Positions 1-64,000 of a stretch of 64,000 nt of DNA are shown here, piece after piece. Under the pieces are notes generated by a model that saw only the letters and a list, made by a program, of their open reading frames with translations, did not search any database and had not been told where the DNA came from. The stretch is from NCBI GenBank assembly GCA_963727775.1, contig CAVSHB010000001.1, positions 1,376,001 to 1,440,000 of the forward strand, read 5' to 3'. The first letter of the stretch is position 1, and every line of letters starts with the position of its first letter. This DNA comes from an uncultured Nitrospiraceae bacterium (GTDB lineage: Bacteria; Nitrospirota; Thermodesulfovibrionia; Thermodesulfovibrionales; SM23-35). The position numbers and the translations under genes are program-made.

Positions 1-510
1 TATAAAAAGGCAGCGGAACAGGGAAACGCTGACGCCCAGACCGTCTTAGGAGGATTGTACCTTGAGGGTTTGGGTGTAGAGAAGGACCCTGCGGTAGCAA
101 TGAGGTGGTTTGAAAAAGCCGCGTTTCAGGGCAGTGAACTGGCGCAATACAACCTGGGCAATATGTATTTGCTTGGACGTGGTACGCCGATTAATTATGA
201 AAAGGCGAAGACGCTTTTCAAGGCGGCGGCGGAAAAAGGACACGCCTGGTCCCAGTTCAATCTCGCCGGAGGCTATTATGAGGGGCGAGGAGTGCCAAAG
301 GATTTTGATAAGGCGGCCAGATGGTGCCGGAAGGCCGCGGAAAATGGTGACGTCCAGGCGCAGTATCAGTTGGGGATGATGTACATTTTGGGACATGGTG
401 TTGCCAAGGATGCGGTCGAGGCCGTGAAGTGGATCCGCATGGCAGCGGAAAAGGGATTTGAGCCTGCCAGGCGCTATTTGAAAGACCAGAACCCAAAAGA
501 CAACCAGTGA
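1..510 (+). CDS. Sel1-like repeat (SLR/TPR) protein, 5' end outside window
   Basis: Frame is open from base 1 (YKKAAEQGNADAQTVLGGLY...) with repeated Sel1 units such as AQYNLGNMYLLGRG and AQYQLGMMYILGHGVAKD. Confidence 0.92.
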   Translation, partial: YKKAAEQGNADAQTVLGGLYLEGLGVEKDPAVAMRWFEKAAFQGSELAQYNLGNMYLLGRGTPINYEKAKTLFKAAAEKGHAWSQFNLAGGYYEGRGVPKDFDKAARWCRKAAENGDVQAQYQLGMMYILGHGVAKDAVEAVKWIRMAAEKGFEPARRYLKDQNPKDNQ

Positions 511-829
511 AGCTTGAAGTATTAAGAAGCCACGGCAGCCTCGGGTCATCTGATTATCAGGACGAAGCTACTGCCTTTGATGTAATATGCGCAGCGGCGA
601 CGGCATGCAGTGAATTATCGGGTGTTTAAGGATCGATAACTTTGTACATTGATATAGCTATTACCGTTTATACTGTGTCTGAAGTGTGTCTGAATCATGC
701 AAGTCACCGGGATCATCTCTTTTTCTTCGCCCGGTGCAACACTTTGTTTAATTCGCTTTCTGTAAACAGAATTTTCCCGCCGAGTTTTAAAGACTTTAAC
801 AGACCGGTGGTAGGCTTCCAATGTGAAAC

Positions 830-1438
830 TCATCTGGAGTTAGATACGCATTTAGTCCCGTCAAAGCACCTCTTGGGACCGCAGTCACATACCGTCACCT
901 GATGGCTGCTGGCGGGCGAGCATCCGCAACCCCCAATCGAGCAGGTGTTTTGGAAATCGCCCACAGAGGCACAGCATAATTTTGTTCCGACAGTTCCCCC
1001 GGAATGTACGCAGGTGAATTCCTTATTATTCAGGTCAAAAACCAACGTGGCAGAGGGGAAAGCAGGTGTTTCAAACCTGCTGCACGTTCCATGGATTGTC
1101 CTGTTGACTTGGCCGGAGATATCTGCTTCGAATGTGCTGGCGCTGCCGGTGATGCGCACAAACTTCTCATCCACTACCCCGTTGACGTTGAAAGGAACGT
1201 CGCCGTCGCCGAATAGCATAGTCCCGGAAAATGTACGGCCCTGCTGCGCCAGAACGTCAAGGCGCGCGCTGATCCTGTCAAATCCGGCACCGGTTGCTAT
1301 TTCTGCGGTACCATCCCATCTTCCAAGGAGGTCGATGGTCTTGGCAGTTGCCATGTTCGCCTCCAGTCCGAGAAACATTAAAACCAAAACCAGCAGAGTG
1401 TAAGTAACAGGCATACGTTTTCTCTTTTCACTTAGCAT
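830..1438 (-). CDS. Secreted hypothetical protein with beta-rich N-domain and C-terminal Cys-rich module
   Basis: Hydrophobic signal-like N-terminus; 10 Cys in the last ~62 aa; TTGACA-17-TATATT promoter upstream. Confidence 0.75.
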   Translation of the reverse strand: MLSEKRKRMPVTYTLLVLVLMFLGLEANMATAKTIDLLGRWDGTAEIATGAGFDRISARLDVLAQQGRTFSGTMLFGDGDVPFNVNGVVDEKFVRITGSASTFEADISGQVNRTIHGTCSRFETPAFPSATLVFDLNNKEFTCVHSGGTVGTKLCCASVGDFQNTCSIGGCGCSPASSHQVTVCDCGPKRCFDGTKCVSNSR

Positions 1439-1544
1439 AGAATAGTTTGAATATAGCAGACACCATTGCTTCTGTCAACGCAGCTAATTAAGGCTGTTAA
1501 GGCTAATTAAGGTGCGGGTTATTACATTACCAATAGGGGCAATA

Positions 1545-1566
1545 AGGCGGGTTGAAAGACCCGCCT
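1545..1566 (-). terminator. Probable intrinsic terminator of the 1593-1973 gene
   Basis: Perfect 8-bp stem AGGCGGGT/ACCCGCCT with a 6-nt loop just downstream of the stop; U-tract is weak. Confidence 0.5.
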
Positions 1567-1592
1567 CTGTCAAAAAGATTTTTAAAAAAATA

Positions 1593-1973
1593 TTATTGAG
1601 CGACTTTTTTCATTTCCTTCCCGCATGTACACTTGCCGGGCTTCTGGCTGATTGTGTCACACTTGCAATTCGGACAACCGCAGGCATACTTGCCGGTGGT
1701 CTTAAAGACCCTTTCCTTTTTCCATCCTTCAGCCATTAAGTATGCTTTGCCTTCTTCAACCTTTGTCACTTTTGCCTTGACCATGTCTTTGCCGCATGTA
1801 CATTTGCCCGGGTTCTTTGACATCGTGTTGCACGGACATTCTTCCCCGCAATTGCATGCATAGATTTGGTCACCGACCTTGAGGTCCATTTTACCCTTTG
1901 GTCCTGCAAAGGCAGGTATGGCGAACGCCATCGCCAAAACAATAATAAATGTTGTTAAAAATAGCTTTTTCAT
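1593..1973 (-). CDS. Exported Cys-rich protein with two heavy-metal-binding-like repeats
   Basis: Signal peptide ending AFA; two YACxC..CxC.T.S..PGKCTCGKxM repeats; GGAGG RBS. Confidence 0.85.
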   Translation of the reverse strand: MKKLFLTTFIIVLAMAFAIPAFAGPKGKMDLKVGDQIYACNCGEECPCNTMSKNPGKCTCGKDMVKAKVTKVEEGKAYLMAEGWKKERVFKTTGKYACGCPNCKCDTISQKPGKCTCGKEMKKVAQ

Positions 1974-2062
1974 TATTTCACCTCCTCTTTAAAAAAAATT
2001 AGAGAATATATCTTCAAAAATAATCTACCATTGTGCGGTGTGAAAGATAAAGCATTTTATCT

Positions 2063-2227
2063 GCCCCGATTATTCATGACTCGTGACGCAGCAGAGCAGA
2101 TGCAGTATCATCACTCATTCTCGGCCCGCTTCTGCGGCCCTCCGAGGAATCCCGATAAAATCGGGATAAAGCCGCTCCGATACAACATCTGCTCTGATTG
2201 ATCAAATAATTTATGAATAATACGGGC
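2063..2227. repeat. Palindromic structured non-coding element, copy A (MITE-like)
   Basis: Terminal inverted repeats GCCCCGATTATTCATGA / TTTATGAATAATACGGGC; inner stem CAGAGCAGATG/CATCTGCTCTG; core shared in inverted orientation with copy B. Confidence 0.7.
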
Positions 2228-2423
2228 TAATCTGAATATTCATAAACGAGGTAGGCACAGGCGAAAGTCAATAGCATGATTCTTGAAGGCGGATGTAGTA
2301 TTTGAGCGGCTTTAAATTCTTTCGCAGAAAGAATTTACCTCGGAGGCTCGATGTATATCAAGCCGAGAATGAGCGAAAATACTATATCCGCCATAGGATT
2401 AGAAATTTATGAATTATGATAGG
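2228..2423. repeat. Structured non-coding element, copy B (inverted relative to A)
   Basis: Ends ATTCATAAA / TTTATGAAT; stem GGCGGATGTAGTATTT/AAATACTATATCCGCC; core blocks GAGCGGCTTTA, CCTCGGAGG and GCCGAGAATGAG identical to the reverse complement of copy A. Confidence 0.65.
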
Positions 2424-2470
2424 TAAATTGAACCTCAGTCGCAACTTATGGTACATTCTTAGCAGCAATA

Positions 2471-3238
2471 ATGATATGCCCTAAGTGTAATTATGACCAG
2501 CCTGACGGCGGCATTGAATGTGTAAAATGCGGTATTGTCTTTGAAAAATATCTGTCGGTAAGAAAGCGGGAACTTGCTAATTCCGCGAATATTTCTCAGT
2601 TCAATAAAAAAGCAGATGAAGAATCGACCGGAACAGGCGCGTATCTAAAAAATCTGCTTTTTTATGTTAAGCCCGAACCCAATATTTTCTATTTGATCGG
2701 CAGGGTATTTGTGCTGTTAGTAATTATTGCCTGGGGCCTGAAATTTATTTTCTCTTCAATAGACAGCAATTATTCCGGGGCCAGTTTCATGCACCTTATC
2801 AATCTTCCTTTTCATGAGGCAGGCCATATATTATTCCGTATCTTCGGTCAATTCATGATGACATTGGGCGGGAGCCTGACACAGTTATTGGTGCCTTCGA
2901 TATGTCTTATGGCCTTTCTTATGAGGACAAAAGACCCGTTCGCGGCTTCAATTTCGTTATGGTGGGTAGGGGAGAACCTGATAGACCTGGCGCCGTATAT
3001 CAACGATGCAAGAGAGCTTAAGCTGATGCTGTTAGGTGGTGTAACCGGTCGGGATGTGGATGACTATCACGATTGGGAATTTATCCTGCGTAACCTGGGA
3101 TTGCTTGAATATGACCACCTGCTCGCTAAAGCCGCCCATGTGACAGGGGCGGTACTGATGATATGCGCATTTATTTGGGGAGGATTCATTTTGGTAAAGC
3201 AATATAAAACCCGTCATTCAGAGCAGGAAGTAAAATAA
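2471..3238 (+). CDS. Zinc-ribbon + M50-like membrane metalloprotease-family protein
   Basis: N-terminal CPKC...CVKC zinc ribbon; HEAGH (HExxH) within a multi-TM region. Confidence 0.75.
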   Translation: MICPKCNYDQPDGGIECVKCGIVFEKYLSVRKRELANSANISQFNKKADEESTGTGAYLKNLLFYVKPEPNIFYLIGRVFVLLVIIAWGLKFIFSSIDSNYSGASFMHLINLPFHEAGHILFRIFGQFMMTLGGSLTQLLVPSICLMAFLMRTKDPFAASISLWWVGENLIDLAPYINDARELKLMLLGGVTGRDVDDYHDWEFILRNLGLLEYDHLLAKAAHVTGAVLMICAFIWGGFILVKQYKTRHSEQEVK

Positions 3239-3287
3239 CAGATTAGATTGATGCAAAAATGATATTTTGAGAGTATAATGTTTATCG

Positions 3288-3593
3288 ATGAATAACGAAG
3301 ATAAACAGGAAAAAAGAGGATCTGAAAGGATCCCTTTCAGAGAGGACATCCTGGTAGACGGTATAAGCGCGTGCACGAGTATGGACATAAGCGAAGGCGG
3401 GCTTTACATTTCTACAATTCAAACTCCTGAGGAAAACAACGTGATTAATGTGATCATCCCTTTTAAGGGGAAGAAGTTAAAGTTTAAAGCTCAAGTCCGA
3501 TATTGTGAACCGGGAATCGGAATGGGCATTATGTTTATAGATTTGGATGACGGGCAAAAAAAAATAATCAAGGAACTACTGAAAAAGGCATAA
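3288..3593 (+). CDS. PilZ domain protein
   Basis: RGSER (RxxxR) and DISEGG (DxSxxG) motifs; GMGIMF near the C-terminus. Confidence 0.88.
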   Translation: MNNEDKQEKRGSERIPFREDILVDGISACTSMDISEGGLYISTIQTPEENNVINVIIPFKGKKLKFKAQVRYCEPGIGMGIMFIDLDDGQKKIIKELLKKA

Positions 3594-3598
3594 AAACC

Positions 3599-4699
3599 AT
3601 GGGCAACGTTATCGAGGTGTTCAAGAAAGTCCTGACCCGGTGCGTTCAGATTAAGGCTTCCGACCTCCATCTTTGCGTAGGATTTGCCTGGAAATATCGG
3701 ATACACGGCCATATTACCGCTCTGAATATCAAACCCTTAGAAATGTCGGAATGCGATGCTATTGTCGAACATATACTCCTGAGCTCAAAGATTTTCGGCG
3801 CTGATGAGATTGAGCAGTCAATGAAGGACCTGCATGACATAGACTGCGCCTATGACCTCCCGGGTGTTTCCCGATTTCGTGTAAATATCTGCCGCCAGAA
3901 GGGATCTTATTCTGTGGTCCTGCGCGTCGTCCCGATCACTATTCCCTCAATAAATGATCTCGGTCTGCCAAAGGTCATTAAAGACATTTCCCTCGAAGAA
4001 AGAGGGCTGATTCTTGTGACCGGCGTTACCGGGAGCGGAAAGTCTACGACACTGGCGGCGATGATAAATTTGATCAACCGGACTAAACCATGTAAGATTG
4101 TTACTATCGAAGACCCCATCGAATACATGCACGAAGAGGTGAAGGCTTCGATTATTCAGAGGGAAGTCGGTCGTGATACAGAAAGCTTTTCGAGCGCGCT
4201 CCGGGCGGCGCTGAGGCAGGATCCGGACGTTATTCTGGTAGGTGAGATGCGCGATACAGTCACTATCGAGACTGCGCTGAAGGCGGCAGAAACGGGGCAT
4301 TTGGTCTTGTCGACGTTGCATACAATGGATGCGCCGAAAACTATTCTCAGGATCATAAGCGCCTTTGAATTAAGTCAACAAAAGGCAGTAAGGCTGAGGC
4401 TGGCGGAAGTACTGAGGGCCGTCATCTCCCAACGGCTGCTGCAACGGAAAGACAAAGAGGGAAGGGTAGCCGTACTGGAAGTCATGAGAAACACCTTAAC
4501 GATAAAAGACTGCATTGAAAATCCCGAAAAAACAAGTTTAATAAAAGATTATATGTCGTCCGGCGGCGACCAATATGGTATGCAGACCTTTGACCAACAT
4601 CTTGTGGAACTGTACAGACGCGGTAAAATAGAATATGATATGGCCAAGTCAGCCGCAACGAGCCCTTCCGATTTTGAACTGACAGTGAATCTCGACTAA
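3599..4699 (+). CDS. pilT: Type IV pilus retraction ATPase, PilT/PilU family
   Basis: ASDLHL, RFRVN, Walker A GVTGSGKST, TIEDPIE, ALRQDPDVILVGEMRD, AETGHLVLSTLHT, GMQTFDQ. Confidence 0.92.
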   Translation: MGNVIEVFKKVLTRCVQIKASDLHLCVGFAWKYRIHGHITALNIKPLEMSECDAIVEHILLSSKIFGADEIEQSMKDLHDIDCAYDLPGVSRFRVNICRQKGSYSVVLRVVPITIPSINDLGLPKVIKDISLEERGLILVTGVTGSGKSTTLAAMINLINRTKPCKIVTIEDPIEYMHEEVKASIIQREVGRDTESFSSALRAALRQDPDVILVGEMRDTVTIETALKAAETGHLVLSTLHTMDAPKTILRIISAFELSQQKAVRLRLAEVLRAVISQRLLQRKDKEGRVAVLEVMRNTLTIKDCIENPEKTSLIKDYMSSGGDQYGMQTFDQHLVELYRRGKIEYDMAKSAATSPSDFELTVNLD

Positions 4700-4760
4700 A
4701 TCTGCTATAATGGTAATGGGTATAAGCAGGAATAAATGACAATATGTATAAGGACATTCA

Positions 4761-5153
4761 ATGAAAAATAGCATTGTTTTATCCTCTACAATTATGGCTG
4801 TTGCAATAAGTGTGCTGTTCGGTTGCAGCGGATATAAAGAGATGAAGCAGGTCAGGAATATGTCAATTAAAGAAATCGACCTTTCTACCGTTTCTGCAGG
4901 CAAATACAGAGGTGACTTTAGTTACGGCGGTTTTACCTACGAGGTTGAGGTATCAATAAAAGGGCACAGAATCGATAATATTACAATTTTAAAAAACAGA
5001 GACAGCATTTATGCGAAAGAAGCTGAAACAGTAATTGATAGAGTGTTATATTCTCAGTCTTTAAATGTCGACGCTGTCAGCGGCGCCACAACAACCAGCA
5101 AAGCTTTGCTAAAGGCTGTTGAAGGCGCGTTATCTAAGGCAGTCTCAAAATAG
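4761..5153 (+). CDS. FMN-binding (flavinylated) lipoprotein
   Basis: Lipobox-like LFGC; DAVSGATTTS flavinylation motif. Confidence 0.88.
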   Translation: MKNSIVLSSTIMAVAISVLFGCSGYKEMKQVRNMSIKEIDLSTVSAGKYRGDFSYGGFTYEVEVSIKGHRIDNITILKNRDSIYAKEAETVIDRVLYSQSLNVDAVSGATTTSKALLKAVEGALSKAVSK

Positions 5154-5235
5154 AATCAATATATTGCAGATGTCCATCGGTCTGCATCGTCTCATGTTTT
5201 TCCCCTGTTTCTAAAACGGTGGGGTACGATATTTC

Positions 5236-5724
5236 ATGGAAAAACTATCTCATTTTGATAAACAGGGCAGAGCGAAAATGGTCGACATCAGCAATAAACC
5301 TATGACCGTGAGGGAGGCCATTGCCAAAGGCTCTGTTTATATGAAACCCGAAACAATGAGGCTCATCGAGGATAAAAAAATACCTAAGGGCGATGTGTTT
5401 TGTGTTTCGAGGATAGCAGGTGTAATGGCTGCAAAATATGTCGGCAGCCTGATTCCGATGTGTCATGCTTTGAATGTCGCATCCATAAATATAGACTTCG
5501 ATCTTGACAGAGAAAAAAATAAGATCGATATCCGGGCACAAGCGAAGATCACAGGGCAGACGGGTGTTGAGATGGAGGCGTTGACCGCGGTATCCGTAGC
5601 CGCTTTGACTGTTTATGATATGTGCAAGTCTGTTGATAAGGAAATGATCATTTCGGATATAATGCTTGTTGAAAAGCGGGGCGGGAAAAGCGGGGTCTTC
5701 AAGAGAAAACAGATGTTATCTTGA
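5236..5724 (+). CDS. moaC: Cyclic pyranopterin monophosphate synthase MoaC
   Basis: MVDIS, KGDV, LIPMCH, TGVEMEALT, YDMCK and KRGG motifs. Confidence 0.97.
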   Translation: MEKLSHFDKQGRAKMVDISNKPMTVREAIAKGSVYMKPETMRLIEDKKIPKGDVFCVSRIAGVMAAKYVGSLIPMCHALNVASINIDFDLDREKNKIDIRAQAKITGQTGVEMEALTAVSVAALTVYDMCKSVDKEMIISDIMLVEKRGGKSGVFKRKQMLS

Positions 5725-7134
5725 TTTTTCGAGTCCCTTTCTTGCCTTCATATTTCCCGGATCGAATTTCAGCGCATTTTGAAACTGCTCATTCGCCTTT
5801 TTCTTCAATCCTTCTTTGAGATAAACCATGCCGAGATTGACATAATGGTCCGCATTTTTCGGTTCCAGTTTTATGGCGGCAAACAATGCTTTTTCAGCGT
5901 CTATTGTACCATTCGGAATCTTGGACAACGCCAAAGAGAGGTAGCTCCAATATCTTGCGTTATCCGGGTTAAGTCCGGTTGCCGATCTGAAAGAGTCAAC
6001 AGACAACAAATAGTCGCCTTTCTTGAACAACTCAATCCCGCGTTTAAAATGCTCTTCTGCTCCGTCCGAAGCCGGGGCTCCGGTATTCTGCGCGAAAATT
6101 TTGACCTTAGAATCGAAACTGTCTCTGAGCATTGAATAGGCGTGTGTTAATGCGTCGAAGATCGAAGTGAGCTTGTCTTTTATTGCAGGGTCAGCAGAAC
6201 TGAAATATCTGTCGGGATGAAATTCCCTTGTGAGTCTGTAGTAATTTTTCTTAATTGTTTCTTCGTCATAATGTTCATTAACCTCAAGGAGTTCATCCGC
6301 GCTCACTGTATCGAGGTTTGCGTATATCTCATCTACTTTCCTTCTGAAAGCGTCTTCATCTTCAGAAACCGGTTGCAATATGTCTTCAAGAGAAACCATC
6401 TCCTCCGTTTCGAACGCCGTCTCTTTTTCTTCGATTACACCTATAGACCATAATGCATACAAGATCTTCATTCCCTCAAATGAGCCTATCCAGGAACTTT
6501 CGATAATCTCTTTGATTGTTTTTTTGCCGTCAATAATTGAAAGCATTTTTCTGTCCTGTGTCCCGAGTTCTATATCCTGGAACAGTATTACAGGGTCGGA
6601 ACTCAGTTTGAGTACTGTGTCGGCAACCGGCATTTCATTTCTGATCCTCGTCCAGTTGTCTATTCTTTTCACTCCGTCGTATATAAGGTTACCCATGCTC
6701 ATCTTCAACGTAATTATTTCATCGGAAGGGATATCTCCCTCAATGAATTCATAGTCGGCGTCTTCGAGCAGAAAAAGGCTGTAGATGATCTCTTTAACCT
6801 GGTATTTTACGCCCCAGAAGAGGTCTTTTGGCGTAATATATCCGAGTTCAACAAGGATCGCGCCGAGTCTTTTCCCTTTTTTCTTCAGTATCTCAACTGA
6901 TTTATCGTATTGCTCCATAGTGATTTTTTCGGCCTTAATGAGCATCTCTCCCAGTCTGTCGTCTTCAAATGTTGATGAGGAAAATATAACGTCGCCTTTC
7001 GACAGGTATGCCTTTTTAGTGAATGCCGGAGTTTTTACGATCAGTGTACCGGTCTTTCTGTTTCTGTTGAGATAGACGAGTATTCTCGTTAGGCTGGTAT
7101 TTTTGATATTTCCCTGGAGCGGCGCTTTTATCAT
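5716..7134 (-). CDS. DUF4388 + DnaJ (J-domain) + TPR protein
   Basis: LQGNI...RKTGTL N-domain with RLGEML/RLGAIL repeats; J-domain HPD (EFHPDRY); C-terminal TPRs. Confidence 0.85.
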   Translation of the reverse strand: MIKAPLQGNIKNTSLTRILVYLNRNRKTGTLIVKTPAFTKKAYLSKGDVIFSSSTFEDDRLGEMLIKAEKITMEQYDKSVEILKKKGKRLGAILVELGYITPKDLFWGVKYQVKEIIYSLFLLEDADYEFIEGDIPSDEIITLKMSMGNLIYDGVKRIDNWTRIRNEMPVADTVLKLSSDPVILFQDIELGTQDRKMLSIIDGKKTIKEIIESSWIGSFEGMKILYALWSIGVIEEKETAFETEEMVSLEDILQPVSEDEDAFRRKVDEIYANLDTVSADELLEVNEHYDEETIKKNYYRLTREFHPDRYFSSADPAIKDKLTSIFDALTHAYSMLRDSFDSKVKIFAQNTGAPASDGAEEHFKRGIELFKKGDYLLSVDSFRSATGLNPDNARYWSYLSLALSKIPNGTIDAEKALFAAIKLEPKNADHYVNLGMVYLKEGLKKKANEQFQNALKFDPGNMKARKGLEKSR

Positions 7135-7637
7135 CGGTATCTTTGCACTTCGAACCTGTAAATTTCTACATCCTCTTGGGGCAGAATTCCGGCCTTCAGT
7201 CTCGTTATCCGTAATTGCTCTTCTATTGTATCGACTCCTTCGAGGTCCGGCAGCAGTAATCCTCTCCTGTGTCCGCTTATAACGATTATGCCGTATTGTT
7301 TTGGGTCAAGTTCGGATATTTCGTTTACCTTTTCAGGACAGGTGAGCACATCAACAGAGTAGGTGAGTTTATCGAGTTCATTTTCTTCGACCGGACGGAA
7401 CCTCGGGTCCTTTGTTGCAGCGGATATGGCGTTTATTATAATTTCATGAGAAATTGACTCACAGGAAGGCGCATAAGTGCCTATGCATCCCCTCAGTTCG
7501 CCATTTTTTTTCACACAGACAAATACGCCCGATTTTTCTGATGATCCCGGTATAGGCGGGTCCGGAGGTTTGATGACCGTGCCTTCCCTTATATAGGTCT
7601 CTACACTCTGCTTTGCGAGTTCAACAAAGGGGTGCAT
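7131..7637 (-). CDS. amrA: AMMECR1 domain protein (AmmeMemoRadiSam protein A)
   Basis: GVFV..K.GELRGCIG, DPRF and GLLLP motifs. Confidence 0.92.
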   Translation of the reverse strand: MHPFVELAKQSVETYIREGTVIKPPDPPIPGSSEKSGVFVCVKKNGELRGCIGTYAPSCESISHEIIINAISAATKDPRFRPVEENELDKLTYSVDVLTCPEKVNEISELDPKQYGIIVISGHRRGLLLPDLEGVDTIEEQLRITRLKAGILPQEDVEIYRFEVQRYR

Positions 7638-8612
7638 TTATTTTCTTCTATACAATGCATAATCAGCTATTGTGAACAGCGCTTCTTTTGAAGGCGAATC
7701 CGGAAATACAGCGAGTTCCGCCTTTGCTTCAGCAATAAGGTCCTGTGCCTTCTTAAGGGAAAATTCAATCGCGTTGTATTTTTTAAAAAGCTTCAGGATT
7801 TTTTTAAGGCTGCTCTTTTTGAAGCCGTCTTTGATAATACTTCCGACCCTTGCTGTTTCCGGGGCGGAAGCTGTCTTTAGAAGATAGATCAAAGGCAGTG
7901 TTATCTTGCCTTCCTTGAGGTCCTTGCCGAGGCTCTTTCCGAGTTCATCTTCTTCAGCCATATAATCAAGTATATCATCCACCATCTGGAAAGCGATCCC
8001 CGTCTTCATCCCGAAACCTGCAAGTGCATCCTCCTTGTCTGTGGGCAGGGACCCTAGGATTGCGCCTATTCTGCACGCGGATGAAATCAGAACTGCGGTC
8101 TTTGCGGATACAATACTAAGGTATTCCTCTTCGGAAATATTCGGGTCTCCTGTTTTGGAAAGTTGTAGAATTTCACCTTCAGTCATCTTTGTTGTTGCCT
8201 CTGAGAGTGACTCCATGACGCGCTGATTTTTTTGCAGGACGGCAAGTCTGAGGGCATTGGAATACAGAAAATCACCTACGAGAATGACTACCTGGTTCCC
8301 CCATAAAGAATGGGCGGGGGTCTTGCCTCTCCTGATATCAGCGCCGTCAATAACGTCGTCGTGCAGGAGAGAGGCAGTGTGTATCGATTCGATGATGCCT
8401 GCAAGGGTCAGGCGAGGGTCTCCTTTATATCCCGATAGATCGGAACTCAACAGAAGAATTAACGGCCTGAGTCTCTTGCCGCCTCCGTCAAGAATATATT
8501 TTCCGATCAGGGGTATGGTCAGGACGTGACTTTTAAAGAGGTCTCTGAGCCTTTCTTCGACAAGCTTCAACTCAGATTCATAAAGCTTGAAGACATCTTC
8601 CAGATCCATCAT
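7638..8612 (-). CDS. ispB: Polyprenyl diphosphate synthase (octaprenyl-type)
   Basis: GGKRLRP, LLHDDVID (first Asp-rich motif), FQMVDDILD (second), GKDLKEGK. Confidence 0.92.
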   Translation of the reverse strand: MMDLEDVFKLYESELKLVEERLRDLFKSHVLTIPLIGKYILDGGGKRLRPLILLLSSDLSGYKGDPRLTLAGIIESIHTASLLHDDVIDGADIRRGKTPAHSLWGNQVVILVGDFLYSNALRLAVLQKNQRVMESLSEATTKMTEGEILQLSKTGDPNISEEEYLSIVSAKTAVLISSACRIGAILGSLPTDKEDALAGFGMKTGIAFQMVDDILDYMAEEDELGKSLGKDLKEGKITLPLIYLLKTASAPETARVGSIIKDGFKKSSLKKILKLFKKYNAIEFSLKKAQDLIAEAKAELAVFPDSPSKEALFTIADYALYRRK

Positions 8613-8690
8613 TAATGGTAGGCCAGCTATTGTTTTAAAGTCAAGTGAAAGGTCATCATATTAATTCTATTAACGATTTGTTTTTTCAGG

Positions 8691-9755
8691 TTAAGGCCTC
8701 AATCGAAAATCCTCAGGATCAATGTCTTTTTTTGCCAGCTTTTTTATATCTCCCGGTCTGAATGCCCCTTTTTCAGTAATTATGGCCGTGACATATTTGT
8801 GAGGTGTTACATCAAAAGCTATGTTTCGTGCTTTTACCCCAGCCGGTGCAATCCTGCATCTCCCGCATATATTGGTTACTTCTTCGGGATCTCTTTCTTC
8901 AATCGGGATGTATTCGCCTGAAGGAATGGAAAAATCAATGCTGCTCAGAGGAGCAGCAACATAGAACGGTATTTTGTGTGCTTTGCATAGAACAGCCACT
9001 GTATAGGTCCCTATCTTGTTTGCTACGTCACCGTTCCTTGACGTCCTGTCGGTGCCTACGATCACAAGGTCTATTTCACCTTTTTTCATGAGTGCTCCCG
9101 CCGCATTATCGGTGATGAGGGTAACAGGTATCCCCTCCTGCATAAGTTCCCATGCCGTAAGCCTTGCGCCTTGAAGCACAGGCCTTGTCTCATCGGCGAT
9201 TACTTGTATCCTTTTCCCCTGTTCTCTCGCTATCAGCATGGGAGCAGTAGCAGTACCATATCCACCCGTCGCCAAAGCCCCTGCATTGCAATGGGTTAGA
9301 ATCGTATCGCCGTCTTTGATGAATTCAGCGCCCCATCTGCCGATAGCCTTGTTTGCCTCTATATCCTCTTCGAGTATTTTTATTGATTCTTCGACGAGGA
9401 GCTCTTTCATCCTGTCTACAGGTTCGTCTTTCTTCTCTGTCAAAAAACTTCTTATCCTGTCGACAGCCCAACGTATATTTACTGCTGTGGGCCTCGTAGA
9501 GAGCATTTCATTAAAAACAGGATCGAGAGCCTTCATGAATTCATCGAAGTTCGCTGCTCTGATGTCCTGCGCTCCCAGCGCGACTCCCATAGCTGCCGCG
9601 ATGCCTATCGCAGGCGCTCCCCGTATCCAGAGCCTTTTTATGCCTTCAGCCACTTTCCTGTAGTCAAGACATTCTATATAAGTTACTTCCAAGGGCAATT
9701 TTGTCTGATCGAGCATTATTACCTTGCCGTCTTTCCATTCTATCGCTTTAACCAT
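8691..9755 (-). CDS. mtnA: S-methyl-5-thioribose-1-phosphate isomerase
   Basis: IRGAPAIG, RPTAVN, THCNAGALAT, ETRPVLQGARLT, NKIGTY. Confidence 0.96.
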   Translation of the reverse strand: MVKAIEWKDGKVIMLDQTKLPLEVTYIECLDYRKVAEGIKRLWIRGAPAIGIAAAMGVALGAQDIRAANFDEFMKALDPVFNEMLSTRPTAVNIRWAVDRIRSFLTEKKDEPVDRMKELLVEESIKILEEDIEANKAIGRWGAEFIKDGDTILTHCNAGALATGGYGTATAPMLIAREQGKRIQVIADETRPVLQGARLTAWELMQEGIPVTLITDNAAGALMKKGEIDLVIVGTDRTSRNGDVANKIGTYTVAVLCKAHKIPFYVAAPLSSIDFSIPSGEYIPIEERDPEEVTNICGRCRIAPAGVKARNIAFDVTPHKYVTAIITEKGAFRPGDIKKLAKKDIDPEDFRLRP

Positions 9756-9777
9756 TTAAATCCTCCGTAAGAAAACC

Positions 9778-11001
9778 TCAGAAAAACATAGAAACAACAA
9801 ACATCAATGTCAGCACGATCATTGTCACTGTTGTTACCCATGCGATTCTGTTAAACATGGTTGAGTTTGTATAATCACCCATTAATTCAGGTTTATTTAT
9901 AAGGAACAGCATGAAAATCAGCACAAACGGGAGCAAGATGCCATTGATCACCTGAGAAATCCACATGATAGCAATCAAAGGCGCATTTGGTATGAGTACT
10001 ATCAGAGAACCAATAGCGATCAAGAAAGTATAAAGCCACATGAACTGCGGGGCTTCCTTGAACGTTTTGTTAATCCCAGCCTCCCAGCCCATGCCTTCAC
10101 AGATAGAATATGCAGTAGCAAGCGGAAGGATAGATGCGGAAAAAAGCGAGGCGTTCGCAAGGCCAACTGCAAATAGAATAGAAGCGTATTTGCCGGCTAT
10201 AGGAGCAAGCGATATGGCGGCATCTTTAGCACTGTCTATTTTTATCCCAGATGGAAACAGGGTAGCTCCACAGGCAACGATAATAAAGAAAGCTACTATG
10301 TCAGTCATAAAACAACCCACAATTACATCTATCCTCGATGCCCAGTACTGCTCTTTTCGTACCCCCTTTTCAACGACCGATGACTGTAAATAGAACTGCA
10401 TCCAAGGAGCTATTGTAGTGCCAATTACGCCGATGAACATGGCGATATAAGCGGAATTGAAGTGAAAAGATGGTTTGATTGTCTGCCATGCCACGGAAGA
10501 CCAATCAGGCTTAGCCAAAAAAGCCGCGGGTATATAAACAAAATAAACAACACATATGACCAAAAAAATTTTTTCAACTATATGGTATGAGCCTTTTACC
10601 ACAAGCAGCCAAACAAAAACAGCCCCGATGGGAACAGAAAGGTATTTATTGATACCGAATAACTCATTGCTTGCAGCCCAACCGGCAAATTCTGCCGCAG
10701 TATTTCCTAAGTTGCATAAGAATAAGGCCAGCATAAGCCAGAAGGTTATTTTAACGCCGTAGTCTTCCCGTATAAGTTCCGCAAGTCCTTTTCCTGTAAC
10801 AGCTCCCATCCTTGCACACATCTCCTGGACTACAATAAGCGCGACAGTAATGGGTATCATCGACCATAAAAGAGAATAACCAAAATGCGCACCAGCTATG
10901 GAATACGTTGCAATACCACCCGCATCATTATCTACATTCGCTGTTATAATGCCGGGGCCGATAACGGACAGCAATAAGAAAAACTTTTTCCATCTGGTCA
11001 C
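9778..11001 (-). CDS. NRAMP-related divalent cation (probably Mg2+) transporter
   Basis: ~11 TM; GPGIITANVDNDAGG and GTTIAPW replace the canonical DPGN/MPH motifs; overlaps the stop of the upstream CBS gene. Confidence 0.88.
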   Translation of the reverse strand: MTRWKKFFLLLSVIGPGIITANVDNDAGGIATYSIAGAHFGYSLLWSMIPITVALIVVQEMCARMGAVTGKGLAELIREDYGVKITFWLMLALFLCNLGNTAAEFAGWAASNELFGINKYLSVPIGAVFVWLLVVKGSYHIVEKIFLVICVVYFVYIPAAFLAKPDWSSVAWQTIKPSFHFNSAYIAMFIGVIGTTIAPWMQFYLQSSVVEKGVRKEQYWASRIDVIVGCFMTDIVAFFIIVACGATLFPSGIKIDSAKDAAISLAPIAGKYASILFAVGLANASLFSASILPLATAYSICEGMGWEAGINKTFKEAPQFMWLYTFLIAIGSLIVLIPNAPLIAIMWISQVINGILLPFVLIFMLFLINKPELMGDYTNSTMFNRIAWVTTVTMIVLTLMFVVSMFF

Positions 11002-12260
11002 ATCTTTCTCCTCCCGCGTTTTGCTGCAGGCGGCAATATCCTGTCTAAAATGTCATCGACTGCGACGATACCGAGCAAATAACCTTCGTAATTAACTACC
11101 GGAAGGGCGACAAGGTTATATTTTGATATGATCTCGGCGACTTCCACTTCGTCGGTCTCCGGTGTAACAGCTTTAATTTTTGTTTTCATAATATCCGACA
11201 GCTTTGTGTCAGGATCGGCAAGGATCAGATCTCGCAGGGACGTGACTCCGATGAGTTTTTCATGCTCATCGATGATATAAATGTAATAGACCGTCTCCAC
11301 TTCTTCTGAATCTTTCTTGAAGTTCTCTATTGCTTGCTTTACTGTTGTCTCCGGAGCATATGCTATAAATTCGTTCGTCATTATTCCCCCGGCCGTGTCC
11401 TCTTCGTGGCTTAGGAGTTCCTGGATATCCTCAGCCTCTTCCTTTTCCACTTGTTCGAGGATCTCCTTAGCCTTGTCCATTGGAATGTCGCTCAGGACGT
11501 CTGCGGCCTCATCGGGCGGCATCTCCTCTATGATGTCTGCGGCCTTATCGGTATCCATCCCTGTAATGATAGCGGCCTGAACGTCGGGCTCAAGTTCCGA
11601 AAGGGCTTCGGCAGCCGTTTCAACATCAAGCTCCTTGAAAAATGATGCTCCCTCTTTGTGTGAAACCTGGCTGATAATATCGGCAATGTCCGCAGGATGA
11701 AGTTCCGATACCATCTGCCTGGGAACAGTGAGGGATATGGTCGATAATTTCGGCTCCAGCGGCTGAATGTAATTCCAGCTTATCAGGGTATACGGAATGC
11801 GTTTCTTAAAGAGCTTCATTAGGTCTTCCCCGCTTCTTTCTACGCCGAGCCTCCTCATAATTCCCCTCATCCCTACGTCAACCGCAACAAGTATCGCTTC
11901 CGAATTATACCCTTCAAGTTTAATGTCATTTACCCTCACAACCTTTGCGCCGTTTGCATCGACTATCTGTTTGTCGAGGATGTCTCTGACTATCAGAAGA
12001 TCATTTTCACCGAATTCATAGCTTTGCAGCGATTCTCCATAGATTATTGCCGAGATTATTCTCTTGTTGAATATGTTCAAATCAGCCCAGGGAAGGTTAA
12101 ACATTCCCTTTTTTCTTACGATGATCAGCGCGGACACTTTAGGAAACTTTTCGCCTTTAACAAGAACGATATCTCTGACCCTGCCGAGTTCCTCGCCTTT
12201 GGGGTCCAGCACAAGTTTTTTTAATATTTCGCTGACAAACAGTTCACCAAAAAAAGGCAT
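10998..12260 (-). CDS. PRC + MgtE N-terminal + CBS-pair protein (no transmembrane domain)
   Basis: LHPADIAD, EMPPDEAADVL, TAGGIMT, CBS pair (YNLVALPVV); the protein ends without the MgtE membrane domain. Confidence 0.9.
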   Translation of the reverse strand: MPFFGELFVSEILKKLVLDPKGEELGRVRDIVLVKGEKFPKVSALIIVRKKGMFNLPWADLNIFNKRIISAIIYGESLQSYEFGENDLLIVRDILDKQIVDANGAKVVRVNDIKLEGYNSEAILVAVDVGMRGIMRRLGVERSGEDLMKLFKKRIPYTLISWNYIQPLEPKLSTISLTVPRQMVSELHPADIADIISQVSHKEGASFFKELDVETAAEALSELEPDVQAAIITGMDTDKAADIIEEMPPDEAADVLSDIPMDKAKEILEQVEKEEAEDIQELLSHEEDTAGGIMTNEFIAYAPETTVKQAIENFKKDSEEVETVYYIYIIDEHEKLIGVTSLRDLILADPDTKLSDIMKTKIKAVTPETDEVEVAEIISKYNLVALPVVNYEGYLLGIVAVDDILDRILPPAAKRGRRKM

Positions 12261-12370
12261 CTCACGCTCCAGAAACCAAATTTGAAATTCTCATCCGGGT
12301 CCCAAAACAAAATTTAGCAAATAAAAAAATTCGGCTAAATAGTGGGTTGCTAAGTTTCTCTTGAGATTGC

Positions 12371-12492
12371 AGGCTCTTGCAAAAGTCATAAAATTACGAT
12401 GTGACCGCAAACTTCAGTTTGCGTATTTTCTTTATGATACAAAACGCAGGCTAAAGCCCGCGGGTACCAAAATAGGACTTTTGCAAGTGCCT
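12371..12492. mobile_element. 122-bp MITE containing an inverted REP-like doublet
   Basis: 17-bp TIRs AGGCTCTTGCAAAAGTC / GACTTTTGCAAGTGCCT (1 mismatch); internal palindromes at 12401-12424 and 12444-12467. Confidence 0.75.
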
Positions 12493-12669
12493 CGTTGTTC
12501 AGAATTTAGACATTAAATATTTGCTAAAGTATAGCTTACAGGTTTTTATTTCGGCAATATGAAAATAGCAGACATTTAAACCTTCTAAAGGCTGCCGAAT
12601 CTCCTGGGGTCATTTCTTATCGCTGTTTTGAGTTATAATTAATTTTAAAACATTTTATAAGGCGGGAAC

Positions 12670-13923
12670 TTGGATAAACTTTTAATACGCGGCGGCAAGA
12701 AACTTAAAGGCGAGGTACTTATAAGCGGGTCGAAGAATGCGGCTTTACCGATAATAGCCGCGTCCCTCCTGTCTGACGGATATTGCACAATCAGCAGGGT
12801 CCCGAATCTGAAAGATATCATGACAATGGGGAGGCTTCTTGCAAACCTCGGCGCGGGATTTCACTATGAAGACAGGAAGGCTTTGATCAGTACGGAAAAG
12901 ATCAAAATCTTCGAAGCGCCTTACGACCTTGTAAGGACAATGCGTGCGTCTATACTCGTTCTCGGACCGTTATTGGCGAAATTCGGAAGGGCAAAGGTAT
13001 CACTGCCGGGAGGATGCGCAATCGGCGCAAGACCGATCAACCTGCATCTGATGGGCCTTGAAAAGATGGGCGCCGATATCAAACTCGAATCAGGATATGT
13101 TATCGCCAGGGCGAGGAGACTAAAGGGGGCATCGATATATTTTGACACACCGACCGTAACAGGCACGGAAAACCTAATGATGGCCGCCTCGCTCGCAAAA
13201 GGCAGCACCTTGCTTGAGAACGCCGCAAGGGAGCCTGAGATTGTGGATCTTGCAAACGCATTGATTTCGATGGGAGCACAGATAAAAGGCGCTGGGGAAG
13301 GTGCTATAGAGATAGAAGGGGTGGACGTATTAAAGCCCATAAATTATTCTGTGATCCCGGACAGGATTGAAGCCGGCACCTTCATGACGATTGCCGGCAT
13401 TACCGGCGGAGATATCCTTATTAAGGAATGCAGACCGGAGCATCTCGATGCGTCGGTTATGAAACTCAGGGAAACCGGACTTATTTTTGAGACGGGTAAA
13501 GATGGCATGCGTGTGATAGGGCCATCCAGACCGCAGGCCGCCAACATAAAGACAATGCCCTATCCCGGGTTTCCCACGGATATGCAGGCGCAGTTTATGT
13601 CATTGATATGCATAGCCGATGGCACGAGCATAATCAAGGAAACTATTTTTGAAAACAGGTTTATGCATGTCGCTGAACTCAAAAGAATGGGAGCGGATAT
13701 CACGGTTGAAGGAGGGACAGCAACGGTGAAGGGAATCATCAGACTAAAAGGAGCCCCTATCATGGCAACCGACTTAAGGGCAAGCGCATCTCTCATTGTT
13801 GCGGCCCTCGCAGCAAAAGGAGAGACAGTCATAAACAGGATTTATCATCTTGACAGGGGATATGAAAGCATGGAAGAAAAGCTGATCAGGCTCGGTGCGG
13901 ACGTGAGAAGGATAAAGGAATAG
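12670..13923 (+). CDS. murA: UDP-N-acetylglucosamine 1-carboxyvinyltransferase
   Basis: [54 protein letters not shown] start. Confidence 0.98.
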
Positions 13924-13941
13924 GGAGAAAATTGGAGATAT

Positions 13942-15660
13942 TTACCTGATGTATGCTTCGGTGACGTAACGGCGCATCATGCGGTGGCTGTTGAAATAAT
14001 AGGCGTTCTTGCCTATCGCATTCTGCATCATCCTCACCCATGTGTGCCTGTCATTATAAAACATGGGTATGATTATATTTTCAAGTTTATTGTAAAGGTC
14101 TTCCGCGTCTCTGGTGTCGAGATTATCGATAAGGGTTGTTTCCGTAGAGCTTGGCCCTATGGACCAGCCTGTGAACCCTTCTATATGGCCTTCTATCCAC
14201 CATCCGTCAAGAACGCTGAAATTTATGACGCCGTTATGCGCTGCCTTCATTCCGCTCGTGCCGGACGCTTCTCTCGGCCTTAATGGTGTGTTAAGCCATA
14301 CATCGACCCCTGAAATCATTTTGAGAGCGATGTCCATATCATAGTTTTTCAGGTAAGTCATTTTGATCTTGCCTTTAAGCTTCTCCTTTATGGAAAAGAT
14401 AGTCTCGATGAGCTTCTTGCCCAATTCATCCTTGGGATGCGCCTTTCCTGCATAGATAATCTGCAGGTTTCCGGTACCAAGGCTTTCGAGCCTTTCGATG
14501 TCACTGAAAATCAAGTCGGCACGTTTATATGCAGTCGCCCTCCTTGCAAAACCGATAGTAAGGACATCCGGACTCATGTCGACTCCCGTGCTTTCCCTGA
14601 CATAATCCAAAAGTATCTTTTTTGCCTCTATGTGAGCATTCCAGATTTCCTCGTCCGGGATACGTCCGACCCTTACAAACAATTCCGGCTCATTTGCCCA
14701 GCCCGGAAGATACTTATCGTAAAGCTTTTTCAAACTTTCACATGTCCAGGTAAAACTGTGTACGCCGTTTGTAATAGCGCTGATCTCATAACCCGGAAAC
14801 ATATTTCTCGAGACTTCGCCGTGTTTCTTTGCAACGCCGTTAATAAACTCGCTGAGATTCAGGCCGAGGCGGGTCATGTTCAGATTGTCCTGACCCCCGA
14901 GCTTTTTTAAAACGTTTAACGGTATCGGTTCTCCCATAACCTCAGAGACAATGCTGTAAGGAAACCTGTCATGGCCGGCCTCTATGGGTGTGTGTGTTGT
15001 AAAGACACAGAGTTCCTTTACTTTTTCTATGTCCCAAACGAGATTTTCATCCCATACATCTTCTATCGGCCGTTTGAATCTATTGAGCAATTCGAGAGTA
15101 AGCAGGCTTGAATGGCCCTCGTTCATATGATATTTCTTGATCTCAAAGCCGAGTTCATGGAGCATTCTCACGCCGCCTATGCCGAGGACTATCTCCTGCT
15201 TAAGCCGGTACGCCAGGTCGCCTCCGTAAAGGTAGTGGGTAATCTCTCTGTCCCCGGGTTTATTCGCCTCAATATCCGTGTCAAGGAAGAGAATCGGAAT
15301 GCACCCGCGTGTCAGGCTCTCGACATTGTATTGCCATGCCTGGACCATAACATCTCTTTGTTCAATTTCAACGGTAATCTTTACAGGAAGCAACGTCAGA
15401 TATTCGGACGGGTCCCATGTGAAAGGTAGTTCAGTCTGTCTTCCCGACGCATCCAGCTCCTGTACGAAATACCCTTTTTTTGAGAGGAGAGTAACAGCCA
15501 CCATCGGTAATTTGAGGTCTGCGCCTGTCTTGATAGTATCTCCCGCGAGCACCCCGAGACCTCCGCTGTAGGTAGGGATATCATTCTCGATTCCTATTTC
15601 CATCGAGAAATAAGCTATCTTCGATGTTTTTAAAATATCTTTAGGGAAAGTGAAATTCAT
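13942..15660 (-). CDS. glgP: Alpha-glucan (glycogen) phosphorylase
   Basis: YFSMEIG, YSGGLGVLAGD, HMNEGH, FTTHTP, EASGTSGMKAA (PLP lysine). Confidence 0.95.
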   Translation of the reverse strand: MNFTFPKDILKTSKIAYFSMEIGIENDIPTYSGGLGVLAGDTIKTGADLKLPMVAVTLLSKKGYFVQELDASGRQTELPFTWDPSEYLTLLPVKITVEIEQRDVMVQAWQYNVESLTRGCIPILFLDTDIEANKPGDREITHYLYGGDLAYRLKQEIVLGIGGVRMLHELGFEIKKYHMNEGHSSLLTLELLNRFKRPIEDVWDENLVWDIEKVKELCVFTTHTPIEAGHDRFPYSIVSEVMGEPIPLNVLKKLGGQDNLNMTRLGLNLSEFINGVAKKHGEVSRNMFPGYEISAITNGVHSFTWTCESLKKLYDKYLPGWANEPELFVRVGRIPDEEIWNAHIEAKKILLDYVRESTGVDMSPDVLTIGFARRATAYKRADLIFSDIERLESLGTGNLQIIYAGKAHPKDELGKKLIETIFSIKEKLKGKIKMTYLKNYDMDIALKMISGVDVWLNTPLRPREASGTSGMKAAHNGVINFSVLDGWWIEGHIEGFTGWSIGPSSTETTLIDNLDTRDAEDLYNKLENIIIPMFYNDRHTWVRMMQNAIGKNAYYFNSHRMMRRYVTEAYIR

Positions 15661-15708
15661 ATCTGTTTATTCTAAGATATTTTGGAGACGATTAACAACG
15701 GGAATAAA

Positions 15709-17334
15709 TCATATCGGGCAGATAAGATTTCCGAGCTTTTCAGTCAAACTGAGATTTTCAGAGTAATCTACAGGACAGTCTATAATCGCCGGGACGCGCT
15801 GGGTAAGGGCGTCTTTTAAGGCCGGTAGAAGTTCATCTTCAGAAGACACTCTGTACCCTTTTGCGCCGAATGAATCCGCAAGCTTTACAAAATCAGGATT
15901 ACTGAATTTGACAAAGAAATCCTTTTTGTATTTCAGTTTTTCTTTCCATTCGATGAGGCCGTATCCGCCGTCATTAAAGACCAGACAGACAATATTGAGG
16001 CCGAGCCTTACCGCTGTATTTAACTCGCACATCGACATGAGGAACCCGCCGTCACCGACCGCTGCTACAACTTTTTTCCCGGGATACAAAAGTTTTGCAG
16101 ATATCGCCGCCGGTATCGCAAATCCCATAGAGGCGAACCCGTTTGATATCAGCACGGTATTTTCCTCATAGGCAGGATAAAATCTCGCTATCCATATTTT
16201 GTGCGCTCCCACGTCGCTTACCAGGATGTCAGTTCTATCCAGGATATTCCTGATGTCATTGATTATCCTGAGAGGCTTTAACGGGAACCCTTTTGTGGAA
16301 AAATGAAGCGCATGACCGGCATAAAGCTTCAGCTTATGGTAATAAACGGTATCTTTTGCAACGGATATCCGTTCTGTAAGCATGGAGAGCGTATTTTTGA
16401 TATCACCGATGAGATCAAGCGCATTATAATATGAATCCGTTTCCGAGGACGTGAAATCTATGTGGATGACTTTCTTGCTTCCGTCCCTGTTCCAGAAGCT
16501 GGGGCTGAATTCAACAGGGTCGTAACCGATGGCGATGACAAGGTCTGCCCTGTCAAAACCGCATGATATATAGTCATTTGACTGCAGACCCACCGTAGAA
16601 ATAAAGCATTCGTCATCAGCGGGCACAACACCCATGCCCATGAACGTGGTTGTAACGCCGATCTTTGTCCTGAGAACGAAATCCCTTAATTCCTTTGTTG
16701 CCTTCCCCCGAATAATACCGTTCCCTGCGAGGATGAACGGCATTCGAGACTCCTTTATCATCGAGACCGCTTTTGATAATATTGCTTCAGCGGGCCCGGG
16801 GTATTTTAAGGATTCATGTGATAAAGCAACTCCTTCGGTATCCATTGAAGCAATATCTTCAGGGACCTCGATGTGTGCAGGTCCCGGTTTTTCAATGGCC
16901 GCTATTTTAAATGCCTTGCGAATGATTTCAGGTATTGTCACAGGACTTTCTATCCTGGCGTTCCACTTGGTAAGCGGTTTATAGGCAGACAAAATATCTA
17001 TGTATTGATGAGACTCTTTATGCATTTTCGAAAGACCTACCTGTCCGGTAATAGCAACCATCGGGGAGAAATCAAGCAATGCATCCGCAACACCTGTCAT
17101 GAGGTTTGTCGCGCCGGGACCGAGCGTCGAGAGGCATACTCCGGGCTTGCCGGAGAGCCTTCCATAGGCATTAGCCATGAATGCAGCGGAACGCTCGTCG
17201 CGTGTCAGAATGAATTTTATTTTTGATGGAGACAATGCATTGAGGAGTTCGATGTTCTCCTCGCCGGGCAGACCGAAGATATACTCAACCCCTTCGGCCT
17301 CAAGACATTGAACAAATAATTCGGAAGATTTCAT
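15709..17334 (-). CDS. Acetolactate synthase large subunit family TPP enzyme
   Basis: FGLPGEE, STLGPGATN, TPP motif GDGGFLM...FNDGGYG; no small regulatory subunit adjacent. Confidence 0.9.
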   Translation of the reverse strand: MKSSELFVQCLEAEGVEYIFGLPGEENIELLNALSPSKIKFILTRDERSAAFMANAYGRLSGKPGVCLSTLGPGATNLMTGVADALLDFSPMVAITGQVGLSKMHKESHQYIDILSAYKPLTKWNARIESPVTIPEIIRKAFKIAAIEKPGPAHIEVPEDIASMDTEGVALSHESLKYPGPAEAILSKAVSMIKESRMPFILAGNGIIRGKATKELRDFVLRTKIGVTTTFMGMGVVPADDECFISTVGLQSNDYISCGFDRADLVIAIGYDPVEFSPSFWNRDGSKKVIHIDFTSSETDSYYNALDLIGDIKNTLSMLTERISVAKDTVYYHKLKLYAGHALHFSTKGFPLKPLRIINDIRNILDRTDILVSDVGAHKIWIARFYPAYEENTVLISNGFASMGFAIPAAISAKLLYPGKKVVAAVGDGGFLMSMCELNTAVRLGLNIVCLVFNDGGYGLIEWKEKLKYKKDFFVKFSNPDFVKLADSFGAKGYRVSSEDELLPALKDALTQRVPAIIDCPVDYSENLSLTEKLGNLICPI

Positions 17335-17990
17335 AACAGTTCATTGAAATCAAGGATGTGCAAAAATTCATCCGACTTCCCGGGTTTTACCTTTGAATTA
17401 GATTTTGCCTTATAAAGGATATACTTTATTCCATATTTTTTTGCCGTTTTTAGAATTTCTTCTGTATCGTCAATAAAAAGCGTTTTGTTTTTATCGAACC
17501 CCAGGCGCTTCTCCGCAATTGTCCAGAACTTCAGGCTTTCCTTGGGATGTCCGGCATCAAACGAAGAAAGGACAGAGTCAAAATACTTCCCTATGCGTGT
17601 TTTTCTGAATTTCAGGTCGATCGATTTATAATGGGCGTTCGTGACAAGGAAAACTTTTTTTCTGTGTTTTTTCAGCATCATCAGAAAATCCTCGACATGC
17701 GGATGGACCTCTATAAGATGCCTGATCTGTTCTTTTAGGACAGGTATATCAAGATGGAGTTCTTTTGACCAGAAATCAAGGTCTGTCCAGTTCAGAGTGC
17801 CCTCATGGTTTTTGTATTTTTCCATAAGTTTCTCCTTTGCCTTACCGAAGGTAATGTTATTTTTTTCAGCATATTTCTCCGGCACGAGATGTTCCCAGAA
17901 GTAATCGTCGAAGTATTTGTCAAGGAGTGTCCCATCCATATCGAGAAGAACAAATTTTATGTCCTTTAAAGAGAATATAGTTGAATACAT
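17331..17990 (-). CDS. yrfG: HAD hydrolase, GMP/IMP nucleotidase YrfG-like
   Basis: LLDMDGTLLD..FD.YFW, LVTNAH, FIDD motifs. Confidence 0.85.
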   Translation of the reverse strand: MYSTIFSLKDIKFVLLDMDGTLLDKYFDDYFWEHLVPEKYAEKNNITFGKAKEKLMEKYKNHEGTLNWTDLDFWSKELHLDIPVLKEQIRHLIEVHPHVEDFLMMLKKHRKKVFLVTNAHYKSIDLKFRKTRIGKYFDSVLSSFDAGHPKESLKFWTIAEKRLGFDKNKTLFIDDTEEILKTAKKYGIKYILYKAKSNSKVKPGKSDEFLHILDFNELL

Positions 17991-19309
17991 TAAAAAGGCA
18001 TGAATTTCGGCAGTTTGAACCCTTTTTTACCTTTAAACATCTTGAGCATTTTCTTTATCTCGACATACTGTTTAATTACTCTATTGACATCTGCTACAGT
18101 CGTTCCGCTTCCCATGGCGATCCTCTTCCTCCTGCTTCCGTTTATAAGGGTATGGTCTTTTCTTTCTTTTTTCGTCATGGAATTTATTACTGCCTCAACC
18201 TTTACCAATTCCCTTCCATCAATATCCGCATCTTTAATTTTGCTGAAACCGGGTATCATATTGAGCAGGCTTTCCAAAGAACCCATATTGCGCATCTTCT
18301 GGAGCTGTTCTCTAAGGTTGTCAAATGTGAACGATTCATCCATGATGGCCTTCTGGAGTTTTTCTGCTTCCTTCCGGTCAAAGGTTTGCTGCGCCTGTTC
18401 TATCAAGCTCAGGACGTCACCCATCCCGAGTATTCTTGATGCGATCCTGTCGGGATAAAAAGGTTCGAGCATCTCGATTTTTTCGCCTGTACCGATGAAT
18501 TTTATCGGTTTTCCCGTAACTGATATGATCGAGAGAGCAGCTCCTCCTCTCGCATCGCCATCCATCTTAGTGAGTATTATTCCGTCAATGCCAATCTGCT
18601 CTGAAAAGTTTCTGGCGATGTTTACCGCATCCTGCCCTGTCATTGAATCTGCAACAAAAAGGACCTCTTTGGGGGAAACGGTTTCTCTTACCTTTTTTAA
18701 TTCGGTCATCAGCGATTCATCGATATGGAGCCGGCCTGCAGTGTCAAGGATTACGATATCCCTGGCGTCGAGCTTTGCTTTTTTAATTGAATCGCTGCAA
18801 ACGGTTACAGGGTCTTTAATTTCTTTTGAATAATAAACCGGCACTTCAATCTGGGCTCCGAGTGCTATAAGCTGGTCTATAGCGGCGGGCCTCTGAAGGT
18901 CTGCCGCAACGAGCATCGGCCTTCTGCCTTCTTTTTTGAAAAGCCTCGCCAATTTCGCGGATGTTGTGGTCTTGCCTGAGCCGTGCAGGCCCACCATCAT
19001 GATGACAGTCGGTGGATTAGGTGAGAGTTGTATCTTACTGTTTGTCTTCCCGATCAGGTCACACAGTTCTTCATTAACTATCTTTATGACCTGCTGCCCC
19101 GGACTGAGGCTCTCAAGCACCTCTTTGCCGACAGCTTTTTCTTTGATCTTTTGAATAAAATCTTTTACTACCTTAAAATTGACATCTGCTTCCAGTAGGG
19201 CGAGGCGTATCTCTTTCAGCGCAAGTTCAACGTCCCCTTCTTTAAGGAGGCCTTTCCCTTTTAATTTTTTGAATATGGATTCTAATTTTTCAGTGAGGGA
19301 TTCAAACAT
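17990..19309 (-). CDS. ffh: Signal recognition particle protein
   Basis: ALLEADV, GSGKTT, DTAGR, TKMDGDARGG, M-domain SRRKRIAMGSG. Confidence 0.98.
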   Translation of the reverse strand: MFESLTEKLESIFKKLKGKGLLKEGDVELALKEIRLALLEADVNFKVVKDFIQKIKEKAVGKEVLESLSPGQQVIKIVNEELCDLIGKTNSKIQLSPNPPTVIMMVGLHGSGKTTTSAKLARLFKKEGRRPMLVAADLQRPAAIDQLIALGAQIEVPVYYSKEIKDPVTVCSDSIKKAKLDARDIVILDTAGRLHIDESLMTELKKVRETVSPKEVLFVADSMTGQDAVNIARNFSEQIGIDGIILTKMDGDARGGAALSIISVTGKPIKFIGTGEKIEMLEPFYPDRIASRILGMGDVLSLIEQAQQTFDRKEAEKLQKAIMDESFTFDNLREQLQKMRNMGSLESLLNMIPGFSKIKDADIDGRELVKVEAVINSMTKKERKDHTLINGSRRKRIAMGSGTTVADVNRVIKQYVEIKKMLKMFKGKKGFKLPKFMPF

Positions 19310-19377
19310 TTATTGAACTGATATGGTCTTCCTGAAAATTCCCATATATTTCGCCGCAGCCGATAATCGTAACTCCA

Positions 19378-19710
19378 TTAAGCAGCAAGGAAAGTATCTA
19401 TTTTTGATTTCAGCTGTTGTTTCGGAACTACACCAACTATCTGATCAAGCTTGACGCCGCCTTTAAAAAACATGATAGTAGGTATCCCCATGATTTTATA
19501 TTTGCTTGCAATTTCGGAATTCTCATCCGTATTGAGCTTCATTACTTTAACTTTTCCGCTGTACTCTTTTGCCAATTCTTCAACGGTAGACGAAATCATT
19601 CTGCAGGGACCACACCACGCTGCCCAGAAATCGATCATAACAAGTGCCTGCTCCTTAATCACTTCATTTTCCCAATTGGCTGTTGTCGCCTCGATTATGC
19701 CTTCTGCCAT
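19378..19710 (-). CDS. trxA: Thioredoxin
   Basis: DFWAAWCGPC active site. Confidence 0.97.
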   Translation of the reverse strand: MAEGIIEATTANWENEVIKEQALVMIDFWAAWCGPCRMISSTVEELAKEYSGKVKVMKLNTDENSEIASKYKIMGIPTIMFFKGGVKLDQIVGVVPKQQLKSKIDTFLAA

Positions 19711-19855
19711 CAGAACCTCCTGTGATTCCCGTTAAAAACAGGGAATATTTATTTAATTAAATTATATTTATCGATAATAATCTTGTCAATGAATTTAGTA
19801 TCGCATAAATTTTATATATTTGACACTATCCTCTTCTTTCTGCTATTTTTTAACA

Positions 19856-20641
19856 ATGAAAAAGCGCTTACCTTTCTTAGTTTTTGTTCTTTTTTTGTTA
19901 TGTAATAATTCATATGGTTTTGATATAAAGGGGCTTCAACCTGTCGATCCGTACGGGGTATTTTCATCATTTAGCGCCCAGAGTCTCGCAAAAGGGAAGG
20001 CGGCGTTTTCTACCGGAGCTGAAATGTCCGTGTCCCCGGATTTTTACCGGTTTGTTTTCAAAAGCGCATACGGTATTACAGACAACGTCGAACTTAATGT
20101 AACGATACCTTATGTGCTCGGCGGTGCCGGTACTCCTGACGGGTTTGAAGACGCCTCCTTCGGGATTAAGCACAGGTTTTTTGAGGAGGGCAAGTACGGT
20201 CCGTCTTTGGCGTATATCCTGAGCGCCTCATTGCCTTCCGGCAGAGATGCTTTCAGCACTGAAGGAGCGTACGGCGCAGGGCTTATTATGAGTAAGAGAG
20301 TAGGCCCGGTTAACGGACATCTGAATCTCTTTTATATGAAACCGGGATCAAAAAGATTCGAAGATGAGGTGTCTTTTTTGGCGGGTCTGGACTTTGCGGC
20401 TGCGAACAATTTTAAGATTCTCGCTGAATTGTATTGCAGAAAAAGCTATTTTTCGGACAAGCTTGATTTAATGGAGGGAAGGATAGGGTATAGAATAAAG
20501 ACTACCGATTTCATATATACTACATTCGGCGCAGGGTGGGATTTTAAGAAAAGAAGCCCTGAAACAAGGGTCTTGTTTGCGGTTACTTTTTTGTCTCCGA
20601 AAGAAAAGAAAAAAATCGAAAGGATATACGAGGAGGAGTAG
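19856..20641 (+). CDS. Exported protein, probable outer-membrane beta-barrel/transporter-like
   Basis: Signal peptide from ATG 19856; alternating amphipathic strands with AYGITD and DASFGIKHRF patterns. Confidence 0.65.
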   Translation: MKKRLPFLVFVLFLLCNNSYGFDIKGLQPVDPYGVFSSFSAQSLAKGKAAFSTGAEMSVSPDFYRFVFKSAYGITDNVELNVTIPYVLGGAGTPDGFEDASFGIKHRFFEEGKYGPSLAYILSASLPSGRDAFSTEGAYGAGLIMSKRVGPVNGHLNLFYMKPGSKRFEDEVSFLAGLDFAAANNFKILAELYCRKSYFSDKLDLMEGRIGYRIKTTDFIYTTFGAGWDFKKRSPETRVLFAVTFLSPKEKKKIERIYEEE

Positions 20642-20646
20642 ACAAA

Positions 20647-21096
20647 ATGTTTGACATCGGCATGCCGGAGTTAATAGTAATATTTGTTGTCGCCCTCCTT
20701 GTTATTGGTCCCAAGAAACTTCCTGAATTGGCTAAAGGACTCGGCAAGGGACTCGGAGAACTTAAAAAAGTCCTGGATGATGTAAAAGAGTCGGTCGGGG
20801 AGGAATTCAAAGAGACTACCTCTGGCATACGCGAGGCGGTAACAGAAGTAAAGCAACAAATTGAGAGTGAGGTCAGGGAGACAGGGAAAACCTTGCAGGA
20901 GATAAAAGAACAGGTTGTGACTGAATCCGAAGAGATAAATAAAAACATAAGGGACACCGTAACAAATGCCGGCGAATCGAAGGACACCGGCTCTGAAGAA
21001 CAAAATAAAACGCCCGATGTTGTTAAAGACGACGGCAGTGCTTCAATAGATAAAGCAGACGGAACCCGGCATACTGACAGCAGCAAGCCTGTTTAA
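20647..21096 (+). CDS. tatB: Twin-arginine translocase TatA/TatB subunit
   Basis: MFDIGMPELIVIFVVALLVIGPKKLPELAK; lies upstream of tatC. Confidence 0.88.
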   Translation: MFDIGMPELIVIFVVALLVIGPKKLPELAKGLGKGLGELKKVLDDVKESVGEEFKETTSGIREAVTEVKQQIESEVRETGKTLQEIKEQVVTESEEINKNIRDTVTNAGESKDTGSEEQNKTPDVVKDDGSASIDKADGTRHTDSSKPV

Positions 21097-21140
21097 TATC
21101 AACAAATGATAATGTGGAAATGTCTGACGGCGGAGGTAAA

Positions 21141-21923
21141 ATGGCACAAACCAAGGTGATGTCTTTTTTTGAGCATCTCGGCGAGCTCAGAAAAAAGATC
21201 ATCATATCTTTGATTGCAATAAGTGTTATGTTTGTGGGTACGTTCAGTTACTCTGAATATTTCCTGAAATTTCTCATGTTTCCCCTAAGATATAATTTGG
21301 TTTTTTCCGTAAGAAAGATGTATATATACTTTGCTCCGCAGGACAAACTGAAAGACACAAAGCTCGTATTTCTAGCGCCTGCTGAAGGTTTCTGGATGAA
21401 CATGAAGATCGCACTGGTTGCCGCGCTGGTACTCTCTCTGCCGGTTATCTTTCAGCAATTGTGGGGTTTTGTCTCTCCGGGTCTGCACAGAAAAGAGAAA
21501 AAATATGTTGTCCCCTTCATACTTGTGGCAACTGCCCTTTTCCTTGTCGGTGATGCCTTCTGTTTTTTTATTGTATTACCGTTCGCCATGGATTTCCTTC
21601 TTACATACAAGGTAGGCGATTTTATGATGCCGATGCTATCTGTGGGACAATATACTGATTTCTGTCTCAAATTCCTCCTTGCGTTCGGTGTTGTTTTTGA
21701 GCTTCCGATCTTTATAATTTTTGCTACGCGCATGGGACTGGTCACTACGGAGACACTCGCAAAACACAGAAGATACGCCATCTTAATAGCCTTTATCGTA
21801 GCCGCTATCATTACTCCGACACCCGATGCCTTCAACCAAACCCTTATGGCCATACCGATGATAATTCTCTATGAAGTAGGCATTCTCGCGTCGCGCATCT
21901 TTGTCAGAAAGAAAGCTGAATAA
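21141..21923 (+). CDS. tatC: Twin-arginine translocase TatC
   Basis: MSFFEHLGELR, PGL...E, FELP, TPTPD motifs; GGAGG RBS before ATG 21141. Confidence 0.96.
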   Translation: MAQTKVMSFFEHLGELRKKIIISLIAISVMFVGTFSYSEYFLKFLMFPLRYNLVFSVRKMYIYFAPQDKLKDTKLVFLAPAEGFWMNMKIALVAALVLSLPVIFQQLWGFVSPGLHRKEKKYVVPFILVATALFLVGDAFCFFIVLPFAMDFLLTYKVGDFMMPMLSVGQYTDFCLKFLLAFGVVFELPIFIIFATRMGLVTTETLAKHRRYAILIAFIVAAIITPTPDAFNQTLMAIPMIILYEVGILASRIFVRKKAE

Positions 21924-22202
21924 ATGCCTACCATAAGGGGAAAGAGCCTCAAGGCTACCGCCTACGACGTAGCTGAGGGATATGTTGTTGTCAACCCGTT
22001 GTTTTTAAAATCGCTTGACGCAGAGTCACTTATGGGACTATACCATGAAATAATGAGATCCCAGATAGAAATAAGGACTGAGAAATTTCCGCTGGGAGAC
22101 CCCAGGGCGATCAGGTGGAGGAATACGAGACTCCAAAGGCTCAATTCCGCTCTCATGATTCTCAAAAACTTTGCCAGAGAGAGAAAGATAATACTTGTCT
22201 GA
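21924..22202 (+). CDS. Hypothetical protein
   Basis: ATG immediately after the tatC stop; protein-like composition. Confidence 0.7.
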   Translation: MPTIRGKSLKATAYDVAEGYVVVNPLFLKSLDAESLMGLYHEIMRSQIEIRTEKFPLGDPRAIRWRNTRLQRLNSALMILKNFARERKIILV

Positions 22203-22239
22203 GGTTTGACTCCCTGTCGAATCTGTGTTAATTTTAAGC

Positions 22240-23889
22240 ATGGAATTATCTGAAGATATCAAAGAGGCACGGGACATTCTCCAGAATATTATCAAGGCAA
22301 AAAAGAACCTTAGGATGTATCCTGAAAATAATCCTATTTACGTGAAGACACTGGAGGATTCTTATTCAAGGTTCAATGCCTTCTTTGATTACAGGGACAG
22401 CTTGGCCTTAAAGATAAAACAAAACAGTATTTATTTTGATTCAGAACAGCTCTATTACAACCCTGAAAAAGAAGACAATCTGGCCCTTTTCTTTTTTAAA
22501 GACGGTTTAAGGGAAATAATATTCAATAAGGGGTTGCTTCAGAACGAGCTTGAAGAATTTTTGAAGATTGTTGCTTTGGACTTTGACAGGGAAACAGTCG
22601 ATGACGATGTTGTTACACTTTTATGGGAAAAGGATTTTCAGAATATACGGTACGTTGTAGAGGAGGGTTTTCTTGTAGATCTTGATGTAGAAGAATTTGA
22701 AAAGCAAGTAGAGGAGAAAGTAACAGAAAAAGTCACCGATGTAGATGATCTTATGAAGGCATACGCCGACGGTTTCATAGGAGAAGATGTCAACAGCATA
22801 TCGATTGTGCCGTTAGCTGACAAGGACCTGCAAACGCTTGTAAAAGAGCTGGAAAAAGATGCAACGGATAAGATAGAAAAGCTGGTCACTATCATTTTTG
22901 AACTCATTTATCAGGCTGAGGACAGGAGCGACATAGAAGACTCTTTTACGTTCCTGAAAGATGCCGTTAAGTACTCCGTGGCGCACGGGGAATTGAGTAC
23001 TCTGCTGAATGTGATGAAAAAGAACCAAGAGGTACTTCAGGACCCGACAATTAATGAAAACGACAAAAAATATCTGAAAATACTTCCCCAATATCTCGGG
23101 ACGGAAGAGATCGTAAGCCTTATAGCCGAGATCCTTGACAGCAGCATAGAGGTGGATGAAAAAGCTTTTGAAGAACTCACCGGGTTTCTTGACAAAAATG
23201 CAATCGGTCCGCTTATAAAATATCTCGGTGAATTGAAGACAATCCGCGCAAGAAGATTTGTGATCGATGCGCTTAGTATTATAGGCAGAAAAGACATAAA
23301 AACGCTTGCAAGGGGACTTGATGACGAGAGATGGTATGTAATTAGGAATATTATCTATATTCTGAGAAAGATAGGGGACAAGAGGGCTGTCGAATATCTC
23401 CTGAAGACCGTCAGACACGGAGATATAAGAGTAAGGAAGGAAGTCATTAAGACCCTCGGTGAACTTGGCGGGAGGGAGGTCGTGCAGACCCTGAAGGAAT
23501 ATCTCAATGATCCTGACATGCAGGTGAGGATTGCGTCTGCAAAGGCCTTTGCAGCGATCGGATCGGAGGCCGCAAAAAAAATTCTCTTTGATTATATCTC
23601 TGACAAGACGTTTAAGGAAAAAGATTTTGAAGAGAAGAAAGAAATATTTGAGGTGCTTTCGAGGTGGAAAGACGACGATGTGTTTGAGTTTCTCATTAAG
23701 ATACTTAAGACAAAATCTTTCTTCAGCAGGGCAAAGATTACTGAAAATAAGGCATGCTCAGCGTTATGTCTCGGCCTTCTGGGAAATAAAGATGCCCTGC
23801 CTATGCTTCACAAACTGGCGGACTCCAACAATAATCTTTTGAGGGAATTTGCATACACTGCAGTTAAGAGACTTGAATATGGAAAATAA
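22240..23889 (+). CDS. HEAT-repeat protein
   Basis: HEAT/PBS units (LDDERWYVIRN, DIRVRKEVIKTLG, DPDMQVRIASAKAF); start placed at ATG 22240 downstream of a promoter. Confidence 0.88.
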   Translation: MELSEDIKEARDILQNIIKAKKNLRMYPENNPIYVKTLEDSYSRFNAFFDYRDSLALKIKQNSIYFDSEQLYYNPEKEDNLALFFFKDGLREIIFNKGLLQNELEEFLKIVALDFDRETVDDDVVTLLWEKDFQNIRYVVEEGFLVDLDVEEFEKQVEEKVTEKVTDVDDLMKAYADGFIGEDVNSISIVPLADKDLQTLVKELEKDATDKIEKLVTIIFELIYQAEDRSDIEDSFTFLKDAVKYSVAHGELSTLLNVMKKNQEVLQDPTINENDKKYLKILPQYLGTEEIVSLIAEILDSSIEVDEKAFEELTGFLDKNAIGPLIKYLGELKTIRARRFVIDALSIIGRKDIKTLARGLDDERWYVIRNIIYILRKIGDKRAVEYLLKTVRHGDIRVRKEVIKTLGELGGREVVQTLKEYLNDPDMQVRIASAKAFAAIGSEAAKKILFDYISDKTFKEKDFEEKKEIFEVLSRWKDDDVFEFLIKILKTKSFFSRAKITENKACSALCLGLLGNKDALPMLHKLADSNNNLLREFAYTAVKRLEYGK

Positions 23890-25279
23890 TGACAAAGAAT
23901 TACACAAGAGCGCACAGGACATCATCAACCAGTTATCTGTTATCTTGAGGACAGCCCAAATACACGACCCTGGAAATATTGCCGTAATAACGTCTATTGA
24001 AAAATTTATATTGTTGATTAACGATCTTTTATCCGGGGAAAGGTCTATAGTTCTTGAGCTTAAGGGAGAGTTTTTTTATATCAACGATATCAGGATACGT
24101 TATTCGCTCGAATATCTCCTTAACTTTGATTTCCTCATCAGGGAATTCAAGAAAAGAGAGATCGGCACAGTCACTTTTAAGGGAGCTATTAAACCCGCAG
24201 ATGTCCAGCTGTTCCTGAAGGCCTTCATTGCCGCCGGGTTTTCCGATACGCCATACGACAAAATCTCGAATATTATGACGGAATCAAGGAATATCGATGT
24301 TGACAGACTAAAGAGATTAGCTGAAGGCGAAGAAGTGGATAACAGGAAAGTCGTAAAAAGGGCGTATTATAATGCCGTCTCATATTCAAAAGGTGTTATG
24401 ACGAAGATTAAGTCCGGGGAGAAGATCAATGTAAGGAAGGCGAAGAGGATTGTGGAATCAATGGTTGACCAGCTCCTCGAGGAAGAAAAACTTCTCCTTG
24501 GAATGACCGCGATTAAGAATTATGATGAATACACTTACTATCATTCCGTAAATGTCAGCATCTTGTCGATAGCGCTCGGGCAGAGGCTTGGGCTGAGCAA
24601 AAAGATGCTTACAGAACTCGGCCTGGTTGCATTTTTCCACGATATAGGAAAGATTGAGATACCCAGTGAGGTGCTGAACAAATCAACGAATTTTAATGAA
24701 GACGAATGGAAACTTATAAAAAGGCATCCTGTCTGGGGAGTTAAGGCAATATTGAAGCTGAGAGGGCTGGACATAACTTCAATAAGATCGGCAATCGTTG
24801 CCTTTGAACATCATATCAACTTTGACCTTTCGGGGTATCCCAAGGTCGGGAAATATCCTGAACTTGATTTTTATTCAAAGATAGTGAGTCTTGTGGACCA
24901 GTATGATGCGATGACTTCATCAAGAGTCTATTCGAGGATCCCTTTGTCTCCCGATAAGGCTCTGAGTGTTATGATGGAAAGAGCGTCTACTCAGCTTGAC
25001 CCTCTCCTGTTTAAGTTTTTTATCAATATGGTGGGTGTCTTCCCGATAGGGACACTCGTGATGCTTGATACAAAAGAACTCGGTCTTGTTTATGAGAGTG
25101 ATGTGGTTTTTGCCGACAGGCCCAGGGTTCTTATTATTATAGATAAAAAGGGGCAGAGGGTAAACGGCCCGGTAGTGAACCTTACTGAAAAAGACGAGAC
25201 AGGGAAATATTACCGGTCCGTAGTGAAAACCCTTGATCCCAACAAGTATAAGATAAACCTCGCAGAATATCTTATGTAA
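23879..25279 (+). CDS. HD-GYP domain cyclic-dinucleotide phosphodiesterase
   Basis: YTYYHSVNV, FHDIGK, EHHINFDLSGYP, DQYDAMTSSRVY. Confidence 0.92.
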   Translation: MENNDKELHKSAQDIINQLSVILRTAQIHDPGNIAVITSIEKFILLINDLLSGERSIVLELKGEFFYINDIRIRYSLEYLLNFDFLIREFKKREIGTVTFKGAIKPADVQLFLKAFIAAGFSDTPYDKISNIMTESRNIDVDRLKRLAEGEEVDNRKVVKRAYYNAVSYSKGVMTKIKSGEKINVRKAKRIVESMVDQLLEEEKLLLGMTAIKNYDEYTYYHSVNVSILSIALGQRLGLSKKMLTELGLVAFFHDIGKIEIPSEVLNKSTNFNEDEWKLIKRHPVWGVKAILKLRGLDITSIRSAIVAFEHHINFDLSGYPKVGKYPELDFYSKIVSLVDQYDAMTSSRVYSRIPLSPDKALSVMMERASTQLDPLLFKFFINMVGVFPIGTLVMLDTKELGLVYESDVVFADRPRVLIIIDKKGQRVNGPVVNLTEKDETGKYYRSVVKTLDPNKYKINLAEYLM

Positions 25280-25304
25280 TTTACCGCGTCTAACGCCTCT
25301 TTAT

Positions 25305-25913
25305 ATTAATTAAATTATATACCCCGCTGTCTCTGCGGGGGGGAAACCGTGAAGCCCCTTTTGAAAAGGGGGTTTGGGGGATTATAATGCTGTTACAATG
25401 GAACTGGGAAAGAGGCCTCATGCGGTCTATAAGATTCGATACCATTTGGTGACTGCTGTAAAGTACCGTAAGGTTTTGTTGAATGAGGAAGTTGAGAAAT
25501 GTATCAGAGAGACAATGAGGGGAATTACTGAACGGTACAATATTGTAATCGATGAAATTGGATTTGATGAGGATCATATACATATCTTCTGCGGTGCTCA
25601 ACCGCAATATAGCCCGAGTCAGGTGCTGAACGTAATTAAGTCGATAACGGCGAAACGAGTATTCGAAGAATTTCCGAAGATGAAGAAAGTAGAATTGTGG
25701 GGTGGAGAATTCTGGAGTGACGGCAAGGACATAGGAACGGTCGGGGATGCAACAAATGAAGAAGTGATTAAGCGATACATAAGGAATCAGACTTTGGATA
25801 AGTCTGAAATAGAGCGGCGCACAGGTCAGCTAAAACTGTTCAAAATTTAAAGATGCCATCGCTGGTGAGAGTTTTCCGAGATACCCCGCCGTCTCTGCGG
25901 CGGGGAGGTTCAT
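25305..25913 (+). mobile_element. IS200/IS605-family element, tnpA only (ends approximate)
   Basis: Related subterminal hairpins ATACCCCGCYGTCTCTGCGGSGGGGA at ~25319 and 25881 flank a Y1 transposase; right end ...GGTTCAT; lies between convergent genes. Confidence 0.85.
25398..25850 (+). CDS. tnpA: IS200-family HUH Y1 transposase
   Basis: YHLV.AVKYR, DHIHIF (HUH), LWGGEFWSDG, KRYIRNQ (catalytic Tyr). Confidence 0.95.
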   Translation: MELGKRPHAVYKIRYHLVTAVKYRKVLLNEEVEKCIRETMRGITERYNIVIDEIGFDEDHIHIFCGAQPQYSPSQVLNVIKSITAKRVFEEFPKMKKVELWGGEFWSDGKDIGTVGDATNEEVIKRYIRNQTLDKSEIERRTGQLKLFKI

Positions 25914-25937
25914 TGCCTTGGCCTTGGCCCCGTTTTA

Positions 25938-28112
25938 TCAGTACCACATCATCGCCTCGAAATCAGCTGTCGGAACAGTCAGCGCGATATGTCCCCTCCA
26001 GGGACAGCGTTCTATCTCTTCGCCATTCGTTATAACAGAAACCGACAGGTTGATTTCATCTTTTTCCCCGGCATTCAAATCAGAGAAGGGAAGCTTGATC
26101 TCAAATATATCCTGGACCGCAATATCAGTAATGTCTTTTATCTTTTTCCATTCGCCGTCTGTCTTTGTCAGAAGTTCCGCAATTAATAAAGGCTTGATCG
26201 AAACGGCGATCTTTATCTGTGAAGGTTTTGCCAGATTAACAGAAAAGATGATATTATCCGGTAATTCACTGAAAGGGACCGCCGGATCCAATCTCAAATA
26301 TAAGTTGTCTTTGTTGAACCCGTAGTACAGGCCAGACAGAATGCTTTCCGCCTTATGCATGCTGCCGCCGGCTTTCTTGATGTCCATGTGCGCGCTCTGG
26401 TACCATTCATAGTAGCTTGTCACGAAACCGTCTATTCTGGGTTCTACAAATCCTCTTATGGTGACCGTTGGGGAAATGGTCCTGTCTTCTTTCAAAACAG
26501 GGACGTATAGATACTGGGGTACCTCTTTGCCTATCTCCGTATATACTTTAATGAGGTTAAGCCTGAAGAGCTCGTCAAAATCCTTCTGGGTATCGGTCGT
26601 ATGGTCATCACCATACCACCAGTTCCAGTCGCTCCCCTCAGCTATATAAACGGCTTTCCATGCCTCCGACAGATCTTTTTCAGGATTCATTTTCTGAAAT
26701 ACGGCGAGGTCATTACGTGTATTTGTCAGATAATCCCATGCGGTGTTGTCCTCCTCATGCCCGATCCATACGCCGTAATTGGCATAAATCCAGGAGCCTG
26801 CATGGAGCCTGTTGAGTGGGGCGCCCTTATCGTTTTCATTGAGGTATTCAGATACGGTGACCGTCTGCAATCTTTCTTCCTTTGATAATCCTTCGTATAA
26901 GAAGCTCAGAAAATCGTGACCGTCATTTTTAAAGTATTCCCATGCATTCTCCCCGTCGAGTATTATGGACAAGAGGTGAGGTCTGTTCGTTTTTATAGAA
27001 GCCCGCACCTGAAGCAGTTTATTGATAAGGTCATCCGCAGCTTTCTTCGCGTCCCATTTTGAATACACAAAACCTATGAGATCGGACAAAACATGGTCCC
27101 TGAAAATTATTGATACATTTTCAAATATATGGGGGCTGTACAGTATTTCAGGATCAAGGAGGTTCCTCGATGCATCTCTGAGTTGTTTCCCTGTGGAAAT
27201 GGAAAGGATGTCCTCGTCTGTGCCGATCCACTTAATACCGGCTGCGGAAGCTATTTTCAGTACCTCTTCACTGACCGAGCCTTCCGAAGGCCACATCCCA
27301 TGGGGACGGTGGCCGAAGATTTTTTCGAAATAGTCGATGCCCATCCGTATCTGTTTCTCCGCATCTTCAGGATGTGAAAATCTGTGTTGAGGAAGTCTTA
27401 CTTCAGGCATAGCAACCCTTGCGATATTTGTGTCGCAAAGCAATGGAAGAATAGGGTGATAAAAAGGAGACACGGAGAGTTCGATATGCCCTTTTTCAGC
27501 AAATTCGCGATATCGTGGTATTATCTTTTTTAAAACGGCGAATTGTTTTTCAATGAGTGTATTCTTATCGTCTTCCGTATAGTCTCTGCCTTTTTTGACA
27601 AGCGTTGCAAGAAAAGGGTCACCAGTTCTGAACATAGGGTCTATCCAGCAGAGGTTGAAGAGTACCTGAAGGTCGAGGAAATCGCCGTCACTGAAATATC
27701 TTATTGACCGTTCAAGATCGGTTTTAGCAAGATGCAGACCTCTCTTTGTAAGAAGTTCATAGTATCTCGGAAACGGCTTTATCATGTTGTCCCAGTTTGC
27801 AAGGAAGAAATTTTCGAGTATAAACATCTTCTCTGTCTTGTTCAGTTCCACGGCTCTTTTGAGACTGAGTTCGAGGTATCGGTCCTTTGCATTGTCTTCC
27901 GTATAATCCGTGATCTGCTCAAGGAGTGAAGGGGTAAAATTAAATGTCTGTTTTATGTCCGGAAAATCAGCAAGGATCTCGGCCATATCCAGGTAGTCTT
28001 TTGTCCCGTGAAGCCTAACCCAGGGAAGCCTGTAAAGGCCTGTGGCAGGGTCTTTGTAAAACGGCTGGTGCATGTGCCAGAGGAAAGAGATATAGAGCGG
28101 CCTATCTGTCAT
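25938..28112 (-). CDS. Glycoside hydrolase family 57 (amylopullulanase-like)
   Basis: WHMHQP, PWVRLH, HPILPL, WPSEG (nucleophile), LDGENAWE (acid/base), AEGSDWNWW. Confidence 0.93.
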   Translation of the reverse strand: MTDRPLYISFLWHMHQPFYKDPATGLYRLPWVRLHGTKDYLDMAEILADFPDIKQTFNFTPSLLEQITDYTEDNAKDRYLELSLKRAVELNKTEKMFILENFFLANWDNMIKPFPRYYELLTKRGLHLAKTDLERSIRYFSDGDFLDLQVLFNLCWIDPMFRTGDPFLATLVKKGRDYTEDDKNTLIEKQFAVLKKIIPRYREFAEKGHIELSVSPFYHPILPLLCDTNIARVAMPEVRLPQHRFSHPEDAEKQIRMGIDYFEKIFGHRPHGMWPSEGSVSEEVLKIASAAGIKWIGTDEDILSISTGKQLRDASRNLLDPEILYSPHIFENVSIIFRDHVLSDLIGFVYSKWDAKKAADDLINKLLQVRASIKTNRPHLLSIILDGENAWEYFKNDGHDFLSFLYEGLSKEERLQTVTVSEYLNENDKGAPLNRLHAGSWIYANYGVWIGHEEDNTAWDYLTNTRNDLAVFQKMNPEKDLSEAWKAVYIAEGSDWNWWYGDDHTTDTQKDFDELFRLNLIKVYTEIGKEVPQYLYVPVLKEDRTISPTVTIRGFVEPRIDGFVTSYYEWYQSAHMDIKKAGGSMHKAESILSGLYYGFNKDNLYLRLDPAVPFSELPDNIIFSVNLAKPSQIKIAVSIKPLLIAELLTKTDGEWKKIKDITDIAVQDIFEIKLPFSDLNAGEKDEINLSVSVITNGEEIERCPWRGHIALTVPTADFEAMMWY

Positions 28113-28427
28113 ATTGAAAGATAAGCTCACCGGGCTTTGCTAATCCATAGTCCTCCCGCGCATGCTTTTCTTTATAATAGGGGTCTTCCTTTATTGATGT
28201 TATCTGTGATTTGAGCTGCTTGTTCTCCTGTTCTATATCTTTTATCTGGGCCTCTAAACGGACCTTTTTCTTGTAAAGGTTTTTATATTTGAGGAGGCCC
28301 AGATCGCCGAATATCAAGCTTATAAACAGAAAGATAAAACTCAGGGAAATAACAGTCATGAAAATGAGCTTTCTTTTCCTGATCTCGGAGGCTACCTGTT
28401 TTCTTAAAAGATTACCCGGGTTACCCA

Positions 28428-28428
<1 letters not shown>
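28102..28428 (-). CDS. ftsB: Septum formation initiator FtsB/DivIC family
   Basis: Single TM, coiled coil, EKHAREDYGLAKPGE; follows eno. Confidence 0.88.
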
Positions 28429-31077
<2,649 letters not shown>

Positions 31078-31094
<17 letters not shown>

Positions 31095-32463
31095 GGATGG
31101 CTTCACCGTGGACATCTTCTGCCGCTTCCGCCAGAGTTTCCGAAAGAGTAGGATGGGCGTGTATTGTTTCAGCAATGTCTTTTGCTGTAAGGCCGTGCTT
31201 TATAGCAAGGACTGCTTCATGAATAAGATCAGAGGCATGCGGTCCGATGATGTGCACACCCAATACCCTGTCCGATGATTGATCGGCCACTATTTTGATG
31301 AGTCCTTCGATCTCGCCGAGTATATGCGCTTTTGCCGAAGCTCTAAACTGGAAATGCCCTGTCCTTATCTTGAGCCCATTTTCCTCCGCCTGTTGTTCTC
31401 TAATCCCTACTGAGGCGATCTCAGGTGATGTAAATATCGCGGCAGGGACAACCGTGTAATCCATAATATCGTTTCCTCCCATTATATTCCTTGCAGCGAC
31501 GATCCCCTGTCTTGAGGCGACATGAGCAAGCAACAACCCGCCGGTGACATCCCCTATGGCGTACACGCCGGGGAGGTTTGTCTGCATCTTTTCGTCGACG
31601 ATGATCTCACCGCAGACACCCTTCAGTACGCCTGTCTCTTCCGTTCCTATCCCGGCGCTGTTAAAAATCCTTCCTACGGATACGAGGACCTTCTCGGCAA
31701 CAATTTCCTTTCCGTCCGTAAGCAGGACATGAACCCCGTCGTTTTTTATATCTACTTTTTCAGCTTTGACACCTGTGTGTAATTTTATCTTTTTCTTTTT
31801 TAATTCTCTTTCAAGTAGCTCCGATATCTCACTGTCTTCCGTTGCGACCGCCCTCGGCAGCATCTCGACCATCGTTATTTCAGAGCCGAGTTCTTTGAAG
31901 ATAAATGCGAACTCGCAGCCGATAACCCCTGCCCCTATGATGAGAATGCTTTTTGGTATTTTCTGTAGTTTGAGAATATCATCGCTGGACAGTATTTTAT
32001 TGCCGTCGAAAGGGAAGGCAGGTATCTCTGAAGGCCCCGATCCTGTCGCTATTATTATCGTATCAGACTCTATCTTTTCCTTGAGGCCTTCTTTTGATGT
32101 AAACAGTATGTCGCGGGGGGAAGTTAATATTCCGCGCCCCTCTTTGACGGTTATACCCCAGCTTTTAAAAAGGTTTCTTATCCCTTTTACCTGGGTGTTT
32201 ACGATCCGGTCTTTTCTCTCCAAGATTACGGAAAAATTCGGGAGTATTTCACCCTTAAGTTCGATTCCATAATCATTCAATTTCCGTGCTTTGGCCAACA
32301 CCTCGCATGAAGCGACAAGCGATTTTGTAGGTATGCATCCCCGGTTGAGACACGTGCCGCCGACTTCATTTTCTTCGATTACGGTGACCTGTGCGCCTAA
32401 CTGAGCAGCCTTAAGCGCGGCAACGTACCCGCCGGGACCCGATCCAAGTACGGACAATTTCAT
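31078..32463 (-). CDS. lpdA: Dihydrolipoyl dehydrogenase
   Basis: GSGPGGY, GGTCLNRGCIPTK, GAGVIG, HAHPTLSE. Confidence 0.97.
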
Positions 32464-32846
32464 TTTGCTTCTTCTTCGACATATTTGGTATATTCTGCAG
32501 CATCCATAAGATCGTCAATCTCCGAGGAGTCATCAACCTCGATAACAGATATCCATCCTTTGCCGTAAGGGTCGTCATTCATTATCTCGGGAGATTCTGA
32601 AAGGTCTTCGTTTACATCCATAACCCTTCCGCTCACAGGTGAGATAATTGATGAGGTCGCTTTAGTAGACTCGATTTCTCCGATCTCGCTGTTAACTTCC
32701 ACATCCGTTTCAACCTCCGGCAAATCAATATAGACGATATCTCCGAGTGCATCCTGAGCATAATCGGTAATGCCTATTGTCGCTTTTTTGCCCGATACTC
32801 TTACCCACATGTGTTCCTTATGGTATTTGAGATCATCTGGATTCAT
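32460..32846 (-). CDS. gcvH: Glycine cleavage H / lipoyl carrier protein
   Basis: GITDYAQDALGDIVY, lipoyl-Lys in ESTKAT, DPYGKGW. Confidence 0.93.
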   Translation of the reverse strand: MNPDDLKYHKEHMWVRVSGKKATIGITDYAQDALGDIVYIDLPEVETDVEVNSEIGEIESTKATSSIISPVSGRVMDVNEDLSESPEIMNDDPYGKGWISVIEVDDSSEIDDLMDAAEYTKYVEEEAK

Positions 32847-32981
32847 TTATCCCTCCTTTAAAATTATACAACTCCAAATTTCTTATCATAGGTTTTTCTG
32901 CTTTGTCAAGGAATTGATTCGCTTGACAGTTTTTTCTCATAGTTTTTATAATTATATAACTTTTTATTATGATCTTTAAGA

Positions 32982-33476
32982 ATGAAAATAATAATTCAGG
33001 ACATACCCAAGGAAGGGCTTGATGTAACTGTAGAGGAAACGATAGAATACGATGCCGTGTCCTCTCCTGTTTCAGCCCGGCTGAAAATTGAGAAGCTCGG
33101 CGCCGAGATTGTAGTAAAAGGTGATCTGACGGTTGGAATAAAGCTTCAGTGCAGCAGATGCCTGAAAGACTTTTATAGAACGGTGTCTGTCCCTGTTGAC
33201 GCAGTGTACCTTTCAATTGAAGAGCTTAAGGACGAAAACGGACGTGAGGTCAAGAATGAAGAACTTGATCTGGATTTTTATTCCGGTGATGAACTGGATC
33301 TGACGGACTTATTGAAAGAACAGGTAGTTCTCAATACGCCGATGAAGCCGCTCTGTGATGAATTATGCAGAGGTATATGTCCCGGATGCGGTGTAGATCT
33401 TAACAGTGGAAATTGTGCGTGCAGCGTAAAAAATATTGATACGCGGTTTGAAGGACTGAAAAAATTATTACAATAA
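32982..33476 (+). CDS. yceD: DUF177/YceD family protein
   Basis: CSRCL and PMKPLCDELCRGICPGCG motifs; upstream of rpmF. Confidence 0.92.
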   Translation: MKIIIQDIPKEGLDVTVEETIEYDAVSSPVSARLKIEKLGAEIVVKGDLTVGIKLQCSRCLKDFYRTVSVPVDAVYLSIEELKDENGREVKNEELDLDFYSGDELDLTDLLKEQVVLNTPMKPLCDELCRGICPGCGVDLNSGNCACSVKNIDTRFEGLKKLLQ

Positions 33477-33491
33477 TGAAAGGAGTGAGAT

Positions 33492-33680
33492 TTGGCTAAC
33501 CCGACACATAGACATACAAGAACGAGGAGAGACAAGAGAAGGGCCAACTGGAAGGGACAGACTCCCAACCTGAGCCTGTGTCCTGATTGCAATGAAATAA
33601 AGCTTTCATTTAAGGTTTGTCCCAGTTGCGGTACATACAATGGCCGCAAGGTGCTCGATGTAGTTGAAAAAGAAGTATGA
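33492..33680 (+). CDS. rpmF: 50S ribosomal protein L32
   Basis: MANP...RRDKRRA, CPDC/CPSCGTY zinc ribbon; conserved synteny. Confidence 0.96.
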   Translation: MANPTHRHTRTRRDKRRANWKGQTPNLSLCPDCNEIKLSFKVCPSCGTYNGRKVLDVVEKEV

Positions 33681-34705
33681 AAATTGCCCTTGACGCTATG
33701 GGGGGTGATTACGCCCCCGCAGTGAATATCGAGGGCGCAATCGAGACTGTAAATGATTTTGATAATATAGATATTATCCTTGTCGGCGACGAGGGGAAAC
33801 TGTCAAGAGAACTTGACAATAAAAGGTTTCCTCCCAACCGTTTATCAATAAAACACACCTCACAGGTTGTCGGAATGGATGAATCTCCGACTGTTGCAGT
33901 AAGAAAGAAAAAGGATTCATCCATAAGAAAGGGCATTGATCTTGTAAAGACCGGAGAGGCAAACGCCTTCGTAAGCGCCGGCCACTCCGGCGTTGTGATG
34001 GCGACGGCGTTATTGGTGCTCGGCACTTCAGATGTCGTTGACAGGCCGGCGATAGCGACCATTATGCCTACTTTGAGGTCTCCTTTGGTACTCATCGACG
34101 CAGGCGCTAACCTTCACTGCAAGCCGCAGAATCTGCTCCAGTTCGCTCTTATGGGGAACACCTATTGCAGGATGATACTCGGAAGACAGGACCCCAGGGT
34201 GGCGCTCATAAGTACCGGCGAAGAGGACACAAAAGGGAATGAACTTACAAAAGAGACATTTAAACTCCTTAAGGAAGCGGATATCAATTTCATAGGCAAT
34301 GTTGACGGCAAGGACATATTTACAGGCGATATAGACGTTATCGTCTGCGACGGATTTACCGGCAACGTTATCCTTAAGACCAGCGAAGGTCTTGCAGACG
34401 CTCTGATGAAGATGTTGAAGAGGGAGATCGCAAATTTGACGGCCGGAAGGATCGGATACCTTTTAATGAAGCCGGCATTAAGGAATTTCAAGAAGAAGAC
34501 GGACTACGACGAGTATGGCGGAGCGCCTCTCCTTGGTATAAGCGGCACCTGTATTATAAGCCACGGCCGATCAACCGCAAAGGCAATACGTAACGCCATA
34601 AAAGTCGCATCGGATTTTGCCGAAAAAAAAGTATATGAGATAATATCGTCCGCTATAGAAAAGGATTTGTCGCACCACGAAAGGATGAAAATTGCTGAGA
34701 AGTAG
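33677..34705 (+). CDS. plsX: Phosphate acyltransferase PlsX
   Basis: IALDAMGGD, DAGAN, VCDGFTGNVILK, GGAPLLG, SHGRS. Confidence 0.97.
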   Translation: MKIALDAMGGDYAPAVNIEGAIETVNDFDNIDIILVGDEGKLSRELDNKRFPPNRLSIKHTSQVVGMDESPTVAVRKKKDSSIRKGIDLVKTGEANAFVSAGHSGVVMATALLVLGTSDVVDRPAIATIMPTLRSPLVLIDAGANLHCKPQNLLQFALMGNTYCRMILGRQDPRVALISTGEEDTKGNELTKETFKLLKEADINFIGNVDGKDIFTGDIDVIVCDGFTGNVILKTSEGLADALMKMLKREIANLTAGRIGYLLMKPALRNFKKKTDYDEYGGAPLLGISGTCIISHGRSTAKAIRNAIKVASDFAEKKVYEIISSAIEKDLSHHERMKIAEK

Positions 34706-35672
34706 AATCATATCGACAGGCTCCTACCTTCCGGAAAAAATCCTTACAAATTATGATCTGGAAAAGATGGTTGACACCTCTGATGAATGGATAATAGAGA
34801 GGACAGGAATAAAAGAGAGAAGAATAGCCGATGAAGGTCAGACTGCGTCTGATCTTGCCTATGACGCTTCAAAGACTGCGCTGAAAAAAGCTGGTCTGAA
34901 AGCCGAAGACATCGACCTTATCATTGTCGCAACAGTTACGGGAGATATGCCTTTTCCTTCAACTGCATGTTTTCTGCAGGGGAAACTCGGTGCGGTAAAT
35001 GCAGCCGGTTTCGACGTAAATGCGGCCTGTTCTGGATTCCTTTATGGTCTTTATATCGCGGATGGGTTTATAAAATCCGGCATGCATAAAAAAATCCTTG
35101 TAGTTGGAACAGAGGTGTTGTCAAAGATCACGGATTGGGATGACAGGGCTACGTGTGTAATTTTCGGCGATGGGGCGGGCGCGGTTATTGTCGGACCTAC
35201 AGATGAAGACCGGGGGATACTTTCAGCGCATATAAACTGCGACGGAAGGATGTGGGATTTTATCCATATACCGGGAGGGGGATCGAAAAACCCGGCTTCT
35301 GTTGAATCCTTGGAACAAAGACTTCACTATATAAAGATGAAGGGAAATGAAACTTTCAAGGTCGCGGTAAGGACACTGGAAGAACTGGGCGTTAAAACCC
35401 TTGAAGAGAACAATTTGGATTCGACGAAGCTTTCACTCTTGGTACCGCATCAGGCGAACCTCAGGATAATACAGGCGACTGCCGACAGACTCAAACTGCC
35501 GATAGACAAAGTCTTCATAAATCTCGACAAATACGGAAATACATCCGCTGCATCCATACCGATAGCCCTCGATGAGGCCGTCACGTCCGGTAGGATCAAC
35601 GCAGGGGATTATGTACTCCTTGAAGCCTTCGGGGGTGGGCTTACGTGGGCATCTGCGCTAATAAAGTGGTAA
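34692..35672 (+). CDS. fabH: 3-oxoacyl-ACP synthase III
   Basis: AACSGF, PHQAN, GNTSAAS catalytic triad; GGGLTW. Confidence 0.97.
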   Translation: MLRSRIISTGSYLPEKILTNYDLEKMVDTSDEWIIERTGIKERRIADEGQTASDLAYDASKTALKKAGLKAEDIDLIIVATVTGDMPFPSTACFLQGKLGAVNAAGFDVNAACSGFLYGLYIADGFIKSGMHKKILVVGTEVLSKITDWDDRATCVIFGDGAGAVIVGPTDEDRGILSAHINCDGRMWDFIHIPGGGSKNPASVESLEQRLHYIKMKGNETFKVAVRTLEELGVKTLEENNLDSTKLSLLVPHQANLRIIQATADRLKLPIDKVFINLDKYGNTSAASIPIALDEAVTSGRINAGDYVLLEAFGGGLTWASALIKW

Positions 35673-37808
35673 ACTCCTGACCTCCGTATCAATGAGTTGT
35701 CTGACGACTGAGAGGAGCTCAAGCCTTTCAAACGGCTTTTTAACAACGGCATCTATCATTTTTCTTATGGTTATTCTTTCATTGCCGTAACCGGAAACTA
35801 CGATTATCTTAATATCCGGTTTTATTTCTTTCAGACGTCTTATCAGCTCGTCCCCTTCCATAAGCGGCATCATAATATCCGTTATCACAAGCTGGATCTT
35901 CGCGGAGAAATTGTTGAACATGTCTATTGCGGTCAGAGGATTATCAAAGGGCATAACATCATATCTACTGGTTTCAAGGATATCTTTAATGAGTTTGAGA
36001 ACATCTTTATCGTCGTCAATAACGAGAATGTTTTCATGTCCTTCCAGGGAAACGGGTTGAGACTTCGATAACTTATGGACGATTTTTTCGGAAGATGGTA
36101 TAAAAATATCAAAAGTTGTGCCTTTCCCGACTTCACTCCGGACAGAGATATACCCGTTATGGTCCTTAATGATGCCATAGACAGAAGCAAGTCCCAATCC
36201 CGTGCCTTTACCTTTTTCTTTCGTAGTGAAAAAAGGGTCGAATATCTTGTTCATTATATCCTTGTTTATGCCGCATCCCGTGTCTGATACCGTCAGAACA
36301 ACATATTTACCGGGTGCGACGCTGCCTGATATGTCGGGGTTTTCTTTTCCGATCTCGACGAGATTGGTCCGGACTGACAGGAGACCTCCATCGGGCATCG
36401 CATCTCTCGCATTTACCATGAGATTCATAATGACCCGTTCGAGCTGGTTAGGGTCGCCCTGGAGAGAAGGGAGATTGTTATATAAATCTATCTTCAGCCC
36501 TATCCTTTTATTGAGAACTCCCTCAAAAAGCTTGACGGAATCACTAACAATATCATTCAGATTCAGCGGCAGGACTTCATGCACCTCTCTCCTTGCGAAG
36601 CTCAGAAGTTTTGAGACCATGACACCGGCTTTACGGGAAGAGCTTTCAATATTTTTGACTCTTTGCCGTGAAGTTTCGTCTATGTTACTGTACTCAAGCA
36701 GCAGTTCCGAATAGCCTAAAATGGACGTCAATATATTATTGAAGTTATGCGCAATCCCACCCGCAAGCGCCCCTATGGAATCCATTTTCTGGGAATGCAT
36801 GAGTTGTTCCTGTATTTTTTTCTTTTCAGTAATATCCCTGTAGAATGACTGGATATACGTTTCACCTCCTATATCGATAGACTTTGCGCTTATCTCCAGG
36901 AGGGTTTTGCTGCCATCTTTTTTATAATGCTCCGTCTCAAAGATGAGTGTTTCGCCGTTAAGAATCCTTGACATCCTCTCGTCATGTTTTTCTTTATTAT
37001 TTCCTGCCTCAAGAAGGCCGGTATTGATTCCGATTAATGCATCGCAGTCAAAACCATGAATTTCGCACGCCTTTTGATTGACATTCATGATTACTCCGTT
37101 CTTGTCCAGTACCATGATGCCGTCCGTCGCATTATCAAAAATAGACCTGTGCCATTTTTCCGATATTGCAAGCTCTTTTGTCCTCTCCTGTACCAGTTCT
37201 TCAAGCTGGGTAGAATATGTCTCGAGTTCGCGTTTGTCTTTATCGAGCTCATACTGAAGACTTAACTCATTAGTCAGACTCCGCTGGCTTAGAAATCTCC
37301 AGATTAAGGCGATATTGACAATACTTATCAAAAACGCATTATTGCTTACAAACAATTGCATATTTGTAATACTATCAAAGATCAAAATCGGGAAAAGATA
37401 AATGGAATAAGTAATTGCTACAAGTGTGAGCGACATTTTGAAAGGAAGGGGAAGGACACCCAACAAAAATACAACGGTGATTATCATTCCTGCATAGTAA
37501 GTTGATTGGTGGCCTCCATATGAGAGTATCATAAGCTCAACAGTTGAAGATGTAATGATGACAGTTAATATCAATAAGATATTCTGAGAAAGCTTGCGTT
37601 TACTTTTGCGGTTGAACAAAAACATAATAATCATCATAGTCGTACAAATTGATCGGTAGGTAAAAAATCTGACAAAATTATGCGGGGTTACAAAATAGTC
37701 TAAAGCACTTAATGCAAGAAAAATAAAAGAGGCCGTTACCAAACCGAAAGACAACCAATATTTGGTCAACTTAAAAAGCTCTTGTTCTAAATACTGATTT
37801 TTGTCCAT
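35658..37808 (-). CDS. Membrane-bound PAS hybrid sensor histidine kinase/receiver
   Basis: 5-6 N-terminal TM helices, PAS, AGGIAHNFNN H-box, NARDAM, DTGCG, GTGLGL, C-terminal REC (TDIMMP). Confidence 0.93.
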   Translation of the reverse strand: MDKNQYLEQELFKLTKYWLSFGLVTASFIFLALSALDYFVTPHNFVRFFTYRSICTTMMIIMFLFNRKSKRKLSQNILLILTVIITSSTVELMILSYGGHQSTYYAGMIITVVFLLGVLPLPFKMSLTLVAITYSIYLFPILIFDSITNMQLFVSNNAFLISIVNIALIWRFLSQRSLTNELSLQYELDKDKRELETYSTQLEELVQERTKELAISEKWHRSIFDNATDGIMVLDKNGVIMNVNQKACEIHGFDCDALIGINTGLLEAGNNKEKHDERMSRILNGETLIFETEHYKKDGSKTLLEISAKSIDIGGETYIQSFYRDITEKKKIQEQLMHSQKMDSIGALAGGIAHNFNNILTSILGYSELLLEYSNIDETSRQRVKNIESSSRKAGVMVSKLLSFARREVHEVLPLNLNDIVSDSVKLFEGVLNKRIGLKIDLYNNLPSLQGDPNQLERVIMNLMVNARDAMPDGGLLSVRTNLVEIGKENPDISGSVAPGKYVVLTVSDTGCGINKDIMNKIFDPFFTTKEKGKGTGLGLASVYGIIKDHNGYISVRSEVGKGTTFDIFIPSSEKIVHKLSKSQPVSLEGHENILVIDDDKDVLKLIKDILETSRYDVMPFDNPLTAIDMFNNFSAKIQLVITDIMMPLMEGDELIRRLKEIKPDIKIIVVSGYGNERITIRKMIDAVVKKPFERLELLSVVRQLIDTEVRSLPLY

Positions 37809-37899
37809 TGCCCGCCTTATTGATCGACGTTAGAATATCATTATTTTACCAAATAACTTTTTAAAATATAGAAACATAATTTCGTATCAATAATATGCT

Positions 37900-38160
37900 C
37901 TAAAGTAAAGCCTTGTTTTTTTGTTCAATCAGTTCTTTGGTCAGATCGATTACCTGTTTCACCGTAGTAATCCCGGGTATATCCTCATCTCGTATGGATA
38001 TTTTATATTTCTTTTCAATTGCCACTACTATCTCAATGGACTTGATTGAGTCAATATCTAAATCGTCGGCTAATTTTGTGTCCGATGACATTTCATCTTC
38101 ATCTGTCCCTGAAATCTCTGAGATTATTGCCGTAATTTCTTTTCCTATGTTGTCAGACAT
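37900..38160 (-). CDS. Acyl carrier protein (cluster-specific)
   Basis: Acidic 86 aa; DLDIDSIKSIE phosphopantetheine Ser motif. Confidence 0.93.
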   Translation of the reverse strand: MSDNIGKEITAIISEISGTDEDEMSSDTKLADDLDIDSIKSIEIVVAIEKKYKISIRDEDIPGITTVKQVIDLTKELIEQKNKALL

Positions 38161-38162
38161 GT

Positions 38163-39404
38163 CTAATTTTCCTCCCTATCATATATTTTTTTTAAAACCA
38201 TTGAAGCATTATTACCTCCAAAAGCATATGAATTATTCAAAGCAATATGAACGGCGCTTTTTCTGGCCTCATTCGGAACGCAGTCGATGTCACATTCGGG
38301 ATCAAGAGTCTCAAAATTGATTGTGGGCGGGATCACGTTGTTCTTTACAACCAAAGCGCAGGCTATTGCCTCGAGCGCAGAGGCTGCGCCCATTGCATGA
38401 CCTATCATGGATTTGATGGAGCTTACCGGTACTTTCCTGTAAAGCGTACCAAATACCTCTTTAATTGCCGCGCATTCCGCCCTGTCATTTGCCGGAGTTC
38501 CCGTTCCGTGTGCGCTGATATAGCCGATATCCTTTATTTGGATATCCGAATATCTAATCGCTTTCCTCATACATTCTGAAATGCCTTCAACAGAAGGATG
38601 GGTCATATGACTTGCATCGCAGCTGAGCCCGTAGCCGAGTATCTCGGCATAGATTTGGGCCTTCCTTTCTAAAGCGTGGTTTAAAGATTCCAAGACCAGG
38701 ACGCCTGAGCCTTCTGCCGGCATCATCCCTTTCCTGTTTTTATCGAAGGGCTGACACTTTTCCGGTGCCACCGCTCCAAGTTGATTGAAGCCGGTAAATT
38801 CAATCCGGGACAAAGCATCTGAGGCGCCTGCCAGTACAATATCCGCTCTGTTCAATTTGATCATGTCATAGCCGTAACATATAGCATAATTACCCGCTGC
38901 GCAGGCTGTGGAAAACATAATATTCGGACCGTGTAATTGAAATTCCGAGGCTATGCGTGAAGGAGTTTCATGCGCCGGAAGCTGAGATACCAGTCCTTTA
39001 CCGATATTGCCATATTCTTTATTTACTAATAAGTCATCAATTGCTTCAATAGTCTGGACCGCGCCGAGCGTAGTGCCGAAAGAAACACCTACCTCGCTTT
39101 CGGCTAACTCTTGTTCTGTCAAAGCAGCGTCTTCAATCGCGAGTTTTGCTGACGCTATTGCCATTTGCGTTGAACGGCCCATGAACGGTATACGTTCAAA
39201 CGGAATAAAATCCTCGGGGTGAAATATCTTTACTTCACCGCCATAATGAGTGAAATGCGCTGATGTGTCAAAAGATGAAATCTTGCTTATGCCTGATTTC
39301 CCGTTCAAGAGATTATTCCAGAAATCTTTTTTACCGATGCCTATTGAAGATACAACGCCAATCCCTGTTATAACGGTCCTATGATTGTATGACGTTACTT
39401 TCAT
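38163..39404 (-). CDS. Beta-ketoacyl-ACP synthase II-like (active KS)
   Basis: STACAAG (Cys), SAHGTGT (His), KSMIGH (His), SYAFGGNN. Confidence 0.93.
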   Translation of the reverse strand: MKVTSYNHRTVITGIGVVSSIGIGKKDFWNNLLNGKSGISKISSFDTSAHFTHYGGEVKIFHPEDFIPFERIPFMGRSTQMAIASAKLAIEDAALTEQELAESEVGVSFGTTLGAVQTIEAIDDLLVNKEYGNIGKGLVSQLPAHETPSRIASEFQLHGPNIMFSTACAAGNYAICYGYDMIKLNRADIVLAGASDALSRIEFTGFNQLGAVAPEKCQPFDKNRKGMMPAEGSGVLVLESLNHALERKAQIYAEILGYGLSCDASHMTHPSVEGISECMRKAIRYSDIQIKDIGYISAHGTGTPANDRAECAAIKEVFGTLYRKVPVSSIKSMIGHAMGAASALEAIACALVVKNNVIPPTINFETLDPECDIDCVPNEARKSAVHIALNNSYAFGGNNASMVLKKIYDREEN

Positions 39405-39414
39405 GATAAATATG

Positions 39415-40275
39415 CTAATTCTTGGTACACAGGAATCTCCCGTATTTTAAATAGTCATAGTGGGTCTTAATCATGGCCTTTAAATAATGATGGGCCTTAG
39501 CAAAGTATTCTTCATAACCGATCTTTATATAATAAGACTGCGCCATCTCCAGTTCCCTTAAACGGGCGCGCAATCCACGATCGACGATATCAGTCGTATC
39601 TTCTGCATGAAGAACAACAAACCCGGCTTTTTCCAATATTTTTTGTGTTTCTTCAATGCTATTCTGGAACCAGACGCCTTCTGCGTAAATCCCAGGAAAA
39701 TCGCCGCCGGCATCGTTAAGATCACTTTTTTCACCTTTGAGCCATTCATGGAACCCCATAAGACCGCCTTTTTTCAAAGCTTTGAATAGTCCGGCCAATG
39801 CAGTTTTCTGGTCTCTCCAGTGACACATCGTTTCATTATGAAAAATTTTATCAAACATGTCTTCTGCAAAATCCAATTTATGGACGTCTCTGACTTTTCT
39901 CTCGATTAAATGGTCCACTCCTTCAAGGCGATCACAATCAACCGCTTTATTGATCTGGTCCGGATTAATGTCAAAAGCGATGATTCTGCAACCGCGTGTC
40001 TTGGCGATAAGCCTTGTAGGCGCCCCATTGCCGCAGCCGGCGTCTAATAATAAATCATCTTTGTTAATGTTCATCATATTGATCAATTTGAGGACCTCGG
40101 ATTGCAGATGATGCGATAAGCTCTCTATGTCGAGGATGTTTCTGTTTGTGCTTTTGGGGTCGATTCCAAGGACATGGTATAACTTTTGAAGTTCTTCCGC
40201 CGTATAGACCATAAAACCGGTATTGTACGAGTAGCTTTTAAATAGATTCTTTGTGACATTCTCTTCATATGACAT
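39415..40275 (-). CDS. Class I SAM-dependent methyltransferase
   Basis: LLDAGCGNG motif I, FDKIF, LKKGG. Confidence 0.88.
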   Translation of the reverse strand: MSYEENVTKNLFKSYSYNTGFMVYTAEELQKLYHVLGIDPKSTNRNILDIESLSHHLQSEVLKLINMMNINKDDLLLDAGCGNGAPTRLIAKTRGCRIIAFDINPDQINKAVDCDRLEGVDHLIERKVRDVHKLDFAEDMFDKIFHNETMCHWRDQKTALAGLFKALKKGGLMGFHEWLKGEKSDLNDAGGDFPGIYAEGVWFQNSIEETQKILEKAGFVVLHAEDTTDIVDRGLRARLRELEMAQSYYIKIGYEEYFAKAHHYLKAMIKTHYDYLKYGRFLCTKN

Positions 40276-40295
40276 TTTTGCCTCCGTGATATGGA

Positions 40296-40730
40296 TTAAT
40301 CTTTTACACTAAAAACGAGCTCTGCCTCTGAAACCTTTTTTTCATCAACGAATGCCTCCGCAGATATATAAGCGCCGTTGGGCAGAGATTTAATGTTCAC
40401 AACCTTTATCCTTAACTGGTCTCCCGGCACGACGGGATGGAGAAACCTGGCCTTAACAGATCCGAAATAATAAAGAGGATTTTCAGCGCCTTTTCCTTTC
40501 TTCTCAGTGGCGAAAAGAACGATGGAGGTCTGGGCCATTGCCTCTATTATTGCGGCCCCCGGAAAAACGGCTTTTTCAGGGAAATGCCCGAGAAAGAAAA
40601 TATCGTTGCCGGAAATATTTTTTACAGCCGATGCTTCTTTCCCAGGCTCTAAATTCAGGACTTTGTCTATCATAATAAACGGGAAGCGCTGGGGTATCAG
40701 CTTCTTTATCTCTTCAAAATCAAGTTGCAT
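40296..40730 (-). CDS. 3-hydroxyacyl-ACP dehydratase, FabZ family
   Basis: PQRFPFIMID, GHFP, PGAAIIEAMAQ, VVPGD; GGAGG RBS before ATG 40730. Confidence 0.92.
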   Translation of the reverse strand: MQLDFEEIKKLIPQRFPFIMIDKVLNLEPGKEASAVKNISGNDIFFLGHFPEKAVFPGAAIIEAMAQTSIVLFATEKKGKGAENPLYYFGSVKARFLHPVVPGDQLRIKVVNIKSLPNGAYISAEAFVDEKKVSEAELVFSVKD

Positions 40731-40797
40731 AATTTGCCCTCCAAAAAACCTGACGCAAGACGCAGGATGCACGTGCAATCATGATGCATTATGGTAT

Positions 40798-42045
40798 TTA
40801 TTGTCTTGTATTCTGTTCATACTTTCGGATTATAACAGCAGAGTTGTTTCCGTATGGATCGGATGATATAACCAGTGCATTCTTGATATCTTTCCGTCTC
40901 GGTTGATTCGGAACGTAATCGAGATCGCAATTAAGGTCTTTTTCCTTATAGTTCACTGTTGGCGGAATATATCCCTCTGTTATGGCGCGTAGGGCGGCTG
41001 CAACTGATAAAGCCCCGGAAGCAGAGAAAGATTCACCCACCATAGATTTTATTGAACTTACCGGTATATCACGAGAATGTTCCCCGAAGACATCCTTTAT
41101 GACCTTCGTTTCCATCATGTCCAATCCTTTAGTTGAGTTTGCGGTGGAAGATATATATTCCACTGCTTCGGGAGGCAGAGAGGCATCCTTTAAGGCAAGA
41201 GTTATGGCTTTTTTCAGGCCATTCCCTGTGTAATTAAAATAGCAGTCTGTTCCCGGATCAAAGGAATTACCATGCCCGGCGATTTTGGCCAGGATGTTTG
41301 CTCCCCGAATCAAGGCATGTCCCTCTTCTTCGAGAACAATAATTGCTGCGCCTTCGGAAAAGATGGCACCATTCCTACGTGCATCAAAGGGGCAGCACAC
41401 AGGTTCGGAGCCATCGGACCCTGAAAGATACCCAAGTTTATGTAAAAATAGGAAAGTTTCCTCACATAATTCTTCAACCCCGCCGGCAAGAACTGCGCTG
41501 ACCCTATTGAGTCGAATGAAGTCTGCGGCGTATGAGAGGGCATCAAGGCTTGCGCAGAAACCGGTTGATACGGTTGTGTTGAACCCCTTTATTTTGAAAC
41601 GGATAGAGACCTGGCTTGCCGGAGAATTAAGCACTGTATTGGGAAAATGTGATGGATTGACATACTTAGGTCCTTCAATAAGACCTTCACGGTCAAACTG
41701 AGAAATACTATGAAGACTTCCGAATGTTGAGCCGACAGAGACACCTATGGAACCCGCATTCTCTTCAGTGATCTGGAGCCCGGCGTCATCAATAGCAAGC
41801 TTTGCGGCTGAACAGATCAATTTCGTGCTTCTGTCAAGCGTGCGAAGTCCTTTTTTGCCAAGAAATGCCGCCGGGTCAAAACGAGTTATCTCCCCCGCGA
41901 TATGGACATTAAAATCTGCTGTATCAAAGAGATTTATTGTTCCGAATCCTGTCTCTCCTCTGAATAAGCCTCCACAGTATTCTTCTTTGCCTATGCCTAC
42001 AGGTGAAAGGACACCTATGCCTGTCACAACAACATTTTTCTTCAT
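40798..42045 (-). CDS. Ketosynthase-like chain-length factor (catalytically degenerate KS)
   Basis: KS fold but STGFCAS, ISSTANST and KSMVGE replace STAC, AHGTGT and KSxxGH. Confidence 0.85.
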   Translation of the reverse strand: MKKNVVVTGIGVLSPVGIGKEEYCGGLFRGETGFGTINLFDTADFNVHIAGEITRFDPAAFLGKKGLRTLDRSTKLICSAAKLAIDDAGLQITEENAGSIGVSVGSTFGSLHSISQFDREGLIEGPKYVNPSHFPNTVLNSPASQVSIRFKIKGFNTTVSTGFCASLDALSYAADFIRLNRVSAVLAGGVEELCEETFLFLHKLGYLSGSDGSEPVCCPFDARRNGAIFSEGAAIIVLEEEGHALIRGANILAKIAGHGNSFDPGTDCYFNYTGNGLKKAITLALKDASLPPEAVEYISSTANSTKGLDMMETKVIKDVFGEHSRDIPVSSIKSMVGESFSASGALSVAAALRAITEGYIPPTVNYKEKDLNCDLDYVPNQPRRKDIKNALVISSDPYGNNSAVIIRKYEQNTRQ

Positions 42046-42047
42046 TC

Positions 42048-43322
42048 CTATTTATTGACCAGATAGAAAACTATTATGCCGGATTCGTCACGAATCTCGG
42101 ATATTGAAGAGTAAGGAATTTGAGATTCATGGAAAATATCCATGAAATCTTCTTCAGTTCGCTGTAGGAACCCGTCCCAGTCAACGATCCAGCGGTATTG
42201 CTGAGAGCTATATCGTGCAGCATCTTTAAAGGATGTGATAAGCAAACCTCCCGGATTTAGAAGATTGTATAATGCATTAAACAAATTTGATAGAAAATCA
42301 GATTGCAGGTAGTCAAAAAAACCTACGCTGTAAATGATATCCTGTTTGCCGAACTCGCTCATATTTAACTCATGATCGAACATCCTGACAGCGTTATATT
42401 TACGGACATTAACCAGATTTGATATGGTCGGTGAGATGTTCGTATAGGACAGGCGATTTGCGGCAAAAGCAAGGGCATCGTTATCTAAATCAATACAGGT
42501 AAATTTTGCTCCGGAATTTTCTATTTCAGGAGCCAATTCAAAGACCTCACGGCATGAGCCGCAGGCTATATTCAAGACGGACGGTTTTTGTCTCTTAAGC
42601 AGCTCGCCTTTTAATATTTCTTTAAGTTTTTTTATTCTATTCCTTACCCCTAAAGCCAGTTGGGCATTTAAACCATATAAATCCAGATAATACCCTATCC
42701 CATCCGACAACGGAGTATTTCTGTACATATTTTCAAGCATTTTATAGTCACCCTGATATCCCTGCGGCCATGTTCGCGCCCGGTTCATAAAGTAGCTTTT
42801 CGATAAGATAGCATTGGTTTTTTCACGGAACCTGGTCTGCGCATCTCGCACGATATCTTTGTCCTTCACCTCTGTCTCAAAAACCTTGCATGCTTCACAT
42901 ACATCATCAACAGCGGTTCTTGTTATCTCAAATATTTCTTCAGAGACTTCCGTTGCACCGTAACATTTTTTTTCTATTTCTTCAAGCTGTTTATTAAATA
43001 TCTCTGTTGCTTCGTCGAGCGCCTTTATATGTTTTCCGTCAAGCTCGATACCTGCCTTATAAGTATCGTCAAGCTTTGTGCACCATCTCACAAAACCTGC
43101 CTTTTCTTCTATCCCGCCATCGAACCACAACATATTGCCTGTCTCCAAAGGGTAGTCTGTCTGGATACAAATTCCTGCTTCACTGATATTGACAGCCTTA
43201 CCTTTCAGCTGCAACCATTTGTGTTCCTTTGATCCGGAAACGCTCAATGAATAGTCAATGGTCTGTGAATAAGGTTTCCTTTCGTATCTTCTTGCGTTAA
43301 GCATAGTTGATGCGTTCTGCAT
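42048..43322 (-). CDS. PilZ-fused SAM methyltransferase with PhcB-like motifs
   Basis: N-terminal RRYER/NISEAG PilZ; PQGYQGDY, GVRNR, VLNIACGSCRE, DIIYSVGFFDYL, LLNPGG. Confidence 0.8.
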   Translation of the reverse strand: MQNASTMLNARRYERKPYSQTIDYSLSVSGSKEHKWLQLKGKAVNISEAGICIQTDYPLETGNMLWFDGGIEEKAGFVRWCTKLDDTYKAGIELDGKHIKALDEATEIFNKQLEEIEKKCYGATEVSEEIFEITRTAVDDVCEACKVFETEVKDKDIVRDAQTRFREKTNAILSKSYFMNRARTWPQGYQGDYKMLENMYRNTPLSDGIGYYLDLYGLNAQLALGVRNRIKKLKEILKGELLKRQKPSVLNIACGSCREVFELAPEIENSGAKFTCIDLDNDALAFAANRLSYTNISPTISNLVNVRKYNAVRMFDHELNMSEFGKQDIIYSVGFFDYLQSDFLSNLFNALYNLLNPGGLLITSFKDAARYSSQQYRWIVDWDGFLQRTEEDFMDIFHESQIPYSSISEIRDESGIIVFYLVNK

Positions 43323-43417
43323 AACTTTCCTCCCTTTTTTAATTGTTGTGATAATTGACTTTTACAGTCGCTTTCCCACTTTTTTTTTAATTTTAAATCT
43401 ATATTTCTCCAAATGTC

Positions 43418-43461
43418 TGTCGGGAGAGTTTGACTTTTTTTGTAGGGGAAGTTTGATTTTT
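43418..43461 (-). promoter_or_regulatory. Tandem 21-bp direct repeat, candidate regulator binding sites
   Basis: TGTCGGGAGAGTTTGACTTTT (43418) and TGTAGGGGAAGTTTGATTTTT (43441), 17/21 identical, 23-bp period, ~100 bp upstream of the cluster start. Confidence 0.5.
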
Positions 43462-43477
43462 GAAAAAAAAGGAAAGA

Positions 43478-44030
43478 TTATGGTAAATCTTTTCTATTAT
43501 TATTTTTTGATGAAGCTTTGTGCGCTGATGAATGCGATCTCCTGAAAATCTTTTCGATTTTGTCTCTGTAAGCCGTTGAGATCAATATAATTAAAATTGC
43601 GATTCCCAGGAGAACTGAAAACCTGTAATATTGATGACGTCGAATATAATCTACCGCCGAGTGTCAATAAAACTGTGCCCAGAAACCTTCCGGTAGTGCT
43701 GATCACCAGAAATTCTTTTAAGCTCAGATGGCCAAGTCCGAGGATATAGCAAAGGTAATCCTTAAGGAAAGCCGGGTATCAGGAAGAGTAAAAATACCAG
43801 GAAAGCCCCTTTATGGTGAAGAAGATAATCATACCGGTATAAAACCGAGAAAAGAGAGGGGACCGAGAGAATTCAGGAAAGCGGTCATTTTTTCCCTGTT
43901 GAGGAAAAAAGAGATCATGCCTGTTTTATACAGGATGAAGGTTGAACCTGCAACAATCGAAACGAGAATTGCTAATTTAAGCCATGTCTTATTTCGAAAT
44001 TTTCCTATGGGTATTCTCCTCTTTCATTAC
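43478..44030 (-). pseudogene. TVP38/TMEM64 (VTT/DedA-family) membrane protein pseudogene
   Basis: Fragments WLKLAILVSIVAG...FLNSLGPLSFLGF and FLLFLIPGFP/KDYLCYILGL...GRFLG in different frames; central part apparently missing. Confidence 0.8.
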
Positions 44031-44065
44031 GGAGACATTCCTCACTTTTTGAAATCCTTTGCCAT

Positions 44066-44839
44066 TTATTTCTCTTTCTCCTTTTTTTCAAGAAAAAGGG
44101 TGATCAGGTCTATCGGAACCGGGAAGATGATCGTTGAATTCTTCTCTGTGGCGATCTCGGTGAGCGTCTGGAGAAATCTGAGCTGCATCGCGGTCGGTGC
44201 CGTTGCAATAATGGTTGCCGCATCAGCAAGTTTCTGCGAGGCCTGGAACTCGCCTTCAGCATGGATGATCTTCGCCCTTCTCTCACGCTCGGCCTCTGCC
44301 TGCTTCGCGATCGCCCTCTGCATCTCTTCGGGCAGGTCGACGTTCTTGACCTCGACTGTGGTAACCTTAATGCCCCACGGTTCGGTCTGAAAATCGATCA
44401 CCTTCTGGAGTTCGGCGTTCAGCTGCTCCCTGTTCGTGAGCAGGTCGTCAAGCTGACTCTGGCCGAGGATGCTCCTGAGCGTTGTCTGGGCTATCTGTGA
44501 CGTTGCGAAGAAAAAATCTTCGATCGCAGTTATGGCTCTTGTCGGGTCCATAACTCTGAAATAGACAACGGCGTTTACTTTGACCGTGATATTGTCCCTG
44601 GTAATAATGTCTTGTGAAGGGACGTCCATCGTAACGATACGGAGACTTACCTTGACGAGTTTGTCAATAAGAGGCCATATGAGGACGAGTCCGGGACCCT
44701 TCACCGGTATCACCCTACCGAGCCTGAATACGACCCCGCGTTCGTATTCCTTCAGGATTTTTATTGCGCTTGAAAGAAAGTAGACGACGAGAAAAAGAAT
44801 GAAAAGAAAACTCATAAGCGACGGTCCAAATAGCTGCAT
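44066..44839 (-). CDS. SPFH/stomatin (slipin) family protein
   Basis: [39 protein letters not shown]. Confidence 0.96.
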
Positions 44840-44903
44840 AATAACCTCCTTTTATTTAAATAAATAGGTTTGTTATAACAATAACTTCAAGTAAATAATG
44901 AAG

Positions 44904-46235
44904 TTATTGTTTCCTGACTTTTAACTTTAAGCCTGTCACCTCCTCGACAATAATCGTATCGCCTTTTTCAATCTGCGTGGCGGAATGTGCTGACCATCGC
45001 TCGCCCTGCAGCGAAACCATTCCGCCGTCTTTTGTTATGTCTGTATCTGCGATACCATGTGTCCCTATGAGGCCTTCAGCGCCTGTAACGGGTTTCCTCC
45101 TATATGCTTTAAATGCAAGGCTGAGTATTACAGTGAAGAATAGGGCGGTTATGATAACAGCGGGCAATATAACCGAAAGAGAGAGTTTCATAAAAGGCGC
45201 GGGAGATTCGAAAAGCATCAATGAACCTATAATCATGGCAATAATGCCTCCGATTGTGAGTATCCCGTGAGATACGATCTTTATTTCAAGAATGAAAAGG
45301 ATGAGAGCGAGTATGATAAGCAATAGTCCCGCATAATTTACCGGCAGTGTTTGAAAGGCGTAAAAAGCCAGTATGAGGCAGATCCCGCCTATCACTCCCG
45401 GGAACAAAGCACCGGGGGTTGTAAGTTCGAAAAATAAGCCATAGAAACCAAGGAGCATCATTATATAAGCGACATTCGGGTCGGAGATAAGATTGAGTAT
45501 TCTGTGCCTGATGCTTATTTCTTTCCTTATTACAACCACATCCTTTGTATCGAGAATTTTAACGCCGGATACAGTCTGTACTTTCTTCCCGTCAATATCG
45601 TGAAGGAGAGAATTCAGGTCCTTTGTTATAAAGTCTATTATGTGTTCTTTCAAAGCCTCGGTCTCAGTAGCGGATATGCTTTTCCTTACAGCGTCTTCAG
45701 CCCATTTCGCATTTTTTCCTTTGCTCTCCGCAAGTGATTTGATATACGCTGCAGCGTCATTGGTCGCCTTTTCAGCCATTGTCTTATCCATCTTTTCAGT
45801 TATGCTTACGGGATGCGCTGCTCCGATATTTGTACCCGGCGCCATCGCAGCAATATGGGCGGCCATAGTAATGAATACCCCGGCAGACGCAGCCCTGCTG
45901 CCGCTCGGATAGACAAAGACAACAACAGGTACTTCACTTCCGATAATTTCTTTAACAATATTTCTCATGGAGGTGTCCAACCCGCCGGGGGTATCAAGTT
46001 CTATCACCAAAGCCTCAGCTTTTTTCTCATTAGCATTTCTGATGCTCTTACCGATGAACTCGGCCGCAACAGGATTGATGACACCGGCAACAGTTATGAC
46101 CATAACTTCTTTTTTACGGTCGGCTTTTTTAATTTCATCGGAATAGGCATGGGAACAGAAAAGAAACAGGAGGATCAACAGCAGGGATTTAATAGTAAAG
46201 GACTTATTTATTTGGATTCTAGGACTGCCTCTCAT
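44904..46235 (-). CDS. nfeD: NfeD family membrane-bound ClpP-class serine protease
   Basis: LDTPGG, AASAG, MAPGTNIGAAHP, TM region, C-terminal OB domain; paired with slipin. Confidence 0.94.
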   Translation of the reverse strand: MRGSPRIQINKSFTIKSLLLILLFLFCSHAYSDEIKKADRKKEVMVITVAGVINPVAAEFIGKSIRNANEKKAEALVIELDTPGGLDTSMRNIVKEIIGSEVPVVVFVYPSGSRAASAGVFITMAAHIAAMAPGTNIGAAHPVSITEKMDKTMAEKATNDAAAYIKSLAESKGKNAKWAEDAVRKSISATETEALKEHIIDFITKDLNSLLHDIDGKKVQTVSGVKILDTKDVVVIRKEISIRHRILNLISDPNVAYIMMLLGFYGLFFELTTPGALFPGVIGGICLILAFYAFQTLPVNYAGLLLIILALILFILEIKIVSHGILTIGGIIAMIIGSLMLFESPAPFMKLSLSVILPAVIITALFFTVILSLAFKAYRRKPVTGAEGLIGTHGIADTDITKDGGMVSLQGERWSAHSATQIEKGDTIIVEEVTGLKLKVRKQ

Positions 46236-46493
46236 AGTATACTAAAGTATAGGTATTATGAAAGCAAAATGCAATTCCAGTCCGCCATCTTAGTCAGACT
46301 GACATCCTATGCGGACCGATCCTTGTGAAAAGGGATTACTATTAGTAATAGTAGGGCAATTTCCATAAGTAACGTATTCATATTTATCTATCCATGATCA
46401 GAAAGAAAAGATTCAGTTAATATGCAATGGCATATTAAATATGCTATTATTTTAATATATGTAAGGTTAAGCAAGAAAGGTAAGGTGATTGTT

Positions 46494-46748
46494 ATGACGA
46501 CGGCAGCAGTAAAAATTACTAAGAAGGGGCAAGTAACTATCCCAAAGGAAATTCGTGAAAAACTGAAGACCAGCACGATCTACTTTGATATAGTGGATGA
46601 CACGATTATGGTCAAAGCGGTAAGAGACGCCGCTGGCTCCTTGCAATCATATGCAAGAAATGTGAAGCCGGGTACGCCGATGAAACAGATAAAAGAAAAA
46701 GCTTGGGAGGCCGTGGCACATGAAAAAGCCAGAAAAAAGTCTTCCTGA
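46494..46748 (+). CDS. vapB: AbrB/MazE-fold antitoxin (VapB)
   Basis: KITKKGQVTIPKEIREKL; overlaps the PIN gene. Confidence 0.9.
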   Translation: MTTAAVKITKKGQVTIPKEIREKLKTSTIYFDIVDDTIMVKAVRDAAGSLQSYARNVKPGTPMKQIKEKAWEAVAHEKARKKSS

Positions 46749-47142
46749 TACAAATGCTATTATCCGATATCTTACGAAAGACGATGAGGTATTGTACTCA
46801 AAGGCCAAAGAATTTTTCGATAGGGTGAAAAATGGAAGCTGCAAGGTGATCATCGTAGAAAGCGTTATCGCTGAATGTATTTATGTGCTCACAAAGGTCT
46901 ACAAAGTTCCGAAAAATGAGGCAGCGGCAAGCCTTAAGGATATTTTACATTATAAGGGAGTCGCCAATGAGGACCAAAAAGAACTTATTCGTGCACTGAC
47001 TCTTTTCCAGGACCGTAACATTGATATCGTCGATTGCATCTTGTGCGTAAAGTCCACGAATCCTGATCTGAGTCTCTTTTCTTTTGACGACGACCTCAAT
47101 AAGATAAACGCTTCTCTATCCGTATCCCAACGTGAAAATTAA
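46720..47142 (+). CDS. vapC: PIN-domain toxin (VapC)
   Basis: DTNAIIRYL, VIAEC, DIVDC, FSFDDDL acidic PIN residues. Confidence 0.9.
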   Translation: MKKPEKSLPDTNAIIRYLTKDDEVLYSKAKEFFDRVKNGSCKVIIVESVIAECIYVLTKVYKVPKNEAAASLKDILHYKGVANEDQKELIRALTLFQDRNIDIVDCILCVKSTNPDLSLFSFDDDLNKINASLSVSQREN

Positions 47143-47389
47143 AGAAATCCTTTGTCCAGTCCATACGCAAAGACTTTCGAAGCGGACTAAGCAGTGCGAT
47201 GTTTTCCCTATATCAAACGCCCTCGATGGACCGAGCCGAGCAATGATCTGTGCAGATTCAGGTCTCAATAACACATAGAACTAAATAGGCCCAATTTTTT
47301 CTAACAGTGCAGATTTCTTCTGCAACCACGTCATCCGTTCTCTTGAGGAAATTTGAATATTACTTTTACAAACAGAGGAGACGGGTCCC

Positions 47390-50300
47390 TTATTCAGGGA
47401 TTGGCAAAGTGAAATAGAATGTCGAGCCTTTGCCGGGCTCCGACTCCACCCAGATGCGGCCTCCGTGCCGTTCCACTATCTTCTGGCATATGGCAAGCCC
47501 TATGCCGGTTCCATGATATTCGGACTTGCTGTGCAACCGGTGAAATACAGCGAATATTTTCTCAGAGTCTTCAGGATCTATACCAATCCCATTATCGTGA
47601 ACCGAAAAGTTATACTCCGATCCCTCTTTTTTCGCTGATATATGTATTTTGGGAGTATCTTTGCAAAACTTGATCGCATTCCCTATTAAGTTCTGGAATA
47701 GACTCGTCAGTTGAGTGGCATCTCCTTGTACCGCTGGAAGCGGTTCATCCAAAGTGATATCTGCGCTCTTTTCGCTGACGGCATTACTTAAGTTGAAAAT
47801 TGCCTTTGTTACACATAGCGACGTATTTGTTTCCTTAAAGGAATTGTTATCGCTCCCCACCTTCGCATATTCAAGGACGTCGAGAATAAGTGCCTGCATA
47901 TCTTTGACACCGGTCGTGATAAAGTGCATAAACTCATCCGCCTTATTGTCAAGCTTGCCACGGTATCTCCTTGCCAGCAGTTGTACGAAACCTTCAACGT
48001 TCCTGAGCGGCGACTGCAGGTCATGGGACGCAATATATGCAAACTGTTGCAAGTCTGAATTGGAGCGTTTGAGTTCCTCTGTGAGCTTATGCAATGCTTC
48101 CTCCGCCTTTGTGCGAGCAGCTCTCGTTCGCATGACTTCGATTCCATACGACAGGTCGTCTGCGAGTTCGGTCAATAGTTTCACTTCGGCCTCCGAGAAT
48201 GGATCGGCTTCAGGGGAATAAATCGTAAGTGAGCCGAATACTTTGTTCTCAGACCATAGGGGGAATACGATTGAAGATGCATAGCCGCGCCGTCTCGCCT
48301 GTTCGCGCCAAGGCGCGAAGGCCGGGTCGTTTAACATATTGCGACATATGGAGACTTTGCCTGTGCGGATAGCCGTGCCTGTCGGTCCACGGCCCCGCTC
48401 TCTGTCTGCCCATGTAAGATTCAATGTTTCAAGATAGCCGTCCTCGAAGCCTGCGTAAGCCACGGGCCGCACTGATTTATCCTCGTCATTTTCCGCGAAA
48501 CCTATCCAGACCATGCTATAGCCGCAGTCCTCCACTATAATCCTGCAAACGTCCTCCAAGAACTCTTCTTCGTCTTTGGCCCTGATTACAGCTTGACTAC
48601 TGTCACTCAGAGCCTTCAGAGTTTTGTTCAACCTTAGGAGATCTGCCTCAGCCCGCTTGCGCTCGGTAATATCTTCGGTGAAAATGACAATGCCGCCAAG
48701 TTCCCCAGAGCCAGTGTGCCAGGGTCGCACTTCCCAACAAAGCCATTGTACTGATCCGTCTGCACGCTCGAAAGGGTCTTCATCAGCGCGCACGACTTCT
48801 CCGCCCAGCCCACGGCGATGGACTTCTTTCCAGTACTCGGGGATTTCAGGAAAGACCTCGTAATGGGAAATGCCAAGCAGGTTGCGCTCTTCGAGACCGT
48901 AGTCTGCAAGCCAGCGACGACTCACGCTCAGATAGCGCATCTCGCGATCAAACATTGCCAGAGAAGCGGGTGCGTGGTCGATGAATAGGCGCAGCCGCTC
49001 CTCGCTCTCGCGAAGCGCATCCTCTGCCCGCCTACGCGCGGTGATGTCGTGGGCAACATGGACCGATCCGATCATGCGCCTTTTCTCATCGTACAATGGG
49101 GTAGTGCTGACTACAAAGTCACCCCCAAGGAGGTCCTCGTGCACTTCCTCAATATGTTCTACTCCATCAGCCAACGTTCTCGAATGAGGACAGAATGATG
49201 GCGGGGCCGATGTGCCATGAACAGCCTTGTAGCAATGAAGGCCTACACACTCCTCGGGCTTCAGACCCAAACGCTGTGCCATTGCCTGATTCACCCGTAT
49301 AACCCGATGCTGATTGTCGAGGATTGCGATCATGTCCGGCACGCTGTCGAATGTCCGCTCCCATTCCTCCTTGGCCCGGATAATCGCTTCCTCCGCCTTT
49401 TTGCGTTCGGAGATATCGCGAATCGCAGTGTGACGGCTCCCACTGCCCGGGGACGCGGTCCGCCCGTTTGCCTCAACAGCGATCCGCGTGCCGTCCTTGC
49501 GGAGCATGGTGTGTTCGATCAACGACTCCCTGCCCTGCCAGATATTCGCCATCACCCGCTCACGATCCTCGGGGATAATAAGACTGGCAATCTCCAACCC
49601 CTTCAGCTCTGACACGGTGTAGCCCATCATCTGGGCAAACTGCTTGTTGCAGTCCACAATCCGGCCCGCTTCGCTTTCGACAATGCCTTCAAAGGTCACC
49701 TCCGCAAACACCGCCAAACGTGCCTGACTGTCGTGCAAGGCCGCTTCACACTCATAGGCAGTTGCCTTGTCCCGGCTCCGCCGGTAGAGTTCGGAGACCC
49801 CGCTCATAAATAGGCCCATGCCGGTAAAAATGACGAGCCCCAAGCGGTCAGCTGGCGAAGCAATAGCAAACCCTTCCGGAGGCAGAATGTAGTATGCCGT
49901 CGTCAAGCCCGCTAATGCCGTCGCCAGCAAGCCAGGCCCAAAGCCAGCCAGCAAAGCCACCGCCATTACCGCCGGATAGAACGTGAGGTAGGCAGGTAAG
50001 CCGGGGCCGATCGATCCATGCCGTCAGCGCGAGACGCAACCCCATGGCCGCACACGCAGCTACCACCGACATCGTATAGCGCAAAGCCAACTGGAGGGGC
50101 GGCTGATTCCGGATCGCCAGCAGCAACTCGTTCCTTCGCCACTCTTCTTCCACTGCCGCTAACGTAATTCTCCGGACACCGCTTTCGCGCGCTGCCGACA
50201 GCACCGCTATGCACATATAGACCGTGCCGAAGAATTGCGTAAATCGTGCGACCCATTGGAGGGGAGAGTTCTTCACTGCAATCGCCATGGACCCGCTCAA

Positions 50301-50963
50301 ACCGGTTGCAAGCAGAACTAGTCCCAGCGCATACCAGTAGAGGAATGGCGACGCACTGCGGCGGTTTGTCTGCCAAAGAAGTCCGGCCGTGAGGAGGAAG
50401 AGTGCTACGGCCATGCTCACCACTATGCTTCGCAGCAGAGTACCGCCCTGTCCGTCGATGAAGAATACCGGCATCCAACCCGCGAAGGCGCCCCAGATGA
50501 CCAGTCCCATCGCCGCTACACCGCCCGCATAAGTAATCACCAACCACGTGGCGGAATGCCTCAGATGGATCTTGAGCTGGGAAGTGATTGAAACGCCGAT
50601 AAAATGGCATATTGCCCCCAGCAAGGCGGATGTATTGTAGATCGCAAAAGCCGTGTCTGAGCTTCGAGTGAATCCGATGGGCATAGCCGTCACGCCGATA
50701 TCCATCATTAGCATGCCACAACCAAGCATCAGGACGCTGGGTTGCCCGTTAGCCAGGAAACTGCGTGCTGCTGGAATAACAATGAATGCAACGCCGAGGG
50801 CCACGGAACCATAATGGACGAGCCAGTACAAAAGCGGCAAAGACCAAGCGATACGCACGTCCACCACCCATAGAGCGGTCATTATCGTCAGCAGCAGTGG
50901 GATCGGCAACCAAGCCAGCCGGTGCCAACGACTGGGTACCTGAGGCTGTGTCTCGCCCTTCAT
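47390..50963 (-). pseudogene. Multi-TM (MASE-like) + DUF4118 + 3xPAS + GAF histidine kinase split by a 4-bp duplication
   Basis: GATCGATC at 50009-50016; removing one GATC fuses the two ORFs (..[23 protein letters not shown]..) into 1189 aa; kinase core [26 protein letters not shown]. Confidence 0.85.
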
Positions 50964-51556
50964 TGGTGCTCCTTATAGAAGTCTATCGCAGATTAATATC
51001 AATACCAATCTTATCATTATTATTTATTCTTTTAACAGGGGGACTTTTCCCGAGATTCAAGAAGGTGAGTGGAAAACTTGACTGCATTCACGGATTCGAA
51101 AACTAAACGCTTTGAATGTAGAATGAAATCAATGATAACCTCGTTGTTCATATGTATTTCGACACTTTTCGCCTCTATCACCGTTGCGACTTTGATGAGC
51201 AATTAGTTAAACGCTTCGATCTGCTGAAAACGTGTGTTCGTGGCTGGAGAACTACGTTTATCTATCACTTTGGAGAACGTTTGTTTGATGAAGTACGTGA
51301 AAACGGTATCTGAGGCTATTATGCAAGAGGGAGCTTTGTTATTCGCGGTGAGTAGACGGGGTACTGAGCAAAAACATGGTATTTCCTTCGGGGTGTACTC
51401 TGCCGACAGTTTCTAACGTCAGGACAACTATTAACATGTGTAGTCTAAATTCCGAATTCTGTATGCATCACCTTAACGTGCTTTATATTCCGAAAAATAA
51501 ACAAAACAGCAATAATAATTTCACATGCTTTGATATCAAAACTCCCCTCCTTTTTA

Positions 51557-52489
51557 TTAGTCTTCTAACAATTCCCTTATAGTGAGCAATACCGATTCGC
51601 TGAGCGCATGAAGATTATAACCTCCTTCAAGCGCAAACACATACGGTATAGACGGAAGATATGTCGTCGTTTTCTTTAGAAGAATCCCCCTCACTATATT
51701 CCTCATTCCCTCATATGTGACATTGATACCTGACAAAGGGTCATCGGCGTGTATATCATAACCTGCGGATATAAGTATGATGTCCGGACGGAAGTTTTTG
51801 ATTAATCCGGGCAGGATATCACGGTACGCGTAATAGTAATCTTTATCTCCCGATCCGGGACGCAAAGCTATGTTATATGTAAAGCCTTCACCTCTGCCCT
51901 TTCCCCGCTCGGTATCTTTTCCGGTACCGGGATAGTGAGGATACTGGTGAGTGCTGAAATAAAAAACAGTATCATCTTCTTCGAAGCTGTGCTGGGTGCC
52001 GTTTCCGTGATGGACATCAAAATCAATGATGAATATTTTTTCGTACCCGACCTTCTGGGCATAACGGGCCCCCACTGCAATATTATTGAAGATGCAGAAA
52101 CCCATCGCGGTGTCCGCTTCGGCGTGATGGCCGGGTGGCCGCACAGCGCAGAATGCCCTTTCTATTTCTCCTTTTCTGCACCTGTCTATAGCTTCAATGA
52201 CAGCGCCAGCAGCGAACATTGCCGCCTCAAATGAGTTTTCAGAGATGTATGTGTCGGGGTCATAATAACCTGTGAATTTTTTTATGCTGTCGAAATATTC
52301 CCTGGTATGAATTGACAGTATATCTTCGTCTTTTGCCCTTCGGGGTTTAATCTGAATAAGCTTATTCCAGAGGTCGGAATTTTTCAGGGCGTCTGTTATG
52401 GCAATTAGTCTTTTGGAGGATTCGGGATGTCCGATGGGCATCTCGTGTTTAAGGAATATGTCGTCGTATACGAAACCGATTTTTTTCAT
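51557..52489 (-). CDS. Histone deacetylase family protein (AcuC/HDAC class II-like)
   Basis: GHPES, RPPGHHA, GFCIFNN, DFDVHHGNGTQ, SAGYD, LEGGY. Confidence 0.95.
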   Translation of the reverse strand: MKKIGFVYDDIFLKHEMPIGHPESSKRLIAITDALKNSDLWNKLIQIKPRRAKDEDILSIHTREYFDSIKKFTGYYDPDTYISENSFEAAMFAAGAVIEAIDRCRKGEIERAFCAVRPPGHHAEADTAMGFCIFNNIAVGARYAQKVGYEKIFIIDFDVHHGNGTQHSFEEDDTVFYFSTHQYPHYPGTGKDTERGKGRGEGFTYNIALRPGSGDKDYYYAYRDILPGLIKNFRPDIILISAGYDIHADDPLSGINVTYEGMRNIVRGILLKKTTTYLPSIPYVFALEGGYNLHALSESVLLTIRELLED

Positions 52490-52525
52490 AATCAGATGTT
52501 ATTTATTCGATAGTGAAAACAATAA

Positions 52526-54289
52526 TTAAAACAAGCCTTTAACCTTGCCGGTCTCAACATCTACATCAACCCTTCTGAAAGCGGGATCAGAGGCGGTCCC
52601 GGGCATTAATTTAACAGCGCCTGCGACAGGCACAATAAAACCGGCGCCCTTATAGGTAAGAATATCACGCACGAAAAGTTTCCATCCCTTTGGAACGCCT
52701 TTTAAATTCGGATTGTCAGAAAGACTAAGGTGTGTTTTGACCATACATGTTCCGAGTTTGGATATTTCAGGGTCGTCTTCCATCCTCTTCGCTTTTGCCG
52801 AGGCTTCAGGCGAGTATTCGACCCCGTCGGCGCCGTATACCTCTTCGGCAATCATCTCGATACGCTTGCGCAATGGCGTAGTCAGTTCGTAAAGGAATTT
52901 AAAATTGTTCGGCTCGTTGCAGGCGTCTATAACGGCATCGGCAAGCTCTAAAGCTCCTTCGCCGCCATATTGCCAGTGCTTTGACAATGCGACCCGTGCT
53001 CCTGCCGACTCAGCAAGTCTTCTTACTGTTTTGATTTCATTGTCCGTGTCGGTGAAAAAGGCGTTGATACAGACTACCGGATTAATGCCCGCTTTCTTTA
53101 CTGTCCTGATATGCTGGGCAAGATTCTCGCATCCCTTTTCAACCCATTCTACATTTTCATTTTTATATTCCGCCGGCATAGGTTTTCCGGGCACGGGAAT
53201 CGGGGCGCCGCCGTGACATTTCAATGCCCTTATTGTAGAGACAATAACAGATGCATTGGGTTTTAAACCTGAAAATCTGCACTTTAGGTTCCAGAATTTC
53301 TCAAACCCTATGTCCGCACCAAAACCCGATTCTGTTATATGGTAATCTCCTAGCTTCAGGCCTATCCTGTCGGCGATGATTGAAGACTGTCCGATAGCGA
53401 TATTGGCGAAAGGACCGGCGTGAACAAGCACAGGCTGTCCTTCGATAGTCTGCATAAGGTTGGGATTTAACGCTTCGACCATCCAGGCCGCCATTGCGCC
53501 TGCGACTTCAAGTGCCTCTGTAGTCACCGGGTTGCCTTTTTTATCATAAGCAACGACGATCTTTCCCATCCGTTCACGCATGTCTTTCAGGTCCTTCGAA
53601 ACCGCAAGGATGGCCATTATTTCCGACGAGACAGCAATGGCGAATCCGGAATTCATCATAAAGCCGTCACTCTTGCCGCCGATACCGATTATTATCTCTC
53701 TCAATGACTGAGCGCAAAAATCCATGATCCATTTCATCTCGACATTACGCGGGTCGATGTTAAGTCTTTGTAACTTACGCTTTGCAAGCTGCTCGTCAGT
53801 ATAGTTGAATTCGTGCTGCATACGGGAGGTAAGGGCCACCATAGCGAGGTTATGCGCGTTCATAATAGCGTTTATATCTCCGGTAAGCCCGAGTGAAAAA
53901 GGCGTCAATGGAATACACTGTGACAGCCCCCCGCCTGCTGCAGAACCTTTGATGTTCATGGTCGGGCCACCTGACGGCTGCCGTATGGCGGCTATAACAC
54001 TCTTGCCTCTTTTTCCGAGTCCTTCGGTGAGGCCCATGGTTGTCGTAGATTTTCCTTCACCGAGAGGTGTAGGAGTGATAGCAGTTACATTAATGTATTT
54101 TCCGTCGGGTTTGTTGTTAAGACGATTCAGTATGTTCTTGAAATCGAGTTTTGCCACATAATGACCGTGAGGAAGGAGTTCCTGTTTTTCCAGGCCCAAC
54201 TCCTCGCTTAATTGATAGACCGTTTTCATGTGAGATTCCGCTGCTTCTGCAATCTCCCAATCTGCATGCTTTGTTGGATCAAGCGGCAT
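52526..54289 (-). CDS. fhs: Formate--tetrahydrofolate ligase
   Basis: [34 protein letters not shown]. Confidence 0.97.
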
Positions 54290-54395
54290 TTTAATAACCC
54301 TCCTGTATAAAAGTATTAAGTAGGCAGTAAACAGTAGATAGGTGGTACAGACTCAAAATTAATTCTGTATGCCGCCCACTGTATGCTTACTTAGG

Positions 54396-54851
54396 TCAGT
54401 AGCTGATTAGCGCGCTCAGGAATTTATCGTTCATTCGCCTCAGATTCTTGCTCATGGCGATAGCGATCTTCTTTACTATACAAAGTGCGAGGTAACAATC
54501 TTCTTCCATCATTCTGTCGAAATCTTCTTTTGGGATCAAGAAAAGCTCTGTATCCTCAAGGGCCGTAGCGGAAGCGACATGTTTCCTTTTTTCGAGAATT
54601 GAAAGCTCTCCGAAGAAATGACCGGGTGGCAGAACAACAATGGTCTGCCTCCACCCGTCAGCGGTTATTTTGGATATCTCAATCTTTCCCGAATGGATGA
54701 GCCACAGGCCGTGCGTTTCTTCAGATTCCTTAAATAAGGGCTCGCCTTTTTTGATGAAGACTTCTTTTGCAATTTTGACTATCTTGTTCAGCCCTGCTGT
54801 GTCGATACCTTGAAGCAAAACCTGTTGCTTTAATGCTTCCGGCTTAATCAT
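54396..54851 (-). CDS. Stand-alone cyclic-nucleotide-binding (Crp-type sensor) domain protein
   Basis: GEPLFKE, GHFFGELSIL, ASATA; no HTH; ATGA overlap with the fdhA stop. Confidence 0.9.
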   Translation of the reverse strand: MIKPEALKQQVLLQGIDTAGLNKIVKIAKEVFIKKGEPLFKESEETHGLWLIHSGKIEISKITADGWRQTIVVLPPGHFFGELSILEKRKHVASATALEDTELFLIPKEDFDRMMEEDCYLALCIVKKIAIAMSKNLRRMNDKFLSALISY

Positions 54852-57604
54852 GATCTCCCTCCTTGTTGAATCTGTTTATTTTTGCGTTCTATTTTTACCG
54901 CGCACACTTTAAACTCGGGTATTTTCGAGACCGGATCGAGAGCGGTATTTGTCAATACATTTGCCGCGGCTTCTCTGTAATGGAAAGGCATAAAAACAAT
55001 TCCCTTTATCGGTCGCACGGAAATGGAGACTTTAACATCTATAGAACCTCTTCTTGAGGAGACCTTCACAATCTCGCCGTCATTGACATTTAATATATTC
55101 GCGTCATCAGGATGGATCTCTATAAATGCCGAGGGACATACTGCATTAATCGCGTCGATCTTTCTTGTCATTGAGCCTGTATGATACTGAAAAAGCTGTC
55201 TTCCTGTCGAGAGTAAAAACGGATAATCCTTATCGGGTAATTCATCGGACGGTCTGTATCCCGTGACTGTGAAGGCAGCTTTGCCTCTCGGGAAGCCTCC
55301 CTTAAAGAGATATTGCGTTCCCGGATGGTCCGGTGTAGGGCAGGGCCATTGAAGTCCATTTTGAGCTAACCTCCTGTAAGTTACGCCTCTCAGCGCCGGC
55401 CAGAGTTCCCCTGCCTCACGGAATACATCTTCAATCGAGTCATAAGCCATGTCGTACCCGAGTCTTTTTGACAATTCGGTGATGATGAAAGAATCTTCCT
55501 TTGCCTCACCGGGCGGATCCAGCGCTTTCCTGACTCTCTGGACCATTCTTGCGGTGTTTGTGAATGTCCCGTCCTTCTCTGCAAAGCAGGATGCCGGTAA
55601 TACTACATCGGCAAGCTCTGCCGTCTCCGTCATAAAGATATCCTGGACCACAAGAAGGTCCAACTTTGTTAACGCAGAGATAGTGTGGCTCATATGAGGA
55701 TCGCTAAGAACAGGATTTTCTCCCATAATATATATCGCCCTGAGACTTCCTTCATGGGCTGCTTCGGTCATCTCAGTCGCAGTAAGTCCTTTTTTGTCTG
55801 ATAGCTTGACACCCCATGCCATCTGAAATTTCTGCCTGATACCCTGTATTGCCGTCTTCTGATAGCCCGGATAGAATTCGGGTATGCACCCCATATCGGT
55901 TGCGCCCTGTACATTGTTCTGTCCTCTCAGCGGGTTGACTCCTGTACACTCCCTCCCGAGATTGCCGGTCATTAACGCAAGGTTTGCTATGGCAAATACA
56001 TTTTCGGTGCCGTGTGTATGTTGAGTAATCCCCATTGTGTAATAAATGCCAGGTCGAACGGCATTACCATATATCAGCGCCGCTTTTATGATGTTTTCCT
56101 TCGGCACTCCGGTTATGCTTTCTCCTGTTTGAGGTGTGCAATCGGAAAGGGATTGCCTGATGGATTCAAATCCTTCAGTACGTTCTTCTATGAATTTCTT
56201 GTCTATCAGCCCTTCTTCTACGATGACATGCATAATGGAGTTCAAAAGCGCGATATCGGTGCCGGGTCTGTGCTGCAGCCATAACTTGGAGAACCTCACG
56301 AGATCGATCTTTCTCGGGTCCGCCACGATAAGTTCGGCGCCCCTTCTCACGGCCTTCTTCATTTTGAGTCCTACGATCGGATGGGTTTCCGTCGTGTTCG
56401 AGCCTATTACAAAAATAACATCGTGGTTTTCGGTCTCGGCAATCGAGTTTGTCATCGCTCCGGAACCGAATACCGTGGCCAGCCCGGCCACTGTTGAACT
56501 ATGTCAGTACCGGGCGCAGTGGTCGATATTGTTCGTGCCTATGGCCGCTCTCATTAACTTCTGGAACAGATAATTTTCTTCATTGGTACACCTTGCCGAA
56601 GATAACCCACCGATGGAATCAGCGCCGTATTTGTCCTTTATCTGTTTCAGCTTTGTTGAGATATAATCCAAAGCCTCATCCCACGAAACTTCTTTGAAAA
56701 GATTTGATATTTGATATTTGATATCTGAAGCTCTATGAACATAATCCGGAACCTGATTTTCCTTTGGCGCTATTCTGATCAAGGGCTTTGTGAGCCTGTC
56801 CGGGCTGTGTATGAAACCGTATCCGAATCTTCCTTTCGCGCAGAGCCATCCTTCATTAATCGTGTCTTGTTTCGAAGACACTCTTATGACCTCATTGCGC
56901 CTCACAAAAAGTGTCAGGTTGCAGCCGCAGCCGCAATAGGGGCAGATTGTGTCTACTTCTTTGAAGTGCTGCCTTCCTTTATTCGTCCACATCTTTCCTG
57001 TGAGGGCGCCCGTAGGGCATACCGCAACGCACTGGCCGCAGAACTCGCAGTCGAGGTCCCTTTCAAAAGGCGGGACGATCTTTGTTTTCAACCCTCTGTA
57101 AGCAAAGTCTATGGCCCCGACTCCTTGTATCTCGTCGCATATGCGCACACATTTACCGCAGAGAATACATTTTTCCATATCTCTTTCGACAAATGGATTA
57201 TTGTCCTTCTTTGTATAAATCCTTCTCTCTCCCTCGAAACGGTTTTCCCTGATACCGTAAAAATATGCATATTCCTGGAGTTTGCAGTCTCCGGCCCTTT
57301 CACAGACCATGCAATCTTTCGGGTGATCGGAGAGTATCAGTTCCAATGTTGTTCTCCTCATTTTCTCGAGCTGCGGGCTTGTTGTTATTACTTCCATGCC
57401 GTCCCGCGCAAATGTCGTGCATGCGGTCACGGGTTTGGGCAAACCCTTGATTTCGACAAGGCATAGCCTGCACCCTCCAAAAGGGGAGAGTTCCGGATGG
57501 TGGCAGAGCGTCGGGATAGGGATATCAAGTTTTCTTGCCCCGTCGAGGATAGTGGATAATTTCCTTACGGAAACTTTTTTGCCGTCTATCTTAAGATTTA
57601 CCAT
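54848..57604 (-). CDS. fdhA: Selenocysteine-containing formate dehydrogenase alpha subunit with N-terminal Fe-S domains (918 aa)
   Basis: Two ORFs in the same frame joined by TGA at 56504-56506 in DHCARY-U-HSSTVAGL; CPYCGCGC, PLRGQNNVQG, PEFKVCAV. Confidence 0.95.
56475..56491 (-). promoter_or_regulatory. Bacterial SECIS hairpin
   Basis: GTGGCC-GGGCT-GGCCAC stem-loop starting 12 nt after the in-frame UGA. Confidence 0.85.
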
Positions 57605-59386
57605 TTACGCTTTCACTATCGCCTTAAACTTGCATGCGTCAAAACAAGTCCCGCACTTGATACATAGTTCCTGATCAATTTTATGAGGGGATTTTTTTCT
57701 GCCTCTCACCGCGTCTGCCGGACAAGCCCTTTTGCAGGCTTCGCATCCCTTGCAGGCCGCTTCAAGAATGGAATATGAGATCAAATCCCTGCACACCGCT
57801 GCAGGACATCTTTTGTCTCTGATATGCGCTTCATATTCATTTCTGAAATATCTGATAGTGCTCAATACGGAATTTGGAGCAGTCATCCCCAATCCGCATA
57901 ATGAGGCCGCCCTGATATAATGGCCGAGCTCTTCAAGAAGCTCTATGTCTCCTTCTTTCCCTTTTCCCGCCGTTATCCGCTCTAAAATTTCGAGCATCCT
58001 CTTCGTACCGATACGGCAGGGCGTACATTTGCCGCACGACTCGGCCTGTGTGAATTCAAGAAAGAATTTTGCAGTGTTGACCATGCAGCTCGTCTCATCG
58101 AGGACGACCATCCCGCCTGAACCTATGATCGAGCCTGCCTGTGCCAGTGTTTCATAGTCGACCTCTATATCAAGCAATTCAGCTGGAATACATCCGCCGG
58201 ACGGACCGCCCGTCTGTAATGCCTTGAACTCTTTTCCGCCTTCGATCCCTCCGCCTATATCGTAAATTATTTTTCTAAGGGTAACACCAAAAGGGACTTC
58301 GATAAGACCTGTATTCTTTACTTTTCCGGACAGCGAAAAGACTTTGGTCCCGCCGCTCCTGTCGGTCCCGAGCTTTCTGTACCAAGCGGCGCCGTTAAGA
58401 ATAATTCTTGGGATATTTGCAAAGGTCTCTACATTGTTTAACACGGTAGGCCTGTCCCATAATCCTTTTTCCGCAGAGCGCCACATCTTCGGGCTCGGCA
58501 TTCCGCGTTTGCCTTCGATAGAGCGCATCAACGCCGTTGCTTCACCGCAGACAAATGCGCCTGCACCCTGGAATATCTTGAGATCAAAATCAAAATCAGT
58601 GCCGAAAATATTTTTACCGAGGTAGCCGTTCTCATAGCACCGGTCGATGGCCATCTGAAGGCGTCTGACCGCCAAGGGATATTCCGCCCTTACATAGATA
58701 TAGCCGTGATGGGATTCCGTAGCTTTTGCGCCTATGATCATCCCTTCGATGACTGAATGGGGATCTCCCTCCATAACGGACCTGTCCATAAAAGCGCCGG
58801 GATCGCCTTCATCACCGTTGCAGATGACATATTTAATGTCGGACTTGATCTTGAGTCCGAGTTCCCATTTCAGCCCCGTCGGAAAGCCCGCGCCGCCTCT
58901 TCCCCTTAAATTTGATCCCTTGATAATTTCTACAACCTCTTTTGGTCCCATAGATGTGAGGACCTTTTTTGCGGCTTCGTAGCCCCCGACCGCAATATAG
59001 GCATTGATATCCTCCGGATCGATCTCTCCGCAATGGGACAGCACCACTTTCGTCTGCCTTTCGTGGAATTTGTGGTATTCATCTTCGACAACCCATTCTG
59101 TGACGGGCTTCCCATTTATGATATGCTCATTCAGAATCCTTTCGACCATGTCTGCTTTGATGTGCTTGTAAGTGGTTTTTTCACCGTCGATGATGATATC
59201 AACGAGGACATCCTTTGAACAGAACCCCCTGCAACCGACCTTTTCTGCGGAGCACCTTTCAGAAAATGTCGCCTCTCTGCCGGAAGACGATATAGCGTCC
59301 CTGAATGCGGACAACACCATGGCGGCGCCTGAGGCCACGCCTCCGGTGCCGGTGCATACCTTGATTACTATCTCCTTGTTCATCAA
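57605..59386 (-). CDS. NuoF/HydB-like NADH-binding flavoprotein subunit
   Basis: LRGRGGAGFPTG, NGDEGDPGAFMDR, GAFVCGE, GGPSGG, ESCGKCTPCR, C-terminal 2x[4Fe-4S]. Confidence 0.95.
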   Translation of the reverse strand: MMNKEIVIKVCTGTGGVASGAAMVLSAFRDAISSSGREATFSERCSAEKVGCRGFCSKDVLVDIIIDGEKTTYKHIKADMVERILNEHIINGKPVTEWVVEDEYHKFHERQTKVVLSHCGEIDPEDINAYIAVGGYEAAKKVLTSMGPKEVVEIIKGSNLRGRGGAGFPTGLKWELGLKIKSDIKYVICNGDEGDPGAFMDRSVMEGDPHSVIEGMIIGAKATESHHGYIYVRAEYPLAVRRLQMAIDRCYENGYLGKNIFGTDFDFDLKIFQGAGAFVCGEATALMRSIEGKRGMPSPKMWRSAEKGLWDRPTVLNNVETFANIPRIILNGAAWYRKLGTDRSGGTKVFSLSGKVKNTGLIEVPFGVTLRKIIYDIGGGIEGGKEFKALQTGGPSGGCIPAELLDIEVDYETLAQAGSIIGSGGMVVLDETSCMVNTAKFFLEFTQAESCGKCTPCRIGTKRMLEILERITAGKGKEGDIELLEELGHYIRAASLCGLGMTAPNSVLSTIRYFRNEYEAHIRDKRCPAAVCRDLISYSILEAACKGCEACKRACPADAVRGRKKSPHKIDQELCIKCGTCFDACKFKAIVKA

Positions 59387-59859
59387 TCGCCTGACTTCAG
59401 CTTTTTTATCTCTTTCATCAATTTGTCGAGAGTTATCTTGCCGTGTACTTCGTGGTTAATCAATGTCACAGGGGCAATGCCGCAGGCGCCGATGCAGTTG
59501 ACCTTTTCCACCGTGAATTTAAGGTCCGCTGTCGTATCATCCCCAGGGGGAATGTCAAGCTCCAGTGAAAGCCTGTTGATCAGTCTTTCAGAGCCTTTAA
59601 CATGGCAAGCAGTTCCGCGGCAGACTGTAACCACATTTTTGCCTCTCGGCTTCAGATGAAATTGTGAGTAGAAGGTAGCTGTTCCGAAAAATCTGCTGGC
59701 GGGGATATCAAGCTTTCGTGAAAACCAGTTTACGGCTTCTTCGGGTATATAACCGCATGCTTTCTCAATATCCTGGAGGATGGTTATAATATTACCGTCA
59801 TTTGTTATATAATGTTCAAGTATCTTATTGAAGGTTTCTTGCATAGTTAGAGGGCTCAT
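59383..59859 (-). CDS. NuoE/HydC-like [2Fe-2S] subunit
   Basis: ATFYSQF, CRGTACHVKG, CIGACGIAP. Confidence 0.95.
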   Translation of the reverse strand: MSPLTMQETFNKILEHYITNDGNIITILQDIEKACGYIPEEAVNWFSRKLDIPASRFFGTATFYSQFHLKPRGKNVVTVCRGTACHVKGSERLINRLSLELDIPPGDDTTADLKFTVEKVNCIGACGIAPVTLINHEVHGKITLDKLMKEIKKLKSGD

Positions 59860-59912
59860 TTTTTTATAATGACAAATAAACCCTCCTGATACCAGGGAGG
59901 GTCTTTATTTAT

Positions 59913-59941
59913 ATTATCATAATAGAACGGCTCCTTTTCAA
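59913..59941 (-). promoter_or_regulatory. Sigma70-type promoter of the fdh-fhs operon
   Basis: TTGAAA-17 bp-GATAAT on the minus strand. Confidence 0.5.
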
Positions 59942-60050
59942 GGGAAAATTAGCAGAAGCTAATATTAATTGTATCTGAAACAGTTTTCTTGTTTTTGAAC
60001 AGTTCCTTGTGTTATATAAAAAGATTAAACTAATTTTAAGGATATCTACA

Positions 60051-61016
60051 ATGTTTAAATTCAAACTGTTTTTTGTGACTTTGGTGACATTTGTCGCCAT
60101 GAATTTTCCGGCGCCGGCCCATTCATCCGTTCTCCTCGACCGTGTTGTTGCCGTGGTCAATAAAGAAGTAATAACGTGGAGTGAGCTTTATGAGATGATG
60201 GACTATGAGGCAACAGACCAGGTGAAGGCATTAAAACAGGAGGACCGGATGAAGGTGTTTAAAAACAATGAGGCCCTCTTTCTTGACAGGCTGATTGATA
60301 TAAGACTCCAAATCCAGGATGCCAGGAGACTCGGGTTCGAAGTCACCCCTGAAGAGTTGACCGAGGCTATCGAGTCGATAAAAAAGAAATATTCGTTGAC
60401 CGATGATTTATTTAAGGAATCTCTGAAAAAAGAAGGTCTGACAATTGAAGAGTATAAGAAAAGGCTGTCCGAACAGATACTTGTCAGCCATTTTGTAAAT
60501 CAGCAAATAAAAAACAAGGTCATTGTTTCTGAAGAAGACATAAAAAAATATATCGACTTATCCAAACAGAACTTGAACGATGGCGAGTCTTTCAAACTCA
60601 GAATGATTTTTTTCATGAAACCGAAAGACGACACCGATAGAAAAACAGTAGAGGATAAGGCCTCATTAGTTATACAACGATTGAAAGCCGGGGAGGATTT
60701 CTCGGCGCTTGCCAAAGAGTATTCCGAAGACCCTTCTGCAAAGAATGGCGGTGAACTCGGCTTCATAAAACAAAGCCAGACGGCAAAAGAATTTCTTGCG
60801 GCGCTTTCTAAGATGAATATTGGTGATTTCAGTAGTCCTTTCTGGACGGAAAAGGGACTGCAGATCATAAAACTGGATGAAAAAACAGCCGCGAAGAGCA
60901 TCGACTCAATAAGGGAAGACGCGAAGAAGCAGTTAGCGGAAGACCAGTTTCAGGAAAAGTATAAAAATTGGATAAAAAGCTTGAGAGAAAAGGCGCACGT
61001 AGAAATAAGGCTGTAA
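60051..61016 (+). CDS. SurA/PrsA-like parvulin peptidyl-prolyl isomerase
   Basis: Signal peptide, DRVVAVVN, GEDFSALAKEYSEDPSAKNGGELG. Confidence 0.92.
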   Translation: MFKFKLFFVTLVTFVAMNFPAPAHSSVLLDRVVAVVNKEVITWSELYEMMDYEATDQVKALKQEDRMKVFKNNEALFLDRLIDIRLQIQDARRLGFEVTPEELTEAIESIKKKYSLTDDLFKESLKKEGLTIEEYKKRLSEQILVSHFVNQQIKNKVIVSEEDIKKYIDLSKQNLNDGESFKLRMIFFMKPKDDTDRKTVEDKASLVIQRLKAGEDFSALAKEYSEDPSAKNGGELGFIKQSQTAKEFLAALSKMNIGDFSSPFWTEKGLQIIKLDEKTAAKSIDSIREDAKKQLAEDQFQEKYKNWIKSLREKAHVEIRL

Positions 61017-61030
61017 ATTCGGAGGGGACC

Positions 61031-61687
61031 ATACAAGGGGTCAGAATCGGAATACTTGCGTCCGGCAGGGGTTCAAATTTCCAGTCCATCGTTGATGCCG
61101 TTAATAATAAATCACTCAATGCCGAGATTGTTCTTTTAATAACCGACAACCCGTCGGCATATGCCATAGAAAGAGCGAAGAAATACGGCATAGAATATCT
61201 CGTAATGAAGCCCGGTGATTTTAACTCGAAAGATGACTATTTCATCGAGGTAGCGGATAAGCTCCAAAAAAGAGAGATAGGTCTGGTAGTTCTTGCCGGT
61301 TTTATGAGGATTGTCGGGAAAGCCCTAATAGACGCCTTCCCGAACAGGATAATGAATATCCATCCCGCACTCCTTCCGGCTTTCCCGGGGCTGCACAGCC
61401 AGCGACAGGCAATAAAATACAGCGCGAAAATTTCGGGATGTACCGTCCATTTTGTGGATGAAGGCATGGATACGGGTCCTGTCATTATACAGGCCGCAGT
61501 ACCGGTATTTCAGCATGATACAGAAGAGACGCTATCGGAAAGAATACTGGGTCTTGAACATAAAATATATCCGGAAGCAATAAGGCTTTTTTCAGAAGGC
61601 AGGATTGAGATTAAAGGGAGAATCGTAAACATTAAAGGCGATACCTTTGCCGACTGTCATATTGTAAACCCACATCTGCGAAACTGA
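61031..61687 (+). CDS. purN: Phosphoribosylglycinamide formyltransferase
   Basis: LASGRGSN, LAGFMRI, NIHPALLP, GCTVHFVDEGMDTGP; start uncertain (ATA at 61031 after GGAGG, or TTG at 60968). Confidence 0.95.
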   Translation: MQGVRIGILASGRGSNFQSIVDAVNNKSLNAEIVLLITDNPSAYAIERAKKYGIEYLVMKPGDFNSKDDYFIEVADKLQKREIGLVVLAGFMRIVGKALIDAFPNRIMNIHPALLPAFPGLHSQRQAIKYSAKISGCTVHFVDEGMDTGPVIIQAAVPVFQHDTEETLSERILGLEHKIYPEAIRLFSEGRIEIKGRIVNIKGDTFADCHIVNPHLRN

Positions 61688-61788
61688 TCAGCTTTATTTA
61701 GAATGTCGCGTTATAGCTCTAAAATCACACCGAGATATAGGTCTAACAAACCCGATCTGTTCTACAAAACACGGAAAATGAACACAAC

Positions 61789-62142
61789 ATGAAAGGTACC
61801 ACAAATCTGCAGACACGACTCAAACTCATCGCCGCCATTATCCTGCTGGTTGGGTTAGGTAGCGCCGCCCTAATTTATCTGACGGCGGAGAATGATTCGG
61901 AGAATATTTTGGACAATGAAGATTCCAAGATATATATACATGATTTGGAACTCTATGGTGGAAAAGCGAACGTGCTTGCGAATGAGTTCAAACTCTGGTT
62001 TGAAAAGTTATGGCATGGAAAACAACTTGCATTCACAGTGGCTTGTATTACCATTTTTATATCCTTTGGATTTATATTCTTTTCCAGTCACTTGACATCC
62101 GACCCAAAATCTAATCACCGGGACGAAAACGATCGGGTCTGA
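61789..62142 (+). CDS. Hypothetical two-TM membrane protein
   Basis: Two hydrophobic segments flanking a polar loop (LELYGGKAN). Confidence 0.7.
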   Translation: MKGTTNLQTRLKLIAAIILLVGLGSAALIYLTAENDSENILDNEDSKIYIHDLELYGGKANVLANEFKLWFEKLWHGKQLAFTVACITIFISFGFIFFSSHLTSDPKSNHRDENDRV

Positions 62143-62202
62143 ATCATAGGTCTGCGGAAACACGGTATTGCGTTGCTTAGAGAATATCTATATTTAGGCA
62201 CT

Positions 62203-62430
62203 TCAACTCCAGGCCTTTTTATGGGAAACAAGCTCCGACTTCTTGAGAGATTTCTTCCTCTCATCCGCAAGCGCAACCAAAGCTATGTCTTCCTGAATCT
62301 CCAGGGCATCCTCGATTAGGTCCTCGACCAATGAAGACATCGAAAGACCTCTTGCTTCTGAAAGGGTCTGCACATCAGCATAAATACGCGGGGTCAAAAC
62401 GACATTTATACGTGGTTTCTTAGTAGGCAT
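62203..62430 (-). CDS. Ribbon-helix-helix antitoxin-like protein (orphan)
   Basis: MPTKKPRINVVL...GLSMSSLV..LIEDALE..ED..L...VSHKKAW pattern; GGAGG RBS. Confidence 0.75.
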   Translation of the reverse strand: MPTKKPRINVVLTPRIYADVQTLSEARGLSMSSLVEDLIEDALEIQEDIALVALADERKKSLKKSELVSHKKAWS

Positions 62431-62862
62431 AAGCACCTCCTTTCTCTTCTCCATAGTGTAATACAAATAGCACATTTCATAAAAGTTGGGGTAAGATATT
62501 GGCCATGCATATTTAATAACTGCCTGTCTTTTTCGTTAAGGAAAATAAGTGCGCCTCTCTATTCCCTTCATGATTACACGCTGCAAATGTTCTGATGCAT
62601 TAGGGCGGGCCGCTTTTCATGCTTAGTCAACAACTCAACAACGTCCCCTTGTTTCTGGTCTCAAAAGGCGGTGGAAGTAACTCTTTCGGACAGAACTATG
62701 GAAAGCACAATTCTTCCTGAAAGAGAGATTTTGAAATCTTATTCTAAGATGCAACACTACAAACAGAAATCAATAATTTCTGTACCCCCTACCTGAGTAG
62801 GATTGATTTATAATAATAAACCTGTAAACTAACTATTAAGAAACCTATAAAAGAATATTCTT

Positions 62863-63183
62863 TTGGAAAAAAGGCAACAGAAAAGATACACAAGTCGTTG
62901 TGAAATAGAATTCTCAATGAATGGGACTTCTTATAGGGGCATTTCAAGCAACCTATCAATGAATGGACTATTCATAAGAACAAGAAGACCTTTTCCTACA
63001 GATACGGTAACAAACTTAATAGTTCATTTCTCTAACGGATCAACATCAAAATTGAAAGGCATTACAAGACGGGCGCTGAGAAACCCAGTAAATAATCAAC
63101 AAACTGGTATGGGAATTGAGATTATAGAAAAAGATTCTAATTATATTGATTTTATCAATTCTATAATTTCACAGCGCGAGTAA
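62863..63183 (+). CDS. PilZ domain protein
   Basis: RQQKR (RxxxR), NLSMNG, GMGIE. Confidence 0.85.
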   Translation: MEKRQQKRYTSRCEIEFSMNGTSYRGISSNLSMNGLFIRTRRPFPTDTVTNLIVHFSNGSTSKLKGITRRALRNPVNNQQTGMGIEIIEKDSNYIDFINSIISQRE

Positions 63184-63377
63184 TTCTACAAACTAATTCA
63201 TTGGTTATTTTACCCACTATCCTTGACTGAGAAGATTACCCCCAAAAGTGGACTTCTTCCTGAAATACGCGCAAAAAGAATCTGCTACAATTTGCATAAT
63301 ACAAGTGGTGATTGCTACACTTTAGAAGTGAATTTTTGATACTCTGCGGTCTTGCTATAATTTTGCTACACTAAGTT

Positions 63378-63599
63378 ATGAGTAAAAAGATAATAAGTAT
63401 ACTGGTAGTCATTATTTTAATGTCTGGTTTTCTATTTTACTGGTATGAATATAGACCAACAGCCATTAGAAAAAATTGTAATAAGCTGGCAATTCAGGAA
63501 GCACAACACCGTTATAATCCTGAAGGCAGGTACTACTTTCCAGAGGATTATGAACATTATTATAAGGAATGTTTAAGGTCTAAAGGAATAGAAAAATAG
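63378..63599 (+). CDS. Small membrane-anchored hypothetical protein
   Basis: N-terminal TM, FYWYEYRP, two Cys; -10-like TACACT just upstream. Confidence 0.6.
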   Translation: MSKKIISILVVIILMSGFLFYWYEYRPTAIRKNCNKLAIQEAQHRYNPEGRYYFPEDYEHYYKECLRSKGIEK

Positions 63600-63698
63600 C
63601 CTCATTCGGAAGAAAGAACAGAACAAGGGCGAAAGACCGATGATGGATCAAAGAAGAAACCCCTATGTGAAGGAAGGCGAAGGTCCGCAACTGAAGAA

Positions 63699-64000
63699 AG
63701 AGGTGGCCGGGTTTGTTTGGACAGCCTGCAGGGTTTTTTAAGTGGTAAGCTGCTCTGCCTCATGCCGCTACCTGTATCTGAGGTAGTGTAGTCCAGTAAA
63801 CCTCATCCGGGGTCCTGTCGTCAAGGCCTTGATGCCGACGCCGATTGTTGTAGAACTCGAAATAATCTGCAAGCCCGCGCCTGGCCTCGGTAATAGAGCC
63901 ATAGGCCTTCAGATGTATATCTTCGTACTTTACGCTCCTCCAGAGTCTTTCTACGTAGACGTTGTCCACCCAGCGTCCTTTGCCATCCATGCTGATACCG
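63699..64000 (-). mobile_element. IS3-family element, right end (truncated by window)
   Basis: Transposase C-terminus followed by a terminal-IR-like segment ...CTGTCCAAACAAACCCGGCCACCTCT; boundary approximate. Confidence 0.75.
63760..64000 (-). CDS. IS3-family DDE transposase, C-terminal part
   Basis: SMDGKGRWVDNVYVERLWRSVKYE, FYNNRRRHQGL..RTP integrase-core motifs. Confidence 0.92.
   Translation of the reverse strand, partial: GISMDGKGRWVDNVYVERLWRSVKYEDIHLKAYGSITEARRGLADYFEFYNNRRRHQGLDDRTPDEVYWTTLPQIQVAA

Follow-up and report, generated by a model that had tools for sequence, protein, structure and literature searches.

Among the described RNAs, the TwoAYGGAY motif (RF01731) is the closest to the element reported here. 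According to the descriptions of it (Weinberg et al. 2010, PMC2864571; Gardner and Eldai, PMC4333381; Li et al. 2026, bioRxiv 10.64898/2026.09.22.753630), it consists of a long basal stem, a short inner helix and a pair of neighbouring hairpins separated by a single unpaired base. It also contains tandem G-A pairs and GGA loops proposed for CsrA. Its copy number swings widely, 68.4% of its doublets are divergent, and Li et al. 2026 leave open how its mobility and regulation are linked. All of these traits, including the open question of mobility, are shared by the family described below, which numbers from 0 to at least 121 copies per genome. The target of CsrA is a short hairpin exposing ANGGA, and one dimer binds two such motifs; the sponge RNAs CsrB, RsmY and RsmZ are described as exposing ANGGA in short loops (PMC7366521). 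The Bacillaceae-1 motif (RF01690), when read in reverse complement, is listed as a candidate with two CsrA-binding sites (PMC4333381). In the case of mobile DNA, the ERIC, Correia and QMITE2 elements, as characterized in PMC10969869, are short and intergenic, with terminal inverted repeats, a target duplication and a stable RNA hairpin, all of which they have in common with the present family. According to the same source, such MITEs with folded transcripts are mobilised in trans, and Correia elements are cut by RNase III.

The window, which is the whole stretch of DNA analysed here, comprises 64,000 nucleotides of an uncultured Nitrospiraceae bacterium (GCA_963727775.1, contig CAVSHB010000001.1, positions 1,376,001 to 1,440,000); its genome is referred to as G000. 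An earlier note, made from the sequence alone, had described near the start of the window two adjacent inverted copies of a multi-stem element, copies A and B. The pair proved to be a divergent doublet, with the core on the minus strand in copy A and on the plus strand in copy B. The three sequence blocks that the note had reported as common to both were recovered at the same coordinates and lie on opposite strands in the two copies. The structured fold claimed for them was confirmed by comparison with shuffled sequences. Both copies, read on either strand, folded better than all 200 shuffles (0/200 as good), with z values of -4.7 to -6.3 for RNA and -5.1 to -6.1 for DNA. The doublet is located between two divergent hypothetical genes (ORFs 1593-1973 on the minus strand and 2471-3238 on the plus strand), and the Pfam search with both ORFs returned no family. 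The protein encoded by ORF 1593-1973 (126 aa) contains two cysteine-rich repeats, and its N-terminus is hydrophobic; copy A lies in the sense direction, 90 nt upstream of the start of this ORF. The search for terminators at the window copies found none, and promoter prediction gave five weak candidates, compared with 1.8 ± 1.4 in shuffles.

The core of the family has about 105 bases and is Y-shaped. It is composed of a closing stem (P1) of about 20 bp, a three-way junction with about 25 near-invariant bases, and two variable hairpins. Following P1, there are tandem G-A pairs, a 2-bp GC/GC helix, the junction with hairpin P2, one unpaired C, and the second arm. The latter contains a CUC/GAG helix, a bulge of 3 nt (GGA, in some cases GCA) and the variable hairpin P3b, and its register was set by covariation. 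In the alignment of 47 sequences, 94.4% of cells were paired, whereas shuffles reached 66.1% and slid controls 36.5-44%; both-sided changes were present in 28 of the 34 pairs. The same structure was returned, unprompted, by RNAalifold. The CUC/GAG helix is invariant and therefore has no support from covariation, so its pairing is putative. In P1, the ratio of G-U to A-C was 67:12 in 71 copies of the host and 176:38 in 143 others, although related copies inflate these counts. The excess of G-U over A-C indicates that one strand is the folded strand. Because of this bias, and because the CsrA-type loops track the csrA gene, RNA is favoured over single-stranded DNA, and the element likely acts as RNA. 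It is putatively transcribed. RNA contigs from four runs of a carrier genome, G467, covered the whole stretch and, being contigs, were uninformative as to strand, ends and level. Some copies depart from the common form. An extra hairpin after the second arm makes a four-way junction in the Desulfobulbales variants L373, L374, L377 and L379, while P2 of the G418 variants L369-L372 holds a branched insert of ~60-80 nt. A small palindromic repeat inside the 5′ junction strand was found in copies L635, L646, L650, L651, L656 and L661 of G800 and G932.

Copy A is a complete MITE of 163 bp (2064-2226). It starts with an outer inverted end of the IS1380 type (2064-2079, matching the resident IS1380 ends at 14 of 16 positions), followed by features of the minus-strand core in reverse order: the 3′ arm of P1 (2092-2109), the conserved junction strand that follows the second hairpin (2112-2123), hairpin P3b (2124-2139), the conserved middle junction strand with the GGA bulge (2140-2147), hairpin P2 (2149-2167), the conserved 5′ junction strand with its tandem G-A, GC/GC helix and GG-N-UU (2169-2177), and the 5′ arm of P1 (2179-2196). 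The inner inverted end, also of the IS1380 type (14/16), occupies 2210-2226. Copy B is an element of 193 bp (2231-2423) with the core on the plus strand. Its left end (2231-2247) is, judged by sequence, an imperfect IS1380-type end, and is separated from the core by a 40-nt spacer (2248-2287) that occurs only here in the genome. In the paralogue closest to copy B (C1:1193729-1193866, 92%), a short left end of normal form takes the place of the spacer. The core continues with the 5′ arm of P1 (2288-2303), the conserved 5′ junction strand (2304-2312), P2 (2313-2337), the conserved middle junction strand with the GGA bulge (2338-2345), P3b (2346-2363), the conserved 3′ junction strand (2364-2376) and the 3′ arm of P1 (2377-2392). 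A normal right inverted end of the IS1380 type (2406-2423, 13/16) closes the element. Thus, of the inverted ends that the earlier note had seen on both sides of each copy, those of copy A and the right one of copy B stand, and the left one of copy B is imperfect. The abutting ends share a 4-bp YTAR-type target site (2227-2230), with no exact duplicate at either far end. The closing stems pair as the note had proposed, and P1 covaries throughout the family. The junction is intact in both copies, except for one inner G-C pair changed to G-U in copy A (2112-2123).

A search for this element among known RNAs gave no match. Rfam 15, with its ribozyme and riboswitch models, was run on the window and on 27 further loci or stretches, and at none of them did it match the element. 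Likewise, no description of the family was returned by literature searches at the level of listings or by motif searches of the supplements of Weinberg et al. 2010; the supplements of Li et al. 2026 lay outside their scope. The family is an uncatalogued, cross-phylum and structured one. In a search with controls, RF01731 detected all three control loci and none of the five GGA-bearing family members examined; it also gave 0/5 on five genomes, in a search with no control match. Reciprocally, our family model scored TwoAYGGAY loci at no more than 15 bits, and the match was restricted to the outer stem. The window copies have the two hairpins on a basal stem and the multi-copy, divergent-doublet habit of TwoAYGGAY, and they lack the AYGGAY loops, the loops of P2 and P3b in both copies A and B being without GGA. 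Compared with TwoAYGGAY as it is presented in the sources above, the present family differs in the junction sequence and in the taxa that carry it. Its junction is far more strictly conserved and has a GGA bulge on the 5′ side, it outlasts the loss of GGA loops, and the element has identifiable MITE ends. In the case of Bacillaceae-1, no copy scanned gave an Rfam match, RF01690 having been used without a positive control. In comparison with CsrB, RsmY and RsmZ, with which the copies from csrA-positive hosts share exposed ANGGA in short loops, the family has two loops instead of many, a fixed junction and dozens of dispersed copies. No terminator was found at the window copies, and in G000 GGA loops are nearly absent and csrA was not found.

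The earlier note had named a chance local duplication as the alternative to a functional element. This is excluded by the number of copies in the host genome, where 72 were found by pattern and 73 by a covariance model built from 47 diverse copies. Four more loci in G000 are damaged derivatives, all truncated or internally deleted, and two further matches are due to chance. The copies are short, contain no transposase gene and, according to a crude ORF caller, are intergenic in 67 of 72 cases. Eight doublets lie within 260 nt, and by raw counts six of them are divergent, two convergent and none tandem. The genome encodes four full-length IS1380-family transposases (PF13701, E ≤ 1.4e-153) with the same ends as the MITE copies. 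IS-like ends were detected on both sides of 33 of the 72 copies (left in 40, right in 49), compared with a background of 87 in 2000 windows per side. Exact 4-bp target duplications flank 12 of these 33 two-ended copies and 2 of 4 copies of the parent IS, whose target is YTAR, 4 bp; neither window copy has one. The ends and the target are thus common to the IS and the host MITEs, whereas the resident IS1380 contains no core, and the interior of the MITE is not derived from it. This distinguishes the family from ERIC, Correia and QMITE2, at least as these are summarized in PMC10969869, since the interior here does not come from the parent IS and recurs in unrelated ends and in other phyla. Because the ends are those of a known IS, the wrapper is ordinary, and the novelty that the earlier note had seen in the element is restricted to the core, which is absent from Rfam. 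Similarly, of the partners with matching ends that the note had envisaged, a resident IS1380 transposase is present, and no HUH partner was found. The idea that a selected single-stranded fold is carried on a MITE is supported by the IS1380 ends together with the cross-phylum covariation. In several copies, e.g., C1:119125, the core has the opposite orientation within its wrapper, with the inversion at P1.

Other lineages carry the same core in other wrappers or in none. In Desulfobulbales, a different inverted end surrounds 8 of 43 copies, with duplications of 8-10 bp in 4 of these 8. In G418, a third end, TA-flanked under a search pattern that demanded TA, surrounds 9 of 34 copies. No parent transposase with matching ends was found for either wrapper. 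The ISAs1 group, which was our guess for the Desulfobulbales wrapper, was rejected with PF13808 in 0 of 10 genomes, and an IS630-type parent of the G418 wrapper was rejected with the end at 0 of 20 PF13358 loci. PF13701 itself was found in only 8 of 30 carrier genomes. In G415, the 50 parsed copies have no common flank, and a target duplication was seen in 1 of 50, compared with 2.6 in shuffles. The P1 arms of this genome have a mean length of 22 bp and still pair, with 47% identity between copies, while identity amounts to 69-76% in the proximal inner arms and 25% in the flanks. The presence of the same core in two other wrappers or none indicates that the core, not the wrapper, defines the family. 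Since more than half of the copies in G000 have no two recognisable ends and those of G415 have no wrapper, DDE transposition is not the sole route of spread. We rejected the copying of the stem from the target at each insertion as a rule, because P1 of G415 has its own consensus (0.47 vs 0.25 in flanks) and overlaps with a stop codon are limited to 11 of 423 copies, some of these overlaps being spurious. An autonomous form with an ORF in an arm was rejected as well, as inserts reach ~125 nt at most and none was kilobase-sized among the loci examined. A wrapper remaining after deletion of the core between the P1 arms was seen in two lineages (G000 C4:4093-4150; L408, L415 and L390).

Of 401 genomes of the phylum, 32 contain the exact core, and with a single exception these belong to Thermodesulfovibrionales; the reversed control gave 0. 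BLAST detected it in 23 of 24 genomes of the host family. A scan of species-representative genomes yielded at least 119 stretches, including ones from Desulfobacterota, Planctomycetota, Competibacteraceae, Parcubacteria and Saccharibacteria, so that beyond Nitrospirota the family extends to Desulfobacterota, Planctomycetota, Gammaproteobacteria and Patescibacteria. The covariance model, with 150 candidates scored per genome, gave at least 121, 2, 6, 46 and 4 copies in five such genomes, the highest values being those of G415 (at least 121) and G418 (at least 46). The distribution among relatives is patchy (2/41, 10/41 with 0-37 copies, and 2/40 genomes). In Desulfobacterota, 10 of 301 genomes matched by pattern and 7 of these were real on inspection. 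One carrier of the family, Desulfurivibrio dismutans AMeS2 (record L183), is cultured. In the metagenome scan, P1 was paired in 101 of 120 distinct matches. Phage and plasmid collections gave no real match, and viral contigs gave 0 exact matches and 66 loose ones without the closing stem or the 5′ junction. Single matches at L115, L152, L184, G946, G1004 and G1032 were dismissed on inspection as due to chance. The copies in L088 (Elusimicrobiales) and L117 (an archaeon) resemble those of Thermodesulfovibrionales and stand on short contigs that may be mis-binned, so these two were not counted as hosts. No recurring mobile-element neighbour of the core was found among the G000, genome and metagenome loci.

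In Desulfobulbales, G418, G511, G446 and family f7 of the host order, both hairpin loops are usually GGA in an ANGGA-like context. The loops were also compared by eye with the fuller CsrA consensus. Within the host order, csrA was found in 1 of 24 genomes of the host's family, in 0 of 6 and 0 of 5 genomes of two other families, and in 10 of 11 genomes of f7; it was not found in G000, G415 or G417. Both loops were GGA in 19 of 24 csrA-positive genomes versus 2 of 29 csrA-negative ones, a count that covers the 53 of 58 genomes that were parsed, most of them by one or two copies, and in which kin are not independent. In G000, both loops are GGA in 1 of its 70 copies. The contrast recurs within one order, and also between G446 and its relative G415. 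All five further Desulfobacterota checked have csrA, and G759 mostly fits with GGA loops. The csrA-positive G800 and G932 have lost a G in the second loop, in 11 of 13 and 7 of 8 of the listed loops, respectively. Other exceptions are G020, with csrA and without GGA, and G417, with GGA in one loop and no csrA found. Taken together with G800 and G932, these counts show that two GGA loops almost imply csrA, while a genome with csrA need not have GGA loops. The link thus runs in one direction, and it is clumped by phylogeny. Where the host has csrA, the loops are predicted CsrA-binding sites.

We consider it somewhat probable (about 0.55) that the element is a scaffold made of RNA, with arms that bind CsrA and can be exchanged and a junction that a protein recognises, and that it spreads as the cargo of transposons. 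In the host, the core would have been copied around the genome between IS1380-type ends, likely by the resident IS1380 transposase acting in trans. In csrA-bearing hosts, the hairpin tips would bind CsrA, and the two loops likely fit the two sites of one dimer; in the csrA-lacking host, the tips would have drifted. The junction probably adopts a tertiary fold that a host protein binds and that selection maintains independently of CsrA. The family would then be a sister of TwoAYGGAY, a multi-copy scaffold picked up repeatedly by unrelated non-autonomous transposons. The junction drifts more slowly than the ends. In the largest subfamily (29 copies), 9 of 725 junction sites (~1%) and 73 of 1102 P1 sites differ from the majority, as do 69 of 377 and 77 of 493 sites of the transposon ends (146 of 870 when summed); these end values are inflated by a few flipped or unrelated copies, and dropping the four worst rows from each gives 14% and 11%, so that the drift of the ends ranges overall from 11 to 18%. 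Against this explanation, the core could also have stayed young through gene conversion between copies, and the tests made name no protein that binds the junction. As the presence of CsrA-type loops largely follows that of csrA and the junction stays fixed, a putative sponge role is separable from a more conserved role of the junction. On the mobility-regulation question left open by Li et al. 2026, the present family is a natural experiment, in which the ends responsible for mobility are identifiable in one lineage and the core is found elsewhere in two other wrappers or without any.

A reading that goes further, and that we hold to be rather unlikely, makes the junction the active core of a new class of selfish RNA, either catalytic or enzyme-recruiting. 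Such an RNA would spread between phyla without a gene, colonise unrelated ends, refresh sister copies by exchange of arms and acquire the CsrA-loop module specific to the host. If true, it would account, in a way that can be tested, for an expansion of TwoAYGGAY-like repeats that has so far lacked an explanation. Another account, an ordinary MITE with a core that is now functionless, is unlikely in our view. Bursts, gene conversion and template-switch repair at hairpins would then mimic conservation and covariation. The standard IS1380 ends fit this account, and so do the copies found in six records at the junction of two genes that, from reading their translations, we take to be pyrK and pyrD. 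Compared by eye, these orthologous copies keep a locus-specific P1 and differ in P2/P3, which are of widespread types, and they are inverted in two near-identical records; this suggests a possible exchange of arms between copies. Locus-specific stem extensions in G415 (8/57 vs 2.1% of mismatched pairs) point the same way, as does L315 (G415:C23:25616-28759), where two convergent genes end in the same 11 bases within a single closing stem of 31 bp, a sign that the end of a gene may have been copied in inverted form. However, a functionless core does not explain why the same ~25 bases persist across phyla in spite of unrelated arms and three wrappers, why G-U exceeds A-C on one strand, or why GGA loops track a host gene. 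The retention of a copy at the pyrK-pyrD site, where PyrD is merely 70-77% identical in the records compared, also speaks against it, and so does the finding of only four broken derivatives in G000, all truncations or deletions. The copies compared for drift were selected on the core, but a stem-only search revealed no hidden pool of point-decayed copies.

The conserved junction could also be a catalytic core, i.e., a new self-cleaving or self-ligating ribozyme class in which cleavage frees the RNA and makes sense insertions in operons costly. A three-way junction whose nucleotides are near-invariant and whose stems vary freely, together with the tandem G-A and the conserved bulge, would suit a ribozyme, and the core is antisense to both neighbours more often than co-directional with them (32 vs 6 in G000, 51 vs 18 in a mostly Nitrospirota set, and 20 vs 8 in the metagenome). 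Nevertheless, no ribozyme model of Rfam matched, and the bias is absent in small samples of G415, G418, Desulfobacterota and Patescibacteria (6:3, 3:7, 8:7, 3:2 and 2:2, with crude gene calls). A sense copy persists between two operon genes (L073/L169), and the G467 RNA contigs, which cannot show ends, contained no joints or common ends; we regard a ribozyme as quite unlikely. It is highly improbable that the element is a single-stranded DNA fold recognised by a HUH transposase (IS91/Y2 or REP-associated Y1) with the DDE wrappers being secondary. The core folds well as DNA, Y1 and Y2 transposases are encoded in both G000 and G415, and in the metagenome locus L530:1-755 a complete core lies ~20 nt past the stop of an IS91-family Y2 transposase, on the same strand. 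Yet L530 is one of 61 neighbours scanned and the sole such case found. There was no core at its closest relative found (58% identity), at 28 other Y2 loci, at 11 Y2 loci of G000 and G415, or at 10 Y1 loci of carrier genomes, and G418, G467 and G417 gave no Y2 match. CsrA-type loops make sense only for RNA, and the core shows no clear relation to GC skew, which is itself weak. We also find it very doubtful that the element is a non-autonomous retroelement, with its RNA used as a template that a host reverse transcriptase copies and that re-inserts or overwrites sister copies. The at least 121 copies of G415 without ends or target duplications would be in agreement with this, as would arms that appear swapped at fixed loci and the UG27 reverse transcriptases, which are described in Li et al. 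2026 as copying ncRNA hairpins between short conserved motifs. But there is no core within 1.5 kb of 12 reverse transcriptase loci, and no reverse transcriptase match in G418, an incomplete genome with at least 46 copies. The UG27 motifs quoted in Li et al. 2026 are absent from the core, and the UG27 units reported there form arrays beside the reverse transcriptase in prophages, in contrast to a family with 0 exact matches in viral contigs.

G000 is rich in transposons, with at least 30 PF13701, 22 Y1, 5 Y2 and 7 reverse transcriptase matches. One of five equal-scoring copies of an IS200-type tnpA in this genome is located in the window at 25425-25790 (G000 C1:1401425-1401790), and IS200-type tnpA elements sit in the right inverted end of two copies of the family (G000 C1:672113-672676 and C3:133614-134177). 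In G417, locus L301 (G417:C5) encodes a reverse transcriptase of 358 aa; a small ORF lies next to it, and the end of an upstream gene is nearly repeated there, a layout that we take to resemble a diversity-generating retroelement. The same genome, 0.5 Mb in size, contains three similar reverse transcriptases.

Follow-up and report, generated by a model that had tools for sequence, protein, structure and literature searches.

A PhcB-PhcS-like synthase-sensor gene pair enclosing a ketosynthase/CLF cassette in Nitrospirota: a predicted fatty-acid ester signalling unit

In the Ralstonia solanacearum complex and in Cupriavidus, the phc system (phcBSRQ) uses methyl 3-hydroxymyristate or methyl 3-hydroxypalmitate as a signal that activates its kinase. 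The PhcB methyltransferase of this system has been described as using free (cognate) fatty acids (PMC7912708). Signal synthesis by a gene cluster that also encodes the two-component kinase for its perception is likewise known from the Vfm system of Dickeya (PMC7912708), which, as judged from its description, differs from the locus reported here by its 26 genes, an amino-acid plus fatty-acid signal and an ABC exporter. In the staphylococcal agr system, the signal-shaping genes and the sensor form a variable region with linkage inside it but none to the sequences on either side (PMC8768832); the resemblance to the present locus is one of evolution only, without a claim of homology, as the agr signal is a peptide, whereas an acyl ester is predicted here. 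With respect to acyl-chain synthesis, the highly reducing type II PKS of ishigamide likewise contains a KS/CLF pair (Iga11/Iga12) with its own ACP, KR and DH, and Cluster I of anammox bacteria (KustE3603-3608) consists, by description, of six genes encoding amxACP, amxFabZ, amxFabF2, amxFabFmut, a phytoene-dehydrogenase-like protein and a B12 radical SAM protein, without a PhcB-like enzyme or a sensor. This candidate ladderane cluster was called unique to ladderane producers in a 2026 preprint, and the anammox KS/CLF pair formed acetoacetyl-ACP in vitro without longer elongation. The expression of anammox genes in E. coli reportedly did not resolve the ladderane pathway (PMC4790861).

The window analysed in this study comprises 64,000 nucleotides of a Nitrospirota genome. 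In the region 35658..43461 its minus strand, to which all coordinates below refer, carries seven co-oriented open reading frames, all of which turned out to be real genes, as the original prediction had stated. Their arrangement is that of a phcB-phcS-like synthase-sensor pair enclosing a KS/CLF acyl cassette and probably constitutes a self-contained signalling unit, with both the product and its binding by the kinase being predicted from sequence. The intergenic gaps in transcription order amount to 2, 67, 20, 10, 2 and 91 bp; the 91-bp gap is the one that precedes the kinase gene. A promoter scan yielded hits at chance level (20 versus 20.2 expected), and a tblastn search of the own genome detected no second match for the methyltransferase, the ACP or the membrane domain of the kinase.

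The first gene (42048..43322) encodes a PilZ domain fused to a class I SAM methyltransferase (Pfam) that was assigned to the PhcB family by reciprocal profiles and represents the predicted signal synthase. A profile of this methyltransferase detected a named Cupriavidus PhcB with an E value of 2.9e-24, and the reverse profile retrieved the window protein with 4e-15, the next match being at 0.23. The PhcB-family motifs named in the original prediction are present as GYQGD, VRNRI, ACGSCRE and YSVGFFDYL, and relatives at 68-74% carry the JGI name 3-hydroxypalmitic acid methyl ester biosynthesis protein. The predicted membership in the PhcB family therefore stands by reciprocal profiles, but the window-type methyltransferases form a subfamily of their own, apart from the Burkholderiales PhcB clade in the tree, and the overall identity to the phc proteins is about 25% (26% to a PhcB proxy and 23% to a PhcS proxy, which stand in for the R. 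solanacearum sequences). NCBIfam provided no PhcB model match for either the window methyltransferase or the PhcB proxy, and the PDB sequence search gave no match at a useful E value for the methyltransferase. In a fold search with the structure model (pLDDT 89), an uncharacterised Bordetella protein (Z 20.8, rmsd 2.9, 247 aligned) and SgvM (Z 20.3) were tied, which does not fix the reaction. The PilZ domain spans approximately residues 11-93, and its Pfam match is below the cut-off (E 9e-4). Both c-di-GMP motifs, RRYER and NISEAG, are intact in the window protein, whereas the N-termini of PhcB proteins score less than 1 bit on the PilZ profile. The motifs RxxxR and D/NxSxxG are kept in 31 of 33 PilZ-bearing orthologues, and the N-terminus is thereby regarded as a putative c-di-GMP-binding domain.

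The last gene of the unit (35658..37808) encodes a hybrid kinase with PAS, HisKA, HATPase and REC domains according to Pfam. The cytoplasmic part (35658..37223) contains the residues H354 of HisKA and D644 of the receiver, whereas phc kinases are accompanied by phcR and phcQ; neither a cognate response regulator nor phcR/phcQ adjoins the window kinase. The membrane sensor domain (37224..37808, residues 1-195) was modelled as six helices with a pLDDT of 92. As in phc, the methyltransferase gene is thus located upstream of a kinase gene with a homologous membrane domain: the proposed relationship to PhcS-like sensors was confirmed by matches of the sensor profile to an NCBI-named PhcS (E 4e-20) and to the kinase of a phcBSRQ-like operon, L091 (E 1.5e-23), the best of 400 shuffled controls reaching 7.7 bits. 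Residues D37, R52, S102, Y105 and G107 are common to the window sensor and PhcS. The match to the MASE8 family (PF20968) is weak and remains below the Pfam cut-off (20 versus 26.2 bits); the PhcS-like protein of L091 scores 17.6 on this model, MASE8 is the top Atlas match of the window sensor (0.96), and a MASE8 family search was uninformative, as it detected a match in neither the own genome nor 14 controls. The sensor fold resembles the six-helix membrane anchors of ImcA and of adenylyl cyclase (Z 17.2, rmsd 2.9, 194 aligned), Foldseek returned no match of the membrane domain at E <= 0.001, and a plasmid collection yielded neither a Ralstonia record nor a match to this domain.

The genes between synthase and sensor, a dedicated KS/CLF/ACP cassette that distinguishes the window from phc, encode an apparent type II PKS-like set with an active Cys-His-His KS, a paralogue devoid of the triad and a discrete ACP. 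The predicted combination of a degenerate and an active KS with an ACP and a FabZ-type dehydratase is borne out by catalytic residues and by PDB and NCBIfam matches. The active KS (38163..39404) contains the triad C168/H299/H336, which is kept in 54 of 54 sequences, and its best PDB match is 9s5h_B with 473 bits, followed by the ishigamide KS entry 6kxd with 338 bits. In the CLF-like inactive ketosynthase (40798..42045; best PDB match 9s5h_C with 387 bits versus 257 for the next), the triad is replaced by F163, N303 and E338, which are conserved in 51, 53 and 53 of 54 sequences, respectively; F134 and V138, which none of the 54 sequences varies, correspond in the alignment to the tunnel region that was tested in the anammox protein. 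The entries 9S5H and 9S5I are, we infer, the structures of the anammox preprint, the main text of which omits the codes. The FabZ-type dehydratase (40296..40730) exceeds the NCBIfam FabZ cut-off, keeps H65/E79 in 47 of 47 sequences and best matches 8AYD, the amxFabZ of Kuenenia; its start codon is an ATG that has a GGAGG site, rather than position 40778 as given in the ORF list. The ACP (37900..38160) carries S38 in the motif DSI(K), as in 50 of 50 sequences, and best matches 7qv0_D, the amxACP of Scalindua. These sequence relationships place the cassette in the KS/CLF family of anammox Cluster I: the window contains a KS/CLF pair of the amxFabF2/amxFabFmut type, in which the CLF has lost its triad in a similar way and which has its own ACP and FabZ, and the Cluster I proteins are the best solved relatives of all four. 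Compared with the ishigamide set, it additionally has a predicted PhcB-like release enzyme and a co-encoded receptor. Weak NCBIfam matches to cispentacin-type PKS proteins were below the cut-off, and this assignment was rejected in view of the intact KS triad and the far stronger anammox-type matches.

The remaining gene product of the cassette, the second SAM methyltransferase MT2 (39415..40275), belongs to a tight family of 93 proteins with 45-97% identity; its PDB matches are weak (best E 3e-14), and C-methylation or cyclopropanation as its reaction is a guess. The phytoene-dehydrogenase-like and B12 radical SAM genes of Cluster I are both missing from the window cluster, the best flavoenzyme match in the genome being unlinked and at 23% and no radical SAM match being found in the genome at E 1e-8. 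Genes of both kinds (CrtI-like and B12 radical SAM) occur in orthologous cassettes, and the locus L159 has both.

These relationships raise the quite unlikely alternative that the product of the cassette is a specialised lipid of the membrane, for example a polyunsaturated, methylated or ladderane-like one, and that the kinase monitors this lipid within the membrane of the same cell rather than a signal exchanged among cells. Such a lipid would fit the best PDB matches of KS, CLF, DH and ACP to proteins of a cluster proposed for ladderane lipids, the CrtI-like and B12 radical SAM genes of the orthologous cassettes and the convergent plsX and fabH genes beside the window kinase, the 3' end of which abuts fabH. 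The plsX/fabH neighbourhood, however, is confined to a subset made up of the window's nearest loci, the unit has no acyltransferase, and a methyl-ester cap would block glycerol transfer. Moreover, the link to anammox bacteria is not special to the window variant, since the CLF of the sister-type cassette L187 reaches 406.8 bits against the anammox-type chain and thereby exceeds the window CLF (387.5 bits), and a membrane lipid gives no reason for the repeated sensor and tailoring swaps described below between operons that are otherwise 81-87% identical.

A signalling unit is the interpretation we favour, and the gene order in other genomes is consistent with it. Linkage of methyltransferase and sensor was detected in 55 of 70 genome loci, of which 21 have the two genes directly adjacent and 34 contain a KS/CLF/ACP cassette between them. 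The synteny of the kinase with the biosynthetic genes, as originally predicted, was thus recovered in 34 of 70 genome loci and additionally in 24 of 47 metagenome loci. What is conserved among them is the order MT-(KR)-CLF-(DH)-KS-ACP-(CrtI-like)-kinase, which in full is also found in a family of another class. Of the proposed seven-gene unit, methyltransferase, CLF, KS, ACP and kinase recur, but MT2 is optional, its gene occurring in 4 of the 34 cassettes from genomes and in 1 of the 24 from metagenomes; most cassettes have a CrtI-like flavoenzyme gene instead, a few a radical SAM gene, and four metagenome loci have no ACP gene. Three loci of one genus break off after the CLF gene; one of these genomes has the remainder on another contig, a second has no sensor match, and the third has neither KS nor sensor matches. 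As the methyltransferases of cassette loci group in one clade (0.975) that lies within those of the adjacent type, a single insertion of the cassette into the synthase-sensor pair is suggested by the trees; the matching CLFs form one clade as well (29 rows, support 0.80), which is nested among sister cassettes. With the cassette KS as query, two adjacent-type genomes yielded only FabF matches of 41-42%.

The evolution of the sensor domain was examined in 34 dereplicated loci, among which kin are not independent: the sensor correlated with the CrtI-like gene (rho 0.48, partial 0.47, permutation p 0.001) rather than with its own kinase core (rho 0.11) or the methyltransferase (0.09), and the kinase core correlated with the methyltransferase (rho 0.77). 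Sensor and flavoenzyme had a common nearest neighbour in 22 of the 34 loci (null mean 1.0, maximum 7 in 5000), and in 15 of these 22 (10 distinct pairs) this partner differed from both the methyltransferase and the kinase partner. The median identities in 16 close pairs were 81% for the methyltransferase, 82% for the CLF, 87% for the kinase core, 56% for the flavoenzyme and 53% for the sensor; identity jumps sharply near kinase residue 200, the border between sensor and core, and the sensor tree is incongruent with that of the kinase core (AU p 6.6e-78). Between L031 and L126, the methyltransferases of which are 89% identical, MT2 is exchanged for a flavoenzyme and the sensor identity is 35%. 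Over 24 loci, neither the flanking ACP (0.15) nor the flanking PAS (-0.01) followed the sensor. Where the cassette is missing (18 loci), sensor and methyltransferase varied together (rho 0.53), resembling the synthase-sensor co-variation reported for PhcB/PhcS, and two close cassette-free pairs kept sensor identities of 88% and 93%. These data indicate that the sensor domain and the last tailoring gene form an agr-like specificity block; in cassette loci, unlike in phc, the predicted specificity follows the tailoring enzyme, and the tracking of the flavoenzyme rather than of the own kinase core by the sensor is new here. For the window, which has no flavoenzyme, this test is indirect. The four sensors nearest to that of the window, out of 53, all derive from flavoenzyme-less loci, the remaining four of which take ranks 22, 34, 44 and 46 when the 53 sensors are ordered by their identity to that of the window; L079 has no flavoenzyme, yet its sensor is close to that of L071.

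Part of the correlation could result from co-transfer by linkage, as the two genes are neighbours. In its extreme form, this would mean that the cassette is merely linked, that the methyltransferase uses ordinary FAS-derived acids and that the flavoenzyme-sensor correlation is hitchhiking. We consider this very unlikely: the 21 linked loci that work without any cassette, the physical adjacency of the co-varying genes and the three split loci are in its favour, but the cassette has been kept inside the pair across two classes after the presumed single insertion, the sensor ceases to follow the methyltransferase when a cassette is present (0.09 versus 0.53), and the ACP and PAS regions flanking the block do not follow the sensor. 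It is also unlikely, though to a lesser degree, that a diffusible ester bound by the kinase serves kin recognition, antagonism or product feedback instead of density sensing. The hypervariable specificity block would suit such a role, as would the tandem extra sensor paralogues of four loci (L119, L121-L123), which could listen to other dialects, and the joint occurrence of the cassette type and the adjacent type in some genomes. On the other hand, the characterised homologues PhcB and PhcS are a density-sensing pair, balancing selection has been reported at phcBS too, and the unit contains no exporter or resistance gene.

Given that the sensor domain and the final tailoring gene of the cassette change in step, it is likely that the operon produces and senses fatty-acid esters as signals specific to a lineage. 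In this predicted pathway, KS and CLF would form a heterodimer, by analogy with the anammox pair, and elongate the chain on the dedicated ACP, whereas housekeeping enzymes would provide malonyl loading and, in the window genome, ketoreduction. The dehydratase would then act, and double bonds would stay in the acyl chain because the cluster has no enoyl reductase. Tailoring would depend on the lineage, by a CrtI-like flavoenzyme mostly, by MT2 in the window and by a radical SAM enzyme in a few cases, and the chain would leave the ACP and be O-methylated by the PhcB-like enzyme, possibly under control of c-di-GMP via PilZ, to a diffusible methyl ester. This release step has a gap, as PhcB is reported to use free fatty acids and the gene cluster contains no thioesterase. 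The ester would partition into the membrane, bind the six-helix domain with its variable specificity block and shift kinase phosphorylation toward a phosphorelay. Lineages would change their dialect by exchanging the tailoring gene together with the sensor domain, as staphylococci do with agrBDC.

If correct, this interpretation would add a polymorphic small-molecule signalling system to the Nitrospirota and would offer a natural collection in which tailoring enzymes and receptors are already paired, for studying lipid discrimination by PhcS-type sensors. It also bears on ladderane biosynthesis, as Nitrospirota and Omnitrophota contain close relatives of the Cluster I core next to genes for release enzymes and sensors; the products of these compact cassettes may be more readily detected than those of the anammox genes, because a candidate enzyme for release or capping is encoded with them. 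A broader proposal, which we put forward tentatively as a possibility somewhat short of even, is that anammox-Cluster-I-type KS/CLF cassettes are widespread, undescribed lipid-signal factories, that the Nitrospirota one was captured inside phcB-phcS and diversifies by swaps of tailoring-plus-receptor blocks, and that the anammox 'ladderane' cluster descends from, or still is, a signal cluster. Sister cassettes of Omnitrophota and other Thermodesulfovibrionia would in this proposal use the reductases, hydrolases or second KS that are encoded there together with 7TM sensors. Thioester reductases, acyl-ACP reductases or hydrolases, named here as examples checked with Pfam and NCBIfam, were found beside the 7TM-type sensor, and a 7TM-type sensor kinase is present in 26 of the 41 sister-cassette loci having a KS.

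The operon at positions 35658..43461 comprises seven genes, all co-oriented on the minus strand and separated by short gaps, as described in the original prediction, whose domain assignments match the Pfam and NCBIfam domain calls. The observation is confirmed, and its interpretation as a signal system is supported with corrections: in the likeliest reading, which we consider rather probable, the operon specifies a predicted dedicated acyl methyl-ester signal and a matched receptor. The KS triad C168/H299/H336 (38163-39404) is kept in 54/54 orthologues, DH residues H65/E79 (40296-40730) in 47/47, ACP residue S38 (37900-38160) in 50/50 and kinase residue H354 (35658-37808) in all 69 rows spanning that position. 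In the CLF, the degenerate KS encoded at 40798-42045, F163 is present in 51 and N303 and E338 each in 53 of the 54 orthologues; immediately behind the site of the lost catalytic residue, position 164 is a cysteine in 54/54 orthologues and variable in sister CLFs. By the NCBI names given to its close relatives, the organism falls within Nitrospirota/Thermodesulfovibrionales. The PilZ motifs of the methyltransferase (42048-43322) suggest, at the level of sequence, a control by c-di-GMP. Ketoreduction for the window cassette would be supplied in trans; a FabG-like match in the own genome (47%) adjoins a housekeeping FabF.

Methyltransferase matches were detected in 63/201 genomes of the class, with 38 places in 37 genomes below 1e-80, and CLF matches at 1e-85 in 49/301 genomes of the phylum, including 30/64 in one family of another class; three CLF matches at 39-40% resemble ordinary FabF. 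Loci were chosen by these matches, and 70 genome loci (the window plus 37, 18 and 14) were tallied after 11 distant or sister loci had been excluded. The methyltransferase gene is followed by a PhcS-like kinase gene in 55 of the 70, directly in 21 and with KS, CLF and ACP in between in 34, which bears out the predicted synteny of the kinase with the biosynthetic genes. The remaining 15 loci are mostly cut by a contig or locus edge, three are broken after the CLF and one is frameshifted. Both ends, methyltransferase and sensor kinase, were also present in 24/47 metagenome loci, the 47 examined out of 80 being those of at least 5 kb. Conservation of all seven genes as one set holds for the methyltransferase, KS, CLF, ACP and kinase, but the DH and the second methyltransferase (39415-40275; 4/34 genome cassettes) are optional, as are KR, a CrtI-like flavoenzyme (28/34) and radical SAM enzymes. 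In four loci (L119, L121, L122 and L123) the cassette lacks an ACP gene, and two or three kinase genes with PhcS-type membrane domains lie in tandem downstream of it. Directly upstream of the window operon lies a broken VTT/DedA-family gene (43538-43996, minus strand), recovered in four tblastn pieces with 63-89% to the intact gene of locus L031. Further genes of the window include an AbrB/MazE-PIN toxin-antitoxin-like pair (46422-47142) and, in a high-GC stretch (47390-50963; 0.56 at 48001-50000 versus about 0.44), a PAS/GAF kinase apparently split into overlapping ORFs.

A four-gene operon of Paraburkholderia graminis (L091), found via the plasmid search, encodes a methyltransferase with 68-69% identity to Cupriavidus proteins, one of whose clusters includes P0446, named PhcB; the PhcS-named protein P0399 was obtained from the same look-up. 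A profile built from 105 orthologous methyltransferase domains matched P0446 with an E-value of 2.9e-24, the best of 200 shuffles reaching 4.2 bits and the next own-genome protein an E-value of 0.008, and the reverse profile of 14 PhcB-like proteins returned the window methyltransferase as top match among 3006 own-genome ORFs. The proposed likeness to PhcB stands by these reciprocal matches, but PhcB forms its own clade on the methyltransferase tree, apart from the window-type sequences, and pairwise identity is low (26% to the PhcB proxy; 23% between the kinase membrane domain and the PhcS proxy). The suggested relationship of the kinase membrane region to PhcS was recovered as homology by profile (72 domains), with 70 and 81 bits for two PhcS proteins versus 7.7 for the top shuffle. 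The predicted structure of this domain has six helices and aligns with the membrane anchors of ImcA and adenylyl cyclases (Z 16-17), a 6TM design also reported for a Vibrio quorum receptor (PMC4821796). Tandem PhcB-like genes, one broken and one intact, were found upstream of a kinase at L094:10125-12366, and about 140 plasmid records from Rhizobium and others contain distant PhcB-family methyltransferases.

With respect to release from the ACP, the use of fatty acids described for PhcB (PMC7912708) is set against a modular PKS of an Enterobacter ludwigii plasmid (L092:9589-12726) that ends with KS, ACP and a PhcB-like methyltransferase domain, the latter outscoring PhcB on the methyltransferase profile. 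Polyketide chains may be capped by PhcB-like domains. Locus L113 encodes a 2514-aa PKS with KS, KR and PhcB-like matches, and L112 presents another synthase-methyltransferase pairing, a 1124-aa protein with a FabH-like match followed by a distant PhcB-like gene.

Co-variation was analyzed in 39 loci with all six parts, of which 34 remained after dereplication at 90% methyltransferase identity. Distances of the sensor domain (kinase residues 1-195) correlate with those of the flavoenzyme (rho 0.48) and are uncorrelated with those of its own kinase core (0.11), the methyltransferase (0.09), the CLF (0.11) and the KS (0.13), statistics that are inflated by linkage and shared ancestry and do not separate recombination from convergence. 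The kinase core gave a support of 99 to an 18-row clade of the methyltransferase tree, and the sensor domain (40 rows) rejects this clade (AU p 6.6e-78). In 16 close pairs, identity amounts to 81-87% elsewhere and 53-56% within the sensor/flavoenzyme block, where it changes abruptly near kinase residue 200 and its fall begins within the first 40-120 flavoenzyme residues; in ten pairs the block is common to distant lineages. Neither the ACP nor the PAS that flank the block track the sensor domain, and in cassette-free loci (n=18) the sensor domain tracks the methyltransferase. The window cluster contains no flavoenzyme; its four closest sensors among 53 all derive from flavoenzyme-less loci, and the remaining four loci of this kind lie between ranks 22 and 46. 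The sensor-flavoenzyme pattern, with its statistics inflated by linkage and kinship, is nevertheless the one expected from a matching of receptor and ligand. It parallels the variable region of staphylococcal agr (PMC8768832) and the co-evolution reported for PhcB and PhcS.

All cassette-bearing methyltransferases form one clade (0.975) nested within cassette-free sequences (FastTree, 91 rows), and on the CLF tree (93 rows) the 29 CLFs belonging to them group together (0.80) within a wider set of sister cassettes. This nesting on both trees suggests that the cassette was inserted once into a pre-existing synthase-sensor pair. The top PDB matches of KS, CLF, DH and ACP are proteins of the anammox Cluster I; 8AYD and 7QV0 are confirmed anammox entries, and we infer that 9S5H is the KS/CLF heterodimer of a 2026 preprint (bioRxiv 10.64898/2026.05.19.726425). 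A sister-type CLF outscores the window CLF on the same anammox-type PDB chain, and similar FAS clusters in some deltaproteobacteria were already noted in PMC2649909. The literature drawn on further included PMC10139942, PMC7694676, PMC11960443, PMC13220807, PMC6580516, 10.1101/2021.11.05.467447 and PMC4790861. Among the papers listed by the literature searches, read where openly available, none describes this gene combination; the supplements of the preprint may list homologues. 'Nitrospirota' was absent from the 15 papers listed of 50 in one search, and another returned nothing.

A genome scan yielded 80 named loci, 61 of them of the sister type and mainly from Omnitrophota and other Thermodesulfovibrionia. 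Among the 41 sister loci with the KS in view, a HisKA_7TM-type kinase was present in 26 and a PhcS-type domain in none, and the methyltransferase profile gave no match in the five sister-cassette genomes searched. Genes checked next to the sister cassettes encode, among others, a thioester reductase (L197), an acyl-ACP reductase-like protein (L272), an alpha/beta hydrolase (L220), a LuxD-like acyltransferase-methyltransferase fusion (L210) and a distant PhcB-like enzyme (L219). About ten Omnitrophota loci, among them L204, L205, L207, L208, L212, L218, L230, L245 and L247, keep only CLF-KR-DH amid unrelated genes with no KS or ACP nearby, and in those inspected these genes are located downstream of riboflavin genes.
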